Assembly: GCA_001643675.2 (NCBI GenBank)
Contig: LSRY02000028.1
Location: 62,001-126,000 of the forward strand
Length of the DNA stretch: 64,000 nucleotides
Source of the DNA: Monocercomonoides exilis PA203
Taxonomy: Eukaryota; Protista; Preaxostyla
Reading direction: 5' to 3'
The notes below the pieces were generated by a model. That model had not been told where the DNA came from. It did not search any database and saw nothing but the letters and a program-made list of their open reading frames with translations. The translations under genes and the position numbers were made by a program. Below are positions 1 through 64,000 of the stretch, piece after piece. The stretch's first letter is position 1, and every line of letters starts with the position of its first letter.

Positions 1-1476
1 AAAGCATTTGATGATTAGTCCGCGGCGTGATGCAAATTTTCGCTTAGCCTTTTCAAGTGCAGATATTGAAGCATCCATGTTTTCAGTTGTCTCATCAAGA
101 TTTGCATCAATTCTGATAAGTTCCCATTCGGATTTAGTGAATAAATAGAAACAATATAGGAAATTTTTAAATAAGTATTACTGTTACAAAAAATTTTTTT
201 GATGCACACAATTGAAGACTTTCTCTCTGTTGAGTCAGAAGATGACCCAAATCCTGAAACATGGTGCTTATTTCACTCATGGCCCGGTGTACCATATTCA
301 AAGACTATTTAAAAAAAAAAGATAATTAAGAAGAAATTCATTCATTTCTTCATTAATATAAAATCATTTGACATACAGCTGTTCTTTCATCATGTCTTCT
401 CTCGGTAATCAGAGGAGCATAATTTTCATCTAACAGTCGCATTCAAACAAATAAATATTCATCAAAAATTAATATTTCACATTTGACTTGTATTCAAAAT
501 TCCATTGTAAACAAACCAAGTCCATTATTGTTCCATTTTGCATCATCGTCCTCTGCCATGCTGCTGTTGAAACGCTGAGTGGGTATTTGTTTTTGATTTG
601 AATGACGTGGTAAATTGAATGATGTGGATGCTGATGAAGTGACAGAAGAAGAAGAAGAAGAAGAAGAAGTGGAGGAGGAAAGGACAGGCGTTGGCTCATC
701 AAATTCATCTTCAAACCTACGATGTTTTAAGTTCAAACAAATTGCAAGAGATTTATTATTATCAAAAAGAAATTTACCATACTGAATTTTGTGAGATCCT
801 TCTTTGTGAAGCATACATAAGAAAATAAGCAATAAACTTAAAAATTTATTCAAAAATACTAAATTACATACTTCGTCTTGGAATAGCAACGTCTTCAGTT
901 CCCATGAACAGATTTCGTCGTTCAGCCCTTTGTTGTAAGTACTTCAAAAAATAATAATAAACAAAAAAGAACAATAAAATTTGCATACTTCAGCGTGCTC
1001 CTTCAACTGTGATTGAAAAGCTCTTGTTAAATCTTGAGTTACACTTGCCAAATCCTCAACAATTGCTTTTGAATGATTCTGAAAAAAAAAATGAAAATAT
1101 GGTGAGTATTCTTGAATGACTCAATGCACACAATTGTGGAAGCATTCATTGATGCGTTGCTAAGAAGTTGATTGATTCGAGCTATTTCTCCAGAAATATC
1201 TTGCATGTCTGTCTGAAAGCTCGCAGAAAGAAGGTCGATTTGAGACTCATTTTCATCAAACAAATCTTTTCTTTTGGAAAGTTCATTAAGATGGGAAAGT
1301 TTTTTAAGGCACTGTGCTGTTTTTCCCTGAACAGTTTTTGCTCTCTGTAAAATCTGCATATATTTCGGATCAATTTTTCTGTTTTTCTTTTGCAATGAAA
1401 CGGACTTTCTCTGAGGAAGTGGTTTTTTGGCTTCATTTTCTTGCACAAGATCGAAAAAGCGTGAAGTGATATCCAT
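1..1476 (-). CDS. STX5: Syntaxin-5/Sed5-like Qa-SNARE, multi-exon, 3' end beyond the window edge
   Basis: Manual GT-AG splicing gives N-peptide MDITSRFF, Habc segment NHSKAIVEDLASVTQDLTRAFQSQLKEHAE-YLQQRAERRNLF, and SNARE motif SLNMVHRAMSEISTMFQDLGHLLTQQRESLQLIDANLDETTENM...FASRRGLIIKCF (compare Sed5 ...SSNRWLMIKIF). Confidence 0.85.
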
Positions 1477-1652
1477 TAGATTTTCCAAATAGCGAAGCTG
1501 AAAAAATAAAGTAATTATTTATGGTTCTTCTTCATACTTTTTGTTTTGACTTTTATTGATATTAAATTATCATTTTTAAGTTGATAACAGAATAATTTTT
1601 GATTTTTCGTTATTCGATTAAAAATATCAAGGGCATTTTGATCAAGTGATAA

Positions 1653-1925
1653 ATGTCGGAGAAACAAAAGGCACCAGAGACACAACGAACGCAACCTCAT
1701 CTTGTTTCTTTGGAAGATGACGATGAATTTGAAGAATTTGAGGGAGGTTTATTGATTATAAACATTTATATTGCTTTAGTTCGTGATTTTGATTTTTCAG
1801 ATTTTTCGGCTCCAACCGCTGACATAGACGCTGGAGAGTGGCAAGACGAATGGGACGAAGAAAATCCAGATGATGCATTTGCAATTCACATTCGCGAAGT
1901 TTCAGCTGCTCACAAGAAGTCGTGA
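1653..1925 (+). CDS. SEM1: 26S proteasome lid subunit SEM1/DSS1 (Rpn15); one intron, probably 1747-1800
   Basis: Motifs LEDDDEFEEF and WQDEWDEENPDDAF match the two conserved acidic boxes of DSS1. An AT-rich GTTTA...TTTCAG intron lies between them. Confidence 0.9.
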   Translation: MSEKQKAPETQRTQPHLVSLEDDDEFEEFEGGLLIINIYIALVRDFDFSDFSAPTADIDAGEWQDEWDEENPDDAFAIHIREVSAAHKKS

Positions 1926-2242
1926 TCACCTTCTCCACTTCAACATTTTTCTTTTGTGTTAAACTTCACTGCAATTTCTTCTTGATCTATCACTTCGAGA
2001 AATAATTAATGTACGATTAGTTCATTTACTAAATAAATCTTCTTTTACATCTCATTAACTTTGCTGACATTTCCCCCAAAATCTGAACAGATTTGGCTTA
2101 TAAAATTGTTTTCATAGAATGGCGAAATGATACAAAAGCATAAAATTGAAAGAAAAAAATAAAACAAGGAAGAAAGATTGATACAAACAACTTGAAGGCT
2201 TATACAAAGAAAAAATAATAAGATTTTGATTGTTGAATAATT

Positions 2243-5042
2243 CTACTCTGACTCTTTTTCAAGTCCATTCGGTATAAGATATTTTCCTGTGCTTTTTTCA
2301 TCAATAACAACTGATTCACTGATGCGTTGCATTGTTTTGGTGATCGAAAAGGATTTCTCTTCAGAAGGTGTTTCTGAATCTGCAACATAATTTGTCAAAG
2401 ATTTTCAATAATAAAAATAAAATTTAAAAAAAAGGAACACACCTTCAGAAGAAGATGTCTGAACAGGGGTGCTTTCTTTTTTCTCTGCAGATACGAAGGG
2501 AGACAAATGATAATCGCCCTGGAGTGGAAGAGTGCCCATAGGCGAACCTTGGGGCTGGAGTGAAGTGACAGGAGAAATTTGTGGTGATGATGTGCTTGTT
2601 TGAAGTGTGCGAGAGGGATACTGCGACTTTGCAGTGCCGGCAAGCATTTCTGAGCCGTCCCGCCCTGTATTCAGATGATAGCCTGCTCCGCGACGGATCG
2701 AAGAATAAGAAGCAGAAGAGAATGAAGCATTCGCTTTTGATGCGGAAAGGTTCGATGCTCCTCTCTCAGTCACTTCGGCTTCTATCTCTCGAACGCGCTC
2801 AGCAATATCTTCATTTGATGCATCAGACCAATTGGAATCCACACTGTTGCAGAACAAATATTTTATTAAATAAACAGAAATGATTAGCAATATTCATTAA
2901 ATTCTGTTTAAAAAAACGAATAAAAAAATATATTCAAACCTCATTTTTTCATCAGCATCTGCCGTCTCTTCGGTATCCACTCTTATTTCTCTGTCTCTGA
3001 GCGACGCATCGTGTGGGTTGCGCAGTTTGAGTGGTGTCACTTTCGACGAAGTTGCCGAGTTCCTCGCAAACATGTTCGTGTCTGCATCGTACGGAAACGC
3101 ATTCGATCCGAAACGAGCAGTTGACCAGCCGTTTGAGCGTCTTGTGGTCAGCCCCCCGTCTCTTTCGCTGAGCAGCATTCCATCTCCAGCCACTTCCCTC
3201 ATCCGCCCACTCAGCGGAGAGCGGCTGAATATTTCAGTGTATTCTTGGTCTGACATGGAACTGCTTAACCCAGATGAGGATGTGATTGCAAGATTTGAGC
3301 CAGTTCCAGCTGGAGTGAGAGGATTGGGCGAATGCTCTGTGGAGTTCAAAGGCGGAAGATGTGGAATGTGATGGCGTGCTGTTCCACTATAAACAAATAT
3401 GTAAAAAAAATGAAAGAAAAGCAGAAAATAGACAAAATCATGAAGAACATAAAAAAAAGAAACAAACCTCCCAGCATCCGGAGTGTAATACTGCAACAGC
3501 GTATTCCTGCTTTTTCTGTACTTTGGATCGAGATATGCATGATACACTGTATGTTCTGGATGTTTGTGACCAGAAGGCGAGTCTGTGTCATTCAGCAGTG
3601 TTCTCTCTCTCTCAGACTGCCACCCTTCTCCTTTCCCTTCAATAGAAGCAATCCTGTCGCTTTCTCTCCGCTTTGTGTGTTCTGTCTCCATTCGCCCGCA
3701 GTGCTGTGAATGTGCCTGCACCGCCTTAAACAAATTACGCTGCTGCGCCTCTCTTTCAGCACGCTGCGAGAGGCGCGCTGAAAGATATGTCTCCATCATC
3801 CGCTCTCTCAAGTCTGCATTCTCTGAGACTGCACTGTAAGTCATAGAAAGCGGAGGAACAACCATCGAAGAATACGTCGCTGCCCCGTTGGCCTCCCTCA
3901 GCGAAGAGGCAGAGAACGGAGGCGTGGATGGAGTTGCTCCATTCACAGACATTCGAGAAGTTGCAGAAGCAGAAGTTCGATATGAACTTAATTGCGTGTC
4001 TGTCCTGCTTCTTTGTGTTAAACCTCCTCTCATCGATGCTGAGCCAATCGGGTTTCTGTCTGCCATCCCGCTTTTCTCTGCCTCCTCTTCTGCTCTCTTT
4101 GTCCGCTCTTTCTCGTGCTTGTGCAAAACAACAGCAGCATAACGCTCTCCCTTCAGCCACGCAGAATATGCTTCTGGGTTGATCCCTTGCGACTCACAGA
4201 CTTCTGGATGATCGCGGAATAAATCGCGAGGAACGTATGAGGCAACCTTGCAGATGAATTCAGGGTCATAGCATTCATCTCTTCCTGTCCATCCCCCGCT
4301 TTTTCTTCCAGTAGTCATCCCTCCTTCACAACCCTTGCTCGTATCAAGTTCTCTTTTTGACAATTCACTAGAGTTTAGACGCAATGGAGGAAGAGCCGAA
4401 GCTGGCATTGCCTTCATAGCTGGTGGGCTTGACGGTTCTTCCCTTCCTGTTAATTCTTCATTGGGTGAATTGGAATTATTATTCGCATCATCAATTTGTT
4501 GATTTGAAGTGTCATTAAGTTGAGGATTTTGTTCAGTTTGTTCTGGAAATTGCTCCTCAATAAAAGAAGTTTCTCCAACCTCATGATTTTCTTCGGATGA
4601 GACTTCATTTGCGTTGGAACCTGTTTTGTTTGTGCTTTCTTCAATGTCAGCTGTTGAACGTGGAGAAGGAAATGGAGGCAGAATCGCTTCGAACACTGGA
4701 AGTTCTCCGGTTGGTTTTAACTTCGGACGTGGTCCAAAATCGACAACTTTTGGAACAATGTATCGTTGTGCAATTGGTTTTTTGTGAGTCTCAATCTTTG
4801 AAGACAAAAAATTAAAAAATATTTCCAACACACACACACAAAAAGAAAACAATCTACCATTTCATAAGGTTCCTGCTGAGACCTCTGGGAAAAGCTCCCT
4901 GTGACAGAACGAACTTTGTAGATTAAGCATTCCAAAGCAAGAAAACAAGAAGAAATATATAACTTGGTAAATACAAAAACTAAAACACACAAGTTTCTTG
5001 ATTTGATCGTAAAGTCGAAAACCGTGGCTCGATTATAGCCAT
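2243..5042 (-). CDS. Uncharacterised Ser/Arg-rich, largely disordered protein, about 6 exons
   Basis: ATG at 5042 (MAIIEPRFSTLR...). Exons are joined by GT-AG introns across the 2897-4852 and 2405-2890 ORFs, ending ...GLEKESE-TAG at 2243. No recognisable domain. Confidence 0.65.
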
Positions 5043-5263
5043 ATCAGTAAAAGCTGATTACGCCTTTATTGTTTATAAGCAATAAAAAGCAAATGAAGAG
5101 GTTATTTCCCCCATAAGAATAAAAAATCTTTCCAAGAAATATAATTAAAAATTTGTCCATCCGATTATTAACATAGCGATGTGAAAATGAAATGAAATAA
5201 GTGAATTTTTGTTTTTTCTGAGAAAGAAAAATCAGATCAAGTTTCAAAAATCTTTTTCATCTA

Positions 5264-8200
5264 ATGTCGGATGAGAGCGAAGAAGAGTCTTCGTACGAGG
5301 AAAGCGAAGATGAAAGCGAAGAAGTACGTAAGGAAAATGCATTATTGAAAAGAAAACTTGACGAACTGAAAGAAGATCATGAACTTGAGATGCAAGGCGT
5401 TTTGGATGTTGTTGAAAAAGTTACTCAAGATAAAAACAAGGTCCACTCTATTCATTTATTATTTCTATTAATTTTCCATATTCTAGTTAAAAGATGAACT
5501 CACTGCGCAGATTGCCCAACTTGAATCAGAAAAGAAGTTTGAAATCAATATATTGTTTTAAATAAAAAAATGCATAAACGTTTTTAGAAAGATGAAGGAA
5601 AAAATTAGTCAACTGGAACAGGAGCTTCAAAAAATGAAGGAAAATGAAGTCAAACAAAATGCTACAGAAGAACTAATAGAAAATGATAGCAATTCTCAGA
5701 ATGCCGAAAACATAACCCCAGCAAAAATTGAAAGATTTTGTTTTCCAACGTTAGATAAACGATTTTCTCATCGTGAGCAGCAGAAGCTTTTCAAACTTCT
5801 TTCAGAGGAGAATAGGCCACCTACTTTATTTGAAAGATGGAAGAGGGAGAAAGAAGAAGAAAAGAAGCAAGAAGCATATGCAAATATGGCTGCTTCATCA
5901 AATTCTGTGTTTATTTCTCCGTTAAACACTTCTATTCAGTTATCACCAATACAGCTTTCTCCTCATCAGTCAAGAACACAAACACAGACATCTGCTATAT
6001 CATCGTCTCCATTCCGTTCATCACGCTCGCTGTCTCCTTCCTATGTAATCCCATCTGCACGCCCCTCACCATCACGTACAATTTCACGTCTTCTGCATCA
6101 TTCATCATCTCCATTTCGCTCAACACTAGATCTGTCTCCATCACTCTCGCAAAGCACTTCACAAACTCAAACACTTCCATTTCAAACAAATTCTTCTTCT
6201 TTAACTCCTCAGCCTTCCGCATCATTCCTTGCAACACCTTCAAAATCTGAATCTGACAACCCTTCTCAATGCAGTGATCCTCGAGAAGCTGAAGATGGAT
6301 TGATGAGCTCTACATCTGCACTTCAAACAGACATACTCACAAACATTGAAACTGGGATTTCGACTGAAGATAAAGAAACACTTCAACACTCAACTGATCC
6401 TAATATGGAAAATTCTTTATCAAATTCACAAAAGCTTAAAGAGGCAAAAGATGAAATTTTGACTGAGGATGAAGCGCAGAAAGAACCACACATCGATTGG
6501 TCATCTTCTCTTCAGAAGCTTCTTGCATCATTTAGTGTGGACATTCCAATGACAAACAACAAACACAATGATAATAGTGAAACAACAAAAGATAAGGTAA
6601 ATAATAATAATGATAATGAAGAAGAAGAAGAAGATGATAATGATGAAAGAAAGAAAGATGAAGGGAATAGAAATATGAAAGAAATATCAAAGAGTCCTAA
6701 AAAAATAGATTTCGAAATAAAAGAACAAAATGCAGCAACAGAAAAAGAAAATGAGCTAATATTCAGTCAGAGAGAATATGATAAAGAAATGAAAGAGGAG
6801 GAGGAAGAAGAAAATTTGGAGAAAAGCTCGTCAGATAAAGATGAAACACATTCAAATGATTATTCGTACAAAAGCGAAGATATTGATGGTTCATCTTTGT
6901 CACAGCGCAGAATGTCAGAGTCAAATGTTTCTGTTTTATCACTTCCATCTCTTTCTGATGAAGATGAAGATAAAGGTGAAGAAGAAGATTCTGCAAATCT
7001 CAAAACAAAAGAACCGAACGAAATATCATTAACTGGAGCGAAACAAGAAAGTGATGAGAATAAGCATGAAGACACAGATATTCTCAACAGACATCAAAAG
7101 AAGCAGAGTGGCGAACAATCTTCAAGTCAGACAATAAAAGACAAAGCAGAGCAAAACTGCCCAGAAACAAAACATTCAGATACAAAATCTGATTATCAAA
7201 GGGCATCTGCTACCCAACAAGTTGAAAATGAGCAAGAAGAAAATAAAGGAACTGACGCGCATGTTTTGGATGTCAACAAAGAAGAAACAGAAAAACATAC
7301 GCACAAACAAAAGAGAAAGAAAAAAGAGCACAAAAGCAGACCACATCAATCACATCATCACCATCATCACAAACACACAACACAATCTCCACAATCTCAT
7401 CTATCTTTATCTCCACAATCAAATTCACATATTCCATTGCATTTGGATTTAGACGCTGTAAATCCAATCTTAGCAGAAGCAAGCACAGAAGAGTCAAAGG
7501 AAAGAGAAGTAACAGATGAAACGACTACAAAGAATAAAGAAAATGAAGCTTCATCTGTTCAAAAGGAAAACTCTGATGAGGCAACAGAATTACCTGAAGA
7601 GAAAGAAACAAAGCAAAAGGTGGAAGAAGAAGAATGCGAAATCACATCTTCTCAGATCGAAGCAATAAAACCAGTAATTGTAAAGAAGAAAAAGAAGAAA
7701 AAGAAAAAAGAGCAATCAACTTCTTCTGACAATTCACAGACACCCGGAACGAATGACTATTCCACAATTGAACTTTTCGAGCCACCTTTAGTTTCACCAC
7801 AACTTGTCTTTCCACCAGGTGGAAAAATTTCCTCCTCTTTTCATTCATCCCAGACACCATCTCAATCATTTCAGCAATTCAATCAATTCAGCAATTCATC
7901 AACACCATTTCATTCCTCTTTTCCTCCTCTGACTTCTACTCCTCCAAGGAGTTCATCTATTTCTCGACTTATCATTCCCACAAAAACAAAAGAAGGAGAT
8001 CAGCAAAAAGGCAGTTTGGACTCAGAATTAGACGATGCTTTTGATGAGAAGCCTCATATTTTCCTGGACTTTTCGAGATCTCCATCAAGATCACCTGAAA
8101 GAAGAACTAAATCCACAACTCCTTCACAGAGAATCTATTCAAAGGCCAATTCTTCTCAAAATTATACACCTCGCAAAAATGTGACCTCGAAAACTCAACA

Positions 8201-8348
8201 ACGATTCTTTACTCGGGCACGTTCAATTGAACAAAAAGAGCTTGAAAATGCAAGAAAACAGAATGAATCCAAGAAAACTCTTTCTTTCAACGAATTTAGT
8301 AAAGAGTCAACACAAAGACGCGGGAGATCAGCTTCAAAACTTATTTAA
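5264..8348 (+). CDS. Uncharacterised low-complexity protein with N-terminal coiled coil (Ser/Pro-, Glu/Lys- and His-rich)
   Basis: First exon MSDESEEE...KVTQDKNK, two short introns, then a 918-codon open exon ending in TAA at 8348. Confidence 0.75.
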
Positions 8349-8505
8349 TCAAAGAAATCGAAAAGATCTTATGTTGTTTCTAAATTTTGTATTTTGATAC
8401 TTTTCTGTTTTAAAATTTAATATTTACCAAAAATTTTAACAAATAATAATATGAAGGGGCAATTTGATCATATCGATCAAGTTTATCAAAGAATCAGGGT
8501 TATTT

Positions 8506-11500
8506 ATGTCAGAAACAACAACTGATTCGGCAGCACTTAGTGATGCTGAAGAAATTTATAAAATGCCAATGCTTATCGTTGGAATGGAAAAATTAACAAC
8601 ACAAGCGGTCAACACGATTCTTTCTGGATCATACACTGGTTTATTTGAATATCATTTTCGTTTTTGTTTATCATCTATCACTATTGCTTTTTTCTTTTCT
8701 AGTCATTTGCGCAAAGAATGCTGAAGAAGCAATGAATATTCTTGCAACACAAGAAATTCATTTGGTTTTTGTATCTTTAAGTTTACAGGAGCAGAGCGGA
8801 CTTGAGCTTCTCAAAACGATTAAAAATAGCTTCCCTGGGATGAATGTAATTATTGTTTCAATGAATGAAGGTATTGATTCCATGAGACGTTGCTACAAAG
8901 AAGGAGCAGCCGATGTATTTCAAGTACCAATATCAGCAGAGATGGTTCGAGCACGTGTTGGAATTCTTTTACAGAATTCTCTTTTAAAGCGTAAGCTAAC
9001 AAACTTGGGATATGAAAGAGATGCTGATGCAGAACAAAGAAAAAGTGATGTTAAAGCATTTCAAGAAATGATCCACAGAGTGGAGCAACTTACAGGCGAG
9101 GTTGAACAATCCGCAGATGACATAGCTTCACTCGAAGAGCTCATTAAACAAAAAGACGAAGAAATCGCAAAAGAAAAGCAAAAATCAGCAAACTTTGCCA
9201 GACTTATTGTTGGAGCATTTTCGTCAAAGCCAAATGCGACACCTCAACCAGCAGAGGTACCTCTTTGCACAATAGCAGACTCCATTCCACCGCCCGTTAT
9301 GAAGGAAGCAAAGGATATGACACAGCGCATTTCACGAGCATCAGAAACACCAATTCAAACTTTGACACGCTCAGTGGCTGATATTGTTCGAGGCGATCAA
9401 AAGATGAAGCCAGCTGACTTGAAGAAAGCGCTGACGCAAATGGTCACTTCACTCTCAGCCGAAGACTTGTACAAACCTCAGTTCAAGAAGCTCTTCAAAG
9501 AGTGCGGGGTGGACGACATGACACGACAGTGGATCATTGGCGAGTTCCAGTCAGAAGAGCGGAGGAAGGCAACTGATCCTCGCCTTCTGGATCAAGTGGA
9601 CTTTGCATCAATGGGCGACACAAGCATGCTGAAGGACTGGGGATTCAACGTGTTTTCGTTCTCACACGACGCGCTGCTGTCCTTCATCGAAGGCATGTTC
9701 AACGAATTCGGGCTTCTGCAGCGATTCAAGATTGATCTGAAAGTATTCCGCAATTTCTTGGTTGAGCTTCGTCAGTCATTCACACAGACACCGTACCACA
9801 ACTATACACACGCCTTCGACACACTGCAGACAATCTTTCTTATTCTGACAAACACAAAAGTTACCAAATTCCTCACTAAACTGGACATTCTTGCGCTGTT
9901 TATCGGAGCTTTGTGCCAAGATATTGATCATCCTGGTCTGAACAACTTGTATCAGGTCAATGCACAGACACCACTTGCACTGAACTACAACGATATTTCT
10001 GTGCTTGAGAACTTCCACGCCTCGCGTTGCTTTGCGTTGCTGGGGAGGACAGAGCTTCTGAAACAGCTAACATCAGAGGAATACATTGAGCTCCGGAGAA
10101 ACGTGATCTCAGGTATTCTTGCGACAGATATGTCATCACACTTCACCACACTGACTCGATTAGCTACTCACATCGAGACAAAGCCCTTCTCTCGCGATAG
10201 CCCCGATGACAGGCAGCTGCTCATATGCACATTGCTTCATGCAGCAGATTTGAGCAATACATGCAAACAGTGGAGAATCTGCAAGCGCTGGTCAGAGCTG
10301 ATGCAGGAGGAGTTTCTGAAGCAAGGTGACAAAGAAGTCGAACAAGACTTACCACGCTCTCCGTACATGACAAGATCCAACTCCAACATTGCGAAGATGA
10401 TGACAAACATGATTGACTATTGTGTGTACCCGCTCTTCTCCACACTCACCCGCATCTTCCCAGAGCTTCACATCTGCATAGTCAACCTCCAAGCCAACCG
10501 CCTGCAGTTCATGCAGTCTATTGACGAGCAGCGCATTCCTGAGATTCAGCTGGAGGATCCGATGCTGATAGCTGGTGATGGCGACAAAGAAGGTACCGAC
10601 GAAGAAGACTGGGCACGAGGAGATCGACAGTTTGAAGACAGATCTCTTCCGATGGATGCTGAGACAGACGAATCAATTGCAATGGCATCCAGCGCATCCA
10701 GCAGCTCCATGCCATCAAGCGCGAGGGGCACATCCTCTTCAAGCACATTTGAGAGATCGTCGCTGGAGCTGAAGAAAGGCTCAAAGTCGTCCATGGGCAG
10801 CTCCTCTGGCTCGTTGATGGTTGGCACGTCGGTAATTGAGATCGGCACATCGCTGTCTGACAGCTCCAACATGCGCCAGCCACACTCCTCCATCCACAAA
10901 AAATCCACTGGAGGGCTTGTTCCTCCAATCACCCCGCCTGCTTCAGGTCAAGTGAAGCCGTCGCTCTATCAAATCACTGTGCCAGAGTCGCCACAGCCGC
11001 TGACTCCGCTCGGACGCTCACCTTTCTCACCATCGTATTCGCAGCAGGTGCTTTCTGGTGGTACTCCGTTCAGCAGCGAGTCTCAGGATGAAGCTGACCA
11101 GTCGATGAGCTCTGCAAAACACCCAGGAATAACCACACAGAAATCAGCGCCAGTGAAAAAACCACCGATTCGGATGATTTCATCGGGGAATTCTTCGTCT
11201 TCGTCAATTCCAACATATTCTGGCAGCGGAACACTGAACATGCAATCACCTTCGTCTGCCTCATCGTCGATCAGCATGTCTTCTCAGATGACACACTCCT
11301 CTTCTTCCTCTGGCTCATCTGCCATTCCATCTACTCCTTCCTCTTCATCTGGTGCCAAACGCACAAGGCCTGGAGTGATGACTGTTAATCCGAGCCAACC
11401 GCTCCACAAAACACTCTCTTCGCCTGGCTCTGTTGATGGAAGTCGCCCGAAACCAGCAACATCCTCAGGAAGAGGCAGCGTGAGAGTGGTTTCTGTGAAA

Positions 11501-11509
11501 AAGCCATGA
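8506..11509 (+). CDS. Receiver (REC)-like domain + coiled coil + class I cyclic-nucleotide phosphodiesterase domain (RegA-like architecture), Ser-rich tail; intron 8639-8702
   Basis: REC fold: MLIVGME...AEEAMNIL...LVFVSLSLQEQSGLELLKTIK...VIIVS...EGAADVFQVPIS. PDEase_I motifs: WGFNVF, YHNYTHAFD, CQDIDHPG, YNDISVLENFH, ILATDM, HAADLSN, EEFLKQGDKE. Confidence 0.9.
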
Positions 11510-11968
11510 TTTCATTTATTTTTTCACCCTCTTTTTTTAACAATAATTTGTATTTTGCATCCAGTTTTGATAATTTCGCAATCTTTGATTTTGAACAACA
11601 GTCGTAAATTTTATTTCTAATCTATCCTCTTGTATAATAATTCTTTTTTACGTTCTCCATCTCGATGTAAGTTATCCCTGAAATTCAAGTACCTTGTGTG
11701 TTTTTTTCGCAACAACTACACTTTTCAGTCTCTTTCTCTGACTTTTTATTTTCATTCACACCCGCAGCACTTCTCAACGATTTGTTTTCTAATCGTTTTT
11801 TTATTCGACCGATTGATTAATGTTCTGCCTTTCAGCGATTAATTTCACTTTGGCAGTCTTGTTGCTTTCACATTTCATTCTTCATTTGAGTGCTTTTGAA
11901 CAATGAAACCAGAAAAATTGAAATGAAGAAATGAAAAAAATAAAAAATAAAAAAGTCAAATAAAAATA

Positions 11969-14900
11969 TTATTTCCTTTTTGGAATGAACCGTTCGTGAA
12001 GATCAAGAAACGTAACAAGATGAACAATTCCCATTTCCACAGCAGACTGAAATAATTCAAAAATATTAGTTAAAGAAAGAAGTCTTTTAAATAAAAATCA
12101 AAATAACAAAAAAGCACACAAGTTTCAGCAACTCTCCCATGAGTTCATTTATTCGTGTGTTAATTTTCATCTCGCAATCTGTTATGATTTGGATGAAAGT
12201 AGGATTGCTATCTAATGGAACAAGCTTTTCAATGGTCAAAGTTCTGATAGAGCGCGAGGCAATAATAGGGCGTGGAACAGACACACTCAAAAAGGCTTCT
12301 GATTGCGGCCTTCGGAGCGGGTCGCGCTGTGCTGAGATGTCGGGAACGGTGTATGGTTTGGGATAGAACTCTTCCACTGCATCGCAGAAGGCAAGACATT
12401 GAGCTTCAATGGTCGTTAAAAGCTTATTGTTGATATAAAAGAATAAATAAGCATTCCAGTGAAAGAATTCAAAATATATGACAATAATTGAATTAAATAT
12501 GTTTTACAAAATGATAACCAAACTGTAATAACTGTCTGATTTGTCATTAATGAATCCTTCAGAATGTTATCGATGAAGTTTGTGTGCCTTTGAATTAGAT
12601 CTTCAATTCTATCAGCCTGAATTCGAGGAAAAAATATTTTATAAAGATTTTAAAACAGTTAAGTGTTTTTTTCAGATTATCAAATGCATACAGTTGCTAT
12701 TCCTTTCATCAGCTCTTTCCAGGCTGGCTCAATCACTTGTTGTGTCGTGAAAAAGAGGATGTTTTGAATTAGGTGCAGAAATGTTTGTCTCAACCGTTCA
12801 CAACGCCCAAACACACTCATTGGCCCTCCAAAATCACTCTTGAGAACTTGAAAAGATATCAAACATAAAAAAACAAACAAAAAATACAGAAATATTACTA
12901 CTGATAAACAAAAGTGTTCAATAAACAAATCAAACCTTTTGTCATTTGCATCACTTTCCATATTCTGCAAAGCCTTCTTTCAACCGTTTTCAGCAGGAAG
13001 ATGTGTCTGAAAATCAGTTGATATTTTAAGAGAGATTTCAGATCGATAACAATGTTTAAGGGAAATGACACGTTGTGAGTAAGTTCCAGTGCAGAAAAGC
13101 CAGATGGAGGATGGGAATCTGGTGGATGCAGTTGAAGCACAGCAACAGAAGGCGAGAGAGAAGAAGAAGGAGACGAAGCACTTGATGATTGTGAAGGAGT
13201 TGACAGTGAAGGGAATGGTGCAGTGGATGAGGATGGCGAGAGGGAATGAAGTGGAGTGTGAAGAGGAGGCGACAAGGAAGGAGAGGGCGAAGGTGTGGGT
13301 GACGTGGAAAGAGCAGGAGAGGGAGAGCGTCTGGACTGACCAGAAGATGAAGAATGTGAATGACGTTCTCTTCGGATAGATGCTTCGTGGATAGCTTGAA
13401 GATGAGCTACGAGAGGAGTATCACTCATGGCACACCTTCGAATTTGCGAAAGAATCAAAAGAAAGAAAGATAGAAACAAGCGAAAGAAAAATATGTGTTT
13501 CATAGAACAATTTTTTTTTTGAAAATGAAGAGCAGAATTCAGCGAAATTCAGCACACCCGTAATCTTCTCTGAATGTCTCGTCGTCTGTTCCTGTTGAGC
13601 TCAGCGCCACATCCAACATCGCCTCAAGGCGAGGAATGCAGACAGCAGCCGCTGGCTTCTTCAGCTCAGATTCAGCCATATCTGCAAACAGCACAAAGAA
13701 ATCACCTTCTGCAAAAAGAAATGTTGATTTTAGAGATCTTCAAAAGGAGAGAAAATTTGAGTAGAATTTTGATTTGTTAACAAAACACAAAAAGAATTAA
13801 TGAAAAGTCAAACTTTAATCTTTGTATAAGCCCTTTTTCTTTAACAATAATTTCAACAAGATCTCGAGAAGCTGAAGCAAAAGCTCTGTTTATCTGAGGA
13901 GAAAAAGAAGTCTGTGGAGAACGATATTCAAACTCTTCTGAGATAATGTGAACAATTCATTTACATCAAAAAACAACGGTCAAAGATCAACTTTCAAAAG
14001 GAAGATGCAGCAATACTGAAAACAAACCGTCCAACTCTCGCCGCATTTTCTTTCCCATTTTAATCATTGAATGAACATATTTTCCACATAAGAAGATCTT
14101 TTCGACATCTCCTTCCAGGATCTTTGGATAAATCTTCCGCTTTCTGAAACTTTTGTTCCACGTTCTAAGAATTTATATAAAATTGAGACAAATATAAGAA
14201 GGAATAAAAAAATGAATTTTAAGAGTTTTGTTGAAGAATATCTAAAAATCGTCAATTAAAATATCTCAATTCCTTCTTTCAATTATTCAAAATTTCTGTT
14301 TCACTTTCTCCCAATTTCTTGACTAGCACAACAGAACATACACATTCTCAATGTCAGTCTGTGCTGCATTCGCGAGAACAGAAGCATTGCATGGTTCGAC
14401 CATAAATTCACGATATGGATCTTTTATGTTGCCGCCATAAACCCACTCCTTTAACATCGATAAATATGGAACAAAAGCATGTCTCGTGAGTTCAATCAAC
14501 GTATCTCGCAACGATATGTCACTCTGCACAACTTCTCTTGTTTGAACAACGAGGATATTTAAAATATGTGCCTTATTTTTCAAAATGAATTGTTTTATCA
14601 TTTTTTGAAAAAATGCTAAGAATCATACTCCGAATGCTTTTTCACTCTCAATGAGAGAAACTACCTTTTCGACTCCAGATAAGCAAGAAAATGATGGTTG
14701 AATTGCATTGTACAACAATTGAAGCGTTAAAAGTCCTTGAATATGTTGCGCTTCCAACTGAAGAACAAATTCACAATATTTCTGAAAAAATTCAAAATTC
14801 ACAAAGGAAATGAAAAACATAATAACGCAAATCAAACTTTAAGTAGTGCATCAAGCGATGCGCAGAATGCTTCGCAAATCAGTCCTGTGGCAGGTTTCTT

Positions 14901-15431
14901 TGAAAGAAGAGTGCTTCGAGAATCTTTGTCTGTATCTTCGTCAATGTTCAATCTTTCCTTCACAAATTGAGACAGATGCATGTACGATAAAGCAAGAGGG
15001 ATAATTCTTTCACAATATGCGGAGATTGAAACATCTAATTAAAAAATGAGTAAATTAGTATGTTTTCAAAAAAAAAAACTTTTTCAAACCAAGGCTTGGA
15101 TCAATTGAAGCTGAAGCTTTTCCTCCAACTGTTTGAAAAGTAATGTACTTTCCATTTATCCCCTTTTGTTTTCAATTTTATTTTCATATGAAAAAATAAT
15201 TTTGAATTTTAAAATTTCTGATTTAAAAAAGAAGCACACAATCAGAACGTTTAAAAAATCATCCAATATTTCTGACTCTTGAGTTATTGCAGGGTATCCT
15301 TGCAATACAATCTGTTCATCCATTATGGATGAAGAAATCAAAGAATTAAATTTTGATGAACCCATAGACAAAATATTATCAATTAAAATTGAATTGTTTA
15401 TTGGAAATGAGGAAATGGCGTTATACGACAT
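11969..15431 (-). CDS. TUBGCP2: Gamma-tubulin complex component 2 (GCP2/Spc97), many introns
   Basis: Exon peptides QESEILDDFLNVLI, YCEFVLQLEAQHIQGLLTLQLL, PYLSMLKEWVYGGNIKDPYREFMV, LELTHNVSFPLNIVI...KYQLIFRHIFLLKTVERRL and RLRQTFLHLIQNILFFTTQQVIEPAW are GRIP1/GRIP2 motifs typical of GCP2. Ends ...LHERFIPKRK-TAA. Confidence 0.85.
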
Positions 15432-15525
15432 GCGAAAATAAAAATGGAAATCAAGAAAGTGCAAAAGTGACTTGAAGATAAAATATGAAGGAGGAAGAAT
15501 CAGCAAATGATGTGAATAAGAAATA

Positions 15526-18500
15526 TCAACGTTTTCCACCTCCAAATCTGGAGACTGGAGTTGCCATTGTTGTGACTTGGGTTCCCTCAGGAGCAGGCAT
15601 CCTTATCATTCCTCTGCATCTGTCGATGATATCCTCTTTGATTTTTGGGTAATCCGGGAACTTCTCCAGCACCTGTTTGCACACATCAATCGCATCCATT
15701 GATCTTCCTCCCTTCATGTAGTTGAATGCCAATCGATAGCCTAAACCAGCGTCTGTTCTCTCGCGCAGCTTCCACGCCACTTCATAGTGCTCTGCAGCTG
15801 ACACGTACGACTGCTCCCTCTCAAGCACAAGCCCAAGGAGAGAGTGCGCCTTTGCGGAAGATTTGTTCAGTGCTAAGCATCTGCCACAATACTCTTCAGC
15901 AATATCATACTTCTTTTTCTGAAATTCACAAATAATCGAAAGATAAGGTTTGTTTAAGAATTGAAAAAAAAAAAAAGAAAAAGAAAAAGAAAATAACAAA
16001 AGTTGATAAATGAACAATCAATATCAAAATTCTTTCATTCATACATCCACAAATATCTCCGATAGCATCAGATAAGCCCTTTCAAACTCCTCAAACAGCG
16101 ACGGCGTGGGAGTGATCGCAGCAATCTCCTTCAGAAGCGTCTTTGTCGTGGTCGCATCGCCTGCTCTGTTTCTGTAGTGTGCAAGTGCCAGCAGCACCGG
16201 CACTGTCTCTGAGACCGGCGCCTCTGCGGCGTGTGAGAAGCGCTCGAGCTGCTGCAGCAGGCCATCCAAATCTCGCTGTGCATCGCTCCATCCAGGCGCA
16301 GGCGCACTCGCGCCTCTTCCGCCGGCGCTGCCCGTCAGCCCACCGAAGAACGCACTCGACAGCACATAGAACTCCATCACGTCCATGTCCAGCCACCCGT
16401 TCTCGCTCGCCATCCCCTTCCGCTTCTTTGCGCCTTCTCTTTCTTCCCCTCTTTCTCCGTTCATCGACTGCTTCAGCACCTCCTTCGCCTCTCTGATCAG
16501 CGCACGGGCTGTGCCCAGCGCATCCTCCTCGTCTCGCGACAGGCGCGGCGCGGGGCGGGCAGCCGCTTCGGAAGCATTGCGCTCCAATTCGAAGTTGAGG
16601 AAGACGCGGACCATTTGAGAGACAGCTGCCACGCCCCATTCAGAGTCACGACGGCACAGGTTGAAGTGCTCAATGGCAGCTGAGTAGTTGTAGCGATATC
16701 TGAAATTTTTTAAGGACGAATATTTATTTATTTATTTATAATCGAGTTCAATAAAAATAAATGAAACATATAAGAATAAAATTAATTATCATAGAATGAT
16801 TCCTATAATTCCAATACCTTTCATAGCATCCAATGCAGAAGTGCAGCCCAGGGGCGATGCTTCCGCTGAGTTTTTTGCTTTCTCTCGTGGCGTCTTCAAT
16901 CAGCTGGGGCACATCGTCCAGTCGGCCTGCTCTGTGGAGAAGCTGAATGGTCTTGTGGAGTGCAGAGAAATGAAGAGGATTCTGCTTCAAAAGAGACAGG
17001 AAACGAGTGGAGGTGGAGGAGAATTCACGCTTTTGGAATCTGAGTTGAAATAATAGGATGAAATAAAGATAATTATAATAAAAGGAAATGATAAGGTTCA
17101 GAAAGAATACATAAAAAAGTGCAAAATCATTTGCATAGATTAGGAAAAAAAAGGAATAATCTTTTCAACCAAAAATTCTATCAAATCACACTTTATATCA
17201 GCCAGCATCAGCAGTGCCTCTTCATTATTCTGCTTCAGCCTCAGCAGATGTTCGCAGCGCTGTTCACACTCATCCAAGTTGTTCCCATCGAGTGACAGTC
17301 TTGCAAGTGACAGAAGCGCCTCTTCGTTGTTCTCTTCGTAGTTGAGCACGTCCCGCAGCATCCGAATCGCCTGCTCTTTCTCCCCTTGTAATGACAAGAT
17401 ATCTGCCTTTGCTGAACACAGCACAGCCATCACGTGCCTCTCCTGCTGCAGCAGATCCGCCCCTGTCATCATCATCATCATTCCCCCTGCCCCTCCTCCT
17501 GATGCCCCAGACACTGCCACAGGCACAGAAGACACAGAAATCGTGCGCAGATGCTCCAAAAGCGCATTCTGCTGCATCAGCGCCCTGTCGAGATCGACAA
17601 TCGCCTGCGACACGCTGTTCCCTGCGCGGTGGATGCAGCACAGCATGTACAGATCAGCCACAGAGTTCTGCGTCAGCTCCACAGAAATGTTCTCCCTTCC
17701 TCCACTTCTCCCATCTGCTTTAGACCCTTCCCCTGCAATCACCCCCGTTGATGTTCCACTTCCTCCTCTCCCACTCGCCGCCAGCTCGCGCGCCTTCTTC
17801 ATCCCGCTCACCATCACCTCCTCTGCCAATGAGTAGTTCTTCAGCTTCATCTGCAGACTCGCCAGCTCTCTTCTCAAAGGTCCCGATGCAGGGTGCTTCT
17901 GTACCACATCCTCGTAAAATGCAATGGCCTTCTTGAAATAGTGCAGCGAGATCAGAACTCGCCCGATCTTCGAGCACAGCGCTTCTTCATTCAGCCCAAT
18001 GGCACCCAGGTCTTCCTGCGCAGCAGCGGCGATGTTGTCTGCCTGGGAGACAGAAGTTGAGTGGATTCTTTGTTGCACATCGCTCATGTCATCGTCGTCT
18101 TCGCCAATGAAATCTTCATCCTCATCTTCATCGTCATCTGGATTGACTCCATCAAAGTCATCGTCCATCTCTTCCTCCACCAGCTCTTCGACTTCCTCGT
18201 CTGGCTTGTCAAAGTCATCCGAATGCACAATTCTCTTCCTCACCACCATCTGCGTCCGCTTTTGCCCTGGCAATGCAATGTGTGTGACTGCAGATACCGC
18301 TTTCCCATCTTTCCTTCTCTTCGCTCCCTCTTTCATCATCCTCCTCCCCATCCGTTCTGCCTGCTGAGCATCTGCACCACCCTGCAGTTGCTTCAGTGCT
18401 AACATCAGCGAGTCAAGTGCCTTCTCCACATCGCCCACTCGCAACAAGGCATCTCCTAACTGAACAAGTGCAGCACATGAGCCCTTTCGAGAGGAGGAGG

Positions 18501-21361
18501 CAGAAAGAGCGCGATGAACAGAGAGAAATCCTTCTCTGTTTGAAAAAAAGAATTAAAGAAATGAAGAAAGAAATTGCCAAATTAAATGAAAATCAATCTT
18601 TTTATAAAGAAGAAAAAAGAAAGAAAGAAAAGACTCATTCACACTTATCTCCCTTGTGCACGAGCAGCACGTCAGCCAGCTTCATCTGTGCCTGTCTGTA
18701 TGAAGGATTGTCCTTAGGAATCGACTGCAACAGGCCGATGCAGGACGAAATGTCGCCTTTCATCAGAAGCGCATTAGCAGTTGCCAAAGTGATGGTGATC
18801 TCTTCTGGGGTGGATTGGAGCTCCACTCGCGCTTCTTCCAAATAGCGGAAGCATTCACTCTGAATGATAAATGAGGTGTTTTTGATGAGGAAATAAGCAA
18901 ATAGCATTTTAAATAAAAAATAAAAATAAAACAAATTGGATTATTCAAAGGATAAATTGGATAAAAATATCAATTTTTAAATAAGAATCACACCCATTCC
19001 CCTTTCCTCGCATGGAAGTTCGCCAGTTCTGTGTATAGAACTGCCTTGTCAGATGCCTCCACCTGCACATCTCCTCCTTCTCTCCTCGTCTTCCCGTCGA
19101 GTGCTCCGCCCATCCCAGTCGATCTGAACCCTGCCATGTTCAGTGTCGACAGAAGCAGCTGTTTCCCTTCCTCAGCTGCTGACTGAACAGATGAAGCAGA
19201 CGCAGACGCAGAAGAAGAGGCAGAAACTCCGATTGGAGCACTCCTCAACAGCAGCTGCCCACTCAGAATGCGATACGACGGCTCATCTCTGATAGCAAAG
19301 TTGCGTGCCATCGCCTCTTCCATCCGCTGCTTGGCTCCGTCGATGTCGCCAGACTCCATCGCAATCCGCGCTAATAGCATAGATGCCTCAACAAACCCGC
19401 TCTCAATCTTTTCGCCACCAAATCCTGCTTTCCCTCCAAGTTTTCCTGCACTTTTCCCTTTCCCTCCACTTCTTCCTCCTCTTCCTCTCCCTCCTCTCAC
19501 GTCTTTCTCTTCCACATCATCCAAATCCACCTCCTCTTCCTCCAAGCACGTCAGCAGCACTTTCTGTGCCTCTGCGAACTTACCGCACAAATAGCACACT
19601 TTACCGAGTAAGAAAAGAGCGTCGCGGAATCTGGGTGCATGTGCTGTGAGCATCCGCAGCACAGCTGCCAGGCGAGAGAGAATTGGAGGCGGCGTGTTGT
19701 CCTGCGGAATGGGCTGTGAGGAAAGATGGGTGAGGATTGTGCGGGCGATGCGGATGAGGACAGCGGGATCGAGTAAAGAGAAGAACTGAGGAGATGGGGG
19801 TACAGATGAGATGGAGAAAGTGGCTGCGGAGATGTTGCTGCGGTAGTGGGAGATGTGAGGGAAGACGGGAGTCAGCTGATGTACAAGCGCTTGGTTGAGC
19901 ACATGAAGGCATTTGCTTCTGCAATTTCATAACAAAAATAACAATAATAAATTTTAATGTTTTAAATGATTGATATGAATGTCACACCTGTCTTTCTCCT
20001 TTTCCCACAGATATCTCGCATGTAAATAGAGTGGAACAGCTGCCATCTCGGACGCGTCGTGTGTGTCCAAATAGAACTGCAGCTGGTCTCCTGCGTCTTC
20101 TGTGTTGCCTTTCTCAATCATGCACCAGATCGTCCCACAAAGCGCATCCACATCGCTCGCATTTGCTTCGAGCGCCTGCGAAAATAGCGAAGACGCCCAG
20201 TTCGCATCACCCGAGTACAACGCAGCTCTGCCCATCTCATTCAGAAACGCTGCCACATTCACACCGGCGCCTGGCAGCATCGCCTGAAATGACGGCATAA
20301 GGCGCTGGCAGCCGCTCAGAATCTCCTGCAGGACGGGCTGGATGCTGTGACCGAGCGAAATCAGAGGGCGGATGATCGAGGCGAGTGTGTGTGGGGCGAG
20401 CTGGTGTGTCTGCTGGAATGCGTTGAAGAGCTCGCTGATGTAGCGGACGGTGGAGCGGTCGTTGGGCGCGTGGGTGAGGAAGTAGAGGCAGACTGTGGAG
20501 AGCGCTGGGATGCAGCTGGGGTCGTTGCGCAAGATCTCCTGTGCCTCGTCGAGCGAATGACTCCACTCAGTCACGTTCATCGAGAGGCGCATCCGCTCGA
20601 TGTAAACAGGAAGGAATGTCCGAATCTTCACACTTGCTTGTGAGAGGATGTTAGTTGCCTCGTTAAACAGCTTTTCTTTAATATAGATTTGTACCAAGCA
20701 AAGCATGGCATCTTCATTTTGCTCCCTTTCCCACATCTGCTTCAATATTTCCTGAGTATCTCCAAATAGACTCGTTCCTTCTGTTCTATTTTCACTTGCA
20801 ATGCACCATCCTTCGAGAAGGGTAGCAGCTTTCGAGGTTGGATTCTTTTGCCTCGCCTAGAAAAACAAAATAATGAAAGAAAAAATCCTTCAAGCAAGAA
20901 AACTCATTCACCTTTATTGAGTATTCCTTTGCTCTATCCAGCTTATTCAGAAGGAAACACAGCATTCCACCAAGTGCGAATGCTTCGTCATTGCACTTTG
21001 TTTCAGTTGTTCGAATTGTTTCTTCAATATCATTCATTAGCTTTTGCCCTAAAAATTTCTGTAAATTTTTTCATAAAATATTATTTTTACAACCTCTTGA
21101 TTCTGCATGTGATTGAAGCTCTTCAACAAGCAAGCAAGCAGCAAGTCTTGTTTTCTCGAAATTTGCCAATTTTATAAGCATGTTGTTTGCTTCAATGAAA
21201 ACGCCTTGCTGTGACAAAACAAAAGCCTTCCAAAAATTCAGAACTGGATCGTTTTGTCCACCTCGTGTGACCTCTTCAATCAACACATTTGCGGTTCCAT
21301 ATAATCCATTTCGCAAATAATACAAAATCTGTGCCAACTGATGTAATAATGAATCTGACAT
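15526..21361 (-). CDS. IFT139: Intraflagellar transport complex A protein IFT139/TTC21B (TPR repeats), multi-exon
   Basis: N-terminus ILYYLRNGLY...DPVLNFWKAF. C-terminus KYDIAEEYCGRCLALNKSSAKAHSLLGLVLEREQSY...GYRLAFNYMK...AIDVCKQVLEKFPDYPKIKEDIIDRCR closely parallels the TTC21B C-terminus. TPR-like helices occur throughout. Confidence 0.92.
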
Positions 21362-21664
21362 GTTTTCTATTTCGCAAACAGATTAAATATTTCAATTGGT
21401 AACACTAATAATTATATTATAAATCAGACATACATATTTAGAGTTGAAAATCTATTTTCAAAAACGTTGAATTTCAACGATCACATAACCCTCAAATTTT
21501 TAATCGAACAGCTGTTTATATTTAAATTTTAAATAAATACGGTTATTTATACATATGATGTTGATTAAAATCGATGTGAATATGAATGTGGTCATTTTGA
21601 TCTTTCCGGACATTGAGCAAAACACACATACACAGACAGTGTATATTTGCGATTTTGTTCTTTT

Positions 21665-24600
21665 ATGCCTGAAAATTTCATTAAAGAAGTATGTGATAGA
21701 TTTAATGTAATTTTGCATGATTACTCAATCAAAAATTACATTTTTATTAGGGTTGGCTTAATGTTTATGCACCCGCATCTTCTTCGAGTTCAAAACAATG
21801 GACTGTTCTTAAAAATGATAGAATAGTTCATTATAAAGATGAGAAAATGGAGGTATCGTACCATTGTAGTAGAATGTGAATTTTTTTATATTTATGATTT
21901 TTTTAAGCGACCCTTATTAACAGTGCTTTTAATTGATGTGAAAGAAATTATGCTAGATCCAAAAGATGGACTCATCACATGTATTGTGAGTAAATCGTTT
22001 CATAAGATGAAAGCGAAAAACGACGAAGAAAGAGATTCATGGATGGACAATCTCACGAAGACTTGGAACAATATAGTATGTTTTTGATTGAATTGAATTG
22101 GATATATAAATGTATTGCTTTTTCAGATGAAAAATGCAACTGCAATCAGAAAAAAGCAAGAAGATGCGGCTTTGCTGATCCAAAAAACTTGGAAGGGGCA
22201 CATGACTCGTAGGCATTGGGTCCCTATCATTACGACGCACATGGCGCGATGGAAAGCAGCAGTTACAATACAACGAGCATATAGACGATATTTGAAACGT
22301 AAAAGAAATGCTCACTTTATTGATTCAGAAGGGAAAATGAGGAAAAAATTCGAGTTGATGGATCTCGTAAATGCTGTGAAAAACCATAAACAAAAGCTTC
22401 AAGTTATTGATTATGTGATGGTTTTTGAGAATTACGATAAAATGAGTTCTTCTTCCTCATCTTCATCTTCTGTGAAAAAGAAAGCGAGCTCAAAAGGAAA
22501 TGGTAACTCTGAAGGAGATGGGACAGAGAAAAAGCATGTTGAGCAAAAACTTTTAATAAAACAACGAACTCCACAGAACAAAAAAGAGGAAGAGAAAAAG
22601 AAAAAGCAATTGAAGAAGACGAGCATTGAAGACGACGATGACATTGTGGAGGACGAGTTTATGGCGAAAGGGAGGAAGCGGAAGCCAAAGAAGAAGCAAG
22701 CGCCAAAGCGAGTGAAATATGTTGTGAATGAAGCGTCTGCTGCTGAGGAAGGTGTTGCCGATCAGCTTGAGCAGAATATGGTGTATGGCGACTGGGCAGA
22801 CCTCGAAGAGGCCGAAGACGAGGAAGACGAGACGGGCGGTGGCTGCTTTGCGAGCAGACTGATATCGAGGCCTGTGGAAGAGAAGATCAAAGTGAAGGAG
22901 CTGATCTTCCAGAAGATGAAGGAAAGAGAGATTATCTTTGAGGAGCGCCTGTCGAAGGACGAGAAGAAGACGATTGTGTACATCTCAGCCACGTTCGAAG
23001 CGCTATGTGCTCAGGCAGAGGTGAAAGGGTTCAAGAAGCTGCTGAAACCAGAGTGTGTTGAAGTCGAAGGCTGCGACATGGTCGAGTTTGTGGATCATCA
23101 GCGCAATCGCTACCAGGGCATCGAAGACCAGGACTCGTTCTTCTTCCCCTCTGAGCGGAAGAAGCTTGTGCATGATATAATGACAGACATCGAGGTAATG
23201 CAGCACGAGAAGCTGGGCAAGCTGCGGTATGGCGACTATCTCATCCCACGTGCACTGGAGATGAAGTATATCGTTGCGCTATATCCTGTCCATGAAAAGG
23301 AAGTCATGGCTGCACTCCGCAAAAGCTGGCTGAAATCGGCACGTTTCCCACCGACTGAGATGATTGCGCGTTATTTCGGAGAAAAGATTGCACTGTTCTT
23401 CTGTTTTACAGGGTTTTACTCAAAATGGATGTTTGGTCTGGCTGTTATTGGCATCATTGCCTTTGTCATACAGATGATCGACAAGACGGGGCAGATCGAA
23501 GCACTTGCAGGGACCATCTTCTCGTTCATTGTGTGTGTGTGGTCGGCTCTGTTCACAAAGCACTGGAAGCGACTGGAATCGAAGAAGACATACGAGTGGA
23601 ACACATTCAATTTCAAAGAGTCCGAAAAGATACGCCCTTCATTTGAAGGGACCATCCAGCACTCGCCCATCACTGGAAAGAACGAGCGGTTTTATCCGTC
23701 CCGCCTGCGGATGATGAAGTACTTTGTGACGCTACCACTGTCAGCGCTGATGCTGCTGGCTGCGGTGGCCATCATCCTCCTCTTGACTATCTATGAGTCT
23801 GATATGCTGGCATACTTCCGCTCGCTGTCGAATGTGCCGTTTGTGGTGTTCATTTTGGAGCTGGTGCCTTCAATTCTGAATGCTATCGTGTCCATCCTGT
23901 TCTCGTACATCTACCAGTTCATGGCGGTCTCTATGAACAAGTGGGAGAACTACCGCACTCAGTCGGACTACGACAACTTCTTTGTGTACCGCATTGTCTT
24001 CTTCCGTCTGCTGAACACATATTTCTCTCTGTTCTTCCTCACGTTCGGCTTCAACCCTTTCTCAGACGATCCGGGCAGGCAGCGCTATACATCACTGCGC
24101 ACTCGTCTGATAACAATGTTCGCAATCTACTTTGTTAAGACACAGGCATCGCAGACACTGCTGCCTATGGCACTGTGGGTGCTATCGAGCATGTCCCGCT
24201 GGATGAAAAAAAGGAGCTATAAAAAGAAGAAGGCGATAGTCACACAACTGGAGAGGGAAATACAGATGGCAAAGGAAAGTGCAGAGAAGTCGAAGAAGGC
24301 GAAGAAAGGGAAGAAGAAGAAGAGTTCTTCTTCTTCTTCGTCTTCTTCATCTGCTGCTGGCAAAAAGACGAAGAAGCCAACAGCCCGCTTAATCTCTCCG
24401 AAGCAAGTGGAGAAGCTGCGCCGGTGCAAAGCAGATCTTGCAGCAGAAGAAAAGAAGATGGCGAAGATGCCAACATCGATGGAGCAAGAGATGGGGATGA
24501 AGATCTACTCGACGTTTGAGCCTTACCAAGATCTGGCAATGCAGTTCGGTTACACCACGCTTTTCTCCCCTGCTTTCCCAATTGCTCCGCTCATCTCTTT

Positions 24601-25247
24601 CATTGGCAACCAGCTTGCCCTGCGTGCCGAGGCAATCAAGCTGTGTTTTGTGTGTCAGCGGCCGATTCCGATGTCTGCTGCGAACATCGGGTCGTTCATG
24701 AATGTGCTGGAGATTCTGTCGTGGCTGTCTGTCTTAACGAACATTGGGATGATCTTCTTCCACTTTCGAGAGGAGATCTGGGCAGTGCTGATGAAGGACA
24801 CGCCGCTGACAGAGATGATGATGATGATACAGATTATCATCTTCTTCGCCATCGAGAACGTGTTTCTGCTGGTGAAAGGGCTCATTACCATTCTTATCCC
24901 AAACATCACCAACAACGTCAAAAACGCCATGAAGAAAGACGAGGTTTGTAGTTATTTTTTTCTTCTTCTTCTTCTGCTAATTTATTTATTTTCAAATTCA
25001 TTTTTTGTTTGCTTTTTTTTCTCTTTCTTTCTTTCTATTTAAAATTGTGAATTTGTGTTAAATGATGTCTGAAAAGTATGCAAGGAGAGACATATTGGCC
25101 AATTTGAAGGCGCGCGAGAGAGAAAACCGTTTGAAGGAGCAATATTGTGCAGAGCTGGCAAACTTCCGGTCGAAAGAAGAAGAGAAGAGAAAGGCAAAAG
25201 TGATTGAGCTCAAAAACCAGCTGGAGAAAAAGGATAGCGACTCCTGA
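21665..25247 (+). CDS. Anoctamin/TMEM16 family protein with N-terminal PH domain and two IQ motifs
   Basis: Spliced exons (21665-21688, 21751-21852, ~21908-22076, ~22128-24943, ~25077-25247) give MPENFIKE-GWL...LKNDRIVHYKD...KAKNDEERDSWMDNL (PH) and IQKTWKGHMTRR and IQRAYRRYLKRK (IQ). The anoctamin core follows: YFGEKIALFF, WENYRTQSDY, QFGYTTLFSPAFPIAP, QRPIP...IG. Confidence 0.9.
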
Positions 25248-26103
25248 ATGAGAGCTGTTTATATGTAGCACTTACAATCTCATAACAAATCTCATTACAA
25301 ATCTCACTTCAAAGGTGCTTCAACTTCCTTCTCGCACTTATTGCGAATATGAGACGAAGTTGAATGCCAGGATTTCACGTCTATTTTATTTTTATTTTTT
25401 TATTTTTTATTTTTTATTTGAGTTTAATTTCATTTTTATTATGTGAGGAATTATTTTTTGTCTTCTTTTTATAAGAATATATTGTGATATTATGTTACAA
25501 TTGAATATTTATTTGATTGAATATTTTACATTTCATAAAATCAAAGTTTAATTTGTTTCTTATGTTTTCATTTATATCATCCTTTTCTGTTCAAACTTAC
25601 AATGTCGAGCACAACTTTGAATACACGTATAGTTTGTTTTGGATAATTTTTTTTTTTGAGTTAACTTTTAAAACGCCTTAATGTTTATGAAACAAACAAG
25701 TTTTTATCTTGTGAAAAAAAAAAGGCTGACACCTGGAACATGTTGAGAGGTGAAATAATTCGTATTTGTTCTGATGAATAAAATTCTAAATAGTGCTTTC
25801 AATTTCTTCACATTGTCCTATTTTCTTAGCAGAAGCGAAAATAAAAAATTCCACTATCACACACAAAAAAAAACGTTTTCCATGTTTTTTTCTAAAGTAT
25901 ATAAAATCAAAACCCATCATGGAATTAAGCATGCATCTGAAGGCACTTTTCCAAATAAATCAAACTTCCATAATGTTAAATTTGATTAAACATTTGTGAT
26001 AAAGAAAACACTTAACAAATTCGAAATTTTTCGATCCATATTTGCATTATTATCAAAAAAAGATCACAAAAATAAAAATAGGTGAATTGATACTAATACA
26101 AAC

Positions 26104-29100
26104 ATGTGCTTTATTGCATTGTCCATTGCGGCACTAGCTCTGGAAATGTGTTTACAGGATGAAGGAGGAGGTGTATGGGAGGAGAAGTGGAAGATGGATA
26201 AAGAAATGAATAAGATTAAAACGATTCCTGCAAGAGCAAACAAGGAGAAGAGCGCATTTATTAGTGATACATATGCGAGCATTAATTTTATGGATACGAG
26301 GAAGGATAAAGGAAATGAAGAAAGAGATGAAGCAATGAATTGCTTAAAGGATTTGAATGAAGAAAAGTTCAATGAAAACAAAGAAATTAACAGAATAGAA
26401 ATCGGAAGAAAACTCGAGATAAAAAAGAAAATGATATATGCAATCAGGAGGAACGGAAGAAATGGTGTTTTTTGATCAGATGGGAGCGAAATAGAAGGAT
26501 ATTGGAAATTGAAGAATTCTTCGACAACATGGAGTGGATTAAGGCTGCAATCGAGCGAAAAAAGAAATATTATTTGCATTGAAAAGGAGAGCAAGGTGGT
26601 GATTTGCGAATGCTTGATTGTTGTGCTCGATGACATTTCGCCATTTTATTTTGATGGGAGCCGTGGATTGTTCACCAACATTTCCCTCAGATCATATTCA
26701 ACTTCAACTTCAACCTCGACTGAAGAGATATTTTCACCGTTTTTCTCTTCAAAAGCATCAGAAGGAGAGATTCCAGAGAAATGCCACCTTTCTGTTTGTT
26801 CTTCTCATTTCTCATCATTTTGTGTGTCTTCAGCCCCATTCATCTCGTCGCACTTTGTTTCTCTTTCCCAACTAGAATTCTTCAACATCTCCACAAATCC
26901 ATCGAAAACAACACATCTGGGTGAAGGGCTGAGAGAAACATCATTTCTTATGAGTGGATGCACATTTTCATCAGTGTGGGATGTGTATGATGGGAGCATT
27001 GTCCCCTCGCTCAACAGCCCTTCATCTTCATTGGCTGCCTCGAACACCTCATTTGTCAGGTGCTATCGCTCTCAGAATGTTGCGGTCAATGGGAGCGAAG
27101 GAAATCCATCGAAACCAGGGAGAACCCAGATAGCAGACAATATGGTAAATTCGTTCACTTGGTGCGAATGGAGTGGATCGAGGACAACAGGAACATCGCA
27201 TTTCGCTGATGATGGTGATTCAAATGGCGGAGCTATTTACATGTATGAACTATCATTAGGAACACTCTCTGTAAAGTGTTGTTCGTTCAACGAATGCTAT
27301 GCGTTTAATTTTGGAGGAGGAATTATGTGCTATAAAATCAAATCAATCAAGATTGAGAACAACTCGTTCATTTCTTGCGCAGCTCTAACAGATGAAGGGG
27401 GAGGAATGTTTGCATATTCAATTTCAACATGTGCTATTATAAGTGGTTGCGAATTCCACAAATGTTCTGCAAATTATGATGGAGGAGGGCTTTATCTTGA
27501 TTATTTTAATGTTTCTGGATCCAATTGTATTGGAACAGAAAGTGGGAAAGGGGAGAGTGCTTGTGTGTTTGAGTGCTCATTCACTTCATGCTCACTTTCA
27601 AGAAATTGTGGTGGAGGGATGTATTGTGCAAGTGTTCCAGCTGCATTCAAAATGAGGAGTGTTCAGTTTATTTCGTGCAAAGCGACATCATATGGCGGAG
27701 GAATAGATTTCAGGCCAGTTCAATCAGAAGCTCCAAGCAACAACATTTATTGTTATTTCTTTTTCTTCCACAATTGCAGATGCAGCAATTCCACTCCGTG
27801 TGGACATGATGCGTTCTTTCATGATGGAAATAATCTTTTTTCGTTAAGCAACCCGTTCTATGAATCATATACAACGAATATATATGAAAAGAGAATGTGT
27901 TATTTAGAAAATAGTTATCAAGAAACGCAAAAGAAGTGGTGGTTGAGAGACTGGATGAAGGATCTGTATGTTGGGGTGAGTGGAAGTGATTTGAGTGATA
28001 TGTGTGGGATGAGCGATGCAGCTCCGTGCAAGACAGTAAGGCATGCAGTGGGGTCGAGCATGGCGCAGCTGAGCTCGATGATCACTTTGTTGGATGGGAA
28101 GCATGTGAGCAAAGGTTCAACAATCGGTTTTGGGGAAAAGAAGATTTCTATTGTAGGGAGAGGGAAGACAGTGAGCGTGATTGGGACGAATCCTCTTTCT
28201 TCGACTTCGACAGTGCTGTTTAGCGTATCTTCTGGTCAATTGGATGTGAGGCATATAGGGATCGATCACAACGCTACAAGAAGCTCATCAACAAGCGTGT
28301 TTGTGGTGTCACTGGAAAGCGGGATTCTTTTGCTGGAGGATGTGGCGATAGACTCTTCAACATCAGGAGGAAGTGTTAAATCATCATCTGTGTTTGAAGT
28401 GGCGCTGAATCAGTTGAAGACGATTGATGTGGAGATCAAAAATATAAAAATGAGTCAACCTCTATTTGCCGAACCATCATCTGCAGGAACGTTATCTGGA
28501 GAGAGTTTGCTGGGGAATTTAACAATTCGGAATGTGAATCGAACAACAGGGGATGGAGTGGTGATAACAAAGAGTGTGAAGGGAGGAGAAACATTTGTGA
28601 TATGGAATACAACAATGGAAGGATGCTTTTGCGAAAGTGGGAATGGAGGAGGTGTAAAGGTTGAGTTGGCTTCTTCAACAAGCAAAGTTCGTATTGGAAC
28701 ATCAACATCGCACAATGGAGGAACAACAAAATTCAACAAAACGAAGTGCAGCGGATATGGAGGAGGGGTGATGCTGTGGCTGGCAGATAACTCATTTGAT
28801 TTTGCGATAACAACAGTGAGTTTTGTTGGTTGCAGTGCAACATCGGGAGGGAAAGATGTGTTTGTGAATGGGAGCAGGTTTGTGAGCGGGACAATAACAA
28901 CCACAAAGCTGAATGTTGAAAACAATGGATCTATTTATGATGAGCTGATGGGATGTGACCGGAATGAGGGAGGGATGGGAATATTTCCTTTGAATGTGTT
29001 ATTTGATACATTTTCAGGAGCAGCACATGTGGGGAAAGCGGTGAATGGGTTTGGGGGATATGACTCGTGGTTTTGTGGGTTTGGGTATTTTCCATGCAAA

Positions 29101-32100
29101 ACGATCACAAAGGCAGCAGAGAACAGATTCAGTTCGTCAAAGAAGAACATTGTGTTGGATTCAGGGTTTGAGCTGGGAGAAGTTGTGTCTATGGCAGGGT
29201 CATATGAATGGGAGGTGTATTGCACAACAAACAAGACGAATGTGAATATTTTGTTGCCCATTGGAATGACACCTTCGTATTTGATTAATATCGAAAGCAA
29301 AAGTTCAATAAAGAACATTGCGTTCCAAATTCCATTTTCATTATCGAGTGCAACATCACTCATTGCTTTGACCAGCTCATCACTCACGCTCACAGACTGC
29401 TCAGTTGCTCACATATCAGAGAGTACATCGAGTGTGGCCTTTGGATATAGCATTGTGAATGTGCAGAGCGGGAGTCTGAAAATGGATCGATTTGTGATTG
29501 GTGGAGCACTTGTGTTTAGAGCTCATTCAGCGATTGAATTTTATGAAGGAATGACGAGTGTGATTTGTTCAGGATGCAATATCAGTGGAGTCAAAAGGAA
29601 TGAGGGAGATGGAGGATGGATGAAAGGAACAGTTGGGGATTATGGGATTGTGGGTGTTGATGGATGCAATGTGAATGGATGCAGTTGTGTCTGTGGAAAA
29701 GGAGGAGGAACATATGTTTATTTGCAGGGAAATGGGGAAGTTGTAGTGAATGGGTCGAGTGTGATTGATGGATGCAAGTCAGAGAACAATGGAGGAAACG
29801 GAGGGAGAGGAGGAGGGATGATGGTGGTGATGGAGAGTGGGGGATGTGGATTGACAATTGGGCAGAATGTTGAGTTTTCAAAAGTGAATGGGAATGTGGC
29901 ATTATATGGAAAGGATGTGTTTGTTCATTGTGGGAGTGGTGTGTTTTTGGAGTCAAAAGTGAATACCAGCTCATTTTCATTTTTTGACATAAGCACCATT
30001 CCATCAGATGTGTTGAAGTCGAGTGGGAGTGAAAATGGGGAAGAAAGTGGAGTGATTCCACTGTTTGTGTATTTGTGCACAATGGGAACAAAGGTGCTTG
30101 TTGATGGAAGTGGAGGAAATGGGAAAGATCACAACCATTGTGGATTTGATGCATTCAGGTGTTTGACAGTTGATTATTGTGCGAACTCAAGATTGAGTGA
30201 AAGTTCAAAAGAAATAGAGATTGTCTCATCTTCGTCAATAACCAAGGAAATAACAGGACCATCATTTGGTGTGATAATTTCAGGCAGAACAACAACATCA
30301 TCAGAGGGGGAGAAGATACAGGTGAATGTAAGTGATGGAGGATCAGCCGCACAAGATTGGCTTGTTGGATGTTCGAGTTCACTGACAATGAGCAGACTTT
30401 CATTTGTTGTGAAAGGTCAGTTGAATTCAAGGAGAAGTGCATTCATTCACTCAACATCAACACTCAGTGTGACGAACTGTTCAGTCTCATTTGAAAGTGG
30501 GGCATTAACAAGTGGAAAGATCGGATACAGCATCATTGACATGGCAGGAGGGAATCTGATTGTTGATGGATTTGTGATGGAAAGTGGAGTGACACTGAAG
30601 ATGAATGGGAAATCACCAATCACAATGACAAGCGGAGTTCAATTGGAGATATCAAACAGCAGAATGTGTGGAGTGGAGGTGGAAGTTGCAGGTGGAAATG
30701 GAGGAGGGGGATGGTTGAATGTTGGGATGGGTGTCAATGGGGTTGCAAATATTGAAGAATGCAATTTGTCATCAGTATGTTCAGGCGGTAGTGGGATGAA
30801 AGGAGGAGGGATGATGGTTTCAGTTGGGAAGGGAGGGAGTTTGGAGATGAAAAATGTGAACTTATCAGGATGTGAAGTTCCAACAGAGGATATTGATGAA
30901 GTGGGAAGAGGAATTGGAGGAGGGATGTTTGTTGAGCTTCCTGAAGAGATTGGATTATTTGTGCTTGAAGGAATGGAATTTGAAGGATGCAATGCCTGGA
31001 AAGGGAAGAATTTGTTTGTGGAAGCACAGGATATGCCAGCAGTCATCAACAACACCTCAATTGGATTTAATCCAGAAATTGGAATTAAAGTTGCAGACTT
31101 GAATGAACTTTGTGGAAGAGAGAGAAACCAGACAGAGATGATTGTTCCACTTGTTGTGTTTCTTCGAACAATACCATCGCCTGCATATGTGAGTGGGAGA
31201 GAACAAGGAAATGAATTCAGTCTGTGTGGATATGAAGATTACCCATGCAAAGTGATTGGGAATGTTGGAGAAGTTCAGTTTCCGAGTTCAAAGAGATTCA
31301 TCAGATTTACAAGCACATTTTCATTTGATGAAGAAGTGAAATTGAATGAACAGTCATATGAGATTGATTCAAGTGATAAAACTTTTGGAATAAAAATCGA
31401 GGCAACAGAAACAAAAATGCAAGAAGCGTTGGTGATGAACAGTGTTTCATCAACATTGACGGGGATATTGTTTGAATTGGGAGGATCGATTGGGGAACAT
31501 TCATCATTTGTCCATTCTTCAGGAGGCATATTTAGATTTACTGATTGTGGGATAAAGATGGGGAATGGAGTAGATTCTGCGAATTATGAGTTTGTGAGTG
31601 CGAGTGGATGGACATTATCCATTTCAGATTTCAGCATGAGTCATGCGAAATTTGGATTGAAGCCATTCGTTGTTGTTGATGGAAATGGGGAGGCTTCGAT
31701 TGGGGATACATTGCTTGAGAGCGTGGAAAATACAAATATGAAGGGATTGATTGAGTATTCATCATCATCGAGTTCATTGACGATCGGGAATGTGACAGCA
31801 CAAGAATGTGTGATGGGGAGGAAAGGGTTGATATGTGATGAAAATGGAAAGAGGCTGGGGATGAGGAATTGCACGATTGAGAAGATGAGCAGTTTGGAGG
31901 GAAATGGGAGTGTTGTGAGTGGAGAAGTTGGAAATGGATGTGCTGTTGAGGTGAATGATGTTGTGATTGAAAGATGCGGAACATTGAAGGGATGCGGAGG
32001 AGGAATGAGTGTGATATTGAAGGGAACAGGAGAAATGCGTTTGGGAAAGAGTGGAGTGGTGACGTCATTTAAGAAATGTTCAGCTGGTGGTGAGGGGTCA

Positions 32101-35100
32101 GTTGGGGGATATGGGGGAGGAGTGTTGTTGAAATGCGAAGAAGGAGGAAGGGACTTTGTGATGAGTGGATTGACATTTGGAACAGGAGACGGTGTAAACA
32201 CAGCCGCACATGGAGGAAACAATGTGTTTGTTGAAGGAACAAATTTGTCACAGTTGGTGAACAACGCATCATTCTCCTTCTCATTTGAGATTGAAGGTGA
32301 AAGATTTGACATAAAAGATCTTATGGGAGTAGAAAATGAGAACGAGTTGAAGTTGATTCCCGTTGTGGTATTCTTTCGAGAGAAGCCGAGCGTTGGGTAT
32401 GTGAATGGGGGAAATGGAGGGATGGACTATTATAAGTGCGGATATTCTGACTTTGCATGCTCCACATTGACATATGCAGGAACAAGTGTTTTTGGCACAT
32501 CGCCAGCAACACTGAAACTTGTTGATGGAAGTTCTATTTTCGATGAAATGACACTCAACACTCAAGAAATGAACATTGATGGAGATATTGAAAAGGCGAA
32601 GATTGGAATAAGCGAAGGAGGAGAAAACATATTTTTGATAAAGAGCGAACGAGCAGTATCGTTTTCATCATTGGCATTTTCGATATCAACATTTGCCGAA
32701 TCAAAAAAGGAGTGTGTATTTCTGTGCAGTTCAAGCACATTGAGATTTGAAGGATGTTCATTTGGAGCAGAATCAGAAAGTATTGGAGTGGGATTGATTT
32801 GCGGAAAAAGAGGGAAAGTGGAGTTGGCAAATTGTGAATTTGAAAATATCCGAATGACCAAATTAGGGATGGTGACTTTTGATGGAGTAGGGGTTGGAGG
32901 ATTGATTGATGAGGTGATTGTGAGGAATGTGACAAGAGAATATGAGGGAAGAAGCTTATTTGAGCTGAGAAATGGAGGAGATGTTGAGATAAAGAACACT
33001 ACAATGAATAAATCTCGTTTTAATGATGGAAATGAGATTGAGATTGGAGAAGGGATAAATGCTAAAATCTGGAACTGCACATTCAAATCGATTCAGAGAG
33101 AGAATGGAAATGGAGGGGTGTTGAATGGGAGAGTGGGGAGTGGGAAGTATGTGGATATTAACAAATGCGTGTTTGAGGATTGCAAATGCGAGTCAACGAG
33201 CGCAATTGGGGGAGGGATTTTTATGATTGTGGGAGATGGAGGGAATTTGTTGTTTGATGATAACAAGATGAATGGATGCCAAGTGCAATTAGATAGAAGT
33301 GGAAAAGGAGGAGGGTTGCATCTGACATTTGAAACAACGAATATTGAATACTCAATGAAGAATGATGATTTTGCGAACAATGTTGCACAAAAAGGAGAAG
33401 ATGTGTATTTGGTGTGTGGATCACCATGGACGATACTTCTTCCAGCGTTGTGGGAAGGAACAGCCACAAGAATCACAGCAGAAAATAAGATGTGGATATT
33501 TGAATCATCTGAACCAAGAAAAGAAGACTCACTGATCAATTATCTGTTTCCAAGGTTGGGAACAAATTTGTTTGTGAGTAATGCTGGAAATGAGGAGGAT
33601 AATTGTGGGGTGAAAGAAAATCCTTGCTTGTCTGTTGATATTGGGTTTGATCGGTTGAAGGATGAGATAGAGAGGATTATGCTTGTTGATGCTGCTTTAG
33701 TGAGCAAGACGATCAACAGAGGTGGGAAAGGACTGACAATCGAAGGGAATGAAGAAACGAGAGAACTGATTGTTGAAGAGGAAGGGAAATTTGAATTGAC
33801 AGAAGGAGATGGACAAACACATTTGACATTGTCACTTCTTCAGATTTCGCTTCCATGCTCCTCTGCAAGTACGCCTGGCGATGAATCGATTGTGGAAGTT
33901 AGGATTGGGGAATGCTTCATTTTGGATTGTTTGTTTTCAGGAGGAGAAGGGAATGGGAATGCGAATGAGAATGTGAATGAGTGTGGGAAGTGGATAGTGA
34001 TTGGGAATGGAGGGGTCATTCGAATAGAGAGAACAGAAATGAACGGGATAAGATTCGAAGGTTGTGGAATTGCAAGATTTGGAGGAGGGAATGTGATATT
34101 TGAGAGCTGTTCCTTGAGTGGGATTGAGACCAGCGGAGGAGGAGTGATGGTGGGGAATGGTGGATCGGAAGTGACGTTGAGGAACATGACAGCATTGGGG
34201 TGTGTTGTGGGAGCAGGATCGCTGATGACGTCGAATGGAGGATCGAATTTGAGAGTTGATGGAGAAAGCAGATTTGAGAATATTGAGACAGGAAGTGTGA
34301 GTGGAGGGTGTGTGAAGAGCGAGATGAAGCTGAATGATTTGCTTGAAATGGGATCATCATCCATATTGAGATGCTCGGCGAATGGAAATGGAGGAAGAGG
34401 AGGAGGAATATATCTGGATTTGAGTGACAATTGTGTGAATAACTTTGCGTTGACAATATTGATATTCGAAGACAATGTTGCTGCTGAGGGAAGGGATTTG
34501 TTCATTTCTTGCAAGAAACTGAATGAAACAGTGATGAAGGAGAGGTTTGGATTTGAATACAAAAATGAAAATGGAGAAGGAGAATGGATGGCAGTTGATA
34601 TGAAAGGGATTGACAGAGACTATTTTGCAGAGAGTGTTGATCTTGGGCTATTTCTTGTTGAAGTGAAGAGAATGGAGGTGTGTGTGTCGAGGGAGGGGTA
34701 TGACACATTGGGATGTGGGAGTGAAGCATATCCGTGTGAATCGATGTGGAGTGGAATAAGCCACGTTGACAGAAGTGGGATTGAAGGAGAAAGGAAAGTG
34801 AAAGTGAGGGATGAAGGGACAATTGAAGATTCTTATTCATTTTTGAAAGTGCTTGTGATTGATGGGTGTGTGAATGAAGGAGATGAGACCAAACACAAGC
34901 CTGTTCAGTTTATTGAGAGAATCAAAGGGAATTCAGCATTAACTTCATCTGTTATTTCATCAACAGTTTCACTCAGCTTGTTATCTTTGAAGTTACAGAT
35001 TCCAAGTCAATTTGAGCAATGTATGAATTCATTGATCTCATCGAATGGGGTTCTAAAATTTGAAAACTGTTTATTTGAGATCCGATCATCAACAGATATT

Positions 35101-38100
35101 GTTCAATACTCATTGATAATCACAACCAGTGGAAGTTGCACATTGAAGGGATGCAGTTTGACGGGGATGTCATTTGTCAAATCTCCATTGGTGATGGCTT
35201 CTTCTGTTTTATTTGAAAACAGCAGCTTTTCAAACATTATGAACACTGGAAGCGGTGAAGAAGGAGGTGTTGCAAAAGTGATATTGAAAGGGAATGAAGA
35301 TTTGGTGATTAAATCAACAAATGCATCATTTTGCTCGCTTTCATCAAGCAATGGAAAAGGAGGATTCTTGTATTTGGATTGCCAAAATTGTTTGAATGAA
35401 AAGCCATTTCTTTTTGATGCTGGCGCAACATTTGAGAACAACAAAGCAGCCATTGGAAAGAATGTGTTCATTTTGGGAAAGGATTTTAATTGTTCAGTGA
35501 CAAATGGCGCTCATTCAAGTTTGATTATACCTCAATGATCAATGATAAAACTCTGTTTGTTGGAAGTGATGATTTTCATTCAGACAAGGATTTATTCATG
35601 TTTCTTATTCCATTCAGCTCATTTGAGATATTTATCTCATTGAGTGGATTTGATGTGGCGCGTTGTGGAAGCGAGGAAGAACCATGCCAAACAATGTGGA
35701 AAGGGATGGAAAATATGAAAAAGGAGAATGGAATGAAAACAATTCAAATTGAAGGATCAACTATCATTCGAGATTCTTTCAATGTTTCCAACTATCAGAT
35801 CAAAAAGAATGTGAAGATGGGAGAGGAAGATACGCAAGCAATATTGAATTTTGAAAAGGAAATTGGAAGTCAGCTGGAATATTTCATTGAAAATGACGAA
35901 CATCTTGAATTAACGAATATCCAACTGCAACTGGCATCTGATTTTGACAGTTCGGCCAAATCGATTATTTCAAACAAAGGAGGAGATTTGGTAATAACTG
36001 GATGCTCATTCCATTCAGCAGCTGGAGTGAACAATGGATTTGATTGTGTGTTTGTGGATGTGATTGGAGGAAGTGTGGAGGTGGATGATTTGTCGATGGA
36101 ATCGTGCAATATTGGAAACAGTATTTTTGTTGTTTATGGTTGTAGAGTTTCTTGTCATTTGGTGAATGTACGAATGGGATCGTTGAATGAAAGTGGGGGA
36201 TGCATTTTATTGATCAAGGAATCTGAGCCAGGATTGAAGATAAATGAAGAAGGAATAAATCTCCAATGACAATTCATCATTTTCAGGAGTGAAGAAAAGT
36301 ATCAATGGAGCGAGCATTTTGGAATCAAAGAGTGCGAAAAAGATTTGTTTGGTTGTGAATGAGAGTTCGTTTGTTGAAGACAAAGCAGAAGCAAGTGAAA
36401 AAGGAGGGGCAATATCCTTCACATTGGGTGCATCTGGATCAATGAAGATGACTGACTCAACAATCAGTCATTGCCGCTGCGGTGAAAGCACAGGAAGAGG
36501 AGGAGGTATGTATCTTGCAACAAAGGAAAGAGGTGAATTGAATTTCGCATTTATTGGAATAAAGTTCGCCGCAAATACAGCAAGAGTGGGGAATAATATT
36601 TTCATTGAATGTTACAACATAACATCTCAGATCAATGAAAGCCGATTTCAGTTTGATCTTCGAGAAGGCCATTACTCTCGTTACAATGCGATATATGGAA
36701 GAGATGAATGTGATTATCGAAATGATACAGATCTGATTTATTTTGTGACGATCCATCAGAGTGACACGATCATTGTGAGCAGTGTGAATGGATCTGATGA
36801 GAGGCAATGTGGGACAAACGCACAACCATGTTATTCAATTGATTATGGACTAATGCATCTGACGTCTGATTTTATGAGTCAAATGATTGTTGTTGATGAA
36901 AGTATTATAAGTGGTGAATTGAATTTGAAAGAAATGGGTTTGAGTTCGAAGAATAGAGTCGTATGCAAAGTTGAAGTTGAAACGGGGATTGAAAGCACAA
37001 GAGATGCTTTGATAACAACAAATGGAGAAGTGTCATTGCTGAGAGTGAACTTTGCGTTCGATTCGAATTTCATCTCTTCGCATGAATCATTAATCTCTCC
37101 GGATGGAGGGATTTTTGAGATTATGAATTGTTCATTCACATCAAAGCAATTGATGGAAGAAGGAAATGCAGAATTTGCATATATTCCATTTCACATAATC
37201 AATATGGAAAAAGGAGAATTACAACTCATGGAATGTTCAATATCAAATCTCATTCTTCATGAATCTGCATTGCATCTTTCATCACCACTTCCATCAGTGA
37301 TTTATTCATTTATAATTTGCAATTCAACAATTTCTCGTTCTTTTGTTGAAATTATTGAATGTGGGAAATTGAGTATGGAAAAGTTAAATATTGAAAATAT
37401 CACAGTTGAAGGAGATGAAGAATCATTGATATCTTGTTTGTCAATGAGAAAGACAATTCAATTAGCAAATTGCACAATAGGAAAAGTGAGTTCAAACACC
37501 ACAAAAGGGAAATTGATGAAATTGGAGGATTGCACAGATGTGAAAATGGACAGTTGCATTTTTGATGGGAGTGCAAAGGAAAGAAATGAGCAACATTTGA
37601 ACGAGAAAGAAGAGATGTGCAGATGGGAAGGATCTCTTGTGGATATTGTGAAGAGTTCTATGATGATGAAAGTTTCAACATTATCAAATTCACCTGAAGG
37701 TGGAATAACAATGAGAGGTGGAAATGTGATTATTGAGAAAGGAGAGTTCATTGACAACAATCCATCAATTGAAGTATATCCATCACTGAGAAGAAACATC
37801 ATTTGTTCTGATTCTGGAACATTGAATATGATGAGTTTGAAAGGAGGAGATGGATTGAAGGATAATACTTCACTCTGGATGTTGAATGAAGGGTGCAGTT
37901 TTGAAGGGATTGTTTCTGAGAGAGATTCTCCATTTTTCATTCCTGTGCTGGAGAGTGTGGAGGCAAAAGAAGAGACAGATAGAATGAAGCTGACATTCAA
38001 AGGATTTCTTTTTGTTCCGTGCAATCTGTCATTCAGAGTTGTGAAGAGGAAGGGAGAAGAGAAAGAGATTGAAAAGCATGATTTTGATTCAAATGGATTC

Positions 38101-39642
38101 TTGTCAGAAAGAGAAGCAGAAGGAAGTGTGGAAAAAGATCTCATCAGCAATTGTAATGATGAAATAGAAATTAGTGCATATGTTTTATTTGGGAATACAG
38201 AATTTCCTTCATCAACTCAATCATTTATTCTGAAGAATGAAAGCGAAACATAGTCAAATGGAAATGAAAGGATTGTTGAAGGAGGAAAAGAAGGGAAATC
38301 TTATTGGTTATTGATTGTCATTGTGCTTGTTGTAATTCTGCTGATTGTTTTTGTTGTATCTGTTGTTCTGGCTGTTCGATGGAGAAAAGCGAAAAATGAG
38401 AACAAAGATCTGAGAGAGATTGTGAATGATAACATCAAAAAGGATCCGAAGGCGTTTGAGATGGTGACGATGGAGATGTCGCCTGAGGAGCAGTGGAGAA
38501 GAGCAGAGAGGGATGCAGAGAAGAAAAATGAAGAGAGGATAAAGAAAAAAATATATGAGACAAATATGGAACATTCAGAATCATCAGAGCATTTGTTGAG
38601 TGAATGTGGATCGACAGAAAATATCTTGGGAAGAGATTCAGACAAGATCCCAGAATGGGTACTGGAAGAAGTTGATGAGAAGGAGTGGGAGGATGAGATT
38701 CGAAAGCGAACTCCAACACCTTCCATTTCATCTAAGTCAACTTCTTCAACTACAGACACGGAAACCACATTTGTGCAAATTGAAGATATATGTCCAACCA
38801 CTTCGTCCATGTCGAATCTTGTGGATGCAATGGCCTGTTCATCGCCACATGAGAAGCTGATTGTGGATCTGAGGGATTCACTTTTCATGCTGCTGCATGG
38901 AAAAAATGAGAAGAAGGAGATGGCGATTGGCACCTTTCAGGAGAGGGAGCAGACGGCTGCTCAGATCCTGTTCTGGGTGGCGAATCTTGCGCTCCACTCC
39001 TTCGACGAAATGAACAACCCGCTCCAATCGTTGGCCAATCTGAGTCCGCACATTGTGCTGTTCTCGGAACATATGGTGATCTGCATTGTGATGCACTCCG
39101 ACTTCTCATCAGATGATAGTTCAGACTCATCATCCATCTCTTCATCAACTGTTGTGACTTCTGCAAGTGATGATGACGAAGATGAAGACTCTCTCCCCTC
39201 GTCTGCGTTTGAGGATGATGAATACAACAGGAAGGAGTGCCTGAGGTGGAAGGCACCTGAGCTGCTGATGAACAAGAAAATGGGGGCAACGAAGGAGTCA
39301 GTTGCGTTTTCGATAGGGATGATGCTTTGGGAGTGCCTGACTCTTCATGTTCCATTTGGAGAATATGAAGCTGTAACAGCTGGGGATAAAATAGTGAATG
39401 GGAAGAGGCCAAGCATGGAAGAAGTTCACTCGACTTTTGAGGGAATTGTGAAATCATCGTTTTCTGCCGAGCCATCAGATAGGCCTTCACTGACGGATTT
39501 AAAGAGAGAGTTTATTCAACGTTTTCCTTCGAGCTCGGCAATGATAACAATGTCCGATGCGATCGACGTAACATGCCTGAAAACCAGTCAATATATTATA
39601 AACAAAAGCGGAAGGATTGTCATTTTGGAACCAGATAGCTGA
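26104..39642 (+). pseudogene. Giant type-I membrane protein: signal peptide, about 9 Cys-capped beta-helix (pectin-lyase/Pmp-like) modules, TM helix, degenerate kinase-like domain; disrupted
   Basis: Five ORFs (26104, 26509, 35490, 36289, 38311) form one continuous protein when bridged: in-frame TGA 26473-26475, frameshift ~35508, frameshift ~36266, in-frame TAG 38251-38253. Features are repeated V-x-G-x-D-x-CG-x-PC motifs, GGG[IVM] motifs, TM YWLLIVIVLVVILLIVFVVSVVLAVRW and kinase C-lobe RWKAPE...SIGMMLWECLT...PF...RP. Confidence 0.85.
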
Positions 39643-40566
39643 AATTTTTTGCTTTGGAAGAATGAACGATTTCTTCAATAGACAAAGTCCGAATTGAACA
39701 TTTGTTCATTTTTAATGAATAATCGTAAAGAAGATTTATTATGCATTTGAAGTTTGTCGTTTTGTGTTTTGCTTTTTGTTTATGTTTGTTTGTATTTATA
39801 ACCATTTACAAAAATCTTGTTTTGTTTTCGCACACTAATTAATCTATATTATGATAATTATCATTTTTTTAATGTGAGTATACGTATTTTATTTCAATTG
39901 CACTTTTTGACTTGTTTTTAAAGAGCAAACTTAAATTATAAAAATTATATGAATTCACATGTTAATGCAATTTAGATATTCTTTATGTATTAATATATAT
40001 GTTCTTTTCTTTGTTATTATTCTATATACATGTATTGTGGAAATGGTTTTTTAATTGTCTAGCGTTAACATATATTTGTCTCCAATTATGAAGAAATTAT
40101 ATTCCCATTTCACATTTGTAATTAAAAAGCGTTAACGTGAGAAACAATTTTCTTTTAAGTTAATTAATTCAGATGTATAGCGATATGAAAAAAGAATTGT
40201 TTGATTTCTTGTATACGGCTGTTTTTTTAATGAGAATAAATTTGGTTTATATCTTTATTGACCGATCTTGAAAACTGATATTTTAAAAAAAGAACTGAAA
40301 GATTAGGTTAAAGATGCATTAACATTGTTATACTCTCATTAATCATTCAATCACTTCACTTTGACTTTGAGTTTTGATTACTATTTTTTTTTAAATAAAG
40401 AAACAAAAATTGTTTGAATGAAAAGAAATAACAGTTCATTTCATCGACATAGCTTTCATCCTTTGTTTTTTCTTTTGTGAAAAATAATCATTAATATAAT
40501 TATTCAAGAATTTAAAAGAAAATCATTAATTTTTGTTAATAAGTATAAAAAACAAAATAAAAAACT

Positions 40567-40639
40567 CGGCCCGAGGCGGGCTCGAACCGCCGACCTTGTG
40601 GTTAACAGCCACACGCTCTGCCGACTGAGCCATCAGGCC
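40567..40639 (-). tRNA. tRNA-Asn (GTT)
   Basis: GGCCTGA-TG-GCTC-AGTCGGCA-GAGC-G-TGTGG-CTGTTAA-CCACA-AGGTC-GGCGG-TTCGAGC-CCGCC-TCGGGCC-G forms a complete 73-nt cloverleaf, followed by an oligo-T Pol III terminator. Confidence 0.97.
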
Positions 40640-40655
40640 TCTCCTTTAGAACCTG

Positions 40656-40699
40656 ATTGATTTTACTGAGTCACATTTTTGTGACTCAGTCAAATCAAT
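40656..40699. repeat. Hairpin with 20-bp arms (1 mismatch) and TTTT loop just upstream of the tRNA
   Basis: ATTGATTTTACTGAGTCACA-TTTT-TGTGACTCAGTCAAATCAAT. Confidence 0.85.
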
Positions 40700-40807
40700 T
40701 TAAATCTGGTTTATTGAATTTCCCTCAATCTCACCAAGGGCGATATTGTGATTTTTGTGATCACAAAATGTGATCAAACATATTTTTGTTTTGTTTATAT
40801 TTTGATT

Positions 40808-41676
40808 TATACCTCTGTGACATGACAAGAGAAAATTGAAAAAATGACAAAATGACTGACATGATATTTATGACTTGTCAAAAAGGGTTATTTATAACGA
40901 TTTCTTTATTCTCAATTACTGTAATAATAATTCGAAAATCGATATATAACTATTCTTATAATTTTGAAAAAATCAAAATTTTTATTAATTTGATCAAGTT
41001 CACAACATGTATTTTTTTTGACAGGAAATGTCAGTTGAGGAATACAGATATTGCATAAAATACCGGACATCGCACAAAATACCGGACAAGATCGATTTCA
41101 CAATAACTGCAAGAGGAATAATTCTATTAATTTTCCTCAAAATATATCTAAACAAACCTAACTCATTTGCCATACCGGGCATTCATTTCCGTGCAGACTG
41201 AATATTAAAAAAATAATTTTTAAAATCTCGAGAAATATGATTTTGTGTTTCTCCGAGATTTTAAAAATTATTTTTTTAATATTCAGTCTGCACGGAAATG
41301 AATGCCCGGTATGGCAAATGAGTTAGGTTTGTTTAGATATATTTTGAGGAAAATTAATAGAATTATTCCTCTTGCAGTTATTGTGAAATCGATCTTGTCC
41401 GGTATTTTGTGCGATGTCCGGTATTTTATGCAATATCTGTATTCCTCAACTGACATTTCCTGTCAAAAAAAATACATGTTGTGAACTTGATCAAATTAAT
41501 AAAAATTTTGATTTTTTCAAAATTATAAGAATAGTTATATATCGATTTTCGAATTATTATTACAGTAATTGAGAATAAAGAAATCGTTATAAATAACCCT
41601 TTTTGACAAGTCATAAATATCATGTCAGTCATTTTGTCATTTTTTCAATTTTCTCTTGTCATGTCACAGAGGTATA
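40808..41676. mobile_element. 869-bp fold-back element: 423-bp inverted arms, 23-bp spacer, hAT-type termini TATACCTCTGTGACATGACAA
   Basis: Positions mirror about 41242, and the ORF track shows identical mirrored ORFs. The arms end exactly at the TIR shared with the hAT MITE at 53385-53891. Flanks TTTTGATT / TTTTGACA form a 6/8 TSD-like match. Confidence 0.85.
41045..41439. mobile_element. Palindromic TA-flanked MITE (Tc1/mariner-type), core of the fold-back element
   Basis: TA|CAGATATTGC...GCAATATCTG|TA, with internal direct repeat AAAATACCGGACA twice per arm. Homologous to 53268-54136, including the asymmetric loop in opposite orientation. Confidence 0.75.
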
Positions 41677-42363
41677 TTTTGACATGTAAAATCATGTTGA
41701 TGTTTATTTTTTTGATATGTTGTTTGTCAAATTATGTATTTTTAGTATTTAACTATTTTTTTGTTGTTTTCTTATTTTGATTCTGGTTTTTTGAAACTTT
41801 AAAATTTCGCAATTGTGATTCAGTTGTTAACTTTTTTTGTTGAAATTGAGTCAAATTTGTTTATATATTGAACAAAAAACATTTTCATATTCTTTTTTTT
41901 GTAAATTATCAATGTTTATAAAAAATTTAACTTTTTTGTGTTTTCTTTACAGTAATGCGTTTCTTAATCAATCATTTTTTGATATTTTTTCATTTCGAAT
42001 GAAAAATAAAAAGAAAATATGATTTTTAAGCTTCTTTCGTTGTATTTTTTATTTTTTCGGAAAATTATTGAGAAATGTTAAAAACAAATGAAACAGGTTC
42101 TAAATGTTGAAAAATGAAATGAAAATTACTTATATCATTTTTATAAATCACCAATAATCGTTATCAAACAAAAACAATTTGAATTTCCAATGTTTTACAA
42201 AAAATATCAATAATTTTAATAAACTTACAAAATAAAAAACTTTTAAGAAAGAAAAATTATTAAATTCAATCAAAATGATAAAAAACAAAACTGAAATTAT
42301 CAATTTTTTTATTCATTTTTTTTTTAAATTTCTTTGATCATGGCACCCAGAATGGAAATGATC

Positions 42364-42462
42364 GGATGTGACTGAGTCACATCCAATTTGACTGCATCTT
42401 AATGGCATTAGATCGATCTTATTGGATGTTGACCAATCTAATGCCACTTGACGCAGTCAAAT
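42364..42462. repeat. Tandem pair of hairpins/palindromes
   Basis: GGATGTGACT-G-AGTCACATCC (42364-42384), then an imperfect stem ATTTGACTGC..TGGCATTAGAT...ATCTAATGCCA..GCAGTCAAAT (42386-42462). Confidence 0.75.
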
Positions 42463-43364
42463 GAATTAAGTTCTATTAGTAATATTTTCAATATATAAAT
42501 GTATATTTTCACAAAATGAAAATTGAATTTTGATTTTTAAAAAAAAATTTTCTTTCGATATTATGAATAAATTTCTTAATAATAGATGAAATGTGAAATA
42601 AATTTGTTATTTCAAATAAATCGTGTTATTTCAAGTTTCAGCCACGAATTTTGAATTAACCCAGTTATTTCGAAATAACCAAAAAAAACTTAAATCTACT
42701 GAACGTTTTTTAAAATCATTGAATTGAAATATTTTTCATTGAAAAATGGTTTCAACAATGTTCTGAATTGTTTTTGTTTGTATTATTTCGTCTTCGAAAT
42801 TTTTATGTTTTGGTTTTTGTTCATAAAAAATAATATCAAAACATTTTTATTCTAATTTTCTATAATATGTCTTAATTTTTTTGAAAAGTGACATCAGATC
42901 ATAAATTTGACACATTGTGGTTAATACAAAGCCACTCCGTTTCCATTATTCTCATCAAAAACGTAAAAATTCACTATAATGCTTATCAGTTCTTTGCAAA
43001 CTTCTTTATTTAAATAAAACTCAAAATCAAAAAATTATATATCTTATATATTGATCAAAATCAAAATATTTGTTTTTCAAAGAAAAAGGGTTTCACTTGA
43101 TTGAACTTCTTTGCAATTATTTACAAATGAAATGTCCAAGGTGTGTATTGATTCTATTTCCTGATAAACTTGACTTTCAATGTTAAATAAAATTTTCTTT
43201 TGAATAGAATTTTTCATTTGCATTATGTACATGAACTTAACAGAAATGCGAAAATTGAACACACACATTCGATGCATCTGAAAATTAGATAAATATAGTG
43301 GTTTGTATTTTATTTTAACAAAAATATTTTAATTATTATTTTTTTATTCAATCATGCTTTATAA

Positions 43365-46282
43365 TTGAAAAGTTCACAGTTGATAGTTAACATTTGTCTC
43401 TTAAATGGCATAGAAGATAAAGATCTAAATACTTGTTCATTTACAGAATGTGGAAGCAGAACATCAGCCAACAGAGTGTCGATGATGTCATGCGCAGTAA
43501 AAGGAAATGAAGTGAAAGTGGAAGGCGGGATGTTTGAAGGGTGCTTTTGTTCGTCATCAAATGGATTTGGGGGAGGAATTCTTCTTCGATTATTGAATGA
43601 AAATCCGGATTTCCTGATTTCTTCTTCGTTTGGCATCAACACAGCCAAGTGGGGCAGAGACATTTTCGTCTTATCACCCAATCTGGAAAAAACAGCAAAA
43701 TCAGAAAACATCACATGTGTGACAGATTCTTTGGATTCTGTTGAGCAAGTGAGAGGATATGACAATGGAGACACGAGTTTGGCCATTCCTCTGTGCATCT
43801 ATCTCCTCCCCACCCCAGAAGAAGTATATGTGAGTAACACTGAGGCATCTGATCACTCACATTGTGGAATTGTTCAATTCCCTTGTCTGACCTTGAAGCA
43901 CTCCATCAAACGTCAAACAGGGCCAAAGAAAGTTATTGTGAGTGGAATGATTCAGATGAGCGATGAATTAGCTTTTGCTGAACAGAAACATGAAATCAGA
44001 GAAAATGATGATCAAAGTGGCTGGACAGTCTCTGATGTAGGTTCAACATCGAACTCAGCGATGATAACAGCAAGTAATGAAACAGAATTATTAACAATTA
44101 TCTTTTCTCTTTCATCTTCCCTTCCTCTTCACTCTATTTTCAATATCTCTTCATCATCATCTCTTCTTCTTCCTCTTCTTCTTTCACTTTTCCTTCATAT
44201 CGCCCCACCAATCATCATCCTCCTTTTTCTGCTTCTTCTTCTTCTTCTTCTTCTTCACCTTTTCTTCTTCTTCTTCTTCTACTACTTCTTCTTCTCTTTC
44301 TATCACCCCATCTTCTTCTTCTTCTTCCAAGCTCTTTTCTCTTCTCACTCTCCTTCTCCTCCTCTTCCTCCTCCTTATCCTAATTCATCATCATCTTCTT
44401 CCTCTTCCTCTTCAACATCCAACTTCTCCTCCTTCTCTGCTTCTTCCCATGCTGAAGTGCTAAGCAAGACTCAAACTCTTTCTTGTTCTCCATTGAAGCT
44501 GATGCAATACATATACCCAATCAACTTTTCTTCTTTGCCCCGAGTTCCTTTGCAGCCGTCTTTTGTTCCGACCCGCTGGAATTCGAGTGTGCTTTCGTCG
44601 TCTGCATCTGTCAACCGCTTCTCTTCTGCCTCTGCTTCATTCAGCACATCTAAGAAGAGGTCTGTTCAGACACAGACACAGCAGACATTCGATGACGTGA
44701 GGCTGGTTGTGCAGACGAGAAAAATACTCCCAACAGCTCAGAATGCAAACTCTGTTGGTAATGCTTCGAGTAATTCCACTTCTTCCTCTCAGACCTCTTC
44801 TGCTTCGAATACTCAGCTGCAGTCACCCAGGCAGCCCAACAAGACACTAATTCCTGTGTCCACCACTCCCACTCGCATAACAATACAAACAGTGAATGAA
44901 TATTCTTTCACTCCAACCGGAAAAGGAGGAGAAGATATCCAGTTGCAGTCTGCGAACTCTGCGTTCAGTGTGATATCGACAAACAAGACGAAAGGATCGA
45001 CAAATCTGACACTTGCAACTCAATCTACTCAAATGCCACTTGGAAATTTAGCGTCTTCTTCCTCCTCCTCCCCTTCTTCTTCCTCTTCCTCATCTGCTTC
45101 TTCAATATCTACTTCTCCTTCATTGACAGTTTCCACCTTTGCCTCTGTCTCAGCCACTTCCCCCATCTTCCCTGCACCCGCCATCACTCTAACAACCACG
45201 TCAATGGCACGGATACACTCATCAACAGCGCACCGCTTTGAAATCAGTACCTCAAACACTTCATTTTCTACCACTTTTGCGTTAGCCACGCTTCGCTCAT
45301 TCTTTGATGACACATCGTATTCAGTGTCTGCATCTCTGTTGGCTCCGGCGATTGTGCTTGGGGGATCTTCAACTGCATCCATTGCATCTTCTTCTTCTTC
45401 GTCATCATCTTCTTCCCACCTTTATCTTCCTCTGCTTCTTCTTCCTTGGCCTCTCTGACTTCTCCAACATCTCTCGCTTCCTCCTCTTTCTCTGCTCTTC
45501 TTTCCTTCTCTCGGCCCATCCAGCAGATGTCTGCATCCACCTCGCCTGGCCCTGCACTCACCCTGCAACCTCAGCCTTCATCTCAGTCTCAGTCTCAATC
45601 TCAATCTTAATCATTGTCTTCCTCTTTGAACACGACATCTCTCCACACCCGCACTTCCTCAGCCACATCGTAGCAGTCACTCACACAGGCGAGCTCTCCC
45701 TCGCGTCAGTCTCATTTGGCTCAGCCAGAAAGCCTCCAACAATCTGCTGTTGTTGCAGCCCCAACAACCTCATCAAACTTACCAGCTGCAGTCACTTCGT
45801 CTGCTATCATCTCCACCACTTCCTCCTCATATCTTTCATCTGCTCTTTCTGCGCCTCTTTTCTCTTCCACAACTGATGTGCCGCTTCTCCTCGGCACATA
45901 CTCTCCATCTTCACACACCTCGTCGCAAAAGCGCTTCTTCTATTCTCCTTTTCGTCTGTTCAAATTCACCACTCATCTTGACGATGTACCACACCCGATG
46001 GCTTCGTCCCATTCGTCGCACAAGCGCTCTTCTTCGTCGCATCAGGAGATAAGGAGGCAGATGGAGCTGCGCAAAAACTGTAAAGCCAATAAAACAAGCA
46101 CATCGACGGGCAACTCATCAGAACACTCACATTTGACATACTATTCAAAGCAAGTGGTTCCAGAGATGCATGCGCTGAGGCTGATGAAGAGAGAGAAGAA
46201 GAGGAATGTGACGGATGAGATATTTGAGATGAAGAGGAGGATGAGAAGAAGGAACAGACGCTCAAAAAAGAATAGAAATTGA
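43365..46282 (+). pseudogene. Chimeric relic: one module of the beta-helix surface-protein family joined through CTT/TCT tracts to a Ser/Thr-rich gene fragment
   Basis: GFGGGILL, AKWGRDIFV, PLCIYL...VYVSNTEASDHSHCGIVQFPCLTL in 43500-44150, then simple repeats and a Ser-rich frame broken by frameshifts. No convincing start or signal peptide. Confidence 0.65.
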
Positions 46283-46299
46283 CGACGACGAAGAGGAAG

Positions 46300-48660
46300 A
46301 GGAAGAGGAAGAGGAAGAGGAAGAAGAAGAAGAAACAAAATTGTAATGCAGATCCTCTTCTGCCATCTTCAATGCCATGGATGCATCTATAGGAACAACC
46401 GCTGAGAAAGCGTGATCTGTTAGAAATGGCGTACGAAGCATCACAGCCGCGTAAACCCATCGTCTGTACAGCATTTGACTGTCTTCTCTGAATAAACTCC
46501 TCTTCTGTACCGAGCCTCTTGTCGGATGTGTTGCATGAACATGACACTCCGCCTTCTGCACCTCTGCCTCCATTCACTCACCCTGCCAAAACAGCTGTTT
46601 ATCTGCATCAGACGCCTTATCAAGCACGCACTCAAACGCATGCCCTAACAGCGTCGTTGAACAATTGCTCAGAATCTCCTTCACATTGCCTGCTTCTACT
46701 CCTTCTCTGCTCTGCCGTGCAGCTTCAATTCCCTTCTCCGAAGTGAATTTCATTTTTACCGAATCATCTGTACTCCATCACAACGAACGCTGTCACTCCA
46801 CAACGCAGTAGCCGCGATTTCATTACAATGTGCTCATTCGCAAGGTGGATCAGCTCGTCCTGGCTGATAAAGATATCAATCACAAACTCGAACTTCTCTG
46901 CTTTGTGTTCGAACCATTCAACAAGTGAGTTATACATAACGACAAATTCCTCTGAAATCGCCTGCTTTATCCTTGTTTCACTCCATGTCCCATGCTGCAT
47001 GAGGATCTAGCTCGGCTCCAAAGCCTGATTTTTCTTCGACTTTGTTCCTCAGCTGCATCTCCACCATTTCACCTGCATCTTGGCACAGCTTCAAGGCAAC
47101 GGCATGTCAACTCTCCCAGCACATCAAAAGTCTTCATGTGTGCAATGCGCACACGCATCATTTGCTGATTGCCTTTTAAGTTAAAGGCACTTCTTGTAAT
47201 CCCTCAACCTAATAGAACAACCACAACACTCCGCTCTTCTATCTGCACTCACTTTTCCCTCCCTTTTCCTCCTCTTCCTCCTCTTCTTCTTTTCACTCCT
47301 CATAAATCGAACGACTTTTTTCCCCTAATTTCTTCATCGGATTTATCTTTTTCCTCAATTATTGTCAAATGATCAACTTATATTTCCACCTGTTCCTCGA
47401 ACTTCCTCCTCTTTCTCCTCTTTCTCCTCTTTCTCCTCTTTCTCCTCTTTCTCCTTTTTCTCCTCTTCATCCTCTTCATCCTCTTCATCCTCTTCATCCT
47501 CTTCATCCTCTTCATCCTCTTCATCCTCTTCATCCTCTTCATCCTCTTCATCCTCTTCATCCTCTTCATCCTCTTCATCCTCTTCATCCCTATCCTCCTC
47601 CTCTTCCTTCTCAAAATCAATCGAACTACCATCTCTCCCTGATTCCTCATTCATCCTCAAATCATTCGTGGACATTTCCACCTGCTCCTAATCTTTCCCC
47701 ACATTTCCTTCACTTCCATCTGAAGTTATGTCCAAAGACCCATCTGCTGCTTCTTCTGCTCTTAATATCTCCTGTTGGATGCCGTCGACTGACGAAGTGC
47801 TGCGCACTTCTGGTTCCACAGAATGCTGCTTGTCTGAATCCGCCTCAGCTTACGCTTCTATCCCCAAACCCGCCTTCACAAACCTCAGCCGACTCAGCCC
47901 AAACACCTTCACAACCAGCGACACCATCGCTTCTTCCAGCTTCCCCATGTTCTCTTTGTTTCTTTCGGCAAACTCTCTGTTCTCTGTCGACGCATGCCTT
48001 TCTCCTCATTCCCATCACCTCTCTCTCTCCTTCCATCTTTTTCTCCCTCTTCTTCTCTCTCTTTGCCTTCCTCTTTGTCTCCCTCTTTGTCTCCACTTTC
48101 TCCACAATCTCTGCCATCCTTCACAGAACAACCCCTCGCCCAATCACTTTTTCGTCAATCTTTGCCACCATACGTCTCGACTGCTGCGGTCTCCATATCT
48201 GCTGCGACTGGTCAAACAGATCATTGATCGATGGGAATGCATTCACATCTGCTTCAGCAAAGATTCGCTTGCTCCCAGACTTCTTTCCCACTTACACCAC
48301 AAGAAGCGGAAGAGGAGCAACCAGCGTAACAGAAAGCATCTCCGATAGCGCCACATCATATGCACACACAACACACCCATACAGCACCGCACGCACCACT
48401 ACAACATATCCCTACAACGTTTGCAGAGCCCACGACTGCAGCAGCGACAGCTGAATGTTAGGGACAGACACAGCAGCCACTCTTGGCATAACTGCCGATC
48501 GTGGCATCTGATCGATCATTCCCTATATTAATCTTAAGGATTGGAAATTTTTGTTTTTTGTGCAAATAATGAAATAAGAATTTAAGAATAAATGTAATGA
48601 AATTGCATGAATTTCTGTATTTTGAATTCTCCAGGGTATGAAGCACTTCCACAATCCTCA
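46300..48660 (-). pseudogene. Degenerate gene of unknown family with acidic repeat
   Basis: Coding-like minus frame (GMIDQMPRSAVMPRVAAVSVPNIQLSLLQSWALQTL*GY...LLVV*VGKK...GRGVVL*RMAEIVEK) is interrupted by TAG, TAA and TGA. Confidence 0.5.
47407..47589. repeat. Compound 9-bp minisatellite (TCCTCTTTC)n then (TCCTCTTCA)n
   Basis: Directly visible. Reads (EDE)n(EKE)n on the minus strand. Confidence 0.95.
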
Positions 48661-49799
48661 TTCATCAATTTTTTGATTTATTTAATTTGAGTTTTTCCCT
48701 ATAAAAAATGTGAAAATAAAATTGATATTCTAAGACTTTAATGAAAACACAATGATAGACGTTCCTTGCGTTTTTATCAGGGCATAAAATTGTGTCTTTA
48801 CTGCAAATTTTCATTTATTAGTTTCAGAAACAATGCAATTTTCTTATAACCTTTCAAAACTGCATTCTCCACGATTATAAATTTTTGTGAGAACATGTGA
48901 TGGATTTGTTCCTTCAAAATCAATTACAGTTTCAACAGTTATGAAGAGATATGAGTCAAATGAAAGGTCAAATTAGATTATTTTTGTATAAATTTTGGGG
49001 TTGATCAGTGAGATGCCATGATCGAAAGTCATGCCCCACTCTTGATGGAACAATCTTTAATCTCCTTTTATTTTCATCTATCTCAGCGACAGATGTGTCG
49101 AAAGAGGCAACCGCGGATGCTTCTGTCGAACAGATTTCAGGAACAATGGAAAATTTTTTTGACAAATGGAAAGGCTCATCCCTCAAATCAGTCGAGTCGT
49201 CGTATATTTTCTGCATTTTCAAGGAAAACACAAAACCAAATCTGATCAAAAAAACAGCTTATGATAAGTTGTATGAAGATAAAGGAAAAGAAAAGATAGA
49301 CAAAAATGCAGAAAATGATTGGAAGAGATTGAATCTATCAAATCAATGCTTTGACTGATTCGCAGATTCAAAGAATGCCATCCAAAGCATAAAATAATTA
49401 ACATCCCTTGAGAAGCCTAAGAAAAAATGATTGTTTTGGTAAAATAAGTACTTTTCATTAAGCTTTTTCAAAAAATTTTCAATCGAATAAAGTTATTGCA
49501 ATCAATGGCCTGGTTGTTAAATGAAAGAAGAAGAAATGAATAAAGATTTCAAAGAACGAAGGTCTATAAAGCAAGAAGTGAAAATGATCTGTGAAAATAT
49601 AAAACATTCTTGTATATTTCATATAATAATAGATATTCTGATATTTTGTCTCTTCGCAGTTTAATTATTCAAAAGCCAGGAGAGAATGAATGTTCTATGT
49701 TCTTATTCTTTGAAAAAATAAATCGAAAGAGAAATATACTTTGTTTTTATCATTCCTTTCAGACAAACAAATTTTGTGAATATGAATTCATGAAAAAAT

Positions 49800-52700
49800 G
49801 GATTGCAAAAAAGAAACAAACTTGTAGATGTGCTTCCAACGAATGCATGCTTAAAGAATATCTCTTTTCTCCAATAATGTTTTTTATTTAAGAAATGGCA
49901 CTTTCGCAGAAAGCTTCGTTGCAAGGGGAAGTTATTAGCGCAAGACAAAGCCCAGAATAGACGGTTTGCAGATTTGCATATGAAGAAAAAGCGTTATAAA
50001 ATATTTCTGCATCTTCCTCAACAACTTCAGATGAGCAGCTTTTCATGAATCGTTGAAATAACATACCGTAACCTTCGATTATTTTTTTGTTTAAATTTCC
50101 AATTGTCTTGTTGCAGTATTTAATAAATGCAGATGACATTCGAGGAAACCAATCCGTTAATTTCATGCTTTCAATCATCTGGTTTGACTCTCTCTCTTTA
50201 TTCAACGAATATTCCACAATTGTAGATTTCTTTTTTGTAAGAAAAAGAATATCCACATCATCTTTATCGTTTTCAATGTTGCTGCTGTCAGAAAAGTCTT
50301 CACGTTCATCTTCATTCATGCATGCATGCCATTCTGTGTCTACATCCATGTCCATTGAGTTCTGTTTTCGTTCTTTCTTTGTTTGAGAATCAGTTGAAAT
50401 TGCTTCATCAATCATTGTGTAATTATCCGAAGAGGAAGAATGATATGGGGATGAAGATGAATACGATGAATAAGAAGAAAAGTGAGAAGATCTCAATTGT
50501 AGAACTTCCGAAAGTTGATGGTCGCTGTGGGGAAATAATTCAAACAAATCGTTCACTGCTTCGTTTTCAGCCTCTTGTAACCCGAATTCGTCATCCTATT
50601 CATTCTCAAATTCTGTCTCTAACATTTGGGCTTCCTGAACCCCTTCAGAGGAATCCTTTGCTTCTGTGAAATTATTCAAATCATTAATAATTTGTTCGAA
50701 TTCATCAGATAATGATCGTTCGTTTTTGTTTGAATCTTTAGTTGTTCGTTCAGAGAATAAATCGAGACAGTCGTGAACCCCATTTTTTTGAATATTTGCC
50801 ATCACATAAATTTTGAATGGCATGAATTTGCGCTTCACTACACAAAATTGATTTATCCTATGGAAATTCGACAGGTTCAGACACAGCATAAAATGTTGAA
50901 TAATGACACCGCAACAACGAATCAGCAGAATTGTCTGAAAAATGAGTTATAAATTGATGTTCGTGAATGATCTGATTTTTTTTTGATGCTTTATTTGTTG
51001 ATTGAATGGCTGAATAAAATTTATCGAAAAATCTTGAATAATTAATGAATTCATTCGAAAACTGTTGTGTTCTGTATAATTCCATGTCAATTGGAGTCAC
51101 AGCGAACGATAAAGAAATGAATTCACCTCGAGAGCCTGTAAAAAAATAATTATGTATTTGGATAAGAAAATTAGAAATTGCATTATTTCATTTCTCTTCA
51201 GAAAATAATGGATGCCTTGTCATTCCAATGAAAATTCCAATAATTCGTTGTATAAACGTGAAAACGTGACTTAGTTTTGTTTTATTGCTTTCCAAATGAA
51301 GATGAAACTTAACCAAAGGAAGAAGAACAAGTTCAGCTTATATGATGTCAATTAAGTCTTCTTTTGAAATCCATTTTTCTTTCTCAATAATTTGGCGCTT
51401 TTTTCGAATAAAGGAACATAAATTGAACAAACTGTACCACCTTGTGACAATGAACGAAGGAGCAGTTTTTTTCAAAAAAAAGTCTGATGGATATACTATG
51501 GGCTAATTGAACAAATTGCAACATTTTCTTTTTGATTTCAAGAAGAAAAGGCACTTTGCTGAAACAGGAACTTATGACAAGATTAGTTAAATGGCTGCAA
51601 CAATAGATGTATTCAGGTTTAATAACAAAATGATGTTCGACAAATGTGCTTTCTTCAGAATGAGCGTTTGATAATTTTTCTTTTGCCTTTTTTTGTGCAG
51701 AAAACCCGTCTGCACAAAAACTACTTATTGTCACATCAAGCGACTGGAATTCTGAGATGATGGTTTTCAGAATATTAGTGCATTCATCAGTTGAATTACA
51801 ACAAGGATATAGGCCCCAGAAAAATGGAGATGACTGTAATGAAAGAGAAGCAACAGAAACAACAGTATACGAAACATTTCCAGCTGATCTACCGTCCAGT
51901 AAAATACAAACGCTTTTATTTGTGATTGATTTGATTCTTTCAAGCTTTGTTGTTGTTTTGCTTTTCAAAACCATCTGAGAAACTTTTTTTCTTGTAAGAT
52001 ATGGGAAAATCGAAGTTTGTGATAAAGATGAATTTTCTTGACTGATTCGCATTTATGAAGATAAAAATGTATTCATTTCATCTGACGATGCTGATGAAAA
52101 TGAAGCGTTGCATTAGCAAATCATTTTGACAAATAGATCTTCAAGCTTGCTTGTAATTGTTGTTTTTTCATAATTTGATTATTCCATTTCGCTATGAATT
52201 GCAAGTTGTTTTCGCTGCTTTAATAATGTTGATATTTGCTGATGTTTTAATAATTGACAAATATATTTGTTGATGTTTGGATATGATTTTCTTCCTGATG
52301 CACCACAAGGAAAACAGTCTTTTGAATTTGGGCATATGTAATACCTGTGACAATCATTCTTTGCAGCTTCACGTTCGTAAACTTTTGAGTAAGAAATCCA
52401 TAAATTGTCATTCACAATTTCAAAGGATATTTTTGATAAATATTAGTCAATTTTTTTGGGATGCTTGAACACTCAGAATAAATGAAATTAAAAAACGATT
52501 AAAAATTGGTGAAACACAAAACAAAACCTGGACCGGATTTTGAGTTTTAACATTTTTCGAGTTTTACTTATTGACAACGAGCTTTTTTCAACTCTTCCAT
52601 CTTTTTTCGAAAGCATTCGCCTTTTGAAAAATCATTCAACAAACAAAGTGATTTGAAAAAGAATATCAAACGATAAAAATATTTGAAAGGCTATTTTTCA

Positions 52701-53035
52701 ATCCTTCTTCAAGTGAAATTCGTTCTTCACCCATAGTGCTTTCTTCCAAGGCGCTGCCTGTCACTGACATCATTGACATTTTTTTGATCAAAATAATCCA
52801 TCTCCGTCAGTGCCGTCAGTTCCCCATAATTGATTAAGTTTTTAATTCTAATATTAAAACTTTTTTTAAAATTAGTTTATTCCTATGTAATAAATATAAA
52901 TGGAAAATTCTTTCCTTTTTAATATGCAATTATTCAATATGAAAAATCCCATTATAAAATGACGTGGTTTTTTTCCATCGTGTCAGTCAAATTTCGCTTT
53001 TTTCCAAGTCAAAGTCAGTCAGTCACCAAGGCTTA
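49800..53035 (-). mobile_element. Defective hAT-superfamily DNA transposon with transposase pseudogene and one candidate terminal repeat
   Basis: Motifs in order: Cys-rich BED-like segment (YYICPNSKDCFPCG), VCILLDG (first Asp), FCADG (second Asp), CCSHLTNL (CxxH), IVTRWYS after a homopolymer frameshift at ~51475, and ITSPCNEAFCESAIS*IKNIIGEKRYSLSMHSLEAHL (catalytic Glu/dimerisation region with a stop). Upstream are ACTGACGG repeats and a TAAGCCTTGGTGACTGAC end at 53035. Confidence 0.85.
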
Positions 53036-53267
53036 ATTTGAATGTGAATAATAACATTATCAAGCATTAATCCACACGCTGGTAAATTTTGGTGAGTTGG
53101 AATGAAATTTTGATGAAAATATTTTGTTTTCATTTTTCCTGAAAATTTAACAAAAGGAATTTTTCAAAAAATAAAATAAAATAAAAATAAAATTTAAATA
53201 AAATTTAAATAAAATAAAATTAAATAAAATAAAACTAAATAAAATAAAAAATGGCATAAGACAATTA

Positions 53268-53789
53268 CAGTTTGTGCAAAAAACACCGGACAAGATCGAT
53301 ATCTCAATAACCGCAAGAAGAAAAATTCTGATAATTTTCCTCAAAATATATCTCATTGATAAAAACTCATTTGATATACAAAACTATACCTCTGTGACAT
53401 GACAAGAGAAAATTGAAAAAATGACAAAATGACTTACAAAATATTTATGACTTGTCAAAAAGAGTTATTTATGACGATTTCATAATTCTTAATTACAATA
53501 ATAATGAATTTGAAAATCTTCATGAAATAATTCTTATTATTTTGAAAAAATAAAAATCAAAAAAAAAAGATCAAGTTCCCAACATTTATTTTATTTGACA
53601 CGAAATGTCAGTTGAGGAATATTTTTGTCACAATTTGTCAATGACCTTCACTGACGGTCACTGACGGTCACTGACAAAAGAGAAAAATCGACAAGATATT
53701 ACAGATGCTATCAACAAATCTTTTCCATAGTGCTTTGAAAAGTCTTTAGAAGTTTTAGCAATAGTTTATTTTATATTAATTTAAGAAAA

Positions 53790-53849
<60 letters not shown>

Positions 53850-54136
53850 ACAGACGAGGCTTCAAGTTATTTGTCATGTCACAAAGGTATATACAAAACT
53901 TTCAAAATAGCTTCATTTGTGCTCAGAGAAAATATTCAGAAATCTTGGAGAAACTAAAAATCCTATTTCTTCTTGATTTCTAAATATTTTTTCCTAGCAC
54001 AAATGAAGCTGTCCTGAAAGTCTTGTATGTCACGTGAGTTTGTATTGATGAGATATATTTTGAGGAAAATTATCAGAATTTTTCTTCTTGCTGTGATTGA
54101 GATATCGATCTTGTCCGGTATTTTTTGCACAAACTA
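53268..54136. mobile_element. Palindromic Tc1/mariner-type MITE, diverged copy interrupted by a hAT MITE
   Basis: TA|CAGTTTGTGCAAAAAACACCGGACAAGATCGAT...ATCGATCTTGTCCGGTATTTTTTGCACAAACTA. The arms pair once 53385-53899 is removed. Same family as 41045-41439. Confidence 0.75.
53385..53891. mobile_element. Non-autonomous hAT element (MITE), 507 bp
   Basis: 21-bp TIRs TATACCT(C/T)TGTGACATGACAA and a perfect 8-bp TSD TACAAAAC (53377-53384, 53892-53899). Contains subterminal CTGACGGTCA repeats and an internal T55 run. Confidence 0.92.
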
Positions 54137-54418
54137 AATACTATTGTGACATTTTTCACACTTTCAATGACATATGGTCTTCTAAATTTTGTTCAAAATT
54201 TCTTCAATATTACACTATATCAATTTGTATTTTTTCTTTTTTGCATAAACATTCCACTTTTAAAGATATATTTTAAACACCAAAAATCACCAATGTTTTC
54301 GAAAAAAATTCCATTGAAATACAGGTTTGATATTTCCGCGAAAACTTCAAAAACAAGGAATAAACAACTTTCAGTTTTGTCAGCCGCTAATAATATTTAT
54401 TTTCTCATTTAGCACATA

Positions 54419-54667
54419 CATATGTCTAAATTTTTTTGAAAAGTACCTTTTGTTTATTTTTCAAATAAATTAATAATTTTATATTTCGATCAAATATCTG
54501 TTCCCACTTACGAAACATTTCTAGAATGGATATTATAACATTGCTAAAATTTTATTTTCTTGACAGCGAAGTTTTCTGAGTGGGAACAGAAAATTGATTG
54601 AAAAATGACAATTTTGTATTTTTTAAAAATTAAACAAAAGGAACTTTTAAAAAAAATTTGACATATA
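54419..54667. mobile_element. Old TA-flanked palindromic MITE (second family)
   Basis: TA|CATATGTCTAAATTTTTTTGAAAAGTACCTTTTGTTTA...CTGTTCCCACT pairs imperfectly with AGTGGGAACAG...TAAACAAAAGGAACTTTTAAAAAAAATTTGACATATA|TA. Confidence 0.65.
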
Positions 54668-56112
54668 TATATATTTACATTCAAATTTCACGCCATTGAA
54701 GCTCTTTTGTTCATCAAGAATTAAACAAAACTGAATGAAAACCTTCAATTTGAGTAAATATGTCCAATAATCATAATGGATATTTCATAAACAAAATTTT
54801 ATTTTTAAAAAGAAATTAATTGAGTTCAAAGATTAATTCTCGACATTATTAATGACAGTCTTTTTTAAAAAGTTATTAATGAATTATTTTTCGAAGTTTT
54901 AGCTGTTTATTTTTTTCGGTATTTATTCCTTTCACACTTTCTTTTTTAAAAGCTTTGTGTGCATTGTTTGTTACCAAAGAAAACATATCTAAAGAAAGAA
55001 ACATATTTAACCAGAGTGATTTGCATTTTCAAAGTTCATTTGAAAAAACAATAATAACATATTTCAAATTATGTCAAAGTAAAATGGAAACGATTAAAAG
55101 TATAAAACAAGTTATTTATGACAATGTTTTTGGTTTTTTTCATCATTGAGAGTTAAAAACTTTCATTATCCAATTAAAACAGGTAAAAATCACATAGAAT
55201 ATAATCAACATCGGCAATTGTCAAAATTTTCGATGCACGGATAATTTTGGCCTATTTTTCATTCATTTTCCATCGCTTATCATCATTGGGCTTAATAAGC
55301 ATAATCATTTTTTCACTCAAAATGGTTCGTTTTTCGTTGAAAAACTTATTTTTGTTGAAAAATCCAAATTAATGACTTAAAGAAATTAAATTTAAATAAG
55401 TTTAAAAAGAGGATATTGTCGACAAAAAATATTTTTACAATGTGAAAAAAACGTAAATGTGAAGTATTTTTTTCAAAAGAAAAATTTACATAAAATAAAT
55501 TAATCAATATTTTTATTTTTTTTTAAATGTGAAGTCGCATTGATTATAATCTCAATCGAATATTTTCGCAAAAAGTTGTGCAAAAACCGATGTGTTTATT
55601 TCTTGTGAAGTCTATTTTTTTTTTAACATGGAAGTGACAATTATTTCAGAACAACATTTATGGCAGTGTGAATTTGATATTCATTTAACCTCGGTTTATT
55701 TCACCTCGTTTGGAGTAAAGATCGCGAAAAATCACATCTTTTCGAATATTAAAAAATGATTTGCATATTTTAATATGCAATTTATCGGTTATAATCACAT
55801 CAAAATTGCGAATAATCGCATTTTTTAATATATAATAGGTTTTTTAATGTCAATTTTAAAAAATTTCATAATGAAAGTTGTTATTTTCTGTTTCAATATT
55901 TGCAATAAAGAACATTGAAACATTTCAAATTTATATATCTATCCAATTGGGTTGAATTCATAAAATTTTTAAATTTTTCTTTTCATTATCTCAAAAATAA
56001 AATTCTACAAAAAGTCTTAATGAAAAAACTGTTCGAATTGAAATCAAGTTCGGTTATAATCACAAAAATTCGCGCAAAATGGATTGTAATAATAATCCGG
56101 CTTCACTGAAGT

Positions 56113-56894
56113 GTCAACTTTTTTATGGAACTTTTTCCCTTATTGGCACTTTTTTTGTTTTTGATTGCCATCAACAGAAAAACGCTGGATGACTTTCAGC
56201 ACTTATAAATCCTTTTAAACTAGTTTCATTCTATTTATTTACTATTTTCTTTTTTATTTTTGTTTTTTATACATCGAGAAATTGAGTTTTTTGCAAAATT
56301 TTATAGGACTTTTACCAGCCAACCAGGCAACTCATAAGAAATTGATGAGTTGTTTTGAATTGCATGAACTATTATCTAACTATTTTTAAATTCATTTTTT
56401 TCACAAACACTTTTTTCTTGTTTTTTTCGCATTTCATTTTTTTAACAACATGCAAACAAAAAACCGGTTATTTCTTTGTTAATATAATGAAATGATAAAA
56501 ATAAAATTTTGATTTGAAAAACAAATACTTTAATAATGAAGCGTTGCGAAAATAAAACATTTATTTTTTCTATATGGGTGATTATTTTCGTAATCATATT
56601 TTTTTATTAAAAAATTTCGGTGCAAAAATATTTCTTGAATATCAATAAAAAAATTGAAAAGTGAAAAGGCTTATTGAATGCATTTTAATCTTTGATTCGG
56701 AAAAACCATTTGTTTTTAAATACAATTATCATATTTGGCAAGTTCCAAGTATATGGACCATCGATAAAAAAAATTTCATATAAAGCACACGAAATAAAAT
56801 GCTATTATAATTAATTTAAAATTCGTTTTATTTGTCGAAAATGCAATGTTAATAACTTTCTGTTTTTTCATTTGATCAGTCCCATAAATATTTT
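56113..56894 (+). repeat. Left arm of a 782-bp inverted repeat
   Basis: Reverse complement of 60049-60830. Equal length, with no mismatch in the stretches compared by eye. Confidence 0.92.
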
Positions 56895-57229
56895 CTTTCT
56901 TTCCTATTTTTGTATTATCTCAAGATAACAGGAATGGAGCTTCATCATCTCATGTTTCGGAATTTATTCCGTTAAGTTTATTGTTATTTGCTTCCGTCTG
57001 TTATATAAAATTTCACAACCTCATTTTTTATGTTGCTATTAATATTTAATAAAAACTATAAATATTTAATCAATTTGTTTAATTTCTCAATTAAAAAGAA
57101 GGATTAGAATTGCTGAATAAAAAATGACCTTTTTTGAACCGATATAGCGAAATATCTTCATTGTTGACCGGTTGTTTTGAATTGAATGCAACTTAAGCTT
57201 TCACTTCAAAAATCCTGAAAAAGAAAGTG

Positions 57230-59521
57230 TTCAAGTTACTGACGCTTGGTGTGCCATCGAGAAATATTCCGAAATTGCTGGCTGGAAAAGTGAGGATTTC
57301 CATGTGACGATGAATTAGGCAGATTTAGAGGGAATTTAAAAAAAAATTAAGAAACAAAAACTCTTTTAAGTTGACATCCAGCAACGTAACAGCAGTGTTC
57401 GAACAAGCCTCAAAGAATAAGCGGTCTGCTTCTAACTCTAATGAAGACTGTTCAGATTGCTTTGCTCCAAATGCTTCTGCTGATGGCTGCTGCCTCGATG
57501 CCTGCAAGCGGATGGCCAAGAATGAAACATTGCTCAAACACAAACAATGACTTTCAACACAAATTACAGTATTTTCCAGCTGTACCTGCTCTTCTGACGT
57601 GATTGTGCAGTCGCCCAGCGTCAGATTTCCGCTCCTCACCCCAAAGACAGAGCGATGCGCCGAAGCGAAGCTGTGGCCGAAGACGACGTCCATCCCCAAA
57701 ATACTGCACTCCTCGGACGAAGACACAACACAATCGGCACTTCCATCTATCTGAGCGATTTCGGAATTGAACTCAAAAACAGCGGAGCTGCTTCCGACTG
57801 TCTGCACTGTCGCTGATGAAATGGCTGTCTCTGCTGAAACAGCTGCCTTCTTCACCACCAGCACGTTCTGGTACGGCTCGTCGTTCAGATGCCCCACAGC
57901 CTCGCTGAGCGTCTCACACGGGCCTTCCCTTTACCCACAATCCTTCTCGTTCTTCCACTTCTCTCCTAACACAAATATCCGCTCTGACTTGTAGAACACA
58001 ATAAATGGAACCAAATCAATCGGCTCGTTATGAGCCTTGTCAATCCCGAAGATCGCATAATTTCTGCAAAAAGCCAACTCATTGAAGTCCATCACAAACA
58101 GCGCCTCGTTGATCTGCTCAGCAATCGATCGGCAGATAATGTAAAGATCCTTCGCCACACTCGCTCTGTTCAAAGAAAACCGAATCAGCCGAAATTTGAT
58201 TGGCAGCACCTTCGCATTCTCCGAAGACTGTGCATCTGAATCTTCTGGATCGTCCAGGCAGTTCAATGCAATTGCCCCTCCTCTGCCTTCAGTCGTTGAG
58301 CATGCACATGTCACAAATGACGACAATTCGCCTGCACACTGCCTTCATTTGATCAGCTATCAGCCAACCCATCCGCCTTTTCCTTCATCCTCACATAAAA
58401 CACGCTTGTCACAAAATGTTCAGCTGGCGCAGCAAGTCGGATGGCTGATGCCGCAAAGGAAAGCTCGGCCATTTTGGACTCTTCAATCGAAAGTGTTCCA
58501 GACGAAACATGGAAAAGCACAAAGGCAATGCCTTCTTCTGCTGTCTGCATCGCAAAGGAGCATTTGTTAAGCGTGGCTGTTCCTGTCTCAGTGAAAAGAA
58601 GCTCCTTTTGTGCTGTTTCGAAAGACGAAGGCAGGCAGAAGTTGATGGAGGTGAAGGTGAGCATAAGCTTGTTAGTGAGCACAGCCTCAGAAGGCTCAGA
58701 AAGAGATTGAATAGCTTTTCCCACATTGATTGTGCATTCATCTGAGGAAGGCTCATCAGAGGAAGAGGAAGAAGAAGAATGGCCAGGAGAAGAAGGAACA
58801 GCTGGGCTTATTGAGCTGTTTGAAAGGTCCCACTCGTCTGAAATGGTAGCACTTATGTTGATTTTGATTTCTCTGAACTGAATTTCTTCTCTGAAATGCC
58901 TCATCCCTTCCCACACGACAGACAAGGCTCCGTTTCTGATCCGCACCCGCGAATGTCTCTTCCACTCGACGACACAACAACAGAAGTGTCTGTGTGCTCA
59001 AACAGCAGCTTGTCCAAAGATATGCCTTCTGTAAAGTTCAATTTGTCTGTCCCAAAGAAATCTGTTGTGTTCTTCCATTTAGTCCAATCAAACATCACCA
59101 AACACCAAGTCAGACAAAGAGAACCCATCGATCAAGTTGCAACAGCGCAGATACAAAAACCCTCCTCTTTATTTGAAAGTTTAACAAACGCATAGAATTC
59201 TGATTTCACACCATTCTTCAGATAATTCACCGCAATGAACACATCTCTTCCCAGGTGTACCCTGTTTCTTCCAACAATTATTTCTTCCAATGAATATCTG
59301 TCATTGTTGTCTGTTAAATATGTCAAATAGATTCCTACACCACATCCTTCAGAACTGCTGCAGATGCTGTCCGTCACTCCCTCATTGCTCATTTTCAGCT
59401 GTCCATCTGCCCCTTTCAGCTCAAAAGATATCGCTCCTCCCTTTTTGCATCCTTCTGAGACGAGTGTCTGGAACGTGCATTTAACAACTTCGGTTTCGTA
59501 TCTGTTCTGAAGAGTGAACAT
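57230..59521 (-). pseudogene. Internal fragment (about 2 modules) of a beta-helix surface-protein family gene, with frameshifts and stops
   Basis: KKGGAISF, GRDVFI, VVVSSSGRDIRGCGSETEPCLS, GRGGAIAL, IFVLGEKWKNEKDCG*REGPCETL (in-frame TAA at 57931). Split over five or more ORFs. Confidence 0.8.
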
Positions 59522-60048
59522 CGAAGAGCACAGATACGATGATCTATTGTTGATGTTGCTTTATGAAGAAGTAAACAATATAAGCACATCTGCTGAATAA
59601 TCCTCTTTCTCTATGTATTTTTGGTTTTTTTGGTTTTTTCTTTTTTTAGAATTTTACAAATACATAAATTAATTTATATGAATTTTTTAGTGATAAATTC
59701 AAATTGTTTAATGGAAGTGGGAATCAATATCATCGATGAAATAAACTGAAAAAAATGAATCTTGTTTTAAAAATTCAATCAATAATAATATTTGCAAAAA
59801 AATTATACGATTTTTCGTTTGATTATTATTTGATGTTCAATAAAGTTTTTGCATTTCTTTGTGCTCGAAATAACCTGTGTGAAAGAAATAACTCAATTGT
59901 GTCTATATTACTCGAAAAAACATGAAAAAATGTGAAAAAGTTACTTGTTTGTATATCTCAAGATATGAGCACAACAAAAACAAGAATGGAAAAAAGAATA
60001 ACGTGTTCAATTATGAAAAAATCAAAGAATAAAAATTTTATTTGTTTA

Positions 60049-60830
60049 AAAATATTTATGGGACTGATCAAATGAAAAAACAGAAAGTTATTAACATTGC
60101 ATTTTCGACAAATAAAACGAATTTTAAATTAATTATAATAGCATTTTATTTCGTGTGCTTTATATGAAATTTTTTTTATCGATGGTCCATATACTTGGAA
60201 CTTGCCAAATATGATAATTGTATTTAAAAACAAATGGTTTTTCCGAATCAAAGATTAAAATGCATTCAATAAGCCTTTTCACTTTTCAATTTTTTTATTG
60301 ATATTCAAGAAATATTTTTGCACCGAAATTTTTTAATAAAAAAATATGATTACGAAAATAATCACCCATATAGAAAAAATAAATGTTTTATTTTCGCAAC
60401 GCTTCATTATTAAAGTATTTGTTTTTCAAATCAAAATTTTATTTTTATCATTTCATTATATTAACAAAGAAATAACCGGTTTTTTGTTTGCATGTTGTTA
60501 AAAAAATGAAATGCGAAAAAAACAAGAAAAAAGTGTTTGTGAAAAAAATGAATTTAAAAATAGTTAGATAATAGTTCATGCAATTCAAAACAACTCATCA
60601 ATTTCTTATGAGTTGCCTGGTTGGCTGGTAAAAGTCCTATAAAATTTTGCAAAAAACTCAATTTCTCGATGTATAAAAAACAAAAATAAAAAAGAAAATA
60701 GTAAATAAATAGAATGAAACTAGTTTAAAAGGATTTATAAGTGCTGAAAGTCATCCAGCGTTTTTCTGTTGATGGCAATCAAAAACAAAAAAAGTGCCAA
60801 TAAGGGAAAAAGTTCCATAAAAAAGTTGAC
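60049..60830 (-). repeat. Right arm of the 782-bp inverted repeat
   Basis: Reverse complement of 56113-56894. Confidence 0.92.
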
Positions 60831-61280
60831 CATTTTGGGAAAATATTTTTCACTTTTTGTATTTTGTTCAACTCTAAATTTTCTATTGTTTTTCTAAATT
60901 TATCAATTTTCATATACTTTTTTGCACAAAAACGTTACACTCATAATGATATGATAATAGAAAAATTTGGAACAAGCTTATATTTTTCTAAATAAAGACA
61001 AAAAAATGCCCTTAAAAGTATTCGTGTTTCCATAAAAAAAAAATGAATTGATGAGATATTAAATTTCATTTCCTAAATACTCATAATTTTCAATTTGAAT
61101 GATATTCAACAACAAAGAATGAATTTCTCTCATACTTAGTGAATATGATTTTTTAATTGCATTATGGATTCATATTAAAATATGGCGCATCTTTCGCAAT
61201 TATCATTGACAATATTTAACATTTTGTTTGTGTTGCTAACGAAAAATAATAAAAATGAAAGAAAAAGATTTCACAAACTT

Positions 61281-63143
61281 TCAGAACGATCCAAAAGATT
61301 CACATGATAGAAGATCCATGTGCTTTTTAAAACTGGCCAGAACCAATTTGTACTCCGCTAATGTCATTTGATATAATAGTGAAAGTTTAGATATCCTTTC
61401 TTCTTGTGCTAATCCAACAAGCTCTTCTTCGTGCGTTCGCAATAAATGACGTTTTATCTGTTATGGTAAAAATTCAAGCAGCAAGATTATTTGTGTGAAA
61501 TTCACAGTAATCAAAAATTACAGTATTAACATTATTAAAAATTTTAAGTCACTTTCCATACATCCTTTCGAAACTCTTCTTCAGATTTTGCATCTCCAGG
61601 CAAGCAAATCATTCGAATGATATTGTAACAATGTTTCAGCTGATTTGTCGAAAGTGGCACAATTTTTTGAGCAGATTCCAAAAGATCTGGAGAGAAAGGT
61701 AATATGGATGGAAGCGAGTAAGCTGTTTCAACAGGATCAGAAGGTTTAGCAAAAGGAATAGGCCTTGCAAAATAAACAGATAAACAGATAAATAAATAAA
61801 TAAAAGGATTAATAAAATCTTTGTGAATTGTTATTTATTAATTAACACACTTTGAAGTCAAAACACCAAGCTTAGAAAGGAGCATTATATCTGTAACAGT
61901 ACGCATAATTTTAAAACTAAATACATTCAACAAAAAAAGAATAACAATATCAATAGTGCATGTAGAATAAATTGGGTTCATTGAACCACAAACTCAGGCG
62001 ATTGCAATTCTAGTGTAGTGTCAATTACTCCAGATGAAAGTGCTTTTTTGTATACGCTCGCCAAAAGAAATGTTCCATGACCCTGTCGATGATACGGTTC
62101 AAATATCAAAAATTGACTGTGTGTATTTATCATTTAAAAAAAAGAAAGAAATAAAACAGATTGCAAATCGAAAAATACGTCTAAATCTTCAAATTGTCTG
62201 TTCAAATACTCCAAACCTAATGCGAAATCTGTAATTGTCAGGAAAGCGGAAGAATCGATACACTGTGGTATATCCAACAATAGAGTAATGAGTAATTTCC
62301 CTTCTTGTTGTTTTTTGAAATCTTTGTAAAATAAAAACAATAAAAACAAATATTTATTTTTACAAAAATTTAGGGACAAACATTATGAAAATCTCCCATT
62401 GCGTATCAGGTGTGCTTGTATCTTTTTCCACTGAATCACGAGAACATGGATCTATAAATGATGCTGTGTCAATAAAGAAAAACGGCATTATCTGAAGCTG
62501 ATGATGATATAGACGCATTCTGTGATTCGCTAATGATTCCTTAAATAATATGTAACAAAAACATATTGAAAGTATTTAAAAAATTATTTCAAACATGATA
62601 TATTTCATAAACAACAGTTGTATCTTCAGATGAAGAAGAAATAGGAGATCGATTTCCAGCGAATGACATAGGAGGATTATATTGAAGAACAAGATTGCCA
62701 GGAGGAGTCCATCCCCGGGGAGTGTCTTTAAAAGGCGCAAAAGTGCAGGGTGATAAGCTAGATATTATTGTATCAACAGGGTCGATTGACTTTACAAAAT
62801 TGAAGATTCAACAAGAAAAAAATTGAGAATAAAAATAAAAATTATCAAAACTGATTCAGATGCTGGTTTTGTAATCCCTTCAATCATTGTTTCAAAAGTA
62901 TCATCCTTTATATGAATAACAATTTCACTTGAATTAACATCATTGATTGTTTCATTGTCACCAAAAAAATAATGAGTATATGTTGGATGAAATGATGGTG
63001 TTTGAGGACCTATTCCAGATGTATTATCTGAAAAGCATATTGAGGATGTTGAAAATTTAAATTAAAGTACGTAGGTTCACTTTATGAAAAAATATCAAAC
63101 GGAAAACAAAGGAAATCGCTTGTTTAGCATCAACAGAAGTCAT
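61281..63143 (-). CDS. HAT1: Histone acetyltransferase type B catalytic subunit HAT1, about 9 short exons (not in the ORF track)
   Basis: Manual splicing gives MTSVDAKQAISFVF, FHPTYTHYFFGDNETI, WTPPG, YHHQLQIMPFFFIDTASFID...WEIF, VGYTTVYRFFRFPDNYRFRISQFLIFEPYHRQGHG (GNAT motif A), DTTLE and FRKDIKRHL, with TGA at 61281. Confidence 0.9.
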
Positions 63144-63299
63144 TTTGATTTGTTATGGATTTTTGATCATTTTTTGTTCCTTTTTGAAATATTAATATTT
63201 TTTCACCCATGCTTTTCTCTCTTTTAAAATTAAGTGAAATAATTGAAAAAGGCTTTGATTTGTGAATCAATTTCAAAAAAAATTATTCTCATTCATTCA

Positions 63300-64000
63300 C
63301 ATAAGCTTTTATTTATTTATAATAACTTTGGAATAAACAGACTTCATAACCTTTTCTTCACAAAGGAGTTTAACATGGAATGCGAGTATTCATCCACTTT
63401 ATTTTTTGAATTTTATCTGAGACATCTTCCTCAAGTTGCACATTGCCTTTTTATCTTCTGTCTTTTCTTTTATCAAATTCTCCTTCATTTTTCTATCAAT
63501 ACTTCTTCCTCACCCCACATTTCCTTGCACTCTTTTTTATTCAATGCACAGATCTTCCTTCTTTCAAACTTCATTTTAACTTTTTCTGAATCCACTTAAA
63601 GAAACTTTTGTCAACCTTTTAGAATTCTCATGAAGTTATCTTTGCAATGTCATCACAAATTGAAGGAGCAACAAGCTTGCATTGTTGATCTGTTCCGAAT
63701 TATAACAATAACTAAATGTTTGAAATAATTATGAAACGATAAGCAATTGACATAAAAAAAAATCATTTATTAAATGCAAACATCAGTTGTTTCAGATGAA
63801 GCATGTATTCCTTAACATGTCTGCCTGATTGCTTAATCACTTTTGCGATCATCACAAGCGAATGGAAAACTTTTTCAGAAAAGAATGTTACAGCATATCC
63901 GGTTCTTCTTCTTTTGACACTTTCTTTTGTGCTTATCAAAAAAGATAGACAGATAGAGAAGCGCTTCGTATGAAAATTGTTCTGATATATATATATCTAA
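63300..64000 (-). pseudogene. Possible degenerate coding fragment
   Basis: Purine-rich, coding-like minus-strand composition with an intron-like tract, but frequent stops and no recognisable motif. Confidence 0.25.

What the first reader, a model, noticed from the sequence alone, without database searches (positions are those of the whole stretch)
21665..25247. PH-IQ-IQ-anoctamin that appears to have lost its own Ca2+ site: a possibly rewired TMEM16 gating system
Seen: splicing three small 5' exons yields a full PH domain (IKEGWL...W), followed by two IQ motifs (~22165-22302) and a complete anoctamin core. By manual alignment to TMEM16A, the Ca2+ ligands are altered. TM6 NNLFE becomes TQASQ (E654-equivalent Q, ~24150). 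TM7 EYME becomes PYQD (E702 to P, E705 to D, ~24521-24532). TM8 NNIIEIRLD becomes GNQLALRAE (E734 to A, D738 to E, ~24605-24631). A long Lys-rich insert lies between TM6 and TM7. Known: TMEM16 channels and scramblases are gated by Ca2+ bound directly to these acidic residues, IQ motifs bind calmodulin/EF-hand proteins, and PH domains often bind phosphoinositides. Inference: Ca2+ sensing has been outsourced to calmodulin or centrin plus a lipid-sensing module, or the protein acts as a Ca2+-independent membrane-contact tether. I do not know this architecture from characterised anoctamins.
Basis: partly seen in the sequence, partly recalled or inferred. Interest (0 to 1): 0.85.

Follow-up and report, generated by a model that had tools for sequence, protein, structure and literature searches.

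The report
PH-IQ anoctamin with decayed calcium sites
An oxymonad gut flagellate (Monocercomonoides exilis) expresses a TMEM16/anoctamin membrane protein that carries an added PH domain and two calmodulin-type IQ motifs and has lost most residues that normally bind the activating calcium, so it is a natural test case for how this family works without its built-in calcium switch.

Summary
Window 21665-25247 (+) is a five-exon Monocercomonoides exilis gene. GenBank already lists it as 'putative TMEM16H' (1093 aa). RNA contigs join PH exons 2 and 3 to the IQ/anoctamin exon. Pfam and AlphaFold/Foldseek confirm a PH fold, two IQ motifs on one long helix, and a TMEM16K-like core.

In an alignment of 156 relatives, 133 carry E-[D/E]-E-E-D at the five orthosteric Ca2+ ligand positions. 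This protein has Q-P-D-A-E. Both ligands of the third Ca2+ site are also changed (K576, N1024).

A 93%-identical paralog on contig 7 shares all of this. dN/dS between the two is 0.09, so the genes are functional. The scan noted the same architecture on another piece of this genome (s1-471387).

PH-IQ-IQ-TMEM16 is shared by Blattamonas and Paratrimastix. Paratrimastix keeps every Ca2+ ligand, so the fusion came first and the sites decayed stepwise within oxymonads.

The closest functional precedent is yeast IST2, a Ca2+-independent ER scramblase and tether that lacks three of the five ligands.

Best reading: a TMEM16H/K-type ER scramblase/tether that no longer depends on Ca2+ at the membrane site. 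Calmodulin gating remains possible but untested. The PH domain lacks the canonical phosphoinositide motif.

Verdict: a new variant of a known kind.

The parts
21665..21688 (+). Exon 1: start codon and the first 8 codons (start of PH strand beta1).
   Evidence: Read from the sequence. Identical to the N-terminus of P0001. The ATG and GT donor are conserved in the contig 7 paralog. The joint to exon 2 is not covered by RNA contigs.
21751..21852 (+). Exon 2: PH domain strands beta1-beta3, 34 codons.
   Evidence: RNA joint 21852/21908 in run X3. 100% identical to the paralog, as is the following intron.
21908..22075 (+). Exon 3: the rest of the PH domain with the C-terminal helix and its invariant Trp (W87).
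   Evidence: RNA joint 22075/22127 (GT..AG) in all four runs. Pfam PH 6-93. The AF2 model has 7 strands plus a helix, and Foldseek matches TAPP1, ARAP3 and DAPP1 PH domains at TM 0.83-0.88.
22127..24943 (+). Exon 4: IQ motifs, N-terminal cytosolic domain, and the anoctamin ten-helix core (residues 99-1037).
   Evidence: Open frame. Pfam Anoctamin E 1.8e-99. RNA contigs tile it.
22163..22216 (+). IQ motif 1 (residues 111-128); matches the IQxxxKGxxxRxxW form.
   Evidence: Pfam PF00612, 2 stretches, 34.6 bits against a cut-off of 20.3. Conserved in Blattamonas and Paratrimastix.
22256..22309 (+). IQ motif 2 (residues 142-159).
   Evidence: Pfam IQ and IQ_SCN5A_C. It lies on the same continuous helix (81-159) as IQ1 in the AF2 model.
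22469..22858 (+). Charged, Ser/Lys/Glu-rich disordered insertion inside the N-terminal cytosolic domain (residues 213-342).
   Evidence: AF2 pLDDT is below 50, flanked by a confident strand at 194-199 and a domain at 346-510.
23363..24937 (+). Anoctamin/TMEM16 transmembrane domain (residues 511-1035).
   Evidence: Pfam. AF2 core pLDDT above 90. Foldseek best match is human TMEM16K, TM 0.80-0.84.
23558..23560 (+). K576: the TM2 position of the third Ca2+ site (TMEM16K E259) is occupied by Lys.
   Evidence: The alignment column is E in 128 of 156 and K in 13. The ligand role of E259 is stated in PMC7786149.
24137..24154 (+). TM6 Ca2+-site segment K769-T-Q-A-S-Q774: Glu ligand -> Gln, Asn -> Gln, and an oxymonad-specific Lys at a normally hydrophobic position.
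   Evidence: Column 774 is E in 140 of 156. Column 769 is V/I/L in 109 of 156 and K/R in 7, including all oxymonad rows.
24188..24502 (+). Polybasic insert with a poly-Ser run between TM6 and TM7 (residues 786-890).
   Evidence: 27 K, 6 R, 10 D/E and 17 S in 105 residues. AF2 models TM6 as one helix, 748-827, then a disordered 830-846, then a helix 856-877. dN/dS against the paralog is 0.05.
24518..24532 (+). TM7 segment E896-P897-Y-Q-D900: first ligand Asp/Glu -> Pro, second ligand Glu -> Asp.
   Evidence: phmmer alignment to TMEM16K D497/E500. The columns are D/E in 150 of 156 and E in 140 of 156.
24605..24631 (+). TM8 segment G925...A929...E933: Glu ligand -> Ala, Asp ligand -> Glu.
   Evidence: Aligned to TMEM16K E529/D533. 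The columns are E in 141 of 156 and D in 148 of 156.
24902..24904 (+). N1024: the TM10 'IPD' Asp of the third Ca2+ site (TMEM16K D615) is Asn.
   Evidence: The column is D in 132 of 156 and N in 4. D615 ligand role and the human D615N variant: PMC7786149.
25077..25247 (+). Exon 5: 56-residue charged C-terminal helix and the stop codon.
   Evidence: RNA contig X4 record 27 joins 24941/25075, equivalent to 24943/25077. Matches the P0001 C-terminus. AF2 helix 1027-1092.

Best explanation
This is a functional, expressed TMEM16 protein of the intracellular TMEM16H/K (ANO8/ANO10) type. It belongs to a Preaxostyla-specific subfamily that carries an N-terminal PH domain followed by two IQ motifs on one roughly 80-residue helix.

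Shown:
- In M. exilis, and in its paralog, the two orthosteric Ca2+ sites on TM6-8 have lost three of five carboxylates (Q774, P897, A929). The other two are swapped (D900, E933).
- The third site, between TM2 and TM10, has lost both carboxylates (K576, N1024).

Inferred:
- The membrane-embedded Ca2+ switch no longer works.
- The protein acts as a Ca2+-site-independent lipid scramblase and/or membrane tether of the endomembrane system, as yeast IST2 does.
- The PH-IQ arm and the polybasic TM6-TM7 insert provide targeting, tethering or regulation.
- The oxymonad-specific K769 may take the place of Ca2+ by pairing with the remaining acidic residues, as K443 does in IST2.
For: - Family and fold: Pfam Anoctamin E 2e-99. 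The best solved relative is the ER scramblase TMEM16K, by sequence (3e-54) and by fold (TM 0.80-0.84).
- Placement: the tree puts the Preaxostyla clade (support 100) inside a group with metazoan ANO8 (support 98).
- Ligand loss: 133 of 156 relatives have E-[DE]-E-E-D; this gene has Q-P-D-A-E.
- Third site: K576 and N1024 against E and D in more than 80% of relatives. The ligand roles are from PMC7786149.
- Not a decaying gene: dN/dS against the paralog is 0.09 over 939 codons, and at most 0.15 in every region. It is transcribed and spliced.
- No other anoctamin in the genome has an intact site.
- Precedent: IST2 lacks three of five acidic residues, a Lys replaces Ca2+, and it scrambles constitutively while tethering ER to plasma membrane (PMC12618243).
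- K769 sits in a V/I/L column. K/R occurs there in 7 of 156 rows, including all oxymonad rows.
Against: - No activity, localisation or binding data exist for this protein or any Preaxostyla homolog.
- Three acidic residues (E896, D900, E933) and two Gln remain near the site and might still hold one Ca2+.
- Metazoan ANO8, a proposed tether, keeps all ligands, so tethering does not require loss of the site.
- The IST2-type disordered C-terminal tail with a polybasic end is absent.
- The M. exilis PH domain lacks the canonical phosphoinositide-binding basic residues.
- The K769 salt-bridge idea could not be checked, because the tools return no model coordinates.
Confidence: 0.5

Rival explanations
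1. Outsourced Ca2+ sensing. Calmodulin, or another EF-hand protein such as centrin, sits on the two IQ motifs and transmits Ca2+ to the gate through the N-terminal cytosolic domain. The protein is still Ca2+-regulated, but indirectly.
For: - There are two above-threshold IQ motifs. The first fits the full consensus, and both are conserved in three genera.
- They lie on a continuous helix only about 30 residues upstream of the first strand of the N-terminal domain.
- The IQ region is under purifying selection (omega 0.15).
- The genome encodes a canonical calmodulin and a centrin.
- The order of events fits relaxed constraint after a second sensor was in place: IQ first, in Paratrimastix with an intact site, then ligand loss.
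Against: - IQ motifs typically hold apo-calmodulin or light chains constitutively, and often serve as rigid lever or spacer elements.
- No TMEM16 is known to be gated through calmodulin. The claims for TMEM16A are disputed (PMC4076522, PMC8471323).
- The predicted IQ-calmodulin complex gave no verdict.
Confidence: 0.2
2. A residual direct Ca2+ site. The remaining E896, D900 and E933, with the Q771/Q774 side-chain oxygens, still bind one Ca2+ with altered affinity. The protein stays a directly Ca2+-gated TMEM16.
For: - Two ligand positions keep a carboxylate (D900, E933), and the neighbouring E896 is retained.
- Gln can coordinate Ca2+.
- The TM7-10 region is strongly conserved between the paralogs (omega 0.06).
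Against: - Established mutagenesis of TMEM16A, TMEM16F and nhTMEM16 shows that single neutralisations of these carboxylates cut Ca2+ sensitivity by orders of magnitude (family knowledge; reviewed in PMC8640346).
- Here three are gone, one replaced by a helix-breaking Pro, and a Lys has been added on TM6.
- The pattern differs among oxymonads (S-D-E-Q-D, Q-P-D-A-E, H-Q-D-D-A). That looks like relaxed constraint, not a new conserved site.
Confidence: 0.15
3. A non-transporting scaffold. The TMEM16 core serves only as a dimeric membrane anchor for the PH-IQ arm and the polybasic insert, for example as a pure tether or a platform for cytoskeletal or flagellar proteins. It has no scrambling or channel activity.
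For: - Ca2+ activation is lost.
- Large cytosolic additions are present.
- ANO8 has been described mainly as a tether (title cited).
Against: - The transmembrane core is the most constrained part (omega 0.06-0.07).
- It models confidently as a complete TMEM16K-like fold.
- IST2, once regarded as a mere tether, proved to be an active scramblase.
Confidence: 0.12

Closest known systems
Metazoan TMEM16H/ANO8 and TMEM16K/ANO10 (intracellular, ER-resident TMEM16 proteins)
   Same: - Closest named sequences are ANO8 from molluscs, insects and fish.
- It falls in the same supported tree group.
- The best solved structure by sequence and by fold is TMEM16K.
- It has the long TM6-TM7 loop seen in ANO8.
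   Different: - ANO8 and ANO10 keep all five orthosteric carboxylates and the third-site pair. They have no PH domain and no IQ motifs.
- The insert here is strongly basic, while the ANO8 inserts are acidic.
Yeast IST2 (TMEM16-like ER-plasma membrane tether and constitutive scramblase; PDB 9hhe; PMC12618243)
   Same: - Three of five conserved acidic Ca2+ ligands are substituted.
- It is Ca2+-independent by design.
- An extra membrane-targeting appendage is attached to a TMEM16 core.
- It may use the same trick of a Lys replacing Ca2+.
   Different: - This is an independent loss in a distant clade. phmmer to IST2 gives only E 5.5e-4, on the TM7-8 region.
- IST2 substitutes TM7/TM8 residues and keeps the TM6 Glu. 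Here the TM6 Glu is lost.
- The IST2 appendage is a long disordered C-terminal tail with a polybasic end and an Osh6 site. Here it is an N-terminal PH domain on an IQ helix plus a polybasic TM6-TM7 insert.
Preaxostyla orthologs: Paratrimastix pyriformis KAJ4460598.1 (P0012), Blattamonas nauphoetae (P0002), Streblomastix strix KAA6362637.1 (P0011, fragment)
   Same: - The PH-IQ-IQ-TMEM16 layout is the same.
- They form one clade with support 100.
   Different: - Paratrimastix keeps E-D-E-E-D and the third-site E/D.
- Streblomastix has S-D-E-Q-D.
- Blattamonas has H-Q-D-D-A, with third site K/D.
- The PH basic motif is near-complete in Paratrimastix, partial in Blattamonas and absent in M. exilis.
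Other TMEM16 proteins with lipid-binding N-terminal modules or degenerate sites
   Same: - A Paulinella micropora protein has two C2 domains in front of the anoctamin core.
- A metagenomic protein, P0106, has a sub-threshold PH-like N-terminus.
- The oomycete Lagenidium P0139 has Q-D-D-G-T at the ligand positions.
   Different: - They are in different clades.
- None combines an above-threshold PH domain, IQ motifs and loss of the Ca2+ site.

Membership tests
TMEM16/anoctamin (PF04547) | Full-length match to the family profile. | tested here: met
   334 bits, E 2e-99, profile positions 1-459 of 460.
TMEM16/anoctamin (PF04547) | Ten-helix fold with an N-terminal cytosolic domain. | tested here: met
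   AF2 core pLDDT above 90. Foldseek to TMEM16K, TMEM16F, nhTMEM16 and TMEM16A: probability 1.00, TM up to 0.84.
TMEM16/anoctamin (PF04547) | Five conserved acidic residues on TM6-8 forming the two-Ca2+ site. | tested here: not met
   Q774, P897, D900, A929 and E933, against E-[DE]-E-E-D in 133 of 156 relatives.
TMEM16/anoctamin (PF04547) | Third Ca2+ site carboxylates on TM2 and TM10 (TMEM16K E259 and D615). | tested here: not met
   K576 and N1024. Ligand roles from PMC7786149.
TMEM16H/K (ANO8/ANO10) subgroup | Groups with ANO8/ANO10 rather than with plasma-membrane ANO1-7 in a tree. | tested here: met
   SH-aLRT 98 for the 28-row group holding ANO8 and the Preaxostyla clade, with ANO4 as outgroup. 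This was a quick LG+G4 search. Orthology to ANO8 specifically is not resolved.
PH domain (PF00169) | Profile match above the curated cut-off, and a seven-strand sandwich capped by a C-terminal helix with the invariant Trp. | tested here: met
   26.4 and 33.2 bits against a cut-off of 25.1. AF2 pLDDT is about 90 in the domain. Foldseek TM 0.83-0.88 to TAPP1, ARAP3 and DAPP1.
Phosphoinositide-binding PH domains | Basic signature: Lys at the end of beta1 and [K/R]-x-R before the aromatic residue of beta2. | tested here: not met
   M. exilis has N-V-Y and S-K-Q-W at these places. Paratrimastix has K and K-K-K-W. The motif definition is from general knowledge of PH domains.
IQ calmodulin-binding motif (PF00612) | Match to IQxxx[RK]Gxxx[RK] on a helix. 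| tested here: met
   Two stretches, 34.6 bits against a cut-off of 20.3. Continuous helix 81-159.
IQ calmodulin-binding motif (PF00612) | Binds calmodulin or a related light chain. | tested here: inconclusive
   Complex prediction of residues 100-168 with the exon-2 part of M. exilis calmodulin scored 0.10. The tool gave no verdict.
IST2-like constitutive scramblase-tether | Ca2+ site replaced so that the open state is Ca2+-independent. | tested here: inconclusive
   Ligand loss is shown. A replacing Lys (K769) is only a candidate. Activity is not testable here.
IST2-like constitutive scramblase-tether | Long disordered C-terminal linker ending in a polybasic plasma-membrane-binding sequence; orthology to IST2. 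| tested here: not met
   The C-terminus is a 56-residue helix. IST2 is only a marginal sequence hit. The resemblance is functional analogy, not membership.

The most novel reading that the evidence does not exclude
The Preaxostyla PH-IQ-IQ-TMEM16 proteins may be the first TMEM16s gated through an IQ-bound EF-hand protein. The series Paratrimastix (all ligands), Streblomastix (3 of 5), then Monocercomonoides and Blattamonas (2 of 5, third site gone) would record, step by step, the hand-over of Ca2+ sensing from the membrane-embedded site to calmodulin. A Lys (K769) would lock the old site.
Probability: 0.2. Interest if true: 0.8.

Novelty: new variant of a known kind. Interest (0 to 1): 0.55.

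Why it matters
TMEM16 gating is understood almost entirely through the TM6-8 Ca2+ site. The only characterised member without that site is yeast IST2.

This lineage offers a second, independent loss. It comes with graded intermediates in living relatives, and with calmodulin-type motifs built into the protein. Two questions become directly testable by reconstitution of four orthologs:
- What keeps a scramblase groove open without Ca2+?
- Can a TMEM16 be controlled through calmodulin at all? This is a long-disputed point for TMEM16A.

It also bears on endomembrane lipid handling in oxymonads, the eukaryotes without mitochondria. M. exilis has only these two near-identical TMEM16 genes.

Tried and rejected
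- Complex prediction. Residues 100-168 were paired with the exon-2-encoded part of M. exilis calmodulin (L005:1363-1701). The score was 0.10, and the tool states this is no evidence either way.
- PH exons scanned alone by reference gave no Pfam hit. The PH domain is only recognisable in the spliced product.
- Pseudogene or annotation artefact: rejected. dN/dS is 0.09 and the transcripts are spliced.
- A hidden canonical anoctamin elsewhere in the genome: rejected. The own-genome search finds only this gene, its paralog and a low-complexity false hit.
- The RNA 'joints' 22470/24325 and similar are rejected as splicing. They link the two poly-Ser coding repeats and have short sides of 21-24 nt.
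- The first tree run, with the mixture model, did not finish. The LG+G4 quick tree was used instead.
- Literature searches for PH plus anoctamin, or for Monocercomonoides plus TMEM16, found no description.
- Architecture survey limit. Only the 150 best of 7446 hits were inspected, and only those with an N-terminal extension of at least about 165 residues were scanned. PH-TMEM16 fusions in more distant lineages are therefore not excluded.
Full report
**What is there**

The window is from Monocercomonoides exilis, contig 23 of the assembly. Reading the sequence gives a five-exon gene on the + strand:

| Exon | Coordinates |
|---|---|
| 1 | 21665-21688 |
| 2 | 21751-21852 |
| 3 | 21908-22075 |
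| 4 | 22127-24943 |
| 5 | 25077-25247 |

- All introns are GT..AG and 51-133 nt long.
Exons were searched by reference.
- For whole-protein work I used the public record returned by the search: P0001, 1093 aa, 'putative Transmembrane protein 16H'. It is identical to the exon-by-exon translation.

**Transcript evidence**

Four RNA runs from one study, held as contigs, cover the gene.
- The PH-exon-3 to IQ-exon joint (22075/22127) is in contigs of all four runs.
- The exon 2/3 joint (21852/21908) is in one run.
- The exon 4/5 joint is in one contig.
- The exon 1/2 joint is not covered. It rests on three things: conservation of the ATG and splice sites in the paralog, the GenBank model, and the fact that PH strand beta1 runs across it.
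- Other 'joints' link the two poly-Ser repeats and are assembly artefacts.

**Domains**

- Pfam finds PH (6-93), two IQ motifs (111-128 and 142-159) and Anoctamin (511-1035, E 2e-99), all above the curated cut-offs.
- An AlphaFold2 model of residues 1-190 has mean pLDDT 81, and about 90 in the PH part. It shows seven strands and a C-terminal helix that continues unbroken through both IQ motifs to residue 159.
- Foldseek matches that model to the TAPP1, ARAP3, DAPP1 and AKT PH domains at TM 0.83-0.88.
- The full-length model has a confident core, pLDDT above 90 from residue 346.
  - TM6 is one helix from 748 to 827, running out into the Lys-rich insert.
  - The poly-Ser run is disordered.
  - The C-terminal helix is long.
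  - The charged stretch 213-342 is a disordered insertion inside the N-terminal cytosolic domain. The first strand of that domain is at 194-199.
  - The PH-IQ helix is therefore attached close to the core.
- The best structural matches are human TMEM16K entries, TM 0.80-0.84.

**Ca2+ sites**

phmmer aligns TM7-8 to TMEM16K so that D497, E500, E529 and D533 face P897, D900, A929 and E933. A MAFFT alignment of the 156 nearest TMEM16 sequences gives the same result and adds TM6, where the Glu column (E in 140 of 156) holds Q774.

| Sequence(s) | Residues at the five orthosteric ligand positions |
|---|---|
| 133 of 156 relatives | E-[D/E]-E-E-D |
| M. exilis and its paralog | Q-P-D-A-E |

- This does not hinge on the alignment. 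The TM6 stretch has no acidic residue at all.
Its ligands in TMEM16K are E259 and D615 (PMC7786149). It is also gone: K576 and N1024.
- N1024 is the same change as the human D615N ataxia variant discussed in that paper.
- An oxymonad-specific Lys (K769) sits in a TM6 column that is V/I/L in 109 of 156 sequences.

**Is it a live gene?**

- The genome has only one other anoctamin locus, on contig 7, plus one low-complexity false hit.
- That copy has the same PH exons, IQ motifs and substituted ligands.
- Over the 939 codons of exon 4 the two are 92.8% identical, with dS 0.43 and dN/dS 0.09. Every region is at or below 0.15. TM7-10 is at 0.06 and the polybasic insert at 0.05.
- The altered protein is therefore maintained by selection, and M. 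exilis has no canonical TMEM16.
- The scan had already noted the same architecture on another piece of this genome (s1-471387).

**Relatives and order of events**

A HMMER search of 1.84 billion representatives returns, in order:
- Blattamonas nauphoetae;
- an oomycete tandem fusion;
- a Streblomastix strix fragment;
- Paratrimastix pyriformis;
- then metazoan ANO8.

Blattamonas and Paratrimastix have the same PH-IQ-IQ N-terminus.

A tree puts the four Preaxostyla sequences in one clade (support 100), with the oxymonads inside it (support 100). That clade sits within a group that contains ANO8 (support 98).

Ligand patterns:

| Organism | Orthosteric positions | Third site |
|---|---|---|
| Paratrimastix | E-D-E-E-D | E/D |
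| Streblomastix | S-D-E-Q-D | region absent from the 509-aa fragment |
| Monocercomonoides | Q-P-D-A-E | K/N |
| Blattamonas | H-Q-D-D-A | K/D |

So the PH-IQ fusion arose before the sites decayed. The decay happened within oxymonads, along different paths in each lineage. That pattern is what relaxed constraint on Ca2+ binding would produce.

**The PH domain**

Compared with phosphoinositide-binding PH domains, M. exilis lacks the beta1 Lys and the basic pair before the beta2 aromatic residue.

| Organism | beta1 | beta2 |
|---|---|---|
| M. exilis | N-V-Y | S-K-Q-W |
| Blattamonas | partial motif | partial motif |
| Paratrimastix | K | K-K-K-W |

A specific lipid-sensing role in M. exilis is therefore doubtful. 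General membrane or protein binding is as likely.

**Comparison with what is known**

- Yeast IST2 is the only characterised TMEM16 homolog without the Ca2+ site. Three of its five acidic residues are substituted, and K443 replaces Ca2+ through a salt bridge. It scrambles lipids constitutively and tethers the ER to the plasma membrane through an added appendage (PMC12618243).
- The M. exilis protein is not an IST2 ortholog, but it repeats the theme by different means.
- Lipid-binding modules fused to TMEM16 recur elsewhere: two C2 domains in Paulinella, and a sub-threshold PH-like region in one metagenomic protein.
- Degenerate sites occur in a few other lineages, such as Lagenidium.
- Among the 150 nearest representatives, only Preaxostyla combine an above-threshold PH domain with the anoctamin core.
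- No paper in the searchable library describes this architecture or any Monocercomonoides TMEM16.

**Mechanism**

- Shown: the family, fold, architecture, expression, selection, loss of ligands, and phylogenetic order.
- Inferred: the membrane Ca2+ switch is inactive, and the protein works as a Ca2+-site-independent endomembrane scramblase and/or tether. The PH-IQ arm is an 80-residue helix, about 12 nm long if straight and stiffened by light chains. That arm and the polybasic TM6-TM7 insert act as targeting or regulatory elements.
- Calmodulin-mediated gating is the most interesting alternative. The order of events allows it, but nothing here tests it. The single complex prediction gave no verdict.

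**Verdict**

- This is a new variant of a known kind: it is already in GenBank as a 'putative TMEM16H', but it is undescribed.

Noticed in passing
window 21665-25247 versus G000:C7:225655-232200 (L001, L004): The gene lies in a segmental duplication. The contig 7 copy includes the upstream intergenic region and the first exon of the divergent TTC21/IFT139 neighbour. Exon 2 and the following intron are 100% identical between the copies, while exon 4 has dS 0.43. This suggests a recent gene-conversion tract over the PH exons.
   Followed up: partly
window 17140-21361 (-): The divergently transcribed upstream neighbour is a multi-exon TTC21 (IFT139) intraflagellar-transport gene. Pfam ARM_TT21_N, ARM_TT21_2nd and ARM_TT21_4th domains are found.
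   Followed up: partly
window 22447-22471 and 24325-24349: Two poly-Ser coding repeats (TCT/TCA runs) in the same gene make short-read RNA assemblies jump between them and to other loci. This produces false 'joints' of about 1.85 kb.
   Followed up: yes
G000:C56:154240-154770 (L005) and G000:C10:240639-241063 (L007): There is a canonical calmodulin gene, two exons with the intron after about codon 26, and a multi-exon centrin gene. Both are candidate IQ partners.
   Followed up: partly
P0139 (Lagenidium giganteum) and P0126 (Pythium oligandrum): Oomycete TMEM16 proteins with long N-terminal extensions also have a Gln in place of the TM6 Glu. In Lagenidium the TM8 ligands are G and T. This is another independent decay of the Ca2+ site.
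   Followed up: no
P0012 (Paratrimastix pyriformis KAJ4460598.1): The public model lacks the conserved segment after TM8 (the QRPxP...IG stretch). The likely cause is a mis-called intron in the annotation.
   Followed up: no
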